Shown one piece after another: positions 1 to 64,000 of a stretch of DNA of 64,000 nt. The position numbers and the translations under genes were made by a program. The DNA is from Oligoflexales bacterium (GTDB taxonomy: Bacteria > Bdellovibrionota_B > Oligoflexia > Oligoflexales > Bog-1112), in the NCBI GenBank assembly GCA_045106415.1, contig JBGCEP010000028.1, forward strand, positions 1-64,000. Reading direction: 5' to 3'. Position 1 is the stretch's first letter, and each line of letters starts with the position of its first letter. The notes beneath the pieces are model-generated. The model was not told the origin of the DNA. It saw nothing but the letters and a program-made list of their open reading frames with translations, and made no database searches.

Positions 1-768
1 GAAGACGATTTTGTTTATGTCTGGGCCGATGGGGTCAATGTCAAAGTCCGTTTAGGAGAAGACAAACGCCTCTGTTTATTGGTTTTAGTGGGTGTAAACC
101 AAAACGGAGAAAAGAAACTTTTGGCTGTTGAGTCTGGATACCGTGAATCAGCAGAGTGTTGGAGTCTGGTTTTCCAAGACCTCTTGAGGCGTGGTTTGAA
201 GCCGCCACTGGCCATTATTGGTGATGGTGGTTTAGGTCTGTGGAAAGCCGTTCATCAAATCCCAGAATTTTCTGCAACAAAAGACATGCGGTGCTGGGTT
301 CATAAAATTGCGAATGTTCTCAGTCACTTTCCTAAAAAATTACAGCCTGCTGTAAAGAAACGCATGCACAACATGATGCAAGCAGAACGGAAGACTGATG
401 CTGATATCGAGCTTGCAAGATTTAAGAAAGATCTCGGACCTAAGTATCCTAAAGCTGTCACTTGCTTGGAAAAGAATTGGAGTGAGCTGACAGCCTTTTT
501 TAATTTCCCAGCTATTCATTGGCAATATCTCAGAACAACGAACCCGATTGAATCAACATTTGCCACGGTCAAGTTGAGAACAAAAACCACAAAGGGAGCG
601 GGAAACACTGATATAGCAGAGACTATGGCTTTTAAATTGATGTTGGAGGCAGAAAAAAGATGGAGAAAATTGCAGGGATATAAAGAACTTCCAGGGCTTT
701 TGAAAGGAGACCTTTACAAAGATGGCGAGTTGTTAGATATAGAACAGGTGCGAGGGAGGTTGGCATAA
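1..768 (+). CDS. IS256-family (Mutator) transposase, 5' end outside window
   Basis: Frame open from base 1 (EDDFVYVWADGVNVKVR); motifs ES..CW, IIGDG, RCWVHK, RTTNPIESTFATV. Confidence 0.92.
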   Translation, partial: EDDFVYVWADGVNVKVRLGEDKRLCLLVLVGVNQNGEKKLLAVESGYRESAECWSLVFQDLLRRGLKPPLAIIGDGGLGLWKAVHQIPEFSATKDMRCWVHKIANVLSHFPKKLQPAVKKRMHNMMQAERKTDADIELARFKKDLGPKYPKAVTCLEKNWSELTAFFNFPAIHWQYLRTTNPIESTFATVKLRTKTTKGAGNTDIAETMAFKLMLEAEKRWRKLQGYKELPGLLKGDLYKDGELLDIEQVRGRLA

Positions 769-797
769 CCCCGATCCACAACTTTCAGGCATATCTC
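1..797 (+). mobile_element. IS256-family insertion sequence, right part; right terminal inverted repeat about 773-797
   Basis: GATCCACAACTTTCAGGCATATCTC just after the transposase stop resembles IS256-type ends; composition turns AT-rich after 797. Confidence 0.75.
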
Positions 798-1272
798 TAT
801 TACAAGAAATAATTTCATCCACCGATAATACATTAATTATAAGACAAGACTTAAACGTCTTCATCCATCGATTTAACTAGAGCAATCTTCTTATCACGTG
901 ACTAAGATCTTCGTATAGCAATGATCTAATCCTTTCACCAGTCATATATAACACTCAATAAAACCAATCTGATGATTATCTCTTGGCTTTTGATAACTTT
1001 CCTCAAATAAGCATGAAAGCTTATTTTTTATGTGACTACCCGACATTGGTCACCTCTGGTTTTACTTTTTTCTTTTTCATAGCTGATATTGCAAAAGCAC
1101 AGAATAAACCATAGAGGTTCTCTTTTTCTCCACCCTTTATAAGAAGTGATATGATGAATAAATTTACACTCTGAATAAGTTACATGTTTATCGATTATTA
1201 AAATCATAGTGGAAAACAGCATCAGGCGTGATCAAAGCCGAACTTTATTATATTTTCAAAAATATTTAAAAA

Positions 1273-2736
1273 TTAAATTGTTTCATGTGGCAAAGATTCT
1301 CTTCTTGAAACATAATGCTTATATGGTCCGTAAAACCTTAAGTTAGAAACACGGGACGTATACATACAAGCATACGTCCTTATCTGATCTGCTAAACGAC
1401 TTTTTTCTAACCCAACTTTCATTGGATCACCCCATACAGCATGATGCTTTTCTTCTCGTTCTCTTATCAATTTTTTTATATCTTTTCGGATATTTAATAG
1501 TGATTTTTCTTTTTCTTCCACTTCTATCTGAATCTTAGCGCATAATTCATTTAACGATTCTACTTTTCTGTGGTCATCTCTTTGCATCGCTGTTTTCATT
1601 TGTCGCCGTGACATATTCAATTTTGATCTTTTTTTCTGCAGATCTTCATCAATATTTTCTTTTTCATGAACAATTTCTCCAATCTTTTCGACCTCATTTC
1701 GACATGATTCTAAAATAGGAAATTCATCTTCCAGTTCTTCCAAGATAAACATCGTTCTCCAATTCAAAAGACCTTTGGATTGGATGATATCTCCATACAT
1801 ATGATCCCCTATGTATAATATGTCATCACCTTTGAGCCCTGTTAACTTTTCAAATAAAGATGCGTTCCCCCCATAGTAAGAACCACCATTCTGCAACGGC
1901 CCACTATGAGTTTTTAGAAATTCTCCATTTTTTACAATTTCAAAAAATTTCTGCTGGCTATCAAAAAAACCAGGTTTTCCTGAAGCAACAATAATATATT
2001 TCCAATAGTCTTTCCAAGAATTAAAATCATCGTCTTTATGATCAAGAACATAGCTCATAATTGTGTCAGTATAGTCATAGTGAGAGTTTGTAAGAAGAAA
2101 TATTGTTTTCCCTGCATCTATCAGTCGAATAAGCATTGTTGCAATATTTTTATCTTTTCTTATGTATTTTTCTGGATGCTTCGTAACTTCATTTTTAATA
2201 GATCCGTCGCGATGAGATTCATCAATAAAAAATCTAAGATCATCGTAAACTTCTCTAAAACTTTTTTGAATAAGATTGGGATGGTTTGACATAAAATCAA
2301 TAATTTCACTAAATAATTGTACTTCACTCAAAGCAAAAAATGAATCAACAGATAAAAATTCTTGAGCTTTATAACTCTGTCTATTGTAAATCTTAGATCT
2401 TTCCTGGCGAGTCAATTGCCTCATTCCATGAAATGCTATTTTCACATATTTATGACAATCCACTTTCAAAATATTACCACGATCTCTATCAACTAAAAGA
2501 CCACGAGTTACAAATTTTGGCTTAAATTTCAAATTAGCTAATTCTGATGGATAACCTGCATCTAAGAATTTCTTCAAAGTTTCACGAAAAGCTAATGCTT
2601 CAAACTCTTCTTTATGATACGGAGCTAAAGTATGATCCATATCAAAACCTATAGCTCTAATATTTGCCATATTTAAGGATCTATTTACAAAAATTCTTTG
2701 ATTATCTTGCAAACCACTTTTAAATGTTGACATCAC
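1273..2736 (-). CDS. HAD-IG family cytosolic IMP/GMP 5'-nucleotidase (cN-II-like)
   Basis: FVNRSL, GFDMDHTL (HAD motif I), FLLTNS, KPGFF, YIGDHMYGDI. Confidence 0.9.
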   Translation of the reverse strand: MMSTFKSGLQDNQRIFVNRSLNMANIRAIGFDMDHTLAPYHKEEFEALAFRETLKKFLDAGYPSELANLKFKPKFVTRGLLVDRDRGNILKVDCHKYVKIAFHGMRQLTRQERSKIYNRQSYKAQEFLSVDSFFALSEVQLFSEIIDFMSNHPNLIQKSFREVYDDLRFFIDESHRDGSIKNEVTKHPEKYIRKDKNIATMLIRLIDAGKTIFLLTNSHYDYTDTIMSYVLDHKDDDFNSWKDYWKYIIVASGKPGFFDSQQKFFEIVKNGEFLKTHSGPLQNGGSYYGGNASLFEKLTGLKGDDILYIGDHMYGDIIQSKGLLNWRTMFILEELEDEFPILESCRNEVEKIGEIVHEKENIDEDLQKKRSKLNMSRRQMKTAMQRDDHRKVESLNELCAKIQIEVEEKEKSLLNIRKDIKKLIREREEKHHAVWGDPMKVGLEKSRLADQIRTYACMYTSRVSNLRFYGPYKHYVSRRESLPHETI

Positions 2737-3326
2737 TTTTCCTCGTCTAAAAATCTTGCACCTGCTTGAAGCCTGTCACTTTTTCGCCATTCAATCACTC
2801 TACGTACATAAACCACTTCCATCTTCACTTTTCGAAAGACTTCATTTTCAATATAAATAGATGCACTCATCGTTGTCTTATTTTTTAACAATTGTGACCA
2901 TGACACGGTTTCAAATGACATACCTGAAGAAGACAAATCTAGGATTTTTTTTCTCAATAAAGTTTTTCGATCAAATGGATTTAAAATTTCAACCTCAACA
3001 TTTTCATTATCTTCAAAAGAATATCGAGTATTTTTACGACCATCAACCAGTAAATCAGGTTCTGTTGAAGGGAAATGAATGCGCCGTCCTCCAGAAAAAA
3101 TCTGTTGAGATTGAATACTGCCTATTGATGTATGCAGAGTATAAAATTGAGCATTCATGACACGAGTAATATATTCAGGTGGTATCCTATTCTCTAAAAC
3201 AAGATATTCACCCTCAATTGATAAGACTCGAGTGGGAAAAACACCATCAACACCATGCGCTTGTAACCAAGAAACAGCATCAGTCTGTAAGAGGTGATCA
3301 ATCCATGATTTGGTCAAAGACGTCAT
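2733..3326 (-). CDS. PilZ-domain protein (c-di-GMP receptor)
   Basis: RKNTR (RxxxR) and DLSSSG (DxSxxG) motifs in the C-terminal half. Confidence 0.7.
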   Translation of the reverse strand: MTSLTKSWIDHLLQTDAVSWLQAHGVDGVFPTRVLSIEGEYLVLENRIPPEYITRVMNAQFYTLHTSIGSIQSQQIFSGGRRIHFPSTEPDLLVDGRKNTRYSFEDNENVEVEILNPFDRKTLLRKKILDLSSSGMSFETVSWSQLLKNKTTMSASIYIENEVFRKVKMEVVYVRRVIEWRKSDRLQAGARFLDEEK

Positions 3327-4293
3327 CGAAGACCTGCCTCCGAAAAATAAACTTAGGAAAAGAACTACTCAGCATCCAATCTACACTCACACCAATTTGA
3401 TGGATCCCTTCTGAGCGACCAATAGGGTAATCACCTATATGTGCTGCGTGATTATAGTAACATGAAAACCACAAGTGATGAGTCCAATATTGCCTAGCTC
3501 TTAAATTGATTGTTAAGGAATGCTCTTGACCAAGTATCAAATTATTTCTAATTTTAGATGACTCCCTATAATCGTATATAAATGAGGCATCATAAACACA
3601 ATTTGACTCTTGGTGAAGAAAAATTAATACAAACTGTGTCCGATATTGATCTAAAAGTTGATTTAAAAAATTTAACTTTTGATGATTAATTATATAGATA
3701 AATGATTTCGAGTCATTTATAGGTACATGCACTTCAAAACCAACACGAGGTTGTTCCGTATAAAAAGAAGCATCCCATAAACCATAATGCTCATCTCTTC
3801 TCCACTGAAGCCATAAAGACGCCTCTAAACCTTGTACAGAGTGTGAAAAGCTCATTTCTGATACCGTTCTATGTCCTTGATTCAAAAAGTCTGTCCTATC
3901 TTTATCTTGTAGCACCCAAGAACCATGAACTTGATATATACGTTGAAACAACATGCTTTCCATTTTTATAAAATGAAAAGTATACTTCCCTTCCCATGAA
4001 AGGTCATAAAATCGTCTTTTAACTAAAAAATCAGAAAGATATGATGATAAAAACTCAGATTCAGAGATGACAGAACTTATCTGACTCTCTCCTTCCCCTA
4101 AATGATACAGCGCCGAAGTTCTTCCTTCTAATACAAAAGCAGCATCTAATTGACTCTGTTGGGAGTCTTTTAAAGAACCAATGGAAGAAGAGCTTAACTC
4201 AGCATTCCATTTTAAGTGGGCTAAAGAAAAGCCATTTATTGGACTTACCTCACCTAGAACGAATATCATAATATAAAAATAAAGAAAGGCCAT
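3298..4293 (-). CDS. Hypothetical exported protein, possibly an outer-membrane beta-barrel (start may be 4269)
   Basis: Long ORF with hydrophobic N-terminus and alternating aromatic beta-strand pattern. Confidence 0.45.
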   Translation of the reverse strand: MAFLYFYIMIFVLGEVSPINGFSLAHLKWNAELSSSSIGSLKDSQQSQLDAAFVLEGRTSALYHLGEGESQISSVISESEFLSSYLSDFLVKRRFYDLSWEGKYTFHFIKMESMLFQRIYQVHGSWVLQDKDRTDFLNQGHRTVSEMSFSHSVQGLEASLWLQWRRDEHYGLWDASFYTEQPRVGFEVHVPINDSKSFIYIINHQKLNFLNQLLDQYRTQFVLIFLHQESNCVYDASFIYDYRESSKIRNNLILGQEHSLTINLRARQYWTHHLWFSCYYNHAAHIGDYPIGRSEGIHQIGVSVDWMLSSSFPKFIFRRQVFDDVFDQIMD

Positions 4294-4297
4294 ATCT

Positions 4298-5065
4298 ATG
4301 CCCTCAAATCACAAATCGGCCGGAATACATATTGCAGGAGCAAATAGCTCTAAAACAAGTATTGTTATCATGCAAATGACTTCTACTCAAAAATATAAAA
4401 TTACTGATATCCATCAACATCTAGGCCCTCGATCTTATCTTTCATCGGATGATAGAATTGAGCATATTCTCCAACATCCCACAGTGATTAAAGATGTTGT
4501 TATTGATGCGCCACTCTCTCTTCCACCATGTGTCCGTTGTGTACGGAGTATCTGCCCCGGTTTTATACATTGCGATGATACTGCAATTGCTTGTTTATTA
4601 AAAATAGATAAAGAAAGAAAAAGAAAAACACTTTGCAATCCTCAAACCCACAGATTATGGGATATTTATAAACCTGACATCATAACAGATCATAGCAGCC
4701 GCTCAAGTCTCGTTACAAGATCCTTAACATTACAAAAGAGGCTTAGAGTCTCGAATATTGAACTAAAAGAAACCTCTGTCCCTGATACTTTAAAAATTTT
4801 AGATCCTCACACTCCTTACAACAGTTATAAACACTTTGAAAAAGGTTCTTTTTTCCGAAAAAAATATTTAGACAAACTTCAAAAATGGATCATTTATTCA
4901 AACAATGATAGAGAAAAACTTAACGACCTTGAAGTTTTTCAAGCCTTCATTTGTTCATGGATAGCAGCCATGTCCTTTCATAAAAGCACACAAGAAAAAC
5001 CAATTTTTTTTCCTAAGGAAGAATCTTTCCCACAACTCCCACTTACGCACCTAAATAGTCTCTAA
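4298..5065 (+). CDS. DUF429-like RNase H-fold predicted nuclease
   Basis: GIHIAG..KT and VIDAPLSLP motifs; Cys-rich insert. Confidence 0.6.
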   Translation: MPSNHKSAGIHIAGANSSKTSIVIMQMTSTQKYKITDIHQHLGPRSYLSSDDRIEHILQHPTVIKDVVIDAPLSLPPCVRCVRSICPGFIHCDDTAIACLLKIDKERKRKTLCNPQTHRLWDIYKPDIITDHSSRSSLVTRSLTLQKRLRVSNIELKETSVPDTLKILDPHTPYNSYKHFEKGSFFRKKYLDKLQKWIIYSNNDREKLNDLEVFQAFICSWIAAMSFHKSTQEKPIFFPKEESFPQLPLTHLNSL

Positions 5066-6182
5066 GAGATCTCAGGGCACTTTTTAAAGTTTCTTCAGAC
5101 TTACAGAAACTAAAACGAATAAAACTCTGAAGAGGAGATAAACAAAAAGAAGAAACTGGTATGCATGCAACTTTTGCTTTCTGTGTTAATTCAATCGCAT
5201 AGCTCACGTCATCTTTTAAACCTGGGATTTCTGCTAATGCAAAATAACTTCCTTGTGGGGTATGAGATTTCCAACCTAAGCTTCTTAGGCCATTCACCAA
5301 TAAATCTCGTCGTCTTTGATAATCAGATTTAAAATCGACATAATATTGTGGGTTCAAATGAAATGCCTGTATCATTCCATATTGCAAAGGAGTTGCAGAG
5401 CAAAACACTGTATATTGATGAACTTTAAGCATCGCAGATAATAGACGCTGTGGGGCACAAGCATAGCCAATCTTCCAACCTGTCATTCCAAATGTTTTGG
5501 AGGTTGACGAAATAGTCACTGTTCGCTCCCACATCTGAGGAAGAGTTGCTATCGGTGTATGCTGAACATCATCATAAATCAACTTTTCATAGACCTCATC
5601 TGACAAAACATAAAAGTCATATTTTTTTGCATATTCAGCAATAAAATCTAGATCATTTTTGCTAAAGACTTTCCCCGTTGGGTTATGAGGAGTGTTTAAA
5701 ATTAATAATTTTGTTTTTCTTGAAACTTTTTCTAAAAACACTTCTTTATTTAAGGACCAATCATGTGAATTTAATGGTATCGTTGAGAATTTTGCATATG
5801 CAGCATGAGCAGCTCCTTGGTATGAGTCATAAAACGGCTCAAATGCTAAAACCTCTTCTCCGTAATCAACCAAAGCTAAGACACAACACCAAATCGCTTC
5901 TGTAGCCCCAGAAAAAACACCTACTGATTTTTCACAATTATAATCAAGATCATATTCTTTTTTATAAGAAGCAGAAATTAAAGATCTTAATCCTAGAATT
6001 CCTTGCGATGGAGCATATTGATTCTGAGATGACTGAAGAGATTGAACTGCCCCTTGAACAAGATCTTCAGGACCATCAAAGTCAGGAAATCCTTGTGCTA
6101 AATTAATCGCACCGCAATTTTTCGCAAGACCGCTCATCTTTGCGAAAATTGATGTTTCAAAATGATCCCATCGTGTTTTCAT
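5043..6182 (-). CDS. PLP-dependent class I/II aminotransferase (YbdL/kynurenine-methionine type)
   Basis: INLAQGFPDF, NTPHNPTGKV, DEVYE, SKTFGMTGWKIG; start chosen at ATG 6182 with GGGGA SD. Confidence 0.9.
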   Translation of the reverse strand: MKTRWDHFETSIFAKMSGLAKNCGAINLAQGFPDFDGPEDLVQGAVQSLQSSQNQYAPSQGILGLRSLISASYKKEYDLDYNCEKSVGVFSGATEAIWCCVLALVDYGEEVLAFEPFYDSYQGAAHAAYAKFSTIPLNSHDWSLNKEVFLEKVSRKTKLLILNTPHNPTGKVFSKNDLDFIAEYAKKYDFYVLSDEVYEKLIYDDVQHTPIATLPQMWERTVTISSTSKTFGMTGWKIGYACAPQRLLSAMLKVHQYTVFCSATPLQYGMIQAFHLNPQYYVDFKSDYQRRRDLLVNGLRSLGWKSHTPQGSYFALAEIPGLKDDVSYAIELTQKAKVACIPVSSFCLSPLQSFIRFSFCKSEETLKSALRSLRDYLGA

Positions 6183-6375
6183 TACATCCCCATCTTTTGA
6201 TTTCATCAAATATATCAAAAAATACATCCGTTATCAATTGCTGCAAATATAGATATATATATTTATCATCATCGCTATTTACACCAAAAAAAATCAACAC
6301 TGATCATTAAACTTTTATATAGTTTTTTTCAGCTCTTCCGATAAATAAGAAGTACTCTTATCAATTGAGGAAATT

Positions 6376-7104
6376 ATGCCCATCAGAATGGAGGGCGCAA
6401 CGGATGTCGGAAGACTTCGAAGCGCAAATCAGGACAGTATTTATTACCATGAGTCGTTCGGCATTGGTATTGTTGCTGATGGTGTCGGAGGCCGAAAAGG
6501 TGGCGAAGTTGCCTCAAGTATGGCTGTTAATATTATTCGGCAAGCATACCTTGAATGTGATCGAATTGGGTATGATGAGGTTCCTTCTTTTCTCAGAGAA
6601 GTCATTCAAAGAGCAAACAGAGAAATTTTAGAAAGAGGCCTACTTGATGAAAACATTCAAGGAATGGGGACAACTGTAAACTGTTTAATTTTTCTTGGAG
6701 ATCACATTCATATTGGTCACGTTGGTGATAGCCGCACTTATCTTTATCATGAGCAAAATATGTGGCAACTGACAGTCGATCATAATGTCCAGACGATGTT
6801 ACAAAGAGGTAAAATTCAAAAACAGCAAATTAATGCACAATCCAGTGGTGGGGCACTTGTCCGAGCTCTAGGGCTCACTGATTACTGTGAAGTCGATTTA
6901 TATGAAAAAATACTAACTCCTGGAGAGATTTACATCACAGCTTCCGATGGACTTTTCGATATGGTTCCTGACAAAGATATTACAAGAATTATCACTGAAT
7001 ATAAACACAACCTCAAAGAACTTCCACTCAAGCTTATCGAAGAAGCAAATCGAAGAGGTGGAAAAGACAACATTACAGTCCTAGTCTCTCAAGTGGAGCC
7101 CTAG
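6376..7104 (+). CDS. PP2C-family Ser/Thr protein phosphatase (Stp1-like)
   Basis: GRLRSANQD, VADGVGG, MGTT, HVGDSR, SDGL, GGKDNIT. Confidence 0.93.
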   Translation: MPIRMEGATDVGRLRSANQDSIYYHESFGIGIVADGVGGRKGGEVASSMAVNIIRQAYLECDRIGYDEVPSFLREVIQRANREILERGLLDENIQGMGTTVNCLIFLGDHIHIGHVGDSRTYLYHEQNMWQLTVDHNVQTMLQRGKIQKQQINAQSSGGALVRALGLTDYCEVDLYEKILTPGEIYITASDGLFDMVPDKDITRIITEYKHNLKELPLKLIEEANRRGGKDNITVLVSQVEP

Positions 7105-8393
7105 TGAATCAGAAACCTTATATCATAAGAAAAATTAATGGGACTATTTTAGGCCCATATCATTCCACAGATATAAAAAGCCTTTTCGAAGCAAAGAAAA
7201 TCACAAAAATTGATGAAATTTGCGCTTCCCAAGGAAGATGGCTCTTCTTAAAAGGTAATATTAATCTTCAAAACACCTACCCTGAAATTTACTCTATTGT
7301 AAAAACTCAAAAATCTTTAGAATGGGATGAAGATACTGACCTAACAAAAATTCATAATCAAACGTCTCCACGGTCTTATTTTTTTCCTATATTCAGCATT
7401 GTTTTCACCTTATCTGTTGCTATTTTTTGGTCTTACAACAACTCCTCACCAGAAAACAAGACATCTAATCTTCTTAAAAAAGTAGAAAAAATACATATTC
7501 AAAAAAGAGGTTTTTCTCTTTGGTTTGACGACCATTTATCAGAAATTATAAAAGAAAGTAGGAATCCATCTCTACAAAAAAAATGGCTTCCATACCTTCG
7601 GAAATACGCATATCAAAATAATGGATTTATCCAAGGTTTAAACCCTAATATTCTTCGAGGAACTCCTATTGCTCCAGCTCCAACCCAATGCACAAAAGAT
7701 CATTGGATTCAAAGATGGAAGAAAAAATCACGTATTTGGATGCAAGCAACAAAAGATCCAGATGCGACTTGGCCGGACTGGATGCTTATTCTCACTTGGG
7801 ACCCACACTGGCTACGAACGCATCATCAAACTGATTGGACTTACCCTCAGAACTACATGTCAGGATGCTTATTAATGGCTAAAAAAGGATTAGATGAGGT
7901 GTTAGAAAATCCTAAATTTGTCAAAAAGTTCCTTTCTGAATCAAATTCTTCTCACCGATCAGCAATTACTTGGATTGGAGCTCGGCTTCAATGGCAAACA
8001 CATTACCTTACAACACATCTACCCCCTCCTCATCAACCTTCTATTAAACTCATGGGCCCTCTATGGTGCCTTGAAGCGACACAGAGAACTGATTTTGAAC
8101 ACTGCCATTCAGGTAAGTTCATTGCAGAACAAGACAAAAGTTTTCACATCCGAAAAATGGCACAAATAGCACGCTATATTATTCGTGACTCTTCTAATTT
8201 AGAGATAAGTATCGATCAATTAAACAAAGATATAGAAAAAATAACGGACTATGAAGATCCTATCAATGGATTCAACTACTCAGCAGAACTACGATTTCTT
8301 TCTCTTTTTATCAAGTCTGAAGGGAAAAATTCATCTATACGCCCACGCTTTGAATCTGAATACCCTTCTGTTCATCTCTATCATTTACCATAG
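7104..8393 (+). CDS. Hypothetical single-pass membrane protein with GYF-like N-terminal domain
   Basis: N-terminal ILGPY..DI...F..KKI...DEI...W pattern, one TM segment, overlaps the PP2C stop. Confidence 0.5.
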   Translation: MNQKPYIIRKINGTILGPYHSTDIKSLFEAKKITKIDEICASQGRWLFLKGNINLQNTYPEIYSIVKTQKSLEWDEDTDLTKIHNQTSPRSYFFPIFSIVFTLSVAIFWSYNNSSPENKTSNLLKKVEKIHIQKRGFSLWFDDHLSEIIKESRNPSLQKKWLPYLRKYAYQNNGFIQGLNPNILRGTPIAPAPTQCTKDHWIQRWKKKSRIWMQATKDPDATWPDWMLILTWDPHWLRTHHQTDWTYPQNYMSGCLLMAKKGLDEVLENPKFVKKFLSESNSSHRSAITWIGARLQWQTHYLTTHLPPPHQPSIKLMGPLWCLEATQRTDFEHCHSGKFIAEQDKSFHIRKMAQIARYIIRDSSNLEISIDQLNKDIEKITDYEDPINGFNYSAELRFLSLFIKSEGKNSSIRPRFESEYPSVHLYHLP

Positions 8394-9579
8394 CTAATTT
8401 CCATAGTCGCAACGCAGAGTTTTTAGGTTTTAGATACATAAGATTTGCATCTTTTTGTAAAATAGCCCCTGCTTTATGACCAGCTTCATCTCCGGTTCCC
8501 CAGAAAAGATCTACTCGATTGGGCCCTCGGATTGCTCCACCTCTATCTTGATTTAAAACAAAACGATGAATTTTTTTCCCTCCTTGGTCAGGATCTTTAA
8601 ATTTTAAGATACCAAGAATTCCTTTATCAAAAAATTCGTTATCAGTTGCCACTGTATGCCCATCGACAACTTCAGTTCCATTTGATGTTTTAGGCCGTCC
8701 TTGTAGTTCTTGAAAAAACACATAACTCGGATCACTATGCATGATTTCTAAAGCTTTTTGACTTGAAAGGCCTCTAAGGTAAGATTTAATAGAATCCATA
8801 GACATTTTTTCACGAGGGATCACACCTAATAAAGACCTTCCAATAGGATAGAAAGAGTGTCCATTTTGGCTTGCATATCCTAATCGAACTTTCTTCTTTT
8901 TTTGATCTAAAATATTAATTTGACCAGACCCTTGAATCTGCATAAAAAACCCTTCTATAGGATCAACCCAAGCAAAAACCTTTGTGTTTTTCAAGGTTTT
9001 TTTATCAATTTCATGACGTTTAAAATACTCAATGATTTTTTGTGTCTCTATATGGGACGATGGAGGTTTTTTAAAACGCCCATATAACTTCTGTTTTGTA
9101 ATAACAACCTCAATTAAATCTTGAGGGACCCCATAAATAGGCATTGTATATGGATAGACAGCTTCATTTACACCATTTATAACAGGCTCAAAATAAGAGG
9201 TTAAAAGAACAGACTCTTTTTGATTTTCTCCCACAACTCTATAAACATCAAAATAACTTTTCACAAAATTTGAAAGATGACTAGGATCACTCACACAAAC
9301 ATCATGTATTTTATGCAAACTTAAAGCATAATCAGAAGAGCTTATTTTATCTCCACCAAATGACAAATTTTTATTTTTTCTTCTTTTAAGGTATATTTCC
9401 TGCTGATAAACACCATGACAAAAATCTTGAGTATGTTCTAGATCAATAGCATCCCAAGAAAAATCTTCATCTTTAACGAGAACATCTTCTTTTTTTATAT
9501 TTCCATCTGTCACACATGAAATAAATATTATAGATATTAAAATTTCCATGTGGTTTTTGAAAAAATTCATACTCATCAT
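8335..9579 (-). CDS. mltA: Membrane-bound lytic murein transglycosylase A
   Basis: TSYFEP, FFMQIQGSG, GYASQNGH, PSYVFF, QDRGGAIRG..RVDLFWG (3D domain); lipobox-like Cys. Confidence 0.88.
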   Translation of the reverse strand: MMSMNFFKNHMEILISIIFISCVTDGNIKKEDVLVKDEDFSWDAIDLEHTQDFCHGVYQQEIYLKRRKNKNLSFGGDKISSSDYALSLHKIHDVCVSDPSHLSNFVKSYFDVYRVVGENQKESVLLTSYFEPVINGVNEAVYPYTMPIYGVPQDLIEVVITKQKLYGRFKKPPSSHIETQKIIEYFKRHEIDKKTLKNTKVFAWVDPIEGFFMQIQGSGQINILDQKKKKVRLGYASQNGHSFYPIGRSLLGVIPREKMSMDSIKSYLRGLSSQKALEIMHSDPSYVFFQELQGRPKTSNGTEVVDGHTVATDNEFFDKGILGILKFKDPDQGGKKIHRFVLNQDRGGAIRGPNRVDLFWGTGDEAGHKAGAILQKDANLMYLKPKNSALRLWKLAMVNDRDEQKGIQIQSVGV

Positions 9580-10535
9580 CTTTCTGGCAATAATTTAAGG
9601 ATTGATCTTGGCATATCTTTATTCTTAACCCAAGTGTTTTTGCCATTACATATCAACCCTTCTCTAATAACATTGGATTTATCTTTAGATATTTTTTTAC
9701 TTTTAAATTTAAGAAGAAGAATTCGAATCAGCTTCTGGCACTTATTATTACTTTTCATTTTTTCAGCTAAGAGAAACTTCCCAGTTTTGGGGTCTATAAT
9801 CATATATGATTTTTTTTCATTAGCATATTTTGACAACGGACCAATACTTTCATATTGACTACCTGAGAACATTGGCATTCTATATATAAAGATCTCTGTT
9901 GATTTATTTTTCAACAAATTCTTTAAAGATTTTTCATATAATGAAAGTTTTAATTTTTTTTCACTTTTAAAAAAACTTGAAAAAGACTTATTTATTTTTT
10001 CAACAGGGAAAAATGTTGGCGTAGTAAATATAAAGTCATTCTTTTCAACAAGTGTATGACATGCGTGGCATGCTTGAAACCTTTCTTTATCTTTTTTACG
10101 TGAAAGTTTGTCGTTATCAAGATACAACCAATAGGACCATCCATCTGATTTAGAGTATTTCTTTCTATCTTTAACCATTAATTGAAGCCTTGAAAAATCA
10201 TAAGGCTCAAGACTATTGGGGAAATTTCTATCTGGCTTTGTTTTAAATGCAACCTTCCCAAACACAGACCCATCTGGAAAAATATGTCTTCCTTTCTTCA
10301 AAGATTCATATGCAATTTCATTTGCATATATAAATCTTTGCTCTCTATTATCTTCACGGAATCTCACACTCACTAATTTCCAATTGATCCAAAAGTTATC
10401 ATATAAACCTGGTGATACACCATTCATCTCTCTTAAATTTTTCAATGAAGGTATCTTTAAGTTATGGTTTTCCCCGGATAAAAACAATGGATACAAAATA
10501 ATAATTGCAGCAAAAATAATTTTGTTACATTGCAT
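9576..10535 (-). CDS. Cytochrome P460/c'-beta family haem protein with C-terminal extension
   Basis: Signal peptide, RFIYAN, FPDGSVFGK, LMVKD, DGWSY, single CHACH motif. Confidence 0.7.
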   Translation of the reverse strand: MQCNKIIFAAIIILYPLFLSGENHNLKIPSLKNLREMNGVSPGLYDNFWINWKLVSVRFREDNREQRFIYANEIAYESLKKGRHIFPDGSVFGKVAFKTKPDRNFPNSLEPYDFSRLQLMVKDRKKYSKSDGWSYWLYLDNDKLSRKKDKERFQACHACHTLVEKNDFIFTTPTFFPVEKINKSFSSFFKSEKKLKLSLYEKSLKNLLKNKSTEIFIYRMPMFSGSQYESIGPLSKYANEKKSYMIIDPKTGKFLLAEKMKSNNKCQKLIRILLLKFKSKKISKDKSNVIREGLICNGKNTWVKNKDMPRSILKLLPER

Positions 10536-10636
10536 AAAACGCCTCAGTTTTATAAAAGATGGATAACCACGTCATATGATTTATACAGTCATAATATTGT
10601 AAGAGAATCTAAACGAAAGAACAATACACCTAGAGG

Positions 10637-10694
10637 CTTTTTGGTGTTCAACTTACTGTAATCAATTAGATATAGTAAGTTGAACACCAGAAAG
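10637..10694. repeat. Long intergenic inverted repeat (about 24-bp stem)
   Basis: CTTTTTGGTGTTCAACTTACT ... AGTAAGTTGAACACCAGAAAG. Confidence 0.85.
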
Positions 10695-10714
10695 TTTCTT
10701 ACTTTCTCTGTTTT

Positions 10715-12193
10715 TTAAGATGACCAAACTTGTCCATCACCTTGCCATCTTGAGATGGTTGTTACAGCTTCAGTAAAAAATAAGGTTCCTTCCTGTCCAT
10801 GAGCTTTTAAATCACCAAAAAAAGACTTTTTACTTCCACCAAAAGAGAAAAAAGACATAGGAGCAGGAACTCCAATATTAATACCAATCATAGATGGGTG
10901 AGCATGCGCAGAAAAATATTGAGCAGCTCCACCTGACTCCGTAAATAAAGTCGTCGTATTTGCATATTCAATACAGTTCATCCATCGAATGGCTTCATCT
11001 AAAGAACTTGTTTGACCTAAAAGAATAACCGGGCCAAAGACTTCTTCACGAGCTATTTCCATTTCTGAAGTCACTCCTTGTAAAATACAAGGCCCCATAT
11101 ATAAAGTTTTATCATAAGATTCTCTTCCATCAACAACAAGCTGCGCTCCTTGTTTTATCGCTCTATCTATTAACCCCGAGACTCTTTCTTTTGCTTCCTT
11201 AGAAATCAAAGGCCCTAGTGAGGACTGAGGGTCCAATCCATCTCCGACAGTGACTTTTTGGCAATAATCTATAGACTGCTTTTTTACTTTTTCTAACGTT
11301 TCATTACCTACACATAATATAATAGAGCCAGCTAAACATCTTTGCCCTGCACATCCAATGACAGAATCAATCGCCATAGAAACATTACGTTTTTGAAGAC
11401 GATCCGTAGCAACGGCATCTGGAAGAACTACCATAATATTTTTAGCTCCCCCTAAAGCTTGAACCCTTTTACCATGCTGACTTGCAGTTTGATAAACATG
11501 CTGAGCAACAGGTGTTGATCCTACAAAAGAAACCCCTTCTATTTGAGGGTGAGAACATAGTCTATCAACAACCTCTTTACCTCCATGAACCATATTCATC
11601 ACACCCGCCGGAAGATCTGTTTTCTGCAAAAGTTCAATAATTTTCATCATCGTCAGCGGCACCCGCTCACTAGGTTTAAGGACAAAAGTATTTCCAGCTG
11701 CGATTGCAAAAGGCCAAAACCAAAAAGGCACCATAGCTGGAAAATTAAAAGGTGCTATTCCAGCAAAAACACCTAAAGGTCGCCTGAAACTTACAGAGTC
11801 AATGCCTTTTGCAATATCCGCTTGACACTCGCCCATCATGAGTGTCGGCATACTTGTGGCCGTTTCTACCATCTGAATAGCTCTGCGAACAGAACCTCTG
11901 GATTCAGCTAAAGTCTTACCATGCTCAAGAGTGATCGTCCTGGCTAAGTCTTCTAAAGATTCTTCCATTAGATATTTTAATTGGAAAAGAGGTTGGATGC
12001 GATCAACAGCTGGGGTGACTTTCCAGGACGAAAATGCTGTAGTAGCAGCCTCTATCGCTTGATCAACATCAAAAGCAGTCCCTAAAGGGGTTTTTCCAAT
12101 AATTCCTTGAGTCGCAGGATTCATAATATCAAAAGTTTTAGAGCTATTTGATGAAGAATATTGGCCATAAATAAAATTTTGGAGAGTTTGCAT
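10715..12193 (-). CDS. mmsA: CoA-acylating (methyl)malonate-semialdehyde dehydrogenase
   Basis: PFNFPAMVP, KPSERVP, SFVGST, GKRVQALGGAKN, AGQRC, EVFGP, FSFGGSKKSFFGD. Confidence 0.92.
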   Translation of the reverse strand: MQTLQNFIYGQYSSSNSSKTFDIMNPATQGIIGKTPLGTAFDVDQAIEAATTAFSSWKVTPAVDRIQPLFQLKYLMEESLEDLARTITLEHGKTLAESRGSVRRAIQMVETATSMPTLMMGECQADIAKGIDSVSFRRPLGVFAGIAPFNFPAMVPFWFWPFAIAAGNTFVLKPSERVPLTMMKIIELLQKTDLPAGVMNMVHGGKEVVDRLCSHPQIEGVSFVGSTPVAQHVYQTASQHGKRVQALGGAKNIMVVLPDAVATDRLQKRNVSMAIDSVIGCAGQRCLAGSIILCVGNETLEKVKKQSIDYCQKVTVGDGLDPQSSLGPLISKEAKERVSGLIDRAIKQGAQLVVDGRESYDKTLYMGPCILQGVTSEMEIAREEVFGPVILLGQTSSLDEAIRWMNCIEYANTTTLFTESGGAAQYFSAHAHPSMIGINIGVPAPMSFFSFGGSKKSFFGDLKAHGQEGTLFFTEAVTTISRWQGDGQVWSS

Positions 12194-12366
12194 AACAGAT
12201 CCTTCACACACTGAGTTTATTCATCATTTCACTATAGTATTCTGCTCTTGAAAAAAAGAACCCGCAATATTTGTCTGATACTTTTCACTAAAATATCAAC
12301 TTCACACCACCTAGCCTTTTTAGTATGAATTTGATATGAATAATTCCATAGTGTTATGAGGTTATT

Positions 12367-13104
12367 ATGAAAAGTTTGAATTATATATTCTTGCTGTGTC
12401 TTGCCGCATGCAACACTTCCAGCGAACACCGACACGGTGTTCAAGAGCATTACCATGGTTATATCCCAGCCCGTATCGCCGTCCTTCCATGCTTACCATG
12501 GCCTGACACTTTGCGATCATCTCAAAGAGGTCTTATCTCAGCGCCACAAAAAGATATTGCCAAATTATGTCATGAGTTGAACAAGTATGTGCTGAAAGGC
12601 TTTGAAAGCCAGCCTTATTTAAAGGGCTATACTCCTCAAGTTGTTCAAAAACTACTCACAAAATCAAAAAAACCTAGGCATTTAGATCTATTAGAAGAAG
12701 TTTGGCATTATAAAAATAAAGAAAAAATCATACAAACAAGTTCTTTTCTCCAACTATACAATGACGATATTTCCTTAAGGGCACCCTGGATTGAATGGTT
12801 AGAAACTTTTAGCAAAAGCACACGTCACGCAGATACGATTCTCCTGCCGATGATCGCGTCATTAGATGAAAGCGAAGAAGAGCAAAGAGGCATCCTATCT
12901 TTCAAGAAGAAGTCTGAAATTTTACTCTGGCTTATTGATACAAATAACGGAAAACTCATCTGGTCTGGATCTAGAAAATCAGCCATTATTAGATACGCTA
13001 AAAAAGACGAAACATCCCCTGAAAAACCCACATGGGAACAGTTGCATACACGATTGCTGGTAAAAACTCTTTGGAAAGATTTTCCGGGACGATTTATAAA
13101 TTAG
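12367..13104 (+). CDS. Hypothetical lipoprotein
   Basis: Lipobox LAAC; C-terminal LIDT..GKLIWSG. Confidence 0.65.
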   Translation: MKSLNYIFLLCLAACNTSSEHRHGVQEHYHGYIPARIAVLPCLPWPDTLRSSQRGLISAPQKDIAKLCHELNKYVLKGFESQPYLKGYTPQVVQKLLTKSKKPRHLDLLEEVWHYKNKEKIIQTSSFLQLYNDDISLRAPWIEWLETFSKSTRHADTILLPMIASLDESEEEQRGILSFKKKSEILLWLIDTNNGKLIWSGSRKSAIIRYAKKDETSPEKPTWEQLHTRLLVKTLWKDFPGRFIN

Positions 13105-13113
13105 GAGCTTGTT

Positions 13114-14667
13114 GTGACCGATTCAACTCAGATTTTATTAGACAAGAGAACTCTTGCGACACAAGGTGGTGGCGTAAAACGAATGGAAGCACAGCACGCT
13201 CGAGGCAAACTTTCTGCACGGGAAAGAATAGACGCTCTACTCGACCCAGGCTCATTTGTAGAAACCGATGCTTTTGTAATTCACGACTGCCGTGATTTTG
13301 GCATGGAGAAAAAAACATTTTTAGGCGACGGAGTGATTACAGGATGGGGAACAATAGAAGGACGACTTGTTTATCTTTTCGCACATGATTTCACTGTTTT
13401 TGGGGGAAGCCTCTCTGCTTCCTTCGCTCGTAAGATTTGTAAGATCATGGACCTTGCTGTTCAAAACGGTGCACCTATCATAGGGCTTAATGATTCGGGA
13501 GGGGCACGGATTCATGAGGGCGTTGCAAGCCTTGGTGGTTATGCAGATATTTTTTATAGAAACGCTCAAGCAAGTGGAGTCATACCACAAATATCTGTCA
13601 TTGTTGGCCCATGCGCTGGAGGCGCTGTTTACTCACCTGCTATGACTGATGTTATCTTCATGGTGGAAGACACAAGTCACATGTTTATTACAGGACCCGA
13701 TGTCGTAAAAAGCGTGACAGGAGAAGAAGTTGATTTTGAAGACCTCGGAGGCTCACGCATTCACACACAGGTAAGTGGGGTTGCAGACCACAGCTTCCCC
13801 ACCGAGCACGAAGCGTTCGAAGCCGTCCGAAAATGGCTTACGTACGTCCCTTCGAACAATTTGGACACAGCTCCACAATACGAAAAAAACACTTCTGATC
13901 CACATCTTCAACAGCAACTTCAAGATATTCAAACTATTGTTCCACAGGATTCAGATCAACCTTACCGTATGTCTGACGTGATTCAAGCTATCGTTGACCC
14001 TGAAAGTTACTGGGAACAAAAAGAAAGCTACGCCCCAAATTTAATTACAGCTTTTGGTCGTATCCACGGACAAACAGTTGGAATTATAGCTAATAACCCT
14101 TGGCATCTCGCAGGAGCTCTTGATTTAGACGCTTCATGTAAAGGCGCGCGGTTCGTTCGTTTTTGTGATGCTTTTCATATCCCTCTTGTCACTTTTGTTG
14201 ACGTACCGGGTTTTCTTCCTGGAGTGGATCAAGAAAGAGGAGGAATCATTCGTCACGGCGCGAAACTCCTCTATGCCTACTGTGAGGCTACTGTCCCTCG
14301 CCTCACAGTCATCACAAGAAAAGCTTACGGCGGCGCTTATGATGTGATGAACTCAAAGCACATTGGTTCAGACCTAAACTTTGCATGGCCACATGCAGAG
14401 ATTGCAGTCATGGGTGCCGCTGGAGCTTGTGAAATCATTTTTAATCAAGAGATTAAAAACTCACCAAATCCAGAAGAAACAAAAAAATCAAAAACCGAAG
14501 AATACGCACAAGTTTTCGCAACACCATACAGAGCAGCTGAAAAAGGCTATATCGATGCAGTTATTCTTCCTGAAGAAACTAGAGAGTATTTACACCAAGG
14601 ATTATGGAGCCTCAGGGGAAAAAGAAAACAAAATCCTCAACGTAAACACGGCAACATCCCACTTTAG
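13114..14667 (+). CDS. pccB: Acyl-CoA (propionyl/methylmalonyl-CoA) carboxylase carboxyltransferase subunit
   Basis: [59 protein letters not shown]. Confidence 0.9.
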
Positions 14668-14675
14668 AGGCTTGT

Positions 14676-16163
14676 ATGAGTATTCAAAAAATCCTGATTG
14701 CAAATCGTGGTGAAATCGCAGTCCGTATTATTCGTACAGCACGCGATTTAGGCATCAAAACAGTCGCTGTCTTTGCTGAAAACGATAAAAGAAGCCTCCA
14801 CGTCACACTTGCTGACGAAAGCTTTTCACTCGGAGATGGCCCGCTCGATCAAACCTATTTAAACATAGAGAAAATTATAACAGCGGTCGAAAAAACAAAC
14901 GCCGACGCAGTTCATCCAGGTTATGGTTTTCTTTCTGAGAATCCTCATTTTGCAATAGCCATTGAACGCGCTCAAATTCATTTTATTGGACCTCCGGCAT
15001 CTGCTATTGAAACAATGGGTCATAAAGTGAAAGCGCGCTCGATGATGATGGAAAACAACATCCCAGTTGTTCCAGGATCCGACACACTTAATACCGTAGA
15101 GGAACTTAAAGATTTCATCGATCAGGTTGGCTTCCCTGTTCTTCTCAAAGCTAGCGCTGGGGGTGGTGGTCGCGGGATGAGGCAAATTCACAACCTTGAT
15201 GAAGTTGAATCTAGCTTTGAATCTTGCAGAAGAGAAGCTAAATCCTTTTTCAATGATGACAGGGTCTTTTGTGAAAAACTTGTCAAAAACCCTAGGCATA
15301 TTGAATTTCAAATTCTTTTAGATAAACACGGTCAAGGCGTTCATCTCTTTGAGCGAGACTGCAGCATACAAAGGCGACATCAAAAGCTATTCGAAGAAGC
15401 CCCGAGCATGTACCTCAATGAAGAGCAAAGAAACAAAATGGGCCAGATGGCTGTACAGGCAGGCCTTGCCGTGGGTTATGTTGGAGCTGGAACAGTCGAA
15501 TTTATATGCGAATCTCCAGATCAAGCGTGGTTTATGGAGATGAACACACGCATCCAAGTTGAACACCCAGTCACCGAAATGATTACAGGCATTGATCTTA
15601 TCGCAGAACAAATACACGTAGCAAACAACAAGCCTCTTCAGTGGAAACAAAAAGACCTCTCCTTTCACGGCTGGGCTATGGAAGCTCGAGTTAACGCAGA
15701 AGACCCCTCTCAAGACTTCAGGCCTTGCCCAGGCCTCATGGAGCGTGTTTCTTTACCTCACGGCCCTTTCATACGTGTCGATTCACACCTCTATTCTGGA
15801 TATTCAATACCTGAAAATTACGACTCTATGGTTGCAAAAATTTTAGCTTGGGGGAGAACAAGAGAAGAGGCAAATGCCCGTTTACAAAGGGCTTTAAAAG
15901 AGTGTGAGTTTTCCAAACCAACAACATGCTCTTTTCACCTTAAGCTACTTCAACATCACGACTTCCAAAAAGGTCAATTTTCCACAAACTTCATCTCTGA
16001 AAACACAGCAGAGCTCCAAGGCGCTCACCCTGAGACAATTCCATCTCATATCGAAAGTGTTTTAAGCGCATGTGCTGCAACACCACAAAAATCATCTAAA
16101 CCTTTACAAGGCTCAACAAAATCTTGGCAAGATACCGCTCATCAACATGGAGTTTTGCAATGA
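14676..16163 (+). CDS. accC: Biotin carboxylase subunit
   Basis: LIANRGEIA, HPGYGFLSEN, GGGGRGM, ERDCSIQRRHQK, EMNTRIQVEHPVTE. Confidence 0.9.
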   Translation: MSIQKILIANRGEIAVRIIRTARDLGIKTVAVFAENDKRSLHVTLADESFSLGDGPLDQTYLNIEKIITAVEKTNADAVHPGYGFLSENPHFAIAIERAQIHFIGPPASAIETMGHKVKARSMMMENNIPVVPGSDTLNTVEELKDFIDQVGFPVLLKASAGGGGRGMRQIHNLDEVESSFESCRREAKSFFNDDRVFCEKLVKNPRHIEFQILLDKHGQGVHLFERDCSIQRRHQKLFEEAPSMYLNEEQRNKMGQMAVQAGLAVGYVGAGTVEFICESPDQAWFMEMNTRIQVEHPVTEMITGIDLIAEQIHVANNKPLQWKQKDLSFHGWAMEARVNAEDPSQDFRPCPGLMERVSLPHGPFIRVDSHLYSGYSIPENYDSMVAKILAWGRTREEANARLQRALKECEFSKPTTCSFHLKLLQHHDFQKGQFSTNFISENTAELQGAHPETIPSHIESVLSACAATPQKSSKPLQGSTKSWQDTAHQHGVLQ

Positions 16164-16690
16164 AGTGGGAAGTTCAAACACCCGGTCAACCTTCAATTGA
16201 AATCCTTTTACCACAAGGTGTTCTTCCAAACCGAAAAATAAACGCGATCATCAGCGGGAGTAACTATTGGCTAGAATGGTCACCAGAGCTTCACCGAATC
16301 CTCCTAAGCAAAGATGAGCAGGGGCCTCATGAGGTTCTTCATTACAGACGCCTTACTAGCGATAAGAAAAGAGACTATACTTCAATCACCCTTGAAGCAG
16401 AAAACCACATTTATCACTTAAAAGTGCAAAGACCTCTTCCGCCAGGCACACAGCGTAAGAAAGCAAAAACAGCTGAAATCGTCCGTTCCCCTATGACAGG
16501 GAAAGTGCTAAAGGTGTGTTGTGAAGCGGGAGACAGTATTCTTGAAGGCGACACAATAGCTATTATTGAAGCTATGAAAATGGAAAATAGAATTTCCTCA
16601 CCAGCCAATGGAATTGTAAAATCGATATCAACCGCAACCAACGACAACATTTCTACAGGACATGAAATTGCAGTTATCACAACCACCTAG
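16160..16690 (+). CDS. Biotin carboxyl carrier protein
   Basis: SPMTGKV and EAMKMEN biotinylation motif; ATGA overlap with the upstream stop. Confidence 0.88.
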   Translation: MKWEVQTPGQPSIEILLPQGVLPNRKINAIISGSNYWLEWSPELHRILLSKDEQGPHEVLHYRRLTSDKKRDYTSITLEAENHIYHLKVQRPLPPGTQRKKAKTAEIVRSPMTGKVLKVCCEAGDSILEGDTIAIIEAMKMENRISSPANGIVKSISTATNDNISTGHEIAVITTT

Positions 16691-17156
16691 ACCTAAAGCA
16701 TCTACTTTTTCATTTTACGAATGGGCTTCAGTTGTTGGCGGCTTTGGGCTTATGCCAATCGCTCCTGGCACTTGGGGGTCTCTACCTGGAGTGCTCTTAG
16801 GAGCTGCCTTATCAAAATACTCAACATCTACGGCTTTAACTGTTTCATGCCTTGTCGTCCTAGGACTATTGAGTGCATGGGTCATAGCAAAAACCGAAGC
16901 TATTTGGAATCGTCATGATGACAAAGCCATTGTCATTGACGAGGTCGTCGGGCAGGCTATTTGCCTGTCTTTCGTCAACCCAACCATAACAAATTTAATT
17001 ATCGGGTTCTTTTTATTCCGACTCTTCGACATTTTAAAACCTGAGCCTGTTGGTTTTTTTGATCGATGGGAGCACAGTCTAGGTACTTTGCTCGACGATG
17101 TTTTTGCTGGAATTATGGCAGGGATATGTCTTTTAGCATTCCAGCTCTTTTTATAA
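16662..17156 (+). CDS. pgpA: Phosphatidylglycerophosphatase A
   Basis: APGTWGS, IVIDEVVG, FRLFDILKP, DDVFAG. Confidence 0.92.
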   Translation: MKLQLSQPPRPKASTFSFYEWASVVGGFGLMPIAPGTWGSLPGVLLGAALSKYSTSTALTVSCLVVLGLLSAWVIAKTEAIWNRHDDKAIVIDEVVGQAICLSFVNPTITNLIIGFFLFRLFDILKPEPVGFFDRWEHSLGTLLDDVFAGIMAGICLLAFQLFL

Positions 17157-17315
17157 GAGACTCAAACACAGTGCTTAGAGGCTACTAAAGAGCATCACCT
17201 CCCAAAAGGTGGGAGCAGAGGCTTACCATCGGTTATGACTTGCCTAATCTGCTCCAACATGTACTATGTCCACGCGGTCTCTGTGAGGATCGCGAGCGTA
17301 TATATGGAGAAAAAT

Positions 17316-17735
17316 ATGTCCACAGAAAAAACTTTGTCTATCTTAAAACCAGATGCTACCCGAAGAAACCTCATTGGCAAGATTATCGCCCACTTTGAAG
17401 AAAGTGGCCTTCGTGTTGCAGCCATGAAAAAAACGAGCCTCTCTCAAAGAGAAGCAGAAGGTTTTTATGCTGAACACAAAGAGCGCCCTTTTTTCGGCGA
17501 ACTTGTTGATTTCATGACGTCTGGTCCAGTTGTCATTATGGCCCTTGAAGGCGAAAATGCAATTACTCGTAACCGTGAAATCATGGGCGCAACAAACCCA
17601 GCTGAAGCTGCCGAAGGTACTCTTCGTAAGCTCTATGCTGAAAGCATTGGTGAAAACACAGTTCACGGATCTGACTCCAGCACTGCTGCTGCGCGTGAGA
17701 TTTCATACTTTTTCCCTGAAACTGATATCGTTTAA
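17316..17735 (+). CDS. ndk: Nucleoside-diphosphate kinase
   Basis: [40 protein letters not shown] before ATG 17316. Confidence 0.96.
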
Positions 17736-17756
17736 CGTATCAACATGAGGTAGGCC

Positions 17757-20186
17757 ATGAGCGAACTGATCCACAAAGTAGCCCAAGAACTTGGACTCAA
17801 TGAAGGGCACGTCGCTGGGACTTGTCGTTTATTATTTGATGAAGATTGTACAATTCCTTTCGTTGCACGCTACCGTAAAGAAATGACGGGCGCGATGGAC
17901 GAAGTGAACATCCGACTCGTCCGAGATCGCTACAAGCAACTCCAGGAGCTCGAAAGCACCAGGACACGCTATATTAAGGTGGTTGAGGAACACTGTCAGA
18001 ACAACCCTCAATTCAAAGGCAAATTTCAAAGCCTTAAAGCTCGCTTCATGGCCTGCACAACTCGCCAAGAACTTGACGACCTTTACCTTCCTTTCAAACC
18101 CAAAAGGACCACAAAGGCGTCAAAAGCTCGTGAAGCAGGCCTCGAACCTCTTCTCGACGCTATTCTTGAGTCTCAGTTTAAAATTGATGATTTAGACACT
18201 TACGCACAGACCTTCCTTAAAGAAAATACATGCGAAGGTATTAAGGATGCTGCTGCTGCAATCGCTGGTGCAAAAGACATTCTCGCTGAAAGAATCAACG
18301 AAACAGCAGACCACCGAGCTCTCATTCGAAAAATCAGCTTCGAAACAGGTCAAATGACCTCACAAGAAATCGAAACAAAAGAAGACGAACTCGACAAGAA
18401 GAAAAAATCTCAAAAAGAAAAATACCAGGACTACTTCAAATTCGAAGAAAGTATCACAGCCATTCCTTCTCACCGAGTGATGGCAATTCGTCGTGGTGAA
18501 ACAGAAAAATTCTTACGCGTTAGTATTCAGGTCAATACTGAGCGTTGTACTGAAGACCTTTTTTCGGCTGTATCAAAATCTTTAAACTCAACTCAGCCTA
18601 CAGAGTCATGCAAAAACTGGCTTCACAGTGTTGTAGCAGACGCATACAAGAGACTCATGGCACCCTCTATAGAAACAGAACTACGCCTACAATTGAAAAA
18701 AAGGTCAGAAGAAGAAGCCATACAGGTCTTTTCAACAAATTTAGAAAACCTACTTCTCTTACCGCCTCTTCCAAAAAAAGTTGTTCTTGGAGTTGACCCT
18801 GGGATTCGCACAGGTTCAAAACTTGCAGTCGTATCGGAAACAGGAAAGTTACTCGACCACACGACAATATATCCAACTCCAAACCAGCACCAGTCAGCGA
18901 AAAGCCAAGAAGCAGCCAAATCTCTTTTACGCTTAGTCAAAAAGCACAATGTATGCTGTATGGCTATTGGAAACGGTACAGGCAGCCGCGAAATTGACCA
19001 ATTCATTATTCAAACTCTAAGAGAGCAAGGCATTCAAAACATGGACCGCCTTATTGTCAATGAAGCTGGCGCGAGTGTTTATTCTACAGATGAAGTCGCT
19101 CGTGAAGAGTTTCCTGACCTCGACCCTACTATTAGAAGTGCAATTAGCATTGCACGCAGAGCACAAGACCCTCTCGCTGAGCTTGTTAAAATTGACCCTA
19201 GAGCCATCGGCGTTGGGCAATACCAGCACGACTGCAGCGTAAGCAAACTCAACAACACCCTTAGTGAAACTGTTGCAAGTTGTGTAAACCGCGTCGGTGT
19301 GGATTTAAATACAGCGTCTTCAAAACTTTTAAGCCACGTTTCAGGCATTGGCCCTTCGCTAGCAAAAGGCATTGTTCAATACAGGGACCAACAAGCATTT
19401 CAAAGTCGATCGCAGCTTCAAGAAATCGGTGGCCTTGGTGATAAAGTCTTCTTGCAAGCTGCCGGTTTTCTCAGGGTTGCTGAATCAAAAAACCCTCTCG
19501 ACAATACTGCTGTTCACCCTGAACGCTATGGAATTGTTGAAAATGTAGCTAAAGACCTCAATCTTTCGCTAGAGGAACTTATTAGCAACCGCACAGTCAT
19601 TCAGAGTATTTCTTGGGAAAAATACGTAACTGACGAAGTTGGTTTACCAACCTTACTTGATATTTCAAAAGAGCTTCTTCAACCTGGACGTGACCCACGT
19701 TCAGAGGGGTCACGACTTCTCTTTTCAGGTGACGTTGCGATGATTGAAGATCTCACCGAGGGCATGAAACTTAAAGGCACAGTTTCGAACGTAACTAAAT
19801 TCGGCGCTTTTGTTGATATCGGCGTTCACCAGGATGGACTCATACATATCAGTGAATTATCTGACACTTTTATCGATGACCCAGCAAAAGCTGTTTCAGT
19901 CGGGGATGTGGTTGAAGTTCGCGTCATTGGCGTAGACATCAAACGCAAGCGCATTAGCCTCAGTAAAAAGCGACCAAAACCAGGTATGCAAAGTGGCGCA
20001 ACTCATGACCGCACTCCTCGGGAGCCCCAAACGATACAACGCGGACAATCACGACCTGTATCAAGAGGAGCTTCTGCTGAGCGACGCCCAAGACCTTCTC
20101 ATCAACAGTCAAAATCCCGTAGACCAATCGAACGGAAATCATTTACAGTTGAAGATCTAGTCGCAAAATTTTCATCGAAGCCTTAA
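17757..20186 (+). CDS. tex: Tex RNA-binding transcription accessory protein (S1 domain)
   Basis: TIPFVARYRKEMTG, DPGIRTG, AIGNGT, NEAGASVYS, IGVGQYQHD, S1 FGAFVDIGV. Confidence 0.95.
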   Translation: MSELIHKVAQELGLNEGHVAGTCRLLFDEDCTIPFVARYRKEMTGAMDEVNIRLVRDRYKQLQELESTRTRYIKVVEEHCQNNPQFKGKFQSLKARFMACTTRQELDDLYLPFKPKRTTKASKAREAGLEPLLDAILESQFKIDDLDTYAQTFLKENTCEGIKDAAAAIAGAKDILAERINETADHRALIRKISFETGQMTSQEIETKEDELDKKKKSQKEKYQDYFKFEESITAIPSHRVMAIRRGETEKFLRVSIQVNTERCTEDLFSAVSKSLNSTQPTESCKNWLHSVVADAYKRLMAPSIETELRLQLKKRSEEEAIQVFSTNLENLLLLPPLPKKVVLGVDPGIRTGSKLAVVSETGKLLDHTTIYPTPNQHQSAKSQEAAKSLLRLVKKHNVCCMAIGNGTGSREIDQFIIQTLREQGIQNMDRLIVNEAGASVYSTDEVAREEFPDLDPTIRSAISIARRAQDPLAELVKIDPRAIGVGQYQHDCSVSKLNNTLSETVASCVNRVGVDLNTASSKLLSHVSGIGPSLAKGIVQYRDQQAFQSRSQLQEIGGLGDKVFLQAAGFLRVAESKNPLDNTAVHPERYGIVENVAKDLNLSLEELISNRTVIQSISWEKYVTDEVGLPTLLDISKELLQPGRDPRSEGSRLLFSGDVAMIEDLTEGMKLKGTVSNVTKFGAFVDIGVHQDGLIHISELSDTFIDDPAKAVSVGDVVEVRVIGVDIKRKRISLSKKRPKPGMQSGATHDRTPREPQTIQRGQSRPVSRGASAERRPRPSHQQSKSRRPIERKSFTVEDLVAKFSSKP

Positions 20187-20214
20187 TAGGCTTCGATCCA
20201 TAGAGGAGGGCAAC

Positions 20215-21075
20215 ATGACTTGTTTGGGTGTTATCGGTGGATCTGGGCTTTACAACCTTGGTGATCAGCTCATCAAAGAGCACAATATCCCAACCCCATG
20301 GGGCCAAACATCTGGCCCAATCTGCGAAGTTGAGCTAAAAGGCCAACGAGTCATGTTTCTCCCTCGACACGGTAAACACCACCACCTATTACCCTCTGAA
20401 GTTCCTTCAAAAGCCAACATTTACGCACTTAAATCCCTCGGCGTTAAACACCTTTTATCTGTGTCTGCCGTAGGCATTATGAAAGAACACATCACTCCTG
20501 GAGACCTGGTTATTCCTGACCAGCTTATTGACAACACTCGTGCGCAGAGACCAAATAGTTTTTTCGGCGAAGGCTGTGTCGGCCACGTTTCTCTTGCCAA
20601 CCCCTTTTGCTCAATAATGCGTAAAGAGCTGACATCAGCCATAAACGATCTTCAACACACACTCCACACAGAAGGCTCTTACATCTGTATTGAAGGCCCT
20701 CAATTTAGCTCACGAGCAGAGTCCAATTATTACCGAAAAGCGATGGACCCATCCGTCATAGGTATGACAGCATTTCCTGAGGCACGACTTGCTAGGGAAG
20801 CTGAAATGAGTTACTGCCTTCTTGCTTTAGCTACAGATTATGATTGCTGGCATGAAAGCGAAGAAAATGTCAGCGCAGATGCAGTCATCGCCGTCGTAAA
20901 ATCAAACTCATCTAAAGCAGCACAAGTCATCACCCGTTTTGTCTCTGATTTTTCCCATAAAGAGTGCGCATGCCATTCTGCAGCGGCTTATAGCATAATG
21001 ACTCCTACAAATGAAATCCCTGGTATGACAAGAGAAAAACTCGATCTCTTTTATAAAAAATATTGGGATAAATAA
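20215..21075 (+). CDS. mtnP: S-methyl-5'-thioadenosine phosphorylase
   Basis: GVIGGSGLY, RHG..H, EGPQFS, IGMT..PEA.LARE, TDYDCW. Confidence 0.92.
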   Translation: MTCLGVIGGSGLYNLGDQLIKEHNIPTPWGQTSGPICEVELKGQRVMFLPRHGKHHHLLPSEVPSKANIYALKSLGVKHLLSVSAVGIMKEHITPGDLVIPDQLIDNTRAQRPNSFFGEGCVGHVSLANPFCSIMRKELTSAINDLQHTLHTEGSYICIEGPQFSSRAESNYYRKAMDPSVIGMTAFPEARLAREAEMSYCLLALATDYDCWHESEENVSADAVIAVVKSNSSKAAQVITRFVSDFSHKECACHSAAAYSIMTPTNEIPGMTREKLDLFYKKYWDK

Positions 21076-21080
21076 AACAC

Positions 21081-21126
21081 CATGGCAGTTGTGCTGCGAC
21101 ACATGTATCGCAGCACAACTGCCATG
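21081..21126 (+). terminator. 46-bp near-perfect palindrome after mtnP, probable terminator of the long + strand operon
   Basis: CATGGCAGTTGTGCTGCGA-CACATGTA-TCGCAGCACAACTGCCATG followed by a T-rich tract. Confidence 0.6.
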
Positions 21127-21488
21127 ATCATTTTCTTCACTTTTTAAGAGTACAAATACTTTGATTATACGGCTTACAAGCACTCACTTAAAATCTTAAT
21201 TTTTTTCTATAGCAAAGCAAAGCTTTATTTACACACCCATAGATATCAAACATTGCTTTAAAAAGTGGATTTATCAACTTTTTAAAGCTCTTAACGCGTA
21301 AATAAAATCATCTAATGCCATATATCACTAAACCTCATTTTTTACATGCCTTGTAAAGTTTCACAAGTGATTTTAAAACTTGAAACATGCCTATCTCTTA
21401 AAATTTTTCTGATTTTTATTGGGTGCTCTGCCGTTTATGTTCTTTCAGGTTCAAGTCTGAACAAAGAAGACTTAGATAAATCAGTTTA

Positions 21489-23408
21489 TTACTGAGACTT
21501 TTTCACAATATGTCGTATCATTTTCAACACGTCATCTGCCCGAATAGGCTTTGAAAGAAAAAGATCCATACCTGCATCCAAGCATTTCTTTTTATCCTCC
21601 TGGAAAGCATGAGCTGTCAACGCAATGATAACCACTTGATCACCCTTTGCTCTCAGCCTTCGTGAGGCCTCATAACCATCCATTTCAGGCATTGTACAAT
21701 CCATAAAAACAAATTGATATGGATGACCTGCCTCTAAAACATTCAATGCCTCAACACCATTTGAAGCCATTGCCGACTCAACTCCTAAATTGAAGAGAAT
21801 TTTTTCTATGATTTTTCGGTTTACAATATCATCATCAACAATGAGACAATTCATGCCTTTTACAGCTGCAATCACAAACTCTTTATCTTGTACTGAATCA
21901 CAAATTGAAGATCTTGAATCTATGATGTCACCATAAAAAGTTTCTGCTATCGCTTGAAGCAAAGAAGAATGATGAAGAGTCGTTTTTAAAGTCCGTTTTG
22001 AATGGTTCAATGCTTTTGAAAACACAACTGCTGAGAGATTCTCATTATCTAGCAGAGAGGACTGAGCTCTCTCTAAAAAAACACAACTACTCTCTTCATC
22101 AGAAAAAACATCATCTAAAACGACAGCGGAAGGTACGTAAATATTCTTAAGATCTCTTTCAACATTCCGTTCTTCAATAATCTTTACATTAAGATCTCGG
22201 CTCAAAAGTTGATGCGAAACCCATTTTTTAAAAAAAACATTTTCACTTAAGATGAAAACAGAAAAATTTTCAATGTTTTGCCTTGTATGGTAAACATTAC
22301 TAATATTATTAGGTTTTATAGTAAACCAAAAAACACTTCCACCTTCTTCATGGTTATACGCACCTATTTCTCCACCAAGAAGATGGGTTAATTTTTGGCA
22401 TACCGTCAACCCTAGACCAGTACCACAACTAGAATCTTCTTTCTCTATCTGCAAAAAAGGCTTAAAAAGATCCTGTATTTTATCTTCGCGAAGACCCCGA
22501 CCTGTATCCCGTACACAAAAGTGAAGAAGTCCAGACTCTAAAAACTCGACCTGAATCACAACACACCCTGCCTCAGTAAACTTCAGAGCATTACTTATCA
22601 AGTTTAATAAAATCTGCTTAATCCGTTTCGAATCAGATTCAATCTCCACAGGAACACCTGGTGAAACGTAATCAAATAAATATAATTTCTTATGATGAAC
22701 TTGTGGTGAAAAAATTGAAAGAACATCCCCCACAAGTTCTCGCACATTAAATAAACTATAATCTAGATCAAATCTCCCTGACTCTATCTTAGAGACATCT
22801 AAAATATCACTTACAATGGAAAGAAGCCTTTCACCTCCTTTCATCAAAGTTTCCACTAAATCAACTTGCTCACCATCTAGTTGAGTACTTTGTAATAAAC
22901 TTGTAGCACCGATCACTGCATTCAAAGGAGTTCGGATTTCATGACTAAAATCAGCAAGAAACACTGTTTTAAACTGCGACTGCTCGGCTGATTTTTTCTC
23001 TGCGAGCATCAGCTTGGTCCGCAAATACGAGCGCTCTAGAGCAAGCCTAATCTTCAATTCAAGGCTCTCTGAATTTATATCATCCTTAAGAAGAAAGTCT
23101 TGAGCACCTTCTTTCACAGCTTGAATAGCAACTTCATCACGTGATAAGTCACTCAAAATCAGAATAGTTGAGTTTTCTGCAGCATTTTTAATTTTTCTAA
23201 AGGTCTCAATACCTTTACTATCTTCTATTCTCAAATCACAAAGAATCACATCAACTGTATGCACTGATAAATACGCACACGCATCTCTTAATGATGAAAA
23301 CCCAACAATGCGACGTGAAGAAACCCGTAGGCTTCTCTCAATTAAAATCCGGTCATTTTCATCGTCTTCTAATAATAAAACACTGTCAAAAAGCTGAACT
23401 ATACTCAC
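21489..23408 (-). CDS. Cytoplasmic hybrid histidine kinase (REC-HisKA-HATPase-degenerate REC-REC)
   Basis: FSHEIRTPLN, NLISNALKFT, DTGRG, GTGLGL; N- and C-terminal REC domains. Confidence 0.92.
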   Translation of the reverse strand: MSIVQLFDSVLLLEDDENDRILIERSLRVSSRRIVGFSSLRDACAYLSVHTVDVILCDLRIEDSKGIETFRKIKNAAENSTILILSDLSRDEVAIQAVKEGAQDFLLKDDINSESLELKIRLALERSYLRTKLMLAEKKSAEQSQFKTVFLADFSHEIRTPLNAVIGATSLLQSTQLDGEQVDLVETLMKGGERLLSIVSDILDVSKIESGRFDLDYSLFNVRELVGDVLSIFSPQVHHKKLYLFDYVSPGVPVEIESDSKRIKQILLNLISNALKFTEAGCVVIQVEFLESGLLHFCVRDTGRGLREDKIQDLFKPFLQIEKEDSSCGTGLGLTVCQKLTHLLGGEIGAYNHEEGGSVFWFTIKPNNISNVYHTRQNIENFSVFILSENVFFKKWVSHQLLSRDLNVKIIEERNVERDLKNIYVPSAVVLDDVFSDEESSCVFLERAQSSLLDNENLSAVVFSKALNHSKRTLKTTLHHSSLLQAIAETFYGDIIDSRSSICDSVQDKEFVIAAVKGMNCLIVDDDIVNRKIIEKILFNLGVESAMASNGVEALNVLEAGHPYQFVFMDCTMPEMDGYEASRRLRAKGDQVVIIALTAHAFQEDKKKCLDAGMDLFLSKPIRADDVLKMIRHIVKKSQ

Positions 23409-23663
23409 CTACAAAAACCCCGTAACAGAGCAAAAGATAGAGTCCTCCTCCTTATGGATCGGTTTTTTCTCAATTTGTATTGAGGAGTTTAAAAGAAAAG
23501 AGACAAAAAACTATGAAAAAAAACATTTAAAAACAAAAAAAACAGCAGGTTAAAATAATTAACCGCCGTTTCTAAATCACATTAAAGTACATTCACAGCT
23601 AAGGAATCACTCCTTATTTACGATTTCGTGCTTCTTGCAGCTGCCTAAAATGACTAAGACACT

Positions 23664-24311
23664 CTACTGTCTCGCTCTTTTTAAAATTTCATCAGCGCTA
23701 TCTAATTGACGGTGAGCCCAACTACTCAATAAATCTAGCTTCTCAGCCTCATTTAGAAAGCAACGCTCTCCATTTGGATCCATTTCTTGAACTCTACGCA
23801 ACACATCATACATAGAAATAGCAGCGCTCACAGAAATATTAAAGCTTTGAGCCATACCGGTCATTGGAATCGTAAACCGATAATCTAAATAAGGGAGCCA
23901 CTCTTCAGAAACTCCTTCATGCTCATTTCCGAATAACAAAGCAACAGGCTTCTCAACAGGAAGAGCCCCTAAAGAAACAGCATTGCGGTCTGGTAAAGCA
24001 GCTGCAATTGCATACCCTTGTGACCGCAACGCCTCTGCACAGGCAGCCACAGTTGGGTACTTTTCAACCTGCAACCAACCTGTCACCCCTCGAGAAACAG
24101 TGCTTGCTTTAAAAGGTTCAGAGAGATTGACAACATCAACATTTAAAATCCCCAGACCTTCTGCTGATCTCATACAAGCAGACACATTGTGAGGATGATG
24201 AACATCTTGCACAACCAAACGAATGTGTTTTACACGCCTAGACGCTGCTTTTTCCATTTTTGCACAGCGTTCTGGTGTTAGGTGCTCTTTTAAAATATTC
24301 CAGTCGCTCAT
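23664..24311 (-). CDS. trmH: SpoU/TrmH tRNA 2'-O-methyltransferase
   Basis: HNVSACMRS, FGNEHEGVS, IPMTGMAQSFNISVSAAI. Confidence 0.85.
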   Translation of the reverse strand: MSDWNILKEHLTPERCAKMEKAASRRVKHIRLVVQDVHHPHNVSACMRSAEGLGILNVDVVNLSEPFKASTVSRGVTGWLQVEKYPTVAACAEALRSQGYAIAAALPDRNAVSLGALPVEKPVALLFGNEHEGVSEEWLPYLDYRFTIPMTGMAQSFNISVSAAISMYDVLRRVQEMDPNGERCFLNEAEKLDLLSSWAHRQLDSADEILKRARQ

Positions 24312-25165
24312 AAAATCACTCCATCTTGCGCAGAGCTTCCACCAACACGAGACTTAGGCTGAGGAATGGTGAATTCATCTTGAACTAAACCGATATGCAC
24401 AACATCTAAAGCTTTCAACACACACTGAGTCGATTCATCTGGCAATTGTTGATTATGATGTTTTAAAACCCAGTGCGACAACTTAAGTAAAGCAGAATGC
24501 CAATTTTCCAGCTTTTCTTCTGCCATATCTTTTTGACCTTTCAAGACTTGACACACCCTCTGGTAACCTGCAATTTTCTTCTTTAACCTTAGGTGTTCAG
24601 ATGGATCCACCCACTTCTCTTTGATTTTCTTCACCTGACCTTGTAGGTTTTGGTACAAATCATTTTGTTCTGATATTTTTTTCTTCAAGACACGCGCAGT
24701 TTCCTTATGACGGACTTGCTCTTCTGCTAGTGATTTATCTTTCACAGCTTCGACACGATGAAGTTTCTCAGAAACTTCTAAGCTACGCGCTCGCTCTATA
24801 GCAAAGTTTTTTTCAGCAGCTACAAATTCATCTTTATAGCGCTCTATTAATATGTTTGCACGATTTTCTACTTCTAAACGCCTTTGTTCTGCATTTTTGT
24901 ACAATTCTTGAAACTCTGAAGAGTGGTTTTCAAGCTTCTTTATCTGAAGTTCTAGCTTTTGCGTTCTATCCGAGCGAGACTGAAGAGCGTCTTTTTTCTT
25001 ACGAAGATCCCCTTGTGCGCGGTATAATTGATTTTGAATTTCATCACTTCCAGCAACTGTATTTTCTAAAATCTGATGAAGACTCGTTGCTCGGTTCCAA
25101 AAAAAGGCAGCACTCACACAACTGACCGCACTCACACCCAAAGAAAAAATCTCAATCCACGACAT
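24308..25165 (-). CDS. Hypothetical membrane-anchored coiled-coil protein
   Basis: N-terminal hydrophobic helix and long E/K/Q/L heptad region; coupled to trmH. Confidence 0.6.
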   Translation of the reverse strand: MSWIEIFSLGVSAVSCVSAAFFWNRATSLHQILENTVAGSDEIQNQLYRAQGDLRKKKDALQSRSDRTQKLELQIKKLENHSSEFQELYKNAEQRRLEVENRANILIERYKDEFVAAEKNFAIERARSLEVSEKLHRVEAVKDKSLAEEQVRHKETARVLKKKISEQNDLYQNLQGQVKKIKEKWVDPSEHLRLKKKIAGYQRVCQVLKGQKDMAEEKLENWHSALLKLSHWVLKHHNQQLPDESTQCVLKALDVVHIGLVQDEFTIPQPKSRVGGSSAQDGVIL

Positions 25166-25229
25166 TTACAAGCCCTTTTGTCTATATAGCTTTTCTATTT
25201 GCTGACTCTAAAGAGTCACACAATGAAAA

Positions 25230-25958
25230 TTAAGCCTCTTCGTTAGCGTTATGATAAACATTCTGAACATCATCGCTATCTTCTAAGTGGTTGATTAATT
25301 TTTCAAGCGTTTCTTGCTTCGCCTCTTCAATATCAGTTGAATTTTTAGGCTGCATTGTCACTTCACAAAAAATAGGGTCTGTGTATTGAGCTTCTAAAGC
25401 TTCTCTCAAGTCATTAAACTCAGAAGGCTCACAAATCACGATCACTTGCCCATCACTTTCTTTAACATCTTCAGCACCATGTTCTAGTGCTAATTCAAAA
25501 AAATCTTCCATATCTGTCACAACGTCTTGTGGGTAAACCACCACACCTTTACGTTCAAACATCCATGCTACAGATCCATCAGTTCCTAAATTTCCACCAA
25601 AACGTGAAAACGCAAATCGAACTTCACTCACAGTTCTATTTACATTGTCTGTAAGGCACTCCACTAGCACAGCAACGCCAGCAGGCCCATAACCTTCGTA
25701 CACTTTTTCCGTATAGTTCGCACCGTCGTTTCCACCCACCCCTCTCTTAATGGCTCGCTCCCAATTAGCTTTAGGCATATTGGCTGCTTTCGCTTTTGCT
25801 AAAGCAAGTCTTAAACGAGGGTTATCTTCTGGGCTGGCTCCACCAATACGTGCAGCAACTGTGAGCTCAATTCCTATTTTAGTAAAGATCTTGCCGCGTT
25901 TTGCATCTTGAGCTCCTTTGCGGTGTTGAATATTCTTCCATTTACTATGTCCAGCCAT
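25230..25958 (-). CDS. yebC: YebC/PmpR-family protein
   Basis: MAGHSKW.NI, YEGYGP.G, TDN.NRT, DDVQNVYHN. Confidence 0.96.
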   Translation of the reverse strand: MAGHSKWKNIQHRKGAQDAKRGKIFTKIGIELTVAARIGGASPEDNPRLRLALAKAKAANMPKANWERAIKRGVGGNDGANYTEKVYEGYGPAGVAVLVECLTDNVNRTVSEVRFAFSRFGGNLGTDGSVAWMFERKGVVVYPQDVVTDMEDFFELALEHGAEDVKESDGQVIVICEPSEFNDLREALEAQYTDPIFCEVTMQPKNSTDIEEAKQETLEKLINHLEDSDDVQNVYHNANEEA

Positions 25959-25968
25959 GTTCTTACTC

Positions 25969-26742
25969 CTAATACTGAAAGTGCTTAATTGTTTCTCCCT
26001 GACTTCCTATCTCTGTCATGGCACAAATCCCAAGATTAAGATGCTCGTCAACAAACTTTCTCGACACCTTCCTATCACTGTTCTCAGTCTTAACTCCATC
26101 CGGAGTCATAGGCTTATCAGATACAAGCAACAAGGCCCCACGAGCAATGTTGTTCATGAGACCTACCACAAAAAGCGTGGCCGTTTCCATGTCAATACCC
26201 AAAACTCTCAAAGAACTCAACTTATTCTTGAAATTTTCATCATGTTCCCAAACCCTACGGTTTGTTGTGTAAATCACACCTGTACGATATTCAAGCCCTC
26301 TTTCCACTATTTTCTCAGAGACAAACTTATGTAATTTAAAGGAAGGTAATGCTGGCAATTCCGGGGGACAATAATCATCCGAGGTTCCCTCTCCGCGTAT
26401 TGCTGCTGTCGGCAAAATAAAATGACCGAGCTCTGTAGTCTTTTTAACACCACCACACTTGCCTAAAAACAACACAGCCTTTGGCTGAATTGCACCCAAT
26501 AAATCCATAATCGTTGCAGCATTGGCGGACCCAATGCCAAAGTTGATGATGGTCACGCCATCTTGATTTGTACATGTTTGCATAGGGTTATCCAACCCGC
26601 GAATTGGGCACCGAAAGCGTTTTGCAAAAAGCCTGACATATTCATCAAAGTTTGTAAGAAGAATATAATTTCCAAACTCTTCCAATGGAGTTCCTGTATA
26701 GCGAGGCAACCAGTTTTTGACAATATCCTCTTTGCTTTCCAT
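25969..26742 (-). CDS. amn: AMP nucleosidase (short type)
   Basis: NWLPRYTG, ILLTNF, FGIGSANAATIMDLL, RGEGTS, IDMETAT; start at ATG 26742. Confidence 0.88.
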   Translation of the reverse strand: MESKEDIVKNWLPRYTGTPLEEFGNYILLTNFDEYVRLFAKRFRCPIRGLDNPMQTCTNQDGVTIINFGIGSANAATIMDLLGAIQPKAVLFLGKCGGVKKTTELGHFILPTAAIRGEGTSDDYCPPELPALPSFKLHKFVSEKIVERGLEYRTGVIYTTNRRVWEHDENFKNKLSSLRVLGIDMETATLFVVGLMNNIARGALLLVSDKPMTPDGVKTENSDRKVSRKFVDEHLNLGICAMTEIGSQGETIKHFQY

Positions 26743-26944
26743 CTTTCTCTCCTTCAACTTTTGAATCCACAACTCTAACACTATCATTGGATTCGAACCT
26801 CTAAAAATCATAAAACAATCACTTTAGAGTCTATTTTTCTATAGAAGAAGAGCTTCTCTCTTTGCATAGACTTTATTTCTTTGAGTTCCTAGCCTCATAA
26901 CGGTAAGATACGGTTTGTACAGAATATGCATCAAGGACATCACT

Positions 26945-28063
26945 ATGCCTTTACTTCGATTTGCTTTCGTCACCATTCTTATGGCTTCCTCCACTTCAAG
27001 TCATTCAAATACTCTAGTAGCCATCTTAGGCGACAGCCTTTCTACAGGAGCGGGAACACACCCCTCGTTTCAATACGAACCTCAATCATTCTGGGATATT
27101 CTTGAAGCTAAAACTCCATTGACGACTGCATCAATGGACTCACTGCAAGAGTTTTACACCACCATGCCAACCAATAGCCCTCAGATGCTATGGCCAACAC
27201 CGAGAGAATTTCACGGGCCTCTAGAATGGGTCGGCTCTCATTTAAAGCGTGGATTTTCGATGTGGTTTCTCAATGAGCCTTTATATAGTTGGGGTTCTAT
27301 GCTCGCACATTCTCTCGGCTATACAGCAGAAAACGTGCTTATCGCTGCAGAAAACGGAGCTCGTATCGATTCATTACCGACACAAATCGACCGTGTTTTA
27401 CACACAACAAATAGACAGACCCCTGAGAAAGTTTTCATTTTTTACACAGGGAATGATCTCTGCGCAGCTCATCCTAACTTCATAACAAAAACAGAGGATT
27501 TTTCTAATAGCCTCAATGATAGTCTTCGCTACCTCACATTAAACGGCTCTTTAGCAGAGCAAGGTAGTGATATTTATATTGTTGCCATGGCACCTGTGCA
27601 GCAACTAGTCGCAAGCCCCAAAGTCTTAGGGCGTAAAGTCACAGCCTACGGCTTAGAAATGACTTGTCAACAGCTCAGAGAAAAATCTTATAGACCAGAT
27701 GGGTGGTTAAAAAGCACACAAGGCCTTCCTGATGCCGCTCTTTATTTCAAGGACTTTATACCACCAAACCCTGCTCTCATATGCCCTACTTTATTTGGAG
27801 CTCCTGATACTGTTGATAAAAATCTTTCTTTTTTATCAGGAAGAATTCGAAACTACCGAAAAGTTGCCCAAGAAGCGGTCGAAATAGCTCAAAAATTTGC
27901 GGAATCCAACAAAAAAAATCTACGTTTTCATTGGGTTGAGTCAACAACTCATATGCAGTTCGAAGGTTTTCATATTGCCAATGATTGTTTTCACCTTAGT
28001 CTTGAGGGTCAAGCATATTTAGCTAGGACAGTTTTAAGCGGCCTCCCAAAAAACGAAAAATAA
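26945..28063 (+). CDS. Secreted SGNH/GDSL hydrolase
   Basis: GDSLSTG, GNDLC, DCFH catalytic blocks; signal peptide. Confidence 0.85.
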   Translation: MPLLRFAFVTILMASSTSSHSNTLVAILGDSLSTGAGTHPSFQYEPQSFWDILEAKTPLTTASMDSLQEFYTTMPTNSPQMLWPTPREFHGPLEWVGSHLKRGFSMWFLNEPLYSWGSMLAHSLGYTAENVLIAAENGARIDSLPTQIDRVLHTTNRQTPEKVFIFYTGNDLCAAHPNFITKTEDFSNSLNDSLRYLTLNGSLAEQGSDIYIVAMAPVQQLVASPKVLGRKVTAYGLEMTCQQLREKSYRPDGWLKSTQGLPDAALYFKDFIPPNPALICPTLFGAPDTVDKNLSFLSGRIRNYRKVAQEAVEIAQKFAESNKKNLRFHWVESTTHMQFEGFHIANDCFHLSLEGQAYLARTVLSGLPKNEK

Positions 28064-28071
28064 GATCATAG

Positions 28072-28794
28072 TCAGGAAGCCGTACTCAGGCGAATGCGAA
28101 TATCAATTCGCCGGTTCCCAGAATGAGCAGGGTTGGAGTACGCCGGCCTAGTATCTGCATAGCCTGCAACACTCATTATTTTTTGACCTTCTTCATTATG
28201 CCAATTTTGCATATCCGGCTGACAATCCTCTAACAATCGATAAACTTCAGAGGCCCTTGCAGCAGATAAAGCAAGATTATCTTGAAACCCTGATGTTGGA
28301 AGAACCGGTCGATTATCTGTGTGTCCTTCAATAGTGATTCCTTCAAGCGAGACATTTTTAAACTGGCGACAAACATAAATATGTTGGGGAGTTTTTTCAC
28401 ATATAGATTGCCGTGTATAACCGTGCTCATTTGGCACAGCACACCCCATCACTGTTGATAAGCTTTGAGCAAGTTTTGCTAAGTGTTCCTTTTGTGATTC
28501 CGGTGGGTGAGATTTTCCTGGTAAGAATCCCCAAGAAGGCTCTTGTAGTCTTAAAATGCCTTGCTCTGGAATAACCTCAACTTTTAAACCTTGGTTTTTA
28601 AGCATCGCCGCCAAGTCCCCAAGAAGAGCTGTTTGCGCTCTTTTAGGCTCATTCACATATTCTCTAAAATCTTGAAACCCTTTTGACTCTTCTTGTAGAT
28701 GCATAAATAAAGACGACAATAAAATTAGAAATAAAAAGCAACACGATGCCATTAAATCACTCGCTGACGCCCAAAAATTACTTTCTGACTTCAT
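28072..28794 (-). CDS. ZorB/MotB-like protein with OmpA-type peptidoglycan-binding domain
   Basis: FWASASDLM TM with conserved Asp; IEGHTD, NLALSAARA..V, AGYADTRP, NRRIDI. Confidence 0.8.
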   Translation of the reverse strand: MKSESNFWASASDLMASCCFLFLILLSSLFMHLQEESKGFQDFREYVNEPKRAQTALLGDLAAMLKNQGLKVEVIPEQGILRLQEPSWGFLPGKSHPPESQKEHLAKLAQSLSTVMGCAVPNEHGYTRQSICEKTPQHIYVCRQFKNVSLEGITIEGHTDNRPVLPTSGFQDNLALSAARASEVYRLLEDCQPDMQNWHNEEGQKIMSVAGYADTRPAYSNPAHSGNRRIDIRIRLSTAS

Positions 28795-30083
28795 GCCCTT
28801 GCCCCTATAACTTTTTGCACTCCAAATCTTCTACGCCGTTCAGGTTTGGATTGAGAGGTTACATAATCATTTTTGCTTTCTTCAGGTAGTTTATCCTCTG
28901 AATCTAAGGACATGCACTCAGCCCTCATAATTTGTAAATCACCAGCAAAAAGTTGCAAAGCATTTGTGAATGACTTCAAAGAAACCTCCATATCTTCACA
29001 CTGTGTCGATAAAGTTTCTATGGAGAGATTTTTCACTGCTTCGTCAATGACAGCATTTAAATGGTGTGAAAACTGGTTAGCAAATAAACTTAAGGGTTCA
29101 GTGACAGATGCTTGTAGTTCATCAAACTTCATTTGAATATCACTTTTCTGGCGTTCGACACCAACCTCCCAGTTTTCACCTAAAGAAAATAAATGCTGAT
29201 TTAAAGACATAATTTTTTGAACACTTTCATCCAAACTCAAAACCATGGTTTCTAGATGCTCTTGTGTCGAACCGTGAAGTTCTTCTTGAAAAGCTTTCAC
29301 TAAACTTTTTAAACACTGGGAATGCCAAGTCATGTCTTGACGCCGACTTAAATGAAGCTCTGATGATATGTTTTCTAGTATTTTTTGCTGTTCTTCGACT
29401 ACCGTAAGCTGTTCAATTAAAGACTGTTCCCACATTTGAACAGGAAAGCGCAGATCAAGAAGTGAGCTCGTATGAGCAAGAAGATTATCTAGATCTTCAA
29501 CACAAAAACGCTCGATACGCGCATAAACAATAGAGCAAAACAGCCCTGTCAAAGAAGTTAAAAAAGCGAGCCCAGCACCAGCTAAAAGTTGTGAAAGTCC
29601 ATATTGAATATGCTGAGCATCACCATCAAAATAAGTTTGTGCCACCCAGACACCCGACGAAAGGCCTACAAACGTTCCTAGAATACCAAGAGATGATAGC
29701 ATTCCAGACGCACTTTCTCTCGTTCGAGTCGAACTCAATATTTCATAGGTTTTATCAGCAGTTAAAAAACTTTTACTCTCTCTTAACGCGATCCAAACAG
29801 AGTGTTCTTGCTCGCATAAACCTCGAGAGTACGACCTCCACGCACCAGCCAAGATAGGGTGATTTCCTGCTACTTTTTCAATATCTTCAACGCCAGAAGA
29901 TTGAACAGCAATTGCGAATGTCCGCAAAGACACCGCAAAAGGCCGCAACGCTCTAATAAGGCTCCATATTTGAATGCTTGCCAGTAGAGCAAGCATCAAA
30001 CACCAGGCTCCAACAAAATAAGGCGATAAAAGCCACTGGAGAACAGAGTAAAAACCTGTAACCGAGTGCATAAAGACTCCCAT
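28791..30083 (-). CDS. ZorA-like MotA/TolQ-family membrane protein with helical cytoplasmic tail
   Basis: LGILGTFVGL and AFLTSLTG.FCSI motifs, three TMs, about 240-aa tail; ATGA overlap with the ZorB-like gene. Confidence 0.75.
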   Translation of the reverse strand: MGVFMHSVTGFYSVLQWLLSPYFVGAWCLMLALLASIQIWSLIRALRPFAVSLRTFAIAVQSSGVEDIEKVAGNHPILAGAWRSYSRGLCEQEHSVWIALRESKSFLTADKTYEILSSTRTRESASGMLSSLGILGTFVGLSSGVWVAQTYFDGDAQHIQYGLSQLLAGAGLAFLTSLTGLFCSIVYARIERFCVEDLDNLLAHTSSLLDLRFPVQMWEQSLIEQLTVVEEQQKILENISSELHLSRRQDMTWHSQCLKSLVKAFQEELHGSTQEHLETMVLSLDESVQKIMSLNQHLFSLGENWEVGVERQKSDIQMKFDELQASVTEPLSLFANQFSHHLNAVIDEAVKNLSIETLSTQCEDMEVSLKSFTNALQLFAGDLQIMRAECMSLDSEDKLPEESKNDYVTSQSKPERRRRFGVQKVIGARA

Positions 30084-30146
30084 TGTATATAAACAACAGC
30101 TTATCTCACACTTGGTAAAACCCAGCAGGCAAAAATCGCTTAAACT

Positions 30147-30308
30147 CTAAGAAGACTCTTCCTCACTTGAACTTGCACCTTCATGGCTATCAAAACATGC
30201 TTCTACTTCTGACTTCGAAAAGTATTTTTTCTTGCACGTCTTGCACACATACTTTGCGCCATCACGCAGGAATTTTTTCTCTCTTTTTTCATTACCATAT
30301 GTACTCAT
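30147..30308 (-). CDS. Unannotated 53-aa zinc-finger microprotein (C-x2-C-x12-C-x3-H)
   Basis: MSTYGNEKREKKFLRDGAKYVCKTCKKKYFSKSEVEACFDSHEGASSSEEESS; GGAGG SD; below the ORF-track cutoff. Confidence 0.75.
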   Translation of the reverse strand: MSTYGNEKREKKFLRDGAKYVCKTCKKKYFSKSEVEACFDSHEGASSSEEESS

Positions 30309-30462
30309 AACTTCCTCCATCCGATGTACCCTCCGTTTATCGGATGTACCAACAAATAACCAAGAATAATTTATTGAACTTCTTCATTTTCAATATGTTA
30401 CAAATCACTGGAACCTTAAACAAAGTTTAAGTTAACCTGCTCACACAAACTGGAGAGCAGCC

Positions 30463-41794: not shown

Positions 41795-42445
41795 TTATTC
41801 AAAAGAACAGACACCAAGTCCTTTTTGAAAATTTGAGCGATTCATCATTTTGTCCATCCATTTTTGAACATGATAAAAACCGTCAAGGTTCAAAGTCGTT
41901 GATGCTTGATAAAAATCATCCAAACAAATAACCCATGGGGCTATAGCAAAATCTGCGATAGAAACACTTTCCACAATATAGCTCGATTGTGACAACCTCT
42001 TATCTAAAACGCCAAGGATCCGAACAACTTCGTTAGTATACCTCTCAACAGGATATGGGTGATCACATTTTTGTGTCGCATATTTATAAAAATGTCCAAA
42101 CTGGCCAAACATCGGCCCTACACTGCCCATTTGAAAAAAGAGCCATTGAATGGTTTCACTTTTTTGTATGGGGTCTTCGGATAAAAACAAACCGGTTTTC
42201 TCTGCAAGATAAAGCAAAATAGCACCAGACTCCATAAGCGTTATCGATTGGCCTTTAGGACCACTTGGATCAACAATAACTGGTATTTTAGAGTTTGGAT
42301 TCATTTGTATAAAAGATTTTGTGAATTGTTCATTTTTAGTAATATCAACCGTGTGAGCTTCGTATTCAAGCTCCATCTCTTCGAGTGCAATAGAAACTTT
42401 TTGACCATTTGGTGTTGCTAGAGAATAGAGTTGGATTTTTTTCAT
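41795..42445 (-). CDS. Glutathione S-transferase (YfcG/YghU-like)
   Basis: TPNGQK, NPNSKIP, ESGAILLYLAEK, WLFFQM...GP. Confidence 0.92.
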   Translation of the reverse strand: MKKIQLYSLATPNGQKVSIALEEMELEYEAHTVDITKNEQFTKSFIQMNPNSKIPVIVDPSGPKGQSITLMESGAILLYLAEKTGLFLSEDPIQKSETIQWLFFQMGSVGPMFGQFGHFYKYATQKCDHPYPVERYTNEVVRILGVLDKRLSQSSYIVESVSIADFAIAPWVICLDDFYQASTTLNLDGFYHVQKWMDKMMNRSNFQKGLGVCSFE

Positions 42446-42601
42446 GCGTTAACCTCTTACATTCAATGTATTTATATTGTTAGCGATCTCACTTGGACAG
42501 TCAATTTTCAGTTAAACCACATCATTAAGATCGTAAATCCCTATTGCGATTCTATAGGAAGCATGGCAGTTTCCGATATGACGATAAGGCAAGGATCCCA
42601 C

Positions 42602-43438
42602 ATGACTGATCTTAAAAAACATAGCTCTCTTGGAAAAAATGTTACATATCATAGCGACAGCCCAAATACAGCTCTCCTTGTTGCTATCCCTCGCGCACAA
42701 AAAAGACATGATATGAATATTCCAACAGAACCGCTTCCATTTGGAGGGTTTGACATCTGGAACGCCTATGAATTCTCATGGCTCCGGCCGAACGGAAGAC
42801 CCGACGTTGGTATTTTAACAGTTCATGTCCCAGCGAGCTCTCCATGCCTCATAGAGTCAAAGTCTTTTAAGCTTTACTTAAACTCATTTAACCAGAGTAA
42901 GATCGATACACTTTCTTTAAAACAAAAGCTGATTGATGATCTTTCTCAATGCGCTCAAACTTCGGTTAAGGTTCAACTGCGGCACCCTCGAGATTACGAT
43001 GGTCATCACCTGATGACCCCTTGCGGGGTTAATCTTGACGAACTTGACCCTACTGGACCTTATACATACCAACCAGAGCCCTCACTCCTTCAAACCATCA
43101 AACCAACTGAATACGTGGAAGAGACATTAGTTTCTAGCCTTTTAAAATCAAACTGCCTGATCACTCATCAACCTGATTGGGCAGACATTCAGGTCTACTA
43201 TCAAGGAGCTAAGATTAACCACCAACAGCTTCTGCGATATTTCATTTCTTTTCGTATGAAAAATGAATTCCATGAACCATGTGTAGAAAAAATTTATATG
43301 GATATCTTAAGAACATGCCAGCCTACAAGGCTTCGTGTTACAGCACAATACACACGAAGAGGGGGCTTAGACATTAACCCCTCTCGTGCAAACTTTCTTT
43401 ATGAAGATAAAGCCTTCATAAGAACTCCGAGACAATAG
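42602..43438 (+). CDS. queF: NADPH-dependent preQ0 reductase (bimodular)
   Basis: DIWNAYE, IESKSFKLYLNSF, SNCLITHQPDW, EFHEPCVE, RRGGLDINP; start at ATG 42602. Confidence 0.93.
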   Translation: MTDLKKHSSLGKNVTYHSDSPNTALLVAIPRAQKRHDMNIPTEPLPFGGFDIWNAYEFSWLRPNGRPDVGILTVHVPASSPCLIESKSFKLYLNSFNQSKIDTLSLKQKLIDDLSQCAQTSVKVQLRHPRDYDGHHLMTPCGVNLDELDPTGPYTYQPEPSLLQTIKPTEYVEETLVSSLLKSNCLITHQPDWADIQVYYQGAKINHQQLLRYFISFRMKNEFHEPCVEKIYMDILRTCQPTRLRVTAQYTRRGGLDINPSRANFLYEDKAFIRTPRQ

Positions 43439-44598
43439 TGAATATTTCTGGCCTTTATATCCACATCCCTATTTGTAGCCGCATCTGTACCTATTGTGAC
43501 TTTGTAAAAACAGCACGATGGGGACAAGATCTTAATAGAGCATTTTTAAACTCTCTTCTCCGTCATATAAAGTTTTGGATAGAAAAGACTTCTTTTCAAA
43601 CACTCTCCTCTATTAATGTTGGAGGGGGAACCCCAAGCTTATGGGCAGAAGAGTATTTTGAAATTTTTGATCTTCTCAAAGACTTTATAACCCCTGAAAC
43701 TGAAGTCACACTCGAAGCAAACCCTATCAACATCAGCGAAGAACGTTTACAAATTTGGAAAGCATGCGGTTTTAACAGGATCTCCCTTGGTATTCAAACA
43801 TTTGAGCCCAAAGGCCTTAAACTCCTAGGTAGAGACCATTCCCCTCAGCAAGCTAAAGATGCTTTCCTTCAAACTCAAAATCTATTTCCACGAGCGAATT
43901 TAGATATGATTTATGGTTGGCCGACACAAACTCTTCAAGATTTAAGGCATGACTTGCAAAAAATCGAAGATTTAAATCCCTCGCATATCAGCCTTTATAA
44001 CCTCGAATACCCAAAAAAAACAGTCCTAGGACGACAACTCTCCCGAGGAAAAATCCGACCTCAAACCGAAACAGTACTCGAAGACATGTACACAATGATT
44101 TGTACAACGTTAAATCAAAGGTCGTACAATCATCATGAAGTTTCCAACTGGTCGCAACCTGGGGAGACTTGCCGACATAACATGCTTTATTGGGAAAACG
44201 GCTTCTGGATTGGTGTTGGCCCAGGAGCAGCAGGTTTACTTCCTCCCACAAAAGACTTTCCCTATGGAAACATGTACCAGTACAAAGACTCTATCCACAG
44301 TTTTATGAAAGAAGAACCCTCTTTCAACAACTTATGCATTGAAAAGGATAGAGATATGGACAGTTGGATTGCAGAAATTATTGGCCGAAGTCTTCGCACA
44401 AAAAATGGTGTTCCTTTAGAATACCTTCTGACAACAACACGTTCTACGTGGGAACCATCTTCTTCTGTACGGCACGCTCTCGAAACAAAGCAAGCCACTC
44501 TTCAAAAAGGTTTTCTTATTTTTGAAGAGCGGCAATGGCTACGAGAAACAGCTTGGTGTGTTGAAGTCATGAGTAGCTTACGCCACTCAAACTTTTAA
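43438..44598 (+). CDS. hemW: Radical SAM haem chaperone HemW/HemN-like
   Basis: LYIHIP.C...C.YCDF, GGGTPS, EANP, NRISLGIQ, EVSNW, HN..YW. Confidence 0.85.
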   Translation: MNISGLYIHIPICSRICTYCDFVKTARWGQDLNRAFLNSLLRHIKFWIEKTSFQTLSSINVGGGTPSLWAEEYFEIFDLLKDFITPETEVTLEANPINISEERLQIWKACGFNRISLGIQTFEPKGLKLLGRDHSPQQAKDAFLQTQNLFPRANLDMIYGWPTQTLQDLRHDLQKIEDLNPSHISLYNLEYPKKTVLGRQLSRGKIRPQTETVLEDMYTMICTTLNQRSYNHHEVSNWSQPGETCRHNMLYWENGFWIGVGPGAAGLLPPTKDFPYGNMYQYKDSIHSFMKEEPSFNNLCIEKDRDMDSWIAEIIGRSLRTKNGVPLEYLLTTTRSTWEPSSSVRHALETKQATLQKGFLIFEERQWLRETAWCVEVMSSLRHSNF

Positions 44599-47259
44599 GA
44601 CTTGCTCTATTAAGGTTTCCGCACTCTTGCGTACAGCTGCTGCAAGATCTGGACGCTTTGAGCCTGCTTGAGCACGATCAGGTCGGCCCCCTCCTTTACC
44701 TTCTGCAGCTTGAGCTAATTGCTTCATAAGAGTGCCAGCACCAAGCTTTTCTCTTACTCTCGCACCGACAGCTGCAAAAATCATCAGATCAGAATTATCT
44801 GCACATATCATCACAACAATTTCTTGATCAAGCCGAGCCGCAAGGTCCTGGTTGATACGAGACAAGGACTGTTTAGAAAACTTTTTAGAATCGAGTTCAA
44901 CAATCGAATAAGACTGATGACCTTCGCACACCACTCTCTGACTATCTAACTGCTTTTGAAGATCCAACAACAGTTGATTTTCACGTAACGCATTAAGCTC
45001 TTTTTCTGTTTGACGAGCTGTTTTCACAACAGACTCTACTTTTTCACAAACACCTTGAGAGCTCACTTTTAAAGAACGAGCTAAAGTTTGTACGATATCT
45101 GCGTCTTCACGACCGCATATCACAGCAGAAATTCCCGTAAGAGCCTCTAAGCGTCTCACTCCAGAAGCAATTGAAGACTCTGCAACAACTTTAAAATATC
45201 CAATCTCACCTGTTGCTAAAGCGTGAGTTCCACCACAGAGTTCACGAGAAGGACCCATCGTCAGCACTCGAACAGTGTCGCCGTATTTTTCACCAAATAA
45301 AGCCGTTGCGCCGCTGTTTTTTGCTTCATCAAAACACATAACCTCCGTCTGCACAGAAGAGTTTTGATGAATCATTTCATTCACACGCAATTCAACCGCT
45401 TTAATTTCCTCTACAGACAAGCCTTGATGATGAGTAAAATCAAATCTTAAACGATCAGGTCCAACATAAGAACCTTGCTGTGCGACATGTTGTCCTAAAG
45501 TCTCTCTTAATGCTTCATGAAGTAAATGTGTCGCAGAGTGATTTCTTCGTGTCTTAAGTCGAGATTCTTCATCAACCTTCATAGACAGGCTTTTGAGAGA
45601 TGAGTCCTGAACCAGTCCTTTAACAAGAGAACAGCGGTGAACATGCATATCAAATACACGAAACGTATCAACAACCTTGAGCTCTAGATCTTGACCTGTG
45701 ATCACGCCGTGATCACCTATTTGCCCACCTGCTTCTGCATAAAAAGAAGTTTTATCAACCACAAGATCAAGGTAATCTCCCTCTTCTCGATAACGTAAAG
45801 CAGCCGCTTCATCCACTATCAAAGATTCATAGCCAACAAACCCTGTCGACTTAGAAGAATTGATCACATTCCAGCTTTCATCACTTCCTAAAGAAGCATC
45901 AAAGCGAGAGGCTTTTCGAGCTCGATCTTTTTGCTCTGCCATTGCAGCATCAAAACCATCTTCGTCTATACCAAGACCGTGTTCAGCTGCGATCAAACGC
46001 GTTAAATCACGCGGAAAACCATATGTATCGTGAAACAAAAAAGCATCTGCACCTGCGACTTCACTCTTCTTTTTTTCTTTAAGCGCTACCACTAAAGATT
46101 CTAAACGATTTAAGCCTGTCTCCAGCGTTTTTAAAAAACGACGCTCTTCAGACTCAATCACTTGCGCAATATAGTTTTCTCTTTCTCTGAGCTCCGGATA
46201 AGCATCACCCATCTTGGAAACAAGCGCTGGAACCAATAAATAAATAAACGGTTGTTTTTGTCCGAGCTGGTGAGCATATCGAATGGCACGACGTAAAATA
46301 CGCCTCACCACATAACCACGGCCTTCGTTCCCAGGTGTCACACCATCAGCGATAGCAAATGAAACCGCTCTTAAATGATCAACCACAACTCGGTGAGCCA
46401 TGCCCTCATCGCTTGGGTTATAGGCATGACCACTCCGTTCTACAACTTCATGGATCAAAGGCTTTAAAAGATCAGTCTCATAGTTAGAAGACACACCTTG
46501 TAAAATTGCACAAATTCTCTCTAGACCTGCCCCTGTATCCACATGGGTTGCGCTCAAAGCCTCTAAATCTCCACTTTTCAACCTTTGATACTGCATGAAA
46601 ACCAAGTTCCAAATTTCAACGTATCGGGTGTTTTCGCCGTTCACACCCTCAACCAGATCACTATATGTTTGTTCCCGAGTCGACACATCACCAGTATCAA
46701 AGTGAATTTCAGAGCACGGCCCACAAGGACCAACTTGACCCATTTCCCAAAAATTTTCTTTTTTACCAAACTTCATGACATTTTTAGGTTGAATATCAGT
46801 CAGCTCAAGCCATAGATCATAAGCTTCTTGGTCATCTTCATAGACTGTTGCAAAAAGCCTGTCTTTTGGTAACTTCCAAACAACAGTTAAAAGTTCCCAA
46901 GCCCATGAAATAGCCTCTTTCTTATAATAATCACCAAAAGACCATGTCCCCAACATCTCAAAAAACGTATGATGAGTGCCATCCAGACCTACTTCATCCA
47001 AGTCGTTATGTTTCCCAGAAACTCTCAATACTTTTTGCGAGTTCGTTGCTCTTTTCAAACCACGACTTTGATCACCTAAAAAAATCGATTTAAATTGATT
47101 CATTCCGGCATTCGTAAACAATAAAGTGGGGTCATCAGTAGGAGCAACACTCGAAGATCGAACAAAACTATGTTGTCGAGCTTGAAAAAAATCTAAAAAA
47201 GACTGACGAACTTGCTCTGAAGATAAAGGCTCTAAGCCATATGGGTGCTCACGGCTCAT
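44587..47259 (-). CDS. alaS: Alanine--tRNA ligase
   Basis: DPTLLFTNAGMNQFK, HHTFFEMLG, GPCGPCSEI, NHSATHLLH, ELCGGTH, GGG..D.AQAG. Confidence 0.98.
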   Translation of the reverse strand: MSREHPYGLEPLSSEQVRQSFLDFFQARQHSFVRSSSVAPTDDPTLLFTNAGMNQFKSIFLGDQSRGLKRATNSQKVLRVSGKHNDLDEVGLDGTHHTFFEMLGTWSFGDYYKKEAISWAWELLTVVWKLPKDRLFATVYEDDQEAYDLWLELTDIQPKNVMKFGKKENFWEMGQVGPCGPCSEIHFDTGDVSTREQTYSDLVEGVNGENTRYVEIWNLVFMQYQRLKSGDLEALSATHVDTGAGLERICAILQGVSSNYETDLLKPLIHEVVERSGHAYNPSDEGMAHRVVVDHLRAVSFAIADGVTPGNEGRGYVVRRILRRAIRYAHQLGQKQPFIYLLVPALVSKMGDAYPELRERENYIAQVIESEERRFLKTLETGLNRLESLVVALKEKKKSEVAGADAFLFHDTYGFPRDLTRLIAAEHGLGIDEDGFDAAMAEQKDRARKASRFDASLGSDESWNVINSSKSTGFVGYESLIVDEAAALRYREEGDYLDLVVDKTSFYAEAGGQIGDHGVITGQDLELKVVDTFRVFDMHVHRCSLVKGLVQDSSLKSLSMKVDEESRLKTRRNHSATHLLHEALRETLGQHVAQQGSYVGPDRLRFDFTHHQGLSVEEIKAVELRVNEMIHQNSSVQTEVMCFDEAKNSGATALFGEKYGDTVRVLTMGPSRELCGGTHALATGEIGYFKVVAESSIASGVRRLEALTGISAVICGREDADIVQTLARSLKVSSQGVCEKVESVVKTARQTEKELNALRENQLLLDLQKQLDSQRVVCEGHQSYSIVELDSKKFSKQSLSRINQDLAARLDQEIVVMICADNSDLMIFAAVGARVREKLGAGTLMKQLAQAAEGKGGGRPDRAQAGSKRPDLAAAVRKSAETLIEQVLKV

Positions 47260-47285
47260 GGTTTTCTCTCTATAAAGTTAGCGCA

Positions 47286-48371
47286 TTAAGGCAAAAAAAC
47301 ATCTTGTGTTTCTTGTCCAAAGCTCAACCGCCACGGTTGGCCGGCATATCTTACCTTTACAGGGACATCAAAACCACCACCAAAAATGGGGTCAGGCCAA
47401 GAAAGACCAACAGAGCTTAAGCAACCTTGCACCCAGCGACCTGTCAAAACTCGATATTGTGCCACAGGCGTCTGTATCACAATGTGATCACAAATTTGAT
47501 CGTAACCTTGCCGCGCTAAAAATTTAACCTTTGTATTCTTCCCATACCAACTCAAATCTTGCTCAAAGTCACCAGCAAATTTTGATTCCTCATGGACATG
47601 AACCTGTAAAAAACGCTGCTGAATCTCACCATTTTTATATTCATTGCAGTAATACAATTTAAACCGAGCTGTTCCTGCAGTAATATTCCTCACTCCTCGT
47701 TCTGCTTTTTCATGGCAATCCCCAGCTTGGGCCCAACTCCCTCTTTTCAGCTCACCGACCAATGGCAAATTCTTTTTCTGCCCCAAAGAGTCGTAAACTG
47801 TAAATGACGAAATAAGTCTTCCATTTAAGATTTCCGCTTTACCAACTATAAAATGTTGGTCAGGAAGACTTGCTTGGATATGAAAATTTAAACGACGACC
47901 TTGAACAAAACTCAAGACACCTTTTTGTTGAATTCTAGATTTCACAATTTGATTAAGATTTTTTTTTCTTTCTCTCACAATCTTTGCTTTTCCTACAGGA
48001 TCTGCAACAACTTCAATCAATTGATCTGAAATTCTTTTATCTCTAATCAGCATTTTTCGAACGTGAGTAGGAACTCCTTCATTCTGATAGCAGATCATCA
48101 ATTGAATCGTTTGATGCACAGATGCTTGGACAAGATGGTGAGACTGGCTAAATCCTTGCGGAGTCATTAAGCTATAGACAAGAGGTTTCACTCCCGGACC
48201 ACAGAGTTGCGTTGTTTTTCTTGATTCGGCAAGAATGTCTCGCCGCACAGCCTTAAAACCAAGCTCAACATACTTTCGGTTTTCCACACACCAAAAACCA
48301 AAAACAACAATCATGACATAAAGCATGAATTTAGTGATAGAATTCAACAAAACCTCTTTGACACCGCACAA
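47286..48371 (-). CDS. Hypothetical membrane-anchored or exported protein (start may be about 48327)
   Basis: 361-aa ORF with an N-terminal hydrophobic segment. Confidence 0.55.
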   Translation of the reverse strand: MCGVKEVLLNSITKFMLYVMIVVFGFWCVENRKYVELGFKAVRRDILAESRKTTQLCGPGVKPLVYSLMTPQGFSQSHHLVQASVHQTIQLMICYQNEGVPTHVRKMLIRDKRISDQLIEVVADPVGKAKIVRERKKNLNQIVKSRIQQKGVLSFVQGRRLNFHIQASLPDQHFIVGKAEILNGRLISSFTVYDSLGQKKNLPLVGELKRGSWAQAGDCHEKAERGVRNITAGTARFKLYYCNEYKNGEIQQRFLQVHVHEESKFAGDFEQDLSWYGKNTKVKFLARQGYDQICDHIVIQTPVAQYRVLTGRWVQGCLSSVGLSWPDPIFGGGFDVPVKVRYAGQPWRLSFGQETQDVFLP

Positions 48372-48396
48372 TCCCTATCGGACAAACTCCCAAACG

Positions 48397-48488
48397 CGTG
48401 ACAAAAAGACTTGCTATATTATTAAAAAAAAGTAAAATTTCCTCGAATTTTTAAGGGGATCTCCGTGACAAAAAGACTTGCTATATTA
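48397..48488 (+). repeat. Perfect 25-bp direct repeat, two copies, 42-bp spacer
   Basis: CGTGACAAAAAGACTTGCTATATTA at 48397-48421 and 48464-48488. Confidence 0.9.
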
Positions 48489-49262
48489 ACGTTCTTCACT
48501 TTCATTTCAACTTCTCAAGCGAGTTCTCTTGTCTGTTTTACAGCTGAAGAAAAGAAACAAGAAGCTTCAGCACATATCATTGCTCAGGCAACTGTACTGC
48601 ACGACGGCTTAAGGACATCCTTTCCAACGCAAAATCAAATACTTATAATGAATGCAAGTCTCCCCAAAAAGTCTCCATGGAAACTGTGCTTTGCATCAAG
48701 CACTCCTCTTTTTCATACAGACATCAATGACATTCTAAGAGTGGAAGAAGTCCGCAAAGCTCTATCCAATAAAGAGGTTGACCACATCAGCCTTCAGAAC
48801 AACAACACGGATATCACGCTCAACTGGAGTGACTCTCTTCAACCGACGACACAATCACTTGACCCTCTTGTCAGCATCCATCCTTTTGGCAAGATCAAAC
48901 ATGCTGTTTGGTCATACTCACGAGCTTCAAACCATATAGATTCTGTTCTCACCTGCACTATGAATGATGGCCGCAATATATCCCACAATTTTCACCAATC
49001 CGATTTACCAGACTACGCTACTGCACCAGAGACAGGGATTCTCTCAATTAGAGCTCAAAACCTTTCTCTAGAGCAGCTTCTTCGTACCATACAGCACCCA
49101 GGCGTCTTAAATCGCCGCTATCAAAGACAACGATTTTCAATCACTCAAATCGCTTCACCTCTTATCACCGGTTCTTTCATATGGATGAACACACGCTCAC
49201 CTTCTTCCGTTGAAGATCTAAATTTTAAGATTGATGTCGACCTAAAGCTTCCGCTCTCATAG
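48465..49262 (+). CDS. Hypothetical secreted protein
   Basis: AAGGGGA SD, GTG start, signal peptide ending SQA. Confidence 0.6.
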   Translation: MTKRLAILTFFTFISTSQASSLVCFTAEEKKQEASAHIIAQATVLHDGLRTSFPTQNQILIMNASLPKKSPWKLCFASSTPLFHTDINDILRVEEVRKALSNKEVDHISLQNNNTDITLNWSDSLQPTTQSLDPLVSIHPFGKIKHAVWSYSRASNHIDSVLTCTMNDGRNISHNFHQSDLPDYATAPETGILSIRAQNLSLEQLLRTIQHPGVLNRRYQRQRFSITQIASPLITGSFIWMNTRSPSSVEDLNFKIDVDLKLPLS

Positions 49263-49299
49263 GCCTTCAAGACTTATCTACCACGATGGATAAGTTTTT

Positions 49300-50274
49300 C
49301 TATAAGCTCAGAGACCGAGTCAACGCTAAGCGTGAAGAAGCCACCACATCCTCAACACTTGCTCCTCGTGACAGATCTGTATAAGGCTTCTTAAGCCCTA
49401 GTAAAATTGGTCCCCAAGCTTTATAGCCAGCTAATCTTTCCATAAGTTTGTACGCAATATTACCTGAATTTAGATCAGGAAAAATAAGAATATTAGCATC
49501 CCCTCCAATGGGACTCTCTGGTGATTTATGAGATGCCACACTTGGAACTAAGGCTGCATCTACTTGAATTTCTCCATCGACTGCAATTTCTGGATGGCGT
49601 TTTTTAAACATTTCAACGGCAGACCTTATTCTTTGAAGACTTTTATGCTCTGATGAAGCATGTGTCGAAAAAGACAAGAAAGCTACTTTCGGTACCCCTA
49701 AGCTCAGTTCATAGTGCAGCTCTACAGCGTTCACAGCGATATCGACAAGTTCACTCTCTTTTGGTTCGACTACCACACCACAATCAGCAAACAACATGTT
49801 TTTTTTCATTGGGCTTTGCATTAAAAACGCACTTGAAAGTGTTTGTATTCCATTTTTTAACCCAGGTGCTTTTAAAGCAGCTCGAATCACACTAGAAGTT
49901 GTCGACTGAATCCCAGCAACAACAGCCTGAACCTTTTGTTCACTTAAAAAGCACCCAGCCTGATAGAGTGGGTCTCTAGCGAACTCTTTACACCAGACCT
50001 CTCCTTTCTTACCTCCCCAGCACCTCAAAAGAAAATCTTCTGTCATATTAACAATTTCACTGTCATTTGAATCAATATGAATCACGCGTGAGTCTTTCCG
50101 GTTTGGTTTCCCCCAATAAAAAACTTCTCTCACCTCCCCAGAATCTATCATTCTATAGGACGCTTCTTGAATACGAACATCTTGACCTTCTGGAAAAGCT
50201 AAAGACTGCGGCGATTCCAAACAACATTTTTCCCAGTGTTTCTCTAAATCTTTCACCAACCCTCCAAAATACAC
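49300..50274 (-). CDS. pta: Phosphate acetyl/butyryltransferase
   Basis: FPEG.D.R, FADCGV, LSFST, DGEIQVDAAL, FPDLNSGNIAYK, DLSRG. Confidence 0.9.
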   Translation of the reverse strand: MYFGGLVKDLEKHWEKCCLESPQSLAFPEGQDVRIQEASYRMIDSGEVREVFYWGKPNRKDSRVIHIDSNDSEIVNMTEDFLLRCWGGKKGEVWCKEFARDPLYQAGCFLSEQKVQAVVAGIQSTTSSVIRAALKAPGLKNGIQTLSSAFLMQSPMKKNMLFADCGVVVEPKESELVDIAVNAVELHYELSLGVPKVAFLSFSTHASSEHKSLQRIRSAVEMFKKRHPEIAVDGEIQVDAALVPSVASHKSPESPIGGDANILIFPDLNSGNIAYKLMERLAGYKAWGPILLGLKKPYTDLSRGASVEDVVASSRLALTRSLSL

Positions 50275-50434
50275 AGCTCATCAAAGATACAAACATGCTG
50301 ATGATCATCTCTTTAAAGGTATATATAAACCTGACACATCAAGGGTTAGCATGACACACTCCGCACCTGCCTACAAGTTAAGCAATTCGCTTAACATATT
50401 AAATTAAAAGGATTAAGTGACGACTCATCGTGAG

Positions 50435-50457
50435 TTATCCACAAGGTCTGTGGATTG
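50435..50457. promoter_or_regulatory. Perfect DnaA box plus inverted degenerate box
   Basis: TTATCCACA at 50435-50443; TGTGGATTG at 50449-50457. Confidence 0.45.
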
Positions 50458-50527
50458 TCTCTTCAATGAAATAAATATTCATCCGACAACTATGCTTAGT
50501 GATGTTTCCATGCATATAGGATATTGC

Positions 50528-52279
50528 ATGATATGTTTTTTGGTTCAAGATAAAGCTCTACGTCAACAGCTGAGAAAGCTGTTCAAAGAGCAGATAAAGT
50601 CTGATACGGCTTGCTTCTTGGATCCAACACGTATTAGCTCCCTATCGAAGCTCTACGAAAAAAATCATTCATTGCGAGCCTTGGTTACAACGACTGAGGT
50701 CTCTTTTCTTCCGAACGATGGATGGGTTGACATGTTGGCTGCGTTAAACAAGAAGATTCCTGTCATTTTGTTGTCAAATGGTGAACCATATACTAAGTTA
50801 AAATCGACACTCGCGAGTTTTGCAGCATTTCTACGTTCTCCGACAGCAGAAGACATTTTGCAAGAATTAAGGCGTTGTGGGATAACAACACGCAAAGATA
50901 ATAATTTTACGCAAGATGAAATCCCTGAGTTAAACCTTAATATCCCAGCAAAAATGCTTGAAGGCAGCCACTCTCTAAGTGTTTTAGCTATAGATACCAG
51001 TCGTTTCAGAGAAATGGCGACAAAGTATGGATCTAATGTCTATAAAGAGTTTCAAGCAGGTTTTCAGAAAATTTTATTTGATTTGTGGGGGACTCAAGGA
51101 AATTTCCGCTCTAAAGACATGCTATTTCGTCATTCTTCTAATCTTAATCTCTACTTTGTTATTCTTGAACAGCCTCGCTCCACATTACTTCCAAGTCCAC
51201 GTAGTTTAGAGACTCTTTCCGATAGACTTCATCGCAGACTCTACAACGCCCTTATTGGTGATATGATGAAGCCTACCGCTACAAGAGTGACTCCAAGCTG
51301 CGTCAGTTCTGTGTTTGATTTTTCTGTAGGTTACTCCACCTTGCTTTTTAACCCTTGTATTGACTCTGTCGAAGCTGTGAACACTCTTTTTGAAGAAAGC
51401 AGAGAGATGGCATCTTCACAACAAAAGAGGTTTCACTCTCGCAAAAAAGAATATATGCAGAGCCTTATTCTAGCATCAGATTTTTTAATCCCACATTACC
51501 AGGCTGTTTTTGACATTCGAGACATCAACATCAAAGACATTGACCCTAAGTCTGCGATAACAGATTTAGGATCTAAAATATTTGGTTTTGAATCTTTAAT
51601 TCGAGTGAACCCTAATTATGTCAATATCGATTCATATCATGAAAACGACACCTTTGAAGTTCAGCCTAAGTTTCTTAAGCCAGATATTCTTTTTAATTTA
51701 GCGACGTCCACAGACTTATCAATAGATCTGGATCAAAAGTGTTTAAGACAAGCAACAGAGTATTTTTCTGAGCTTCCTGGAAAACTGTTCGTCAATATTC
51801 TTCCAAGAAATTTTTACTTTCTTGATAAACTTCAATTAGCTCTTCCTGATCATGTCAAACTCGTCTTCGAAGTTTCAGAGAGTGAAGCTATTGATAATTT
51901 TGATCTTTTAGTTAAGATTAGAGATCATATTCGTGAGCTTGGATATCAAATCGCAATTGATGATTTTGGTAAAGGCTATTCAGGTTTAGAGCGTATTATT
52001 CATATCCAACCAGATATTATTAAACTGGATAGACACCTCATAACCAATATTCATAGCAATACAACAAAACAATCACTTGTACGTGGTATTGTCGAAGCAG
52101 CCTCTTTAAGCCAATCCACTGTATTAGCTGAAGGGGTTGAAACCATCCAAGAACTCGAAGTCATTAAAAAAATGGGTATTCCTTACATTCAAGGTTTTTT
52201 GATGCATCGCCCCAGCTCTTATGAAAGTATTCAAGAAGAACTCCAACTTGAAAAGTCAAAACTCCATGAAAGCGCATAA
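50528..52279 (+). CDS. EAL c-di-GMP phosphodiesterase with degenerate REC and GGDEF-like domains
   Basis: FESLIR, VNI, EVSE, DDFGKGYS, IKLDR, AEGVE, QGF; AGGA SD before ATG 50528. Confidence 0.85.
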   Translation: MICFLVQDKALRQQLRKLFKEQIKSDTACFLDPTRISSLSKLYEKNHSLRALVTTTEVSFLPNDGWVDMLAALNKKIPVILLSNGEPYTKLKSTLASFAAFLRSPTAEDILQELRRCGITTRKDNNFTQDEIPELNLNIPAKMLEGSHSLSVLAIDTSRFREMATKYGSNVYKEFQAGFQKILFDLWGTQGNFRSKDMLFRHSSNLNLYFVILEQPRSTLLPSPRSLETLSDRLHRRLYNALIGDMMKPTATRVTPSCVSSVFDFSVGYSTLLFNPCIDSVEAVNTLFEESREMASSQQKRFHSRKKEYMQSLILASDFLIPHYQAVFDIRDINIKDIDPKSAITDLGSKIFGFESLIRVNPNYVNIDSYHENDTFEVQPKFLKPDILFNLATSTDLSIDLDQKCLRQATEYFSELPGKLFVNILPRNFYFLDKLQLALPDHVKLVFEVSESEAIDNFDLLVKIRDHIRELGYQIAIDDFGKGYSGLERIIHIQPDIIKLDRHLITNIHSNTTKQSLVRGIVEAASLSQSTVLAEGVETIQELEVIKKMGIPYIQGFLMHRPSSYESIQEELQLEKSKLHESA

Positions 52280-53294
52280 ACATTTCATAGAAAAATTTTT
52301 AGCGTTCATTTTAGCCTCCATGAGTTTCACATTAGGCCAAGCCGCTGTTCTTGATGATTTAACTCAATCAGCTGATCACGCTATAAATTCTGTCACCTCT
52401 TCCCTAGAAAGTCTTATAGGAAAAAAAGAACACAAAAAAAAAGGCAGAAGAATTGGCTTTCATCATTTCGGTTTTTTTAAATCACATGCCCTGTCCGATC
52501 AAAATAAAATTTCCGCCAAGATTTTTACTTCTCAAAAACAGCTCAATCACTTTTTGCGAAGATTCCAACCTGAAAGTGTCATTCAAAAGCCTATAAACTT
52601 TGAAAAAGAAATGATTCTCGCAGTCGAAACAACAAACCCCCAGAGTTGGGCAATACAAATCAAAAAACTATATTTTCAAGACTATTTTTCATTTAACCTC
52701 CACACAAAAAACATGACAGCAACATGCCACAACATTCAAAGAGCACGAGCACGAGCACATCTCATACGAATCAAGAAACCAAAAGAGAGAATCTTGCAAA
52801 TTAAAAAATTTGAAATGCTTGGAGAAAAAAATGACATAGAATGCCCTCCTCAGGAAGATAGATCGCTACATCAATCTTTCCACCATAGAATACTGATGTA
52901 TTCCAAAACATCCACACAAACGCTGCCTCAACCGTCTTTAAGTGTGCTCTCTTATCAATGGGGGGAATGGGATATTTTCAAAAAAAGACATTGCCCCACA
53001 TGCTCCGTACTCTACGCTCCTGGCCTTCCTAAAACAGCTTCAATCATAGGAGTTATCGATCAAGCCCCACTCTCTAAAGAAACCGGAAGAGCTCAGCTGA
53101 TACTCCATCAATTACAAGCCACTCAAAATAAATGGGTTGTCCACTTAGAGCGCATCATAAATCTATGTCATCGAGCTCCAAGAAACAGTCCTTTAATCGT
53201 TTTTGCAACACCTCCTAACCATTCTATAAAATCTGTTCAGATTGCCTCAGGATTTATTGGCGAGTCTCAAAAAGTTTGCAGCCAAAACCCATAG
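52266..53294 (+). CDS. Hypothetical secreted protein with weak PrcB C-terminal-like motif
   Basis: Signal peptide; PINFEKEMILAV motif. Confidence 0.45.
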   Translation: MKAHKHFIEKFLAFILASMSFTLGQAAVLDDLTQSADHAINSVTSSLESLIGKKEHKKKGRRIGFHHFGFFKSHALSDQNKISAKIFTSQKQLNHFLRRFQPESVIQKPINFEKEMILAVETTNPQSWAIQIKKLYFQDYFSFNLHTKNMTATCHNIQRARARAHLIRIKKPKERILQIKKFEMLGEKNDIECPPQEDRSLHQSFHHRILMYSKTSTQTLPQPSLSVLSYQWGEWDIFKKRHCPTCSVLYAPGLPKTASIIGVIDQAPLSKETGRAQLILHQLQATQNKWVVHLERIINLCHRAPRNSPLIVFATPPNHSIKSVQIASGFIGESQKVCSQNP

Positions 53295-53360
53295 AATAAA
53301 CCTATTGCCACTTTTTCAAATCCTTGCTAACTTTTGAAAAAATTTTCAAAAGGTTTTAAA

Positions 53361-54392
53361 ATGAAACATATATTTTTCTCTATCATTATTTTTATCTCTT
53401 CTTTTCCAACCTTTGCATCACCATTTCTTAAAGTTTGTGAAACCATACGAGAATTTCCGGAATCTTCTTCATTATCTGTAAAAACAACACAAACCTTTTT
53501 AGCACTTGAAAAACTCTCTGAAAAAACAAGCTGTCAAGAAATATGGGATGATCTTCTAGAAAAAGATTATTTAAGTCTTAACTCCAAAGGAATTTCAGAC
53601 TTACAATTATTACAGGGTTTGCAACCTACTTATCTTTTTCTTCAGAACAACCAAATCACATCTCTGTGGGGCTTAGAAAATATGCACTCACTCAGAGTTC
53701 TTTCGCTAGAAAAAAACAACCTTCAAGATATAAGTCTTCTTTCAAACTTAAATCTTTATACTTTAAATGTTGCTCAAAATCCTTTGTCGATCGAAGGCTT
53801 GTTCGCTATTAGTGAAATGCCTTTTTTATTGGACCTCGACTTTACTGGAACCAACGTAGAAGACGATTCTTTAGAGACAATAATGCTTCGAGCAAGAGTT
53901 TTAGAGAATCGCCATCAAAACAAATCTCTACTCAACACACCAACTCTTCAGTGTGAGCGTTTGCAGCAAATCACCATTGCATCACGCTTATGGAACTTTC
54001 CTCAAATACGGCACGATATTGACAATATCACCATTGATGATTGGGATAAGCTCAAACATGAAGAAAAGAACATTTATAATAAAATCAAAGCGACCTGGAT
54101 TGCGAAAAAAATCACACAATCCTTAGCAGAAAAATTTCTTTTACAAACACAAAAATCCACCCTGCCTCTTGCATTAAAAAGTGCTCTTTCTACAGGCCTA
54201 CAGAATCAATCTATTTTATTAGAAAAAATTCTGAGGCACAAAATATCAAATATTGATCTTTCACATACTGACACCAAACTTTTACTTCATAAAATATCCT
54301 TTCATCATCCTCATCCCACAACATTACACAAATTATTACAAAGTATTCTCACTATAATACTCTCTCACACACAGGGTATAGACGAGCATTAA
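53361..54392 (+). CDS. Secreted leucine-rich-repeat (internalin-like) protein
   Basis: Signal peptide; repeated LxLxxNxIxxL units. Confidence 0.8.
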   Translation: MKHIFFSIIIFISSFPTFASPFLKVCETIREFPESSSLSVKTTQTFLALEKLSEKTSCQEIWDDLLEKDYLSLNSKGISDLQLLQGLQPTYLFLQNNQITSLWGLENMHSLRVLSLEKNNLQDISLLSNLNLYTLNVAQNPLSIEGLFAISEMPFLLDLDFTGTNVEDDSLETIMLRARVLENRHQNKSLLNTPTLQCERLQQITIASRLWNFPQIRHDIDNITIDDWDKLKHEEKNIYNKIKATWIAKKITQSLAEKFLLQTQKSTLPLALKSALSTGLQNQSILLEKILRHKISNIDLSHTDTKLLLHKISFHHPHPTTLHKLLQSILTIILSHTQGIDEH

Positions 54393-54456
54393 AACACTCT
54401 CTCAATCTCATTTTTCTCCATTGTTGTTTTTCTTACTCATCAAAGGAGAAGACGCT

Positions 54457-54726
54457 ATGATTCAATTTCAAAGCCTTTGTCACAAGTTGATGAAAATGAT
54501 CTTTCTGCTTTTTTTTCAAGAAATCAACACTCCTATTAGACCTTGCAATTTATATGGGTCCCAAGAAAACATGATTCGAAAAAAAGTTAAAAAACGACTT
54601 CAGCAGATTCAAAATGATTTTCCTTCAATTCAACAAAGCCTCATGACTGCTCAAAAAAATATTCGCGCATCACAGCTTGCCGACATCAAGCACTGGAAAC
54701 ACCAAATTGGAAGCAAAGATCGTTAA
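54457..54726 (+). CDS. Hypothetical small protein
   Basis: AAGGAG SD before ATG 54457. Confidence 0.4.
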   Translation: MIQFQSLCHKLMKMIFLLFFQEINTPIRPCNLYGSQENMIRKKVKKRLQQIQNDFPSIQQSLMTAQKNIRASQLADIKHWKHQIGSKDR

Positions 54727-54821
54727 AATAAAAAGTGATCCTCACAGCTCTCAGCAGAGCAACCATTGAAAGCTATATAAACAACTGATATGTTGTTATT
54801 TATCTAAATCTTCTTATAAGG

Positions 54822-55871
54822 TTGCTGCTTATGCAATCCTCAGAACTCAGAGCACAAAGTGTATGTTTATTCATCATAGCAACCATGTGCGTTGCAACGA
54901 GCTTGATCTTTTTAAGATCAATGATGATCCCTTTTGTTATTTCCATCTTTTTATTCCTGCTTTTAACACCACTTCTTCGTTATCTTAGAATCAGCTTAAA
55001 TCTAGGACAAGTCACATCATTAGCAATCACTTTCCTCGGTGTGAGCTGCATCACGCTCATTCTTGTCTTATTTGGTGTCTACTCTGTACAAAATGTTTTG
55101 TTTGATACAGAAATATACCAATCAAAGCTCAATGACTTTCTGCCTAAAATCCAAGAAATGCTCAATGATTCTCCTCTCGCAGCCAAGCTCGACATCAAGT
55201 CGATACAAGCACAGCTTGACCAACTCCCTTTATGGGGAATTGCGCAAAGCTTAGCGAGTAGCTTTGCTAAAATTCTAAGCAACGCTCTTATTATTGTTAT
55301 TTTCTTACTTTTCTTATTGGCAGGCTATATTCCTACAAGTGAAAAATCACCAGTCTATGAAGAGATCACAGCTAAGATTCAAAGATATATTACAACAAAG
55401 CTCTTAACCTCACTTGTGACAGCGCTCTGTGTTGGAACTATTTATAACTTCTTAGGTATGGACCTTGCTTTTACATTTGGTCTTGTTGCATTTCTTCTCA
55501 ACTTTATACCCTCGCTGGGCTCTATCGTTGCGACTTTAATTCCTTTACCTATTGCATTTTTGCAATTTGGGTTTACAAGTCCATTTTGGATTTGCCTTTC
55601 AATTCCTTCTGCTATTCAAATCACGATCGGTAACATCATTGAGCCTAAAATGATGGGTGACAGCCTTGGCCTACATCCAGTTTCTATTTTAACAGCTCTT
55701 ATGTTTTGGGGAGCTATTTGGGGATTTACAGGCATGTTTCTCGCAGTGCCTATGACATCATGCCTTCAGATTGTCATGGAACAAATCCCTCTAACTCGCC
55801 CTCTAGCATCTATTTTATCTGGAAAATTTGATAATTTGCTTCCTGTTTATACAACAGAAGAAAACTCATAA
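54822..55871 (+). CDS. AI-2E family transporter
   Basis: Multi-[38 protein letters not shown]. Confidence 0.9.
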
Positions 55872-55882
55872 AAGGACTTCAA

Positions 55883-57583
55883 ATGAAACGCACATTCTCA
55901 AAAAAAACACAGGAATTCTTGGAACAATATGCTTCTCACCCTCACTACAAAGCTCCTACTGGTACAACTCTTCACGCAAAATCATGGCAAACAGAGGCAC
56001 CTTTAAGGATGCTCTTGAATAACCTCGATCAAGAAGTCGCTGAAGACCCCAAAAACCTCATTGTATACGGAGGGACTGGTCAAGCAGCACGATCTCAAGA
56101 AGCTCTCCACGACATCATAGAAGCTTTACTAGAGCTTGATAACAACCATAGTATTCTTGTCCAATCAGGTAAATATGTTGGCAGAGTCAGAACTCACCCA
56201 GAGTCCCCTAGGGTTTTTATTGCAAATAGCAATTTAGTTCCTCACTGGGGCAACTGGGAGCATTTTCATAAGCTTTACGAGCAAGGGCTTATGATGTACG
56301 GACAGATGACAGCAGGTAGCTGGATCTACATTGGGACACAAGGAATTCTTCAAGGTACGTATGAGACTTTCGCAGCAGCTGCTCGCCAAGAGTTTGGGGG
56401 TACACTCGAAGGAAAATTAGTCGTCACAGGCGGCTTGGGAGGAATGGGAGGAGCTCAACCACTTGCTGTCACTATGAACAGCGGGGTTTGTCTGGCTGTT
56501 GACATTGATCCAGAACGCATTCAAAAACGACTTGATACCCGCTATATTGATCGTATGACTGATCACTATGAAACTGCAATTCAATGGTCACTAGAAGCTC
56601 AAAAGAATAAAAAGCCGCTTGCTATTGGCTTAGTTGGAAATATTACAGACGTTCTTTGCAATCTTATTAAAGATGGTATCACCCCTGATTTAGCAACTGA
56701 CCAAACTTCTGCCCACGACCCTATCTATGGCTACGTTCCACAAAACCTTAGTTTACAAGACGCTGTATCACTGCGAGAAACAGACCCTCAATCTTATAAG
56801 CAAAAATCTATTCACAGCATGGCTGAACACGTCAATGCTCTTCTCACTTTAAAAAAGAAGGGAAGTATTGTTTTTGATTACGGCAATAACCTCCGTGAGT
56901 TTGCAAAACAAGGTGGTGCAGAGCGTGCTTTCGACATTCCTGGTTTTGTTCCGGAGTATATTCGACCTCTTTTTTGTGAAGGACAAGGCCCTTTTCGATG
57001 GGTCGCTTTATCTGGAGACCCTTCAGATATTCACACAACTGATCAAGCTCTTTTAGATCTTTTTCCTGAAAACAAACACCTCAAAAACTGGTTAGCAAAA
57101 GCTCATAATCAAATTGAATTTCAAGGCCTTCCTGCCCGTATCTGCTGGTTAGGAATGGGTGATAGAGAAAAAGCTGGTGTACGATTTAACCAACTTGTTG
57201 CAGAAGGTAAACTCAAAGCACCGATCGTGATCGGTAGAGACCACCTCGACACAGGCTCTGTTGCATCTCCTTTTCGTGAAACAGAAGGTATGAAAGATGG
57301 AAGCGACGCTGTCTCTGACTGGCCTCTTTTAAACCTCATGAGCAACTGTGGTGGAGGGGCCACGTGGGTCTCATTTCACCATGGTGGAGGAGTCGGTATG
57401 GGTTATTCACAACACGCCGGAATGGTCACTGTAGCTGATGGATCTTTTCGTGCTGAACAGTGTCTCAAAAGAGTTTTGCATAACGATCCAGCAATGGGAA
57501 TCGTAAGACATGCAGACGCAGGCTATGATACCGCCCTTCAATACCAAAAAGACTTTCAACTCAAAGAGTGGGCTGATTCATGA
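55883..57583 (+). CDS. hutU: Urocanate hydratase
   Basis: [39 protein letters not shown]. Confidence 0.97.
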
Positions 57584-58794
57584 AAGTTATTGGACCTTTT
57601 TCTGAACTTCTCACGATGAATAACCTTCCCGCAAGTGGTCCCATAAGTGACGACAAACTCGAAGTGGCGAAAGACGTTGGAGTCCTAGTTCATAACGGCA
57701 GAATTGTTGAAATAGACTGTTTTTATAAACTTACAAAACAGCATTCACACATCGAAGAACTTCCACCACAAAGCACAGGGACTCCTGGTTTTATTGATAG
57801 CCATACTCACATTTGTTTTTCTGGCCGTCGAGAAAAGGACTATGCTCGGCGATTGCGTGGTGATACCTATCTCGACATAGCGAAAGCCGGTGGTGGTATT
57901 CAAAGTACAGTTCAAGCCACTCGAAAAGCAACAGAAGACGAACTCTTACAGAGCCTCTTAAAAAGGCTTTCCATCCAAATCAAACATGGCGTAACAACCT
58001 GTGAGGTTAAAAGCGGCTACGGTCTTTCCATTGAATCTGAAATGAAGATGCTGCAAACCATTGCACGAGCACAGCAAAGATCACCAGCGAAAATCGTTTC
58101 AACTTGCTTAGCCGCTCACACTTTACCCCCTGAATTTACAAACAAACAAGAATATCTTCAATTTTTAACAGCAGAATTATTGCCAAAAATTCAACATGAT
58201 AATTTAACAAAACGCATTGATATTTTTATTGAAGAAAGCGCTTTTTCTACTTCTGAGGCGATTCCATATCTTACAGCAGCCAAAGCAATGGGATTTTCTA
58301 TTGTCATACACGCGGACCAATTTAGCCGCGCAGGCTCACAGGTTGCAGCTCAGCTCAATGCACTAAGCGCGGATCATTTAGAGGCATCAGAAGATGAAGA
58401 TTTTAAGAACTTAAAAAAAGCGAATGTCATTCCCATTCTTGTCCCTGGCGCATGCTTTGGCCTTGGACTTCCACTCCCAGAAGCAAGAAAAATTCTTAAC
58501 CATGGTTTAGCCCTCGTCATCGCATCAGATTGGAACCCTGGGAGCGCTCCTATGGGAAACCTTCTTTTACAAGCTGCTGTTTTAGGCTGTCAGCAAAAAA
58601 TGACAATAGCAGAAACTTTTGCTGCCATTACATATCGAGCAGCGAAAGCTTTAGAAGTTGAGCAAGGAATCTTAACCGTTGGAAAAGTCGCAGATATTAA
58701 TGTATTCCCAACAGATAACCACCAAGATATTCTTTATCATCAGGGCATGATGCAGCCTTCTCATGTTTTTACCAACGGAGAAAATCACCTATGA
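57580..58794 (+). CDS. hutI: Imidazolonepropionase
   Basis: [42 protein letters not shown]. Confidence 0.95.
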
Positions 58795-59756
58795 GCCCTC
58801 TATGGCATCAATTTTATAAACCTTCTCAATTGAGGGGATGGTCACGACGGAAAGACGAACTTCAAAACGAGCGCTTAGGTGATTCAACTGCTTTCTTCGA
58901 CATGACAACCACCCATCATTCCTCTTTTTCCTCTCAGAAAATTGGGATCATAGGCTTCGAGTGTGACGAAGGTGTTTCTAGAAATCAAGGGCGCACTGGA
59001 GCTGCCCAAGGGCCACAAATTCTTCGCCCTTTTCTCTACAACCTCCCTATTCACAAACCACGAGATCTTATCGATTGCGGTAATATTACTTGCCAAAATA
59101 AAAACTTAGAAGCTGCTCAGGCGGCCCTTAGCCAAGCTGTTCAGCATATGCATCAAAACAACATTCTTCCTTGTGTCATCGGTGGAGGCCACGAGACAGC
59201 TTGGGGTCATTTTCAAGGAATTCAAGCTACGCATTCTGAAAAAAAAATTGGCATTATTAATTTTGACGCACATTTTGACATCCGAGCGTTACACCAGAGG
59301 CAAGGTCACTCTGGCACTCCTTTTTTACAAATTCAAGAACTTTTACAAAGCAAAAATAAAAATTTTTCTTATATGTGTTTAGGTATTCAGGAAAGTTCCA
59401 ACACACAATCGCTTTTTCAAAAAGCAACACAATTAAATATTCAATATACCCTTGCCCATGAATTTGAAAATCTTTGTTTTCATAATTTAAATCAATTTAT
59501 AAAATCTTGTGATGGAATCTATTTATCAATTTGTCTTGATGTTTTCAATGCAGCTAATGCCCCTGGGGTCAGCTCTCCGCAACCCTTTGGGGTGCAACCA
59601 TCATCATTTCTAAAAGTGCTACGACATATTCTAGAACAATCAATTTTATTTGGAGTTGATATCGTCGAATTATCACCTAAACACGACACCAACAATCTCA
59701 CAGCAAAACTTGCAAGTCAGATATTCTACAACATCTTTCATTTTATGAATAGTTAA
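58791..59756 (+). CDS. hutG: Formimidoylglutamase
   Basis: DEGV.RN.GR.GA..GP, GGGHETAW, NFDAHFD, SGTPF.Q, APGVS. Confidence 0.92.
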   Translation: MSPLWHQFYKPSQLRGWSRRKDELQNERLGDSTAFFDMTTTHHSSFSSQKIGIIGFECDEGVSRNQGRTGAAQGPQILRPFLYNLPIHKPRDLIDCGNITCQNKNLEAAQAALSQAVQHMHQNNILPCVIGGGHETAWGHFQGIQATHSEKKIGIINFDAHFDIRALHQRQGHSGTPFLQIQELLQSKNKNFSYMCLGIQESSNTQSLFQKATQLNIQYTLAHEFENLCFHNLNQFIKSCDGIYLSICLDVFNAANAPGVSSPQPFGVQPSSFLKVLRHILEQSILFGVDIVELSPKHDTNNLTAKLASQIFYNIFHFMNS

Positions 59757-60049
59757 TTTTATTACCACAAAAGTTAACTTATCATAAAATTTACAGCTAT
59801 TGACCTCACTTTAAAAACAACAAATAGCTTGATAACGATAAAAAATTTTGAATTTTTAATAAAGTAAATTTCTTTAAAAAAAATTTATTCAAATAAAAAA
59901 ATATAAAGAAATATAAAAACCTTTATATTAAGAAAGATAGCTATAAAAAAATTCCCGCCGATTATTTTATCTATTAAAAAACATGAATCTTCAATAAAAA
60001 TAACAATAAACCCGATAGCCTCAATAGAAGACATAGAGTTGAGGTTTAC

Positions 60050-61204
60050 ATGAAAATTCTTATTTTAGATGATCAGAAATATTACCTTGAGTCTCTTGTC
60101 GATGGTTTAAATGATCTTAACATTGAAATACAAACAACAACAGATCCAAAAAAAGCTTTGAAATTGGTTAAACAACACTCCCAAGATTATGCTGTTTTAT
60201 TAATAGATATCAATATGCCTATTATGAATGGTTTTGAAGTCATACAAAAAATAAATAATTTATCACTAGAATATTACCCTCCTGCTATTTTTTTAACCGC
60301 TGTTCATAATAATCAACAAAATATTCATTATGGCTACAGTAATGGAGCAGTAGACTACTTATTAAAACCCGTGGATTTATTTATCCTTCAATCAAAAATT
60401 TCTATCTTTACAAAACTTTATAAAAGTAGAAATGAAAACAATTTGTTAAATCAACAGTTATCACAAAAAATTTCTGAGCTTGAAAATGCAAATAAAAATC
60501 TACGATCATTTTCTTCTGTCGTAGCAAATGATTTAAAAACTCATGTCCGACAAATCTATAGTTTTAGCGAAATTATGCTGAATAAGAATTTAAAAAAAGA
60601 ATGTTCACTTGATTATTTATCCCGAATTCAACAATGCACATCTCAAATTAAACGAATTATTCATTCTATCAGCATCTTTAGTCAGTATGGATTAGAAAAT
60701 ATTGATAAAAAAACTTCTCACTCTGAAGAAGTCATACAAGAAGGAAAAAAATTTATTCAAAAAGAAATCAATAAATTTGATGTGGAAATAAATATTTCAA
60801 ATCATAGTTATCTTTATTGTGACAAAGAAAAAATGTCTATTGTTTTTCAGAACATCATACAAAATGCTATAAAATATAAAAATCCGAAAAATTCTCCGGT
60901 AATCAACATAAACATTCAACAAGAACCAAAAAAAACAACCATATCATTTACAGATAATGGATTAGGTATCCCAGAAAATAAAACAAAAGAAATATTTAAA
61001 TTTATGGAAAGATTTCATAATCCAGAAAAAATTCCAGGATCTGGCACGGGTTTAACAATATGTGAGCATATTGTTTCAATGCATGGTGGACATATTTGGG
61101 TAGAGTCAGAGCTTAATCATGGAAGTACTTTTTTCATTACCCTTCCAAAGCATCAAGAAAATATTTTGCTTGATAGCAAAAAGCCATCAAGCAAAATAGA
61201 CTAG
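60050..61204 (+). CDS. REC-HisKA-HATPase hybrid kinase with non-canonical H-box
   Basis: Intact REC (DD, D, T, KP); ANDLKTHV in place of SHDLKxP; NAIKY, DNGLGI, GSGTGL. Confidence 0.85.
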   Translation: MKILILDDQKYYLESLVDGLNDLNIEIQTTTDPKKALKLVKQHSQDYAVLLIDINMPIMNGFEVIQKINNLSLEYYPPAIFLTAVHNNQQNIHYGYSNGAVDYLLKPVDLFILQSKISIFTKLYKSRNENNLLNQQLSQKISELENANKNLRSFSSVVANDLKTHVRQIYSFSEIMLNKNLKKECSLDYLSRIQQCTSQIKRIIHSISIFSQYGLENIDKKTSHSEEVIQEGKKFIQKEINKFDVEINISNHSYLYCDKEKMSIVFQNIIQNAIKYKNPKNSPVININIQQEPKKTTISFTDNGLGIPENKTKEIFKFMERFHNPEKIPGSGTGLTICEHIVSMHGGHIWVESELNHGSTFFITLPKHQENILLDSKKPSSKID

Positions 61205-61344
61205 TTACAATGATCATCGCACTCTTCACAACAATCACAACTTGCATATTCGCAGGTGTCACACCCGCAATGAGTAACAGAAAATCCTGGGTTCGCAGGG
61301 ACCATTAACGCGACCAACGATAGTTTTTTCAAAAGGTTCTTCAT
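61201..61344 (-). CDS. Unannotated 47-aa signal-peptide + Cys-rich metallothionein-like peptide
   Basis: MKNLLKKLSLVALMVPANPGFSVTHCGCDTCEYASCDCCEECDDHCN; GAGGAG SD 6 nt upstream; 8 Cys and 2 His in the last 23 aa. Confidence 0.78.
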   Translation of the reverse strand: MKNLLKKLSLVALMVPANPGFSVTHCGCDTCEYASCDCCEECDDHCN

Positions 61345-61403
61345 CTCAAACTCCTCTAAATAAATTATTTATAAACCTTCTCACTCAAAGGCTTTTCATG
61401 AAC

Positions 61404-61433
61404 TATACTCAAATGATGACGAAAGTGTGACAT
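61404..61433 (-). promoter_or_regulatory. Putative ECF-sigma promoter, copy 1
   Basis: Minus strand ATGTCACA-N17-GTATA, identical to copy 2. Confidence 0.65.
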
Positions 61434-61439
61434 AGTGAC

Positions 61440-61934
61440 TCATAAAAATTTAAATCTCGCTTTAACAGCTTCATCTAAAAGAACTCCCCACGACTTAAAG
61501 CTTATATAAGCACTTAATGACCACATGAAAACATGCGGAACATCATTCATAACAGATCCGTTCATGTAAATTAAAAAAGCAAAAAAATTTAAAAATATAA
61601 AGAGAATAAAATGATAACTCCATATCACATGGCGGAATAAAAAACGGGAACAGATCCCTTTCAGTATCACGATAGGGGCCAATGTAAAAATCATTCCGCA
61701 CAAAATAGAGCAGCGGATAGATCCATACCTAGAATGAACCATATGCATCGTATCTTGTGCCATACGACTTAGCCCAAGACCAAATTGTCCACAAAAAATC
61801 ATAGATAAAAAGCCACCAAGAAAAATAGATAAACCTAGGCGCCATGTCACAGACCAAACACTAGGGTGCAGGTCTTGATGCACATACTTATAAATTTCTT
61901 CAACTTTAGTTTGATCAATTTTAGGAGCAACCAT
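61440..61934 (-). CDS. Four-TM membrane protein with Cys/His/Met cluster, candidate anti-sigma factor
   Basis: CGQFG, MHMVH, CSILCG; divergent from csoR-ECF sigma. Confidence 0.55.
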   Translation of the reverse strand: MVAPKIDQTKVEEIYKYVHQDLHPSVWSVTWRLGLSIFLGGFLSMIFCGQFGLGLSRMAQDTMHMVHSRYGSIRCSILCGMIFTLAPIVILKGICSRFLFRHVIWSYHFILFIFLNFFAFLIYMNGSVMNDVPHVFMWSLSAYISFKSWGVLLDEAVKARFKFL

Positions 61935-61959
61935 AATTTATCCTAGATGATTCTAAATA

Positions 61960-61989
61960 TATACACTCATCGCTCAAAATTTGTGACAT
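61960..61989 (-). promoter_or_regulatory. Putative ECF-sigma promoter, copy 2
   Basis: Minus strand ATGTCACA-N17-GTATA, 25 nt upstream of ATG 61934. Confidence 0.65.
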
Positions 61990-62001
61990 TTGACAAAAAC
62001 T

Positions 62002-62031
62002 TTGACCCACCATACCCCCCAGGGGTATATT
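62002..62031 (+). promoter_or_regulatory. sigma70 promoter with CsoR/RcnR operator in the spacer
   Basis: TTGACC-N18-TATATT enclosing ATACCCCCCAGGGGTAT (62012-62028). Confidence 0.8.
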
Positions 62032-62037
62032 GTTATC

Positions 62038-62319
62038 ATGGATAAAAATGTATTTGCAAAAAAAACATCAGCAAGATTAAACCGAGCACTAGGTCAAGTC
62101 AAAGCAATTGGCAGCATGATTGAGAATGATGATTATTGTATTCATATCATCAGGCAAATTCGCGCTGCTAAATCAGCTTTAAATGCTCTTGAGCTTCTTT
62201 TACTAAATAGGCACATGCAAACTTGTGTTCGCACAGCATTTCAGCATGAAGATCCCGTCACCTCAGAAGAAAAAATTGATGAAATCATTTCTCTACTTAA
62301 AGAAGCACGAAAGTCATGA
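62038..62319 (+). CDS. csoR: CsoR-family metal-sensing repressor
   Basis: RL.R..GQV..I..M, DYC...I.QI.A, H...CV (Cys-His-Cys ligand set); start at ATG 62038. Confidence 0.88.
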   Translation: MDKNVFAKKTSARLNRALGQVKAIGSMIENDDYCIHIIRQIRAAKSALNALELLLLNRHMQTCVRTAFQHEDPVTSEEKIDEIISLLKEARKS

Positions 62320-62825
62320 ATAAAAAAAACTGCACGAACGAAGATCTTTTAAGGTTTTATTCTCAAGGAGATTTTGCGAGTTTTGATATTTTTTTCAAAA
62401 GAAACAGTCATATGATTTTTATGTTTATCTTCAGCAGAAGTGGAAATAAAGCTGACTCAGAAGATATTCTCCAAGAAACATTTTTTAAAATCCATAAGTA
62501 TATTCACACATTTAACCCAGAAAAAAATGCATTGAATTGGGTTTTCACAATCGCTATGAACACTCTTATCACACACCATAAATCTCGAAACAAACACCTA
62601 CCTCACTTTGATGAAATAAGTGCATCTTCTCCACACAGTCAAATTGAAGCTCGCAATGAATTACAAAAAATATTGGCAACATTATCTCATCACGAATCTT
62701 CTTTAATCATAGAAAAATTCCTTCTTGGAAAAGACTCTCATGAGATGAGTGAAACTTTTAAATCACCTGCTCCAAATATTCGAAAAAAATTATCTCGCCT
62801 TCTACAAAAAATCAGGTACTCATAA
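62316..62825 (+). CDS. ECF RNA polymerase sigma factor
   Basis: Region 2 DSEDILQETF...WVFTIAMN and region 4 HTH; ATGA-coupled to csoR. Confidence 0.9.
   Translation: MNKKNCTNEDLLRFYSQGDFASFDIFFKRNSHMIFMFIFSRSGNKADSEDILQETFFKIHKYIHTFNPEKNALNWVFTIAMNTLITHHKSRNKHLPHFDEISASSPHSQIEARNELQKILATLSHHESSLIIEKFLLGKDSHEMSETFKSPAPNIRKKLSRLLQKIRYS

Positions 62826-64000: not shown

Follow-up and report, generated by a model that had tools for sequence, protein, structure and literature searches.

The minus strand of the window, that is, of the whole 64,000-nucleotide stretch of Oligoflexales DNA analysed here, carries at positions 61201-61344 an open reading frame (ORF) of only 47 amino acids. It raises a simple question: is this frame a gene, and if so, what would a bacterium do with a small, apparently exported peptide packed with cysteine? 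The window belongs to contig C28 of a host genome of 2.95 Mb that is 93.8% complete. The translation is identical to the sequence quoted in the original prediction, which had proposed an exported metallothionein-like peptide. Based on this translation and on the homologues described below, we annotate the frame as a precursor gene encoding a signal peptide followed by a Cys-rich core, and it is very likely a gene. It has the strong Shine-Dalgarno sequence that had been claimed for it (AGAGGAG, 61351-61357, minus strand), and an intrinsic terminator with a 16-pair stem and a T tail (61162-61198, minus strand) begins 2 nt past its stop codon, in a region where terminator-like sites number 5 compared with 1.1 in shuffled sequence. 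The Shine-Dalgarno sequence, a promoter motif, the open frame and the terminator are all in register. As also predicted, the CTAG at 61201-61204 is common to the stop of the peptide gene and the stop of the convergent response-regulator/kinase ORF (60050-61204).

This combination of features is rare in the host genome. Only 441 of its 26,162 ATG-started ORF candidates of 25-130 aa have a Shine-Dalgarno sequence, and a leader and a Cys-rich tail occur in addition in just one of the 441, which is this peptide. Among 4,826 ORFs of 38-60 aa, 91 pass our signal-peptide rule and 7 have at least 6 Cys in the last 25 residues; this peptide is the only one with both properties. Since both filters were devised after the peptide had been seen, the homologues and the promoter weigh more than these counts.

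The first 22 residues (61279-61344, minus strand) form a rule-based, predicted Sec/SPI signal peptide, with an n-region of +3, a hydrophobic core of 8 residues (KD 2.84) that is short, and small residues at -3 and -1. The rule is our own, used in place of SignalP, and it also passes 294 of 1,791 long ORFs. The predicted mature peptide of 25 aa (61204-61278, minus strand) contains 8 Cys, 2 His, 7 Asp/Glu and no Lys or Arg. Cysteine thus makes up 8/25 residues, about one-third of the core, and the Cys spacings after Ser22 (1, 2, 4, 1, 0, 2, 3) give CxC, CxxC and CC. A basic and hydrophobic leader, followed by 8 Cys in these three patterns with 2 His and many acidic residues, is what had originally been described, and both the translation and the signal-peptide rule agree with it. 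A lipoprotein reading was dropped on direct reading of the sequence, because the first Cys is not preceded by a lipobox. AF2 predicted no fold for the peptide from a 10-row alignment (pLDDT 52.9, pTM 0.14), a low confidence that is not proof of disorder.

The searches turned up nine similar peptides, four of them in three other Oligoflexales genomes. A search for homologues had been called for with the original prediction, and the four lie in genomes G059, G012 (two) and G066; the G059 homologue surfaced when related genomes were searched with the neighbouring membrane protein, and the two of G012 and the one of G066 in six-frame searches. Protein searches added P0006, P0007, P0009, P0010 and P0011, the last a cluster mate of P0010. 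The ten-member set therefore comprises five peptides with DNA (the window's, one of G059, two of G012 and one of G066) and the five known as protein only. A 5-row profile matched in 4 of 116 genomes of the phylum, and a 10-row profile in 3 of 130 other genomes, the same three as before. In all ten members the N-terminus is basic and a hydrophobic stretch follows, with small residues at -3 and -1 just before the first Cys motif; nine pass the signal-peptide rule, and the tenth is short of its hydrophobicity cut-off by 0.03. The tails contain 6-10 Cys, 3-9 Asp/Glu and 0-4 His, with no Lys, Arg or Met. Five Cys columns are invariant in the family alignment, the Cys count is odd in four of the ten members, and the spacings are mostly 0-2. 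Of the Cys pattern, on whose conservation the original prediction had depended, the Cys core and five columns are kept, as is the leader, and the number of Cys varies. An hhalign comparison of the window peptide with the regular subfamily gave 80% probability over 20 columns. Homology among such short Cys-rich tails can be compositional. They align easily; the leader and the promoter count as the independent links between members.

Pfam, NCBIfam and PDB offered no usable match for the family. Up to E 10 no Pfam family was hit by any of the ten, the family profile had no match among PDB sequences, and the window peptide had none in NCBIfam, where other members gave two weak hits (E 0.14 and 2.3), one member each, that we regard as noise. 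The ESM Atlas gave nothing usable for the peptide (best 0.78), and a protein search that used the peptide alone as query gave no hit but the peptide. Three genome-derived homologues were looked up in a 15-billion-protein collection and all were absent there; a tblastn search of plasmids matched neither a homologue nor the putative anti-sigma factor described below, and three further genomes searched for the peptide were negative (0/3). Phyla beyond that of the host were covered by the protein searches only. A metagenome scan with the regular subfamily produced 172 pattern matches, none of which was confirmed, and a scan with a narrow Cys motif produced 39 loci, all lacking a leader, and one look-alike turned out to be another gene read in antisense. 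Separately, 13 of the 39 hits belong to a recurring protein of 85-95 aa with a Cys/His/acidic stretch at the N-terminus and, at the C-terminus, a hydrophobic part of two helices that looks holin-like by eye (loci L077, L078, L081-L083, L088, L089, L097, L102, L103, L105, L109 and L114).

Several further candidates were rejected. A genome search with the peptide at E up to 1 touched 31 of 95 genomes, nearly all noise, and only the best two G012 rows were kept. A 3-row profile at E up to 0.05 matched in 8 of 95 genomes; its rows for G008, G004 and G011 were dropped because they had no ORF with leader and Cys tail, and the G051 row, which sits inside a 4853-aa frame, was dropped unviewed. A weak second G059 row is not a family member, and a 1268-aa repeat protein among the protein-search hits was discarded.

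Upstream of the peptide gene on the same strand lies a gene for a 164-aa membrane protein of an unnamed family (61440-61934, minus strand), a putative anti-sigma factor and metal sensor with conserved C48, Q50, C75, C79 and W138; csoR, an ECF sigma factor gene and azurin are divergent from it. Proteins of this family are 160-180 aa long with a C-x-Q motif, a CxxxC and an invariant Trp, and they occur in 37 of 95 Oligoflexales genomes. In the loci inspected they are mostly found beside an ECF gene, and it is this pairing that suggests the anti-sigma role. The conserved Cys could lie at positions facing the periplasm under the topology we assume. The AF2 model is confident (pLDDT 94), and a Foldseek search with it found nothing at E 0.001. 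Pfam assigned no family; PF06532 (NrsF) was matched by none of 16 members, including the one at this locus, so the label NrsF was rejected. The family is likely a new metal-sensing anti-sigma factor associated with a promoter of the form TGTCACA-N16/17-GTA. Its members (window 61440-61934; loci L002-L023 and L128-L157) are seen beside Cus-type RND pumps, a multicopper oxidase, DUF3347 and CsoR.

The divergent csoR gene (62038-62319, plus strand; PF02583) encodes a repressor whose Cys34, His59 and Cys63 align with the Cu(I) sensors 2HH7 and 4M1P, giving the x-C-H-C ligand set that is described in excerpts of PMC11672702 as the Cu(I) fingerprint of CsoR sensors. The start of the ECF sigma factor gene (169 aa; 62316-62825, plus strand) overlaps the csoR stop. 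Before csoR, a C-tract/G-tract palindrome (62012-62028) overlaps a sigma-70-like promoter (62002-62031). By the operator consensus this palindrome is CsoR-operator-like, and our pattern for it has a single site in the host genome, ahead of csoR-sigma. Azurin (63069-63572, plus strand; TIGR02695 above cut-off) is a copper protein adjoining the module; no motif was seen in its upstream DNA, and its link to the module is uncertain. A DUF2452 gene (63523-63987) overlaps the end of the azurin ORF. On the other side of the peptide gene, the histidine-utilisation genes at 55883-59756 (urocanase, an imidazolonepropionase-like amidohydrolase and an arginase-family hydrolase) are ordinary.

The peptide gene is preceded by an ECF-type promoter motif, TGTCACA-N17-GTA (61406-61432, minus strand), which at 11.6 bits is weaker than most sites. 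A second copy, before the putative anti-sigma gene (61962-61988, minus strand), is the top-scoring site of the genome at 20.1 bits. In 22 loci fetched via the anti-sigma factor, spacer 17 accounts for 19 copies of the motif (one of these being the site of the G059 peptide itself), spacer 16 for 5 and ten other spacers for 2 in all; 13 held-out loci have 16 copies at spacer 17 and one elsewhere. The same motif is found ahead of three of the four homologous genes with DNA, hence of four of the five peptide genes including the window's, at 74-106 nt from the start. With a scoring matrix trained on 24 sites, the peptide loci left out, these copies score 11.6 (window), 17.4 (G059), 25.1 (G066) and 16.9 bits (G012, contig C451), the last with CTA in place of GTA. 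The chance of a motif in the host genome is about 3e-4 per 150 nt, and 10 bits or more is reached in 8 of 2,054 upstream windows of long ORFs. To be set against this, thirty other sites in the host genome score above 13 bits, higher than the 11.6 bits of the peptide gene, and the strict motif is at background genome-wide, with 6 sites at spacer 17 compared with 2-7. At other loci, copies of the motif lie ahead of operons for an outer-membrane factor, CusB (with HMBD) and CusA, and ahead of genes for a multicopper oxidase and for haem-binding proteins. Together with the CsoR context, the promoter motif points to a possible induction of the peptide gene by metal stress, and judged from the DNA the gene seems to be turned on by a circuit that senses copper.

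Two other small proteins share this type of promoter or operon. A different, secreted-looking peptide of 73 aa with two Cys and no Pfam match lies behind the same ECF motif in G049 (L023:1029-1250). An exported-looking protein of 130-150 aa recurs in the same ECF operons (L005:822-1220, L011:1952-2395, L012:1008-1418 and L121:5545-5967). Its mature part opens with a His-Gly motif, the one member scanned had no Pfam match, and it is a candidate periplasmic metal chaperone.

Searches of the host genome, at its 93.8% completeness, detected neither a P-type ATPase (PF00122) nor a multicopper oxidase (PF07732); the same searches were positive in 14 of 14 and 6 of 14 control genomes, respectively. 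Its one heavy-metal-type RND operon, on contig C6, is without the motif. With no such ATPase or oxidase detected, nothing but the peptide could be assigned to the circuit as an effector.

The other four peptide genes with DNA have different surroundings. In G059 the peptide gene is divergent from an ECF/anti-sigma pair and adjoins an RND pump and an HMA P-type ATPase. Along that region (L066:81-15160) it has the RND/P-type ATPase pair on one side and, on the other, a TniA/TniB transposon that comes with an integron-type integrase and a gene resembling dihydropteroate synthase; the region is either a mobile resistance-type region or a binning join. In G066 the peptide gene, with its motif, stands beside genes resembling arsC, arsH and acr3 and one that weakly matches merC, on a 9-kb contig with no sigma factor gene. 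On contig C451 of G012 it is the first gene before a different ECF sigma factor (20% identical) with an unrelated membrane partner, and no full anti-sigma factor of the window's family was found in G012. The second G012 peptide, on contig C307, has 40 aa and no ECF motif. It follows a Cys-rich ORF of 98 aa that passes a CutF-like filter (L062:622-1095) and ends in an RPPK motif like that of CutF/CruR. The RPPK codons can pair in a stem with the Shine-Dalgarno sequence of the peptide (z -2.0; 8 of 200 shuffles as good), and a strong hairpin follows the peptide's stop. The filter follows PMC9973294, and this arrangement is the one by which CutF turns on a copper oxidase. By their sequences, then, the five peptide loci show three different putative controls, and because the peptide-bearing genomes are kin, the five loci do not amount to five independent tests.

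We consider it probable (roughly 0.6) that the peptide is a copper-induced, unmodified periplasmic metal-thiolate buffer that is metallothionein-like but lies outside the SmtA family. The original prediction is partly supported: its exported Cys-rich metal chelator is the best-supported reading, since the homologues keep the leader and the Cys core, the ECF promoter is shared with metal-resistance targets, and the CsoR is of the Cu(I) type; a disulfide or redox role is still its rival. The choice between Zn/Cd, which had also been proposed, and Cu is made from context. Under the proposed mechanism, cytoplasmic Cu(I) would free CsoR from its operator, so that the csoR-ECF sigma operon is transcribed. 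The ECF sigma factor, gated by the Cys-bearing membrane anti-sigma factor, would then fire the TGTCACA-N17-GTA promoters of the anti-sigma gene and the peptide gene. The peptide would be exported by Sec and cleaved after Ser22, and its unstructured core of 25 residues would fold around several soft-metal ions through the thiolates of CxC, CxxC and CC. The metal taken up by this sponge would most likely be Cu(I) in the host, with Ag, Cd, Zn or Hg as possible ligand partners in the relatives. In this scheme we infer transcription, export, the cleavage site, the reading of the motif by the sigma factor, the reduced state of the thiols, and the identity and stoichiometry of the metal.

A wider proposal, to which we would give slightly less than even odds, is that the peptides form a natural family of Sec-exported, unmodified bacterial metallothioneins, that is, thiolate clusters of 20-30 residues in an oxidising compartment. 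The host peptide would then be the main output of a CsoR-to-ECF-sigma copper cascade with an undescribed family of Cys-bearing anti-sigma factors, and metal-responsive control of the family as a whole would be of three kinds, by two different ECF systems and by a translational switch of the CutF type.

The buffer reading has to be weighed first against an exported thiol/disulfide peptide, whose Cys would be oxidised in the periplasm and which would act against copper-catalysed damage as a sacrificial redox buffer or a small disulfide-knotted protein. Oxidation is the chief difficulty for the buffer reading: VKOR and DsbD are each present in all four peptide-bearing genomes (DsbB in none), and since VKOR is in all four the exported Cys may be oxidised. 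The even Cys count of the window core would suit disulfides, a structural disulfide is kept in bufferins according to excerpts of PMC11626156, and the same regulation would be expected under this explanation. What makes it unlikely is the family itself: a Cys number that ranges from 6 to 10 and is odd in four of ten members, with mostly CC, CxC and CxxC spacings, argues against a fixed disulfide scaffold and resembles metallothionein motifs, and there is neither a hydrophobic core nor a predicted fold.

Instead, the peptide might be a RiPP precursor of the bufferin kind whose modifying enzyme, an MNIO, is encoded elsewhere and acts in trans. Bufferins combine a Sec signal, Cys and ECF control (excerpts of PMC11626156 and PMC12452194), and a Sec-type leader and an ECF motif are both seen here. 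MNIO genes occur somewhere in all four peptide-bearing genomes, and hundreds of signal-bearing peptides with 1-18 Cys precede MNIO genes according to excerpts of PMC12452194. Against this, the order of precursor, MNIO and partner is described as strictly conserved, and MNIO is absent from the ORFs examined at all five peptide loci. The original statement that no modifying enzyme is adjacent likewise stands across the ORFs that were scanned from 50.4 to 76 kb of the contig. The host MNIO is preceded by its own DUF2282 precursor, in a bufferin-type cluster (L072:1227-1487, on contig C10 of host genome G000) that continues with the MNIO gene and a probable partner, and no copy of the ECF motif was seen upstream of that precursor gene. 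No member of the peptide family matches DUF2282 or any other family, and three of the family motifs found no match in two supplementary files of PMC12452194. The RiPP alternative, which had been raised with the original prediction, is weakened by the lack of MNIO at the five loci and by the host MNIO having its own precursor, and we regard it as quite improbable.

Even less probable is a regulatory role like that of CnrX, in which the peptide would serve in the periplasm as a sensor or feedback titrator, handing metal to the anti-sigma factor or competing with it. An ECF/anti-sigma pair lies beside three of the five peptide genes, and the anti-sigma factor keeps Cys that, by the assumed topology, could face the periplasm. 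For the other two peptide genes, the DNA retrieved around them shows no such pair nearby, and only 4 of 116 genomes in the phylum have the peptide, compared with 37 of 95 in the order for the anti-sigma family (4 of these 95 carry the peptide). Being so rare relative to the anti-sigma factor, the peptide is not an obligate part of the sigma system. Least probable of all is a silent ORF, or a decaying copy with a non-functional leader and a merely compositional resemblance, as its singleton status in protein collections, weak promoter score and short hydrophobic core might suggest, given that the gene signals are in register and that leader and Cys core are kept in nine other sequences.

If the metal-thiolate buffer reading is true, a Sec-exported poly-Cys peptide of 25 residues would mean that the periplasm allows plain metal-thiolate clusters to form and to persist. 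How the thiols escape oxidation by Dsb/VKOR would become directly testable, because the core can be purchased as a synthetic peptide. The peptide also points to a class of small genes overlooked by gene callers, and its neighbourhood suggests that Oligoflexales have a metal-linked ECF/anti-sigma regulon, so far undescribed, whose promoter is sharply defined.

The regulatory part of the locus is best compared with ECF41, whose promoter, TGTCACA-n16-CGTC, has the same -35 heptamer and a similar spacing, with GTA as the -10 element here. Since excerpts of PMC3426412 define ECF41 by a large C-terminal extension and no separate anti-sigma factor, and the sigma factor here stops after region 4, at 169 aa, and is paired with a separate membrane protein, the ECF41 label was rejected.

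Metallothioneins are described in excerpts of PMC12193353 as Cys-rich, of low molecular weight, and with the motifs Cys-x-Cys, Cys-x-y-Cys and Cys-Cys, all of which are found in the core of the window peptide. It resembles SmtA/BmtA (PF02069), MymT and PmtA in its small size, its share of about one-third Cys, its CxC, CxxC and CC motifs, its His as possible extra ligands and its putatively metal-responsive gene context. MymT, too, was once an unannotated small ORF, and is reported to bind up to six Cu(I) (excerpts of PMC7558416). The window peptide differs from these four in its Sec-type leader, its strongly acidic core of 25 aa and its ECF-sigma promoter; PF02069 is matched by none of the ten members at E up to 10 and is found in none of the four peptide-bearing genomes. 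The earlier generalisation that characterised bacterial metallothioneins are cytoplasmic was too strong, as Pseudomonas PmtA, which has no signal peptide, is reported from the cell surface in excerpts of PMC11237414. No report of a bacterial metallothionein bearing a signal peptide surfaced in the portions of the open-access literature consulted.

The periplasmic metal buffers described in those portions bind metal by His and Met (SilE, PcoE), as a pre-folded Tat-exported bundle (Csp1) or with enzyme-modified Cys (bufferins). The bufferins BufA1 and BufA2 (DUF2282, BUF_6/12Cys) are likewise Sec-exported Cys peptides under ECF sigma/anti-sigma control that buffer periplasmic copper, according to excerpts of PMC11626156. 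In contrast to them, the window peptide has a far higher Cys density, no MNIO/DUF2063 genes at its locus, no family match and no predicted fold, and its putative anti-sigma factor is not NrsF by Pfam. Csp1, an exported Cys-rich protein in which many Cu(I) are bound by thiolates (excerpts of PMC7558416), is a precedent for thiolate copper storage outside the cytoplasm, but it is a pre-folded, Tat-exported tetramer of four-helix bundles, whereas the peptide has a Sec-type leader and no predicted fold. By analogy, the closest functional model for the peptide is the sponge of the SilE/PcoE type. SilE is periplasmic, disordered when free, and folds on several Ag(I) or Cu ions, as described in excerpts of PMC5008109 and PMC12193353; it does so with His and Met motifs, whereas the peptide family is much shorter and has Cys, with 0-4 His and no Met in any of the ten cores.
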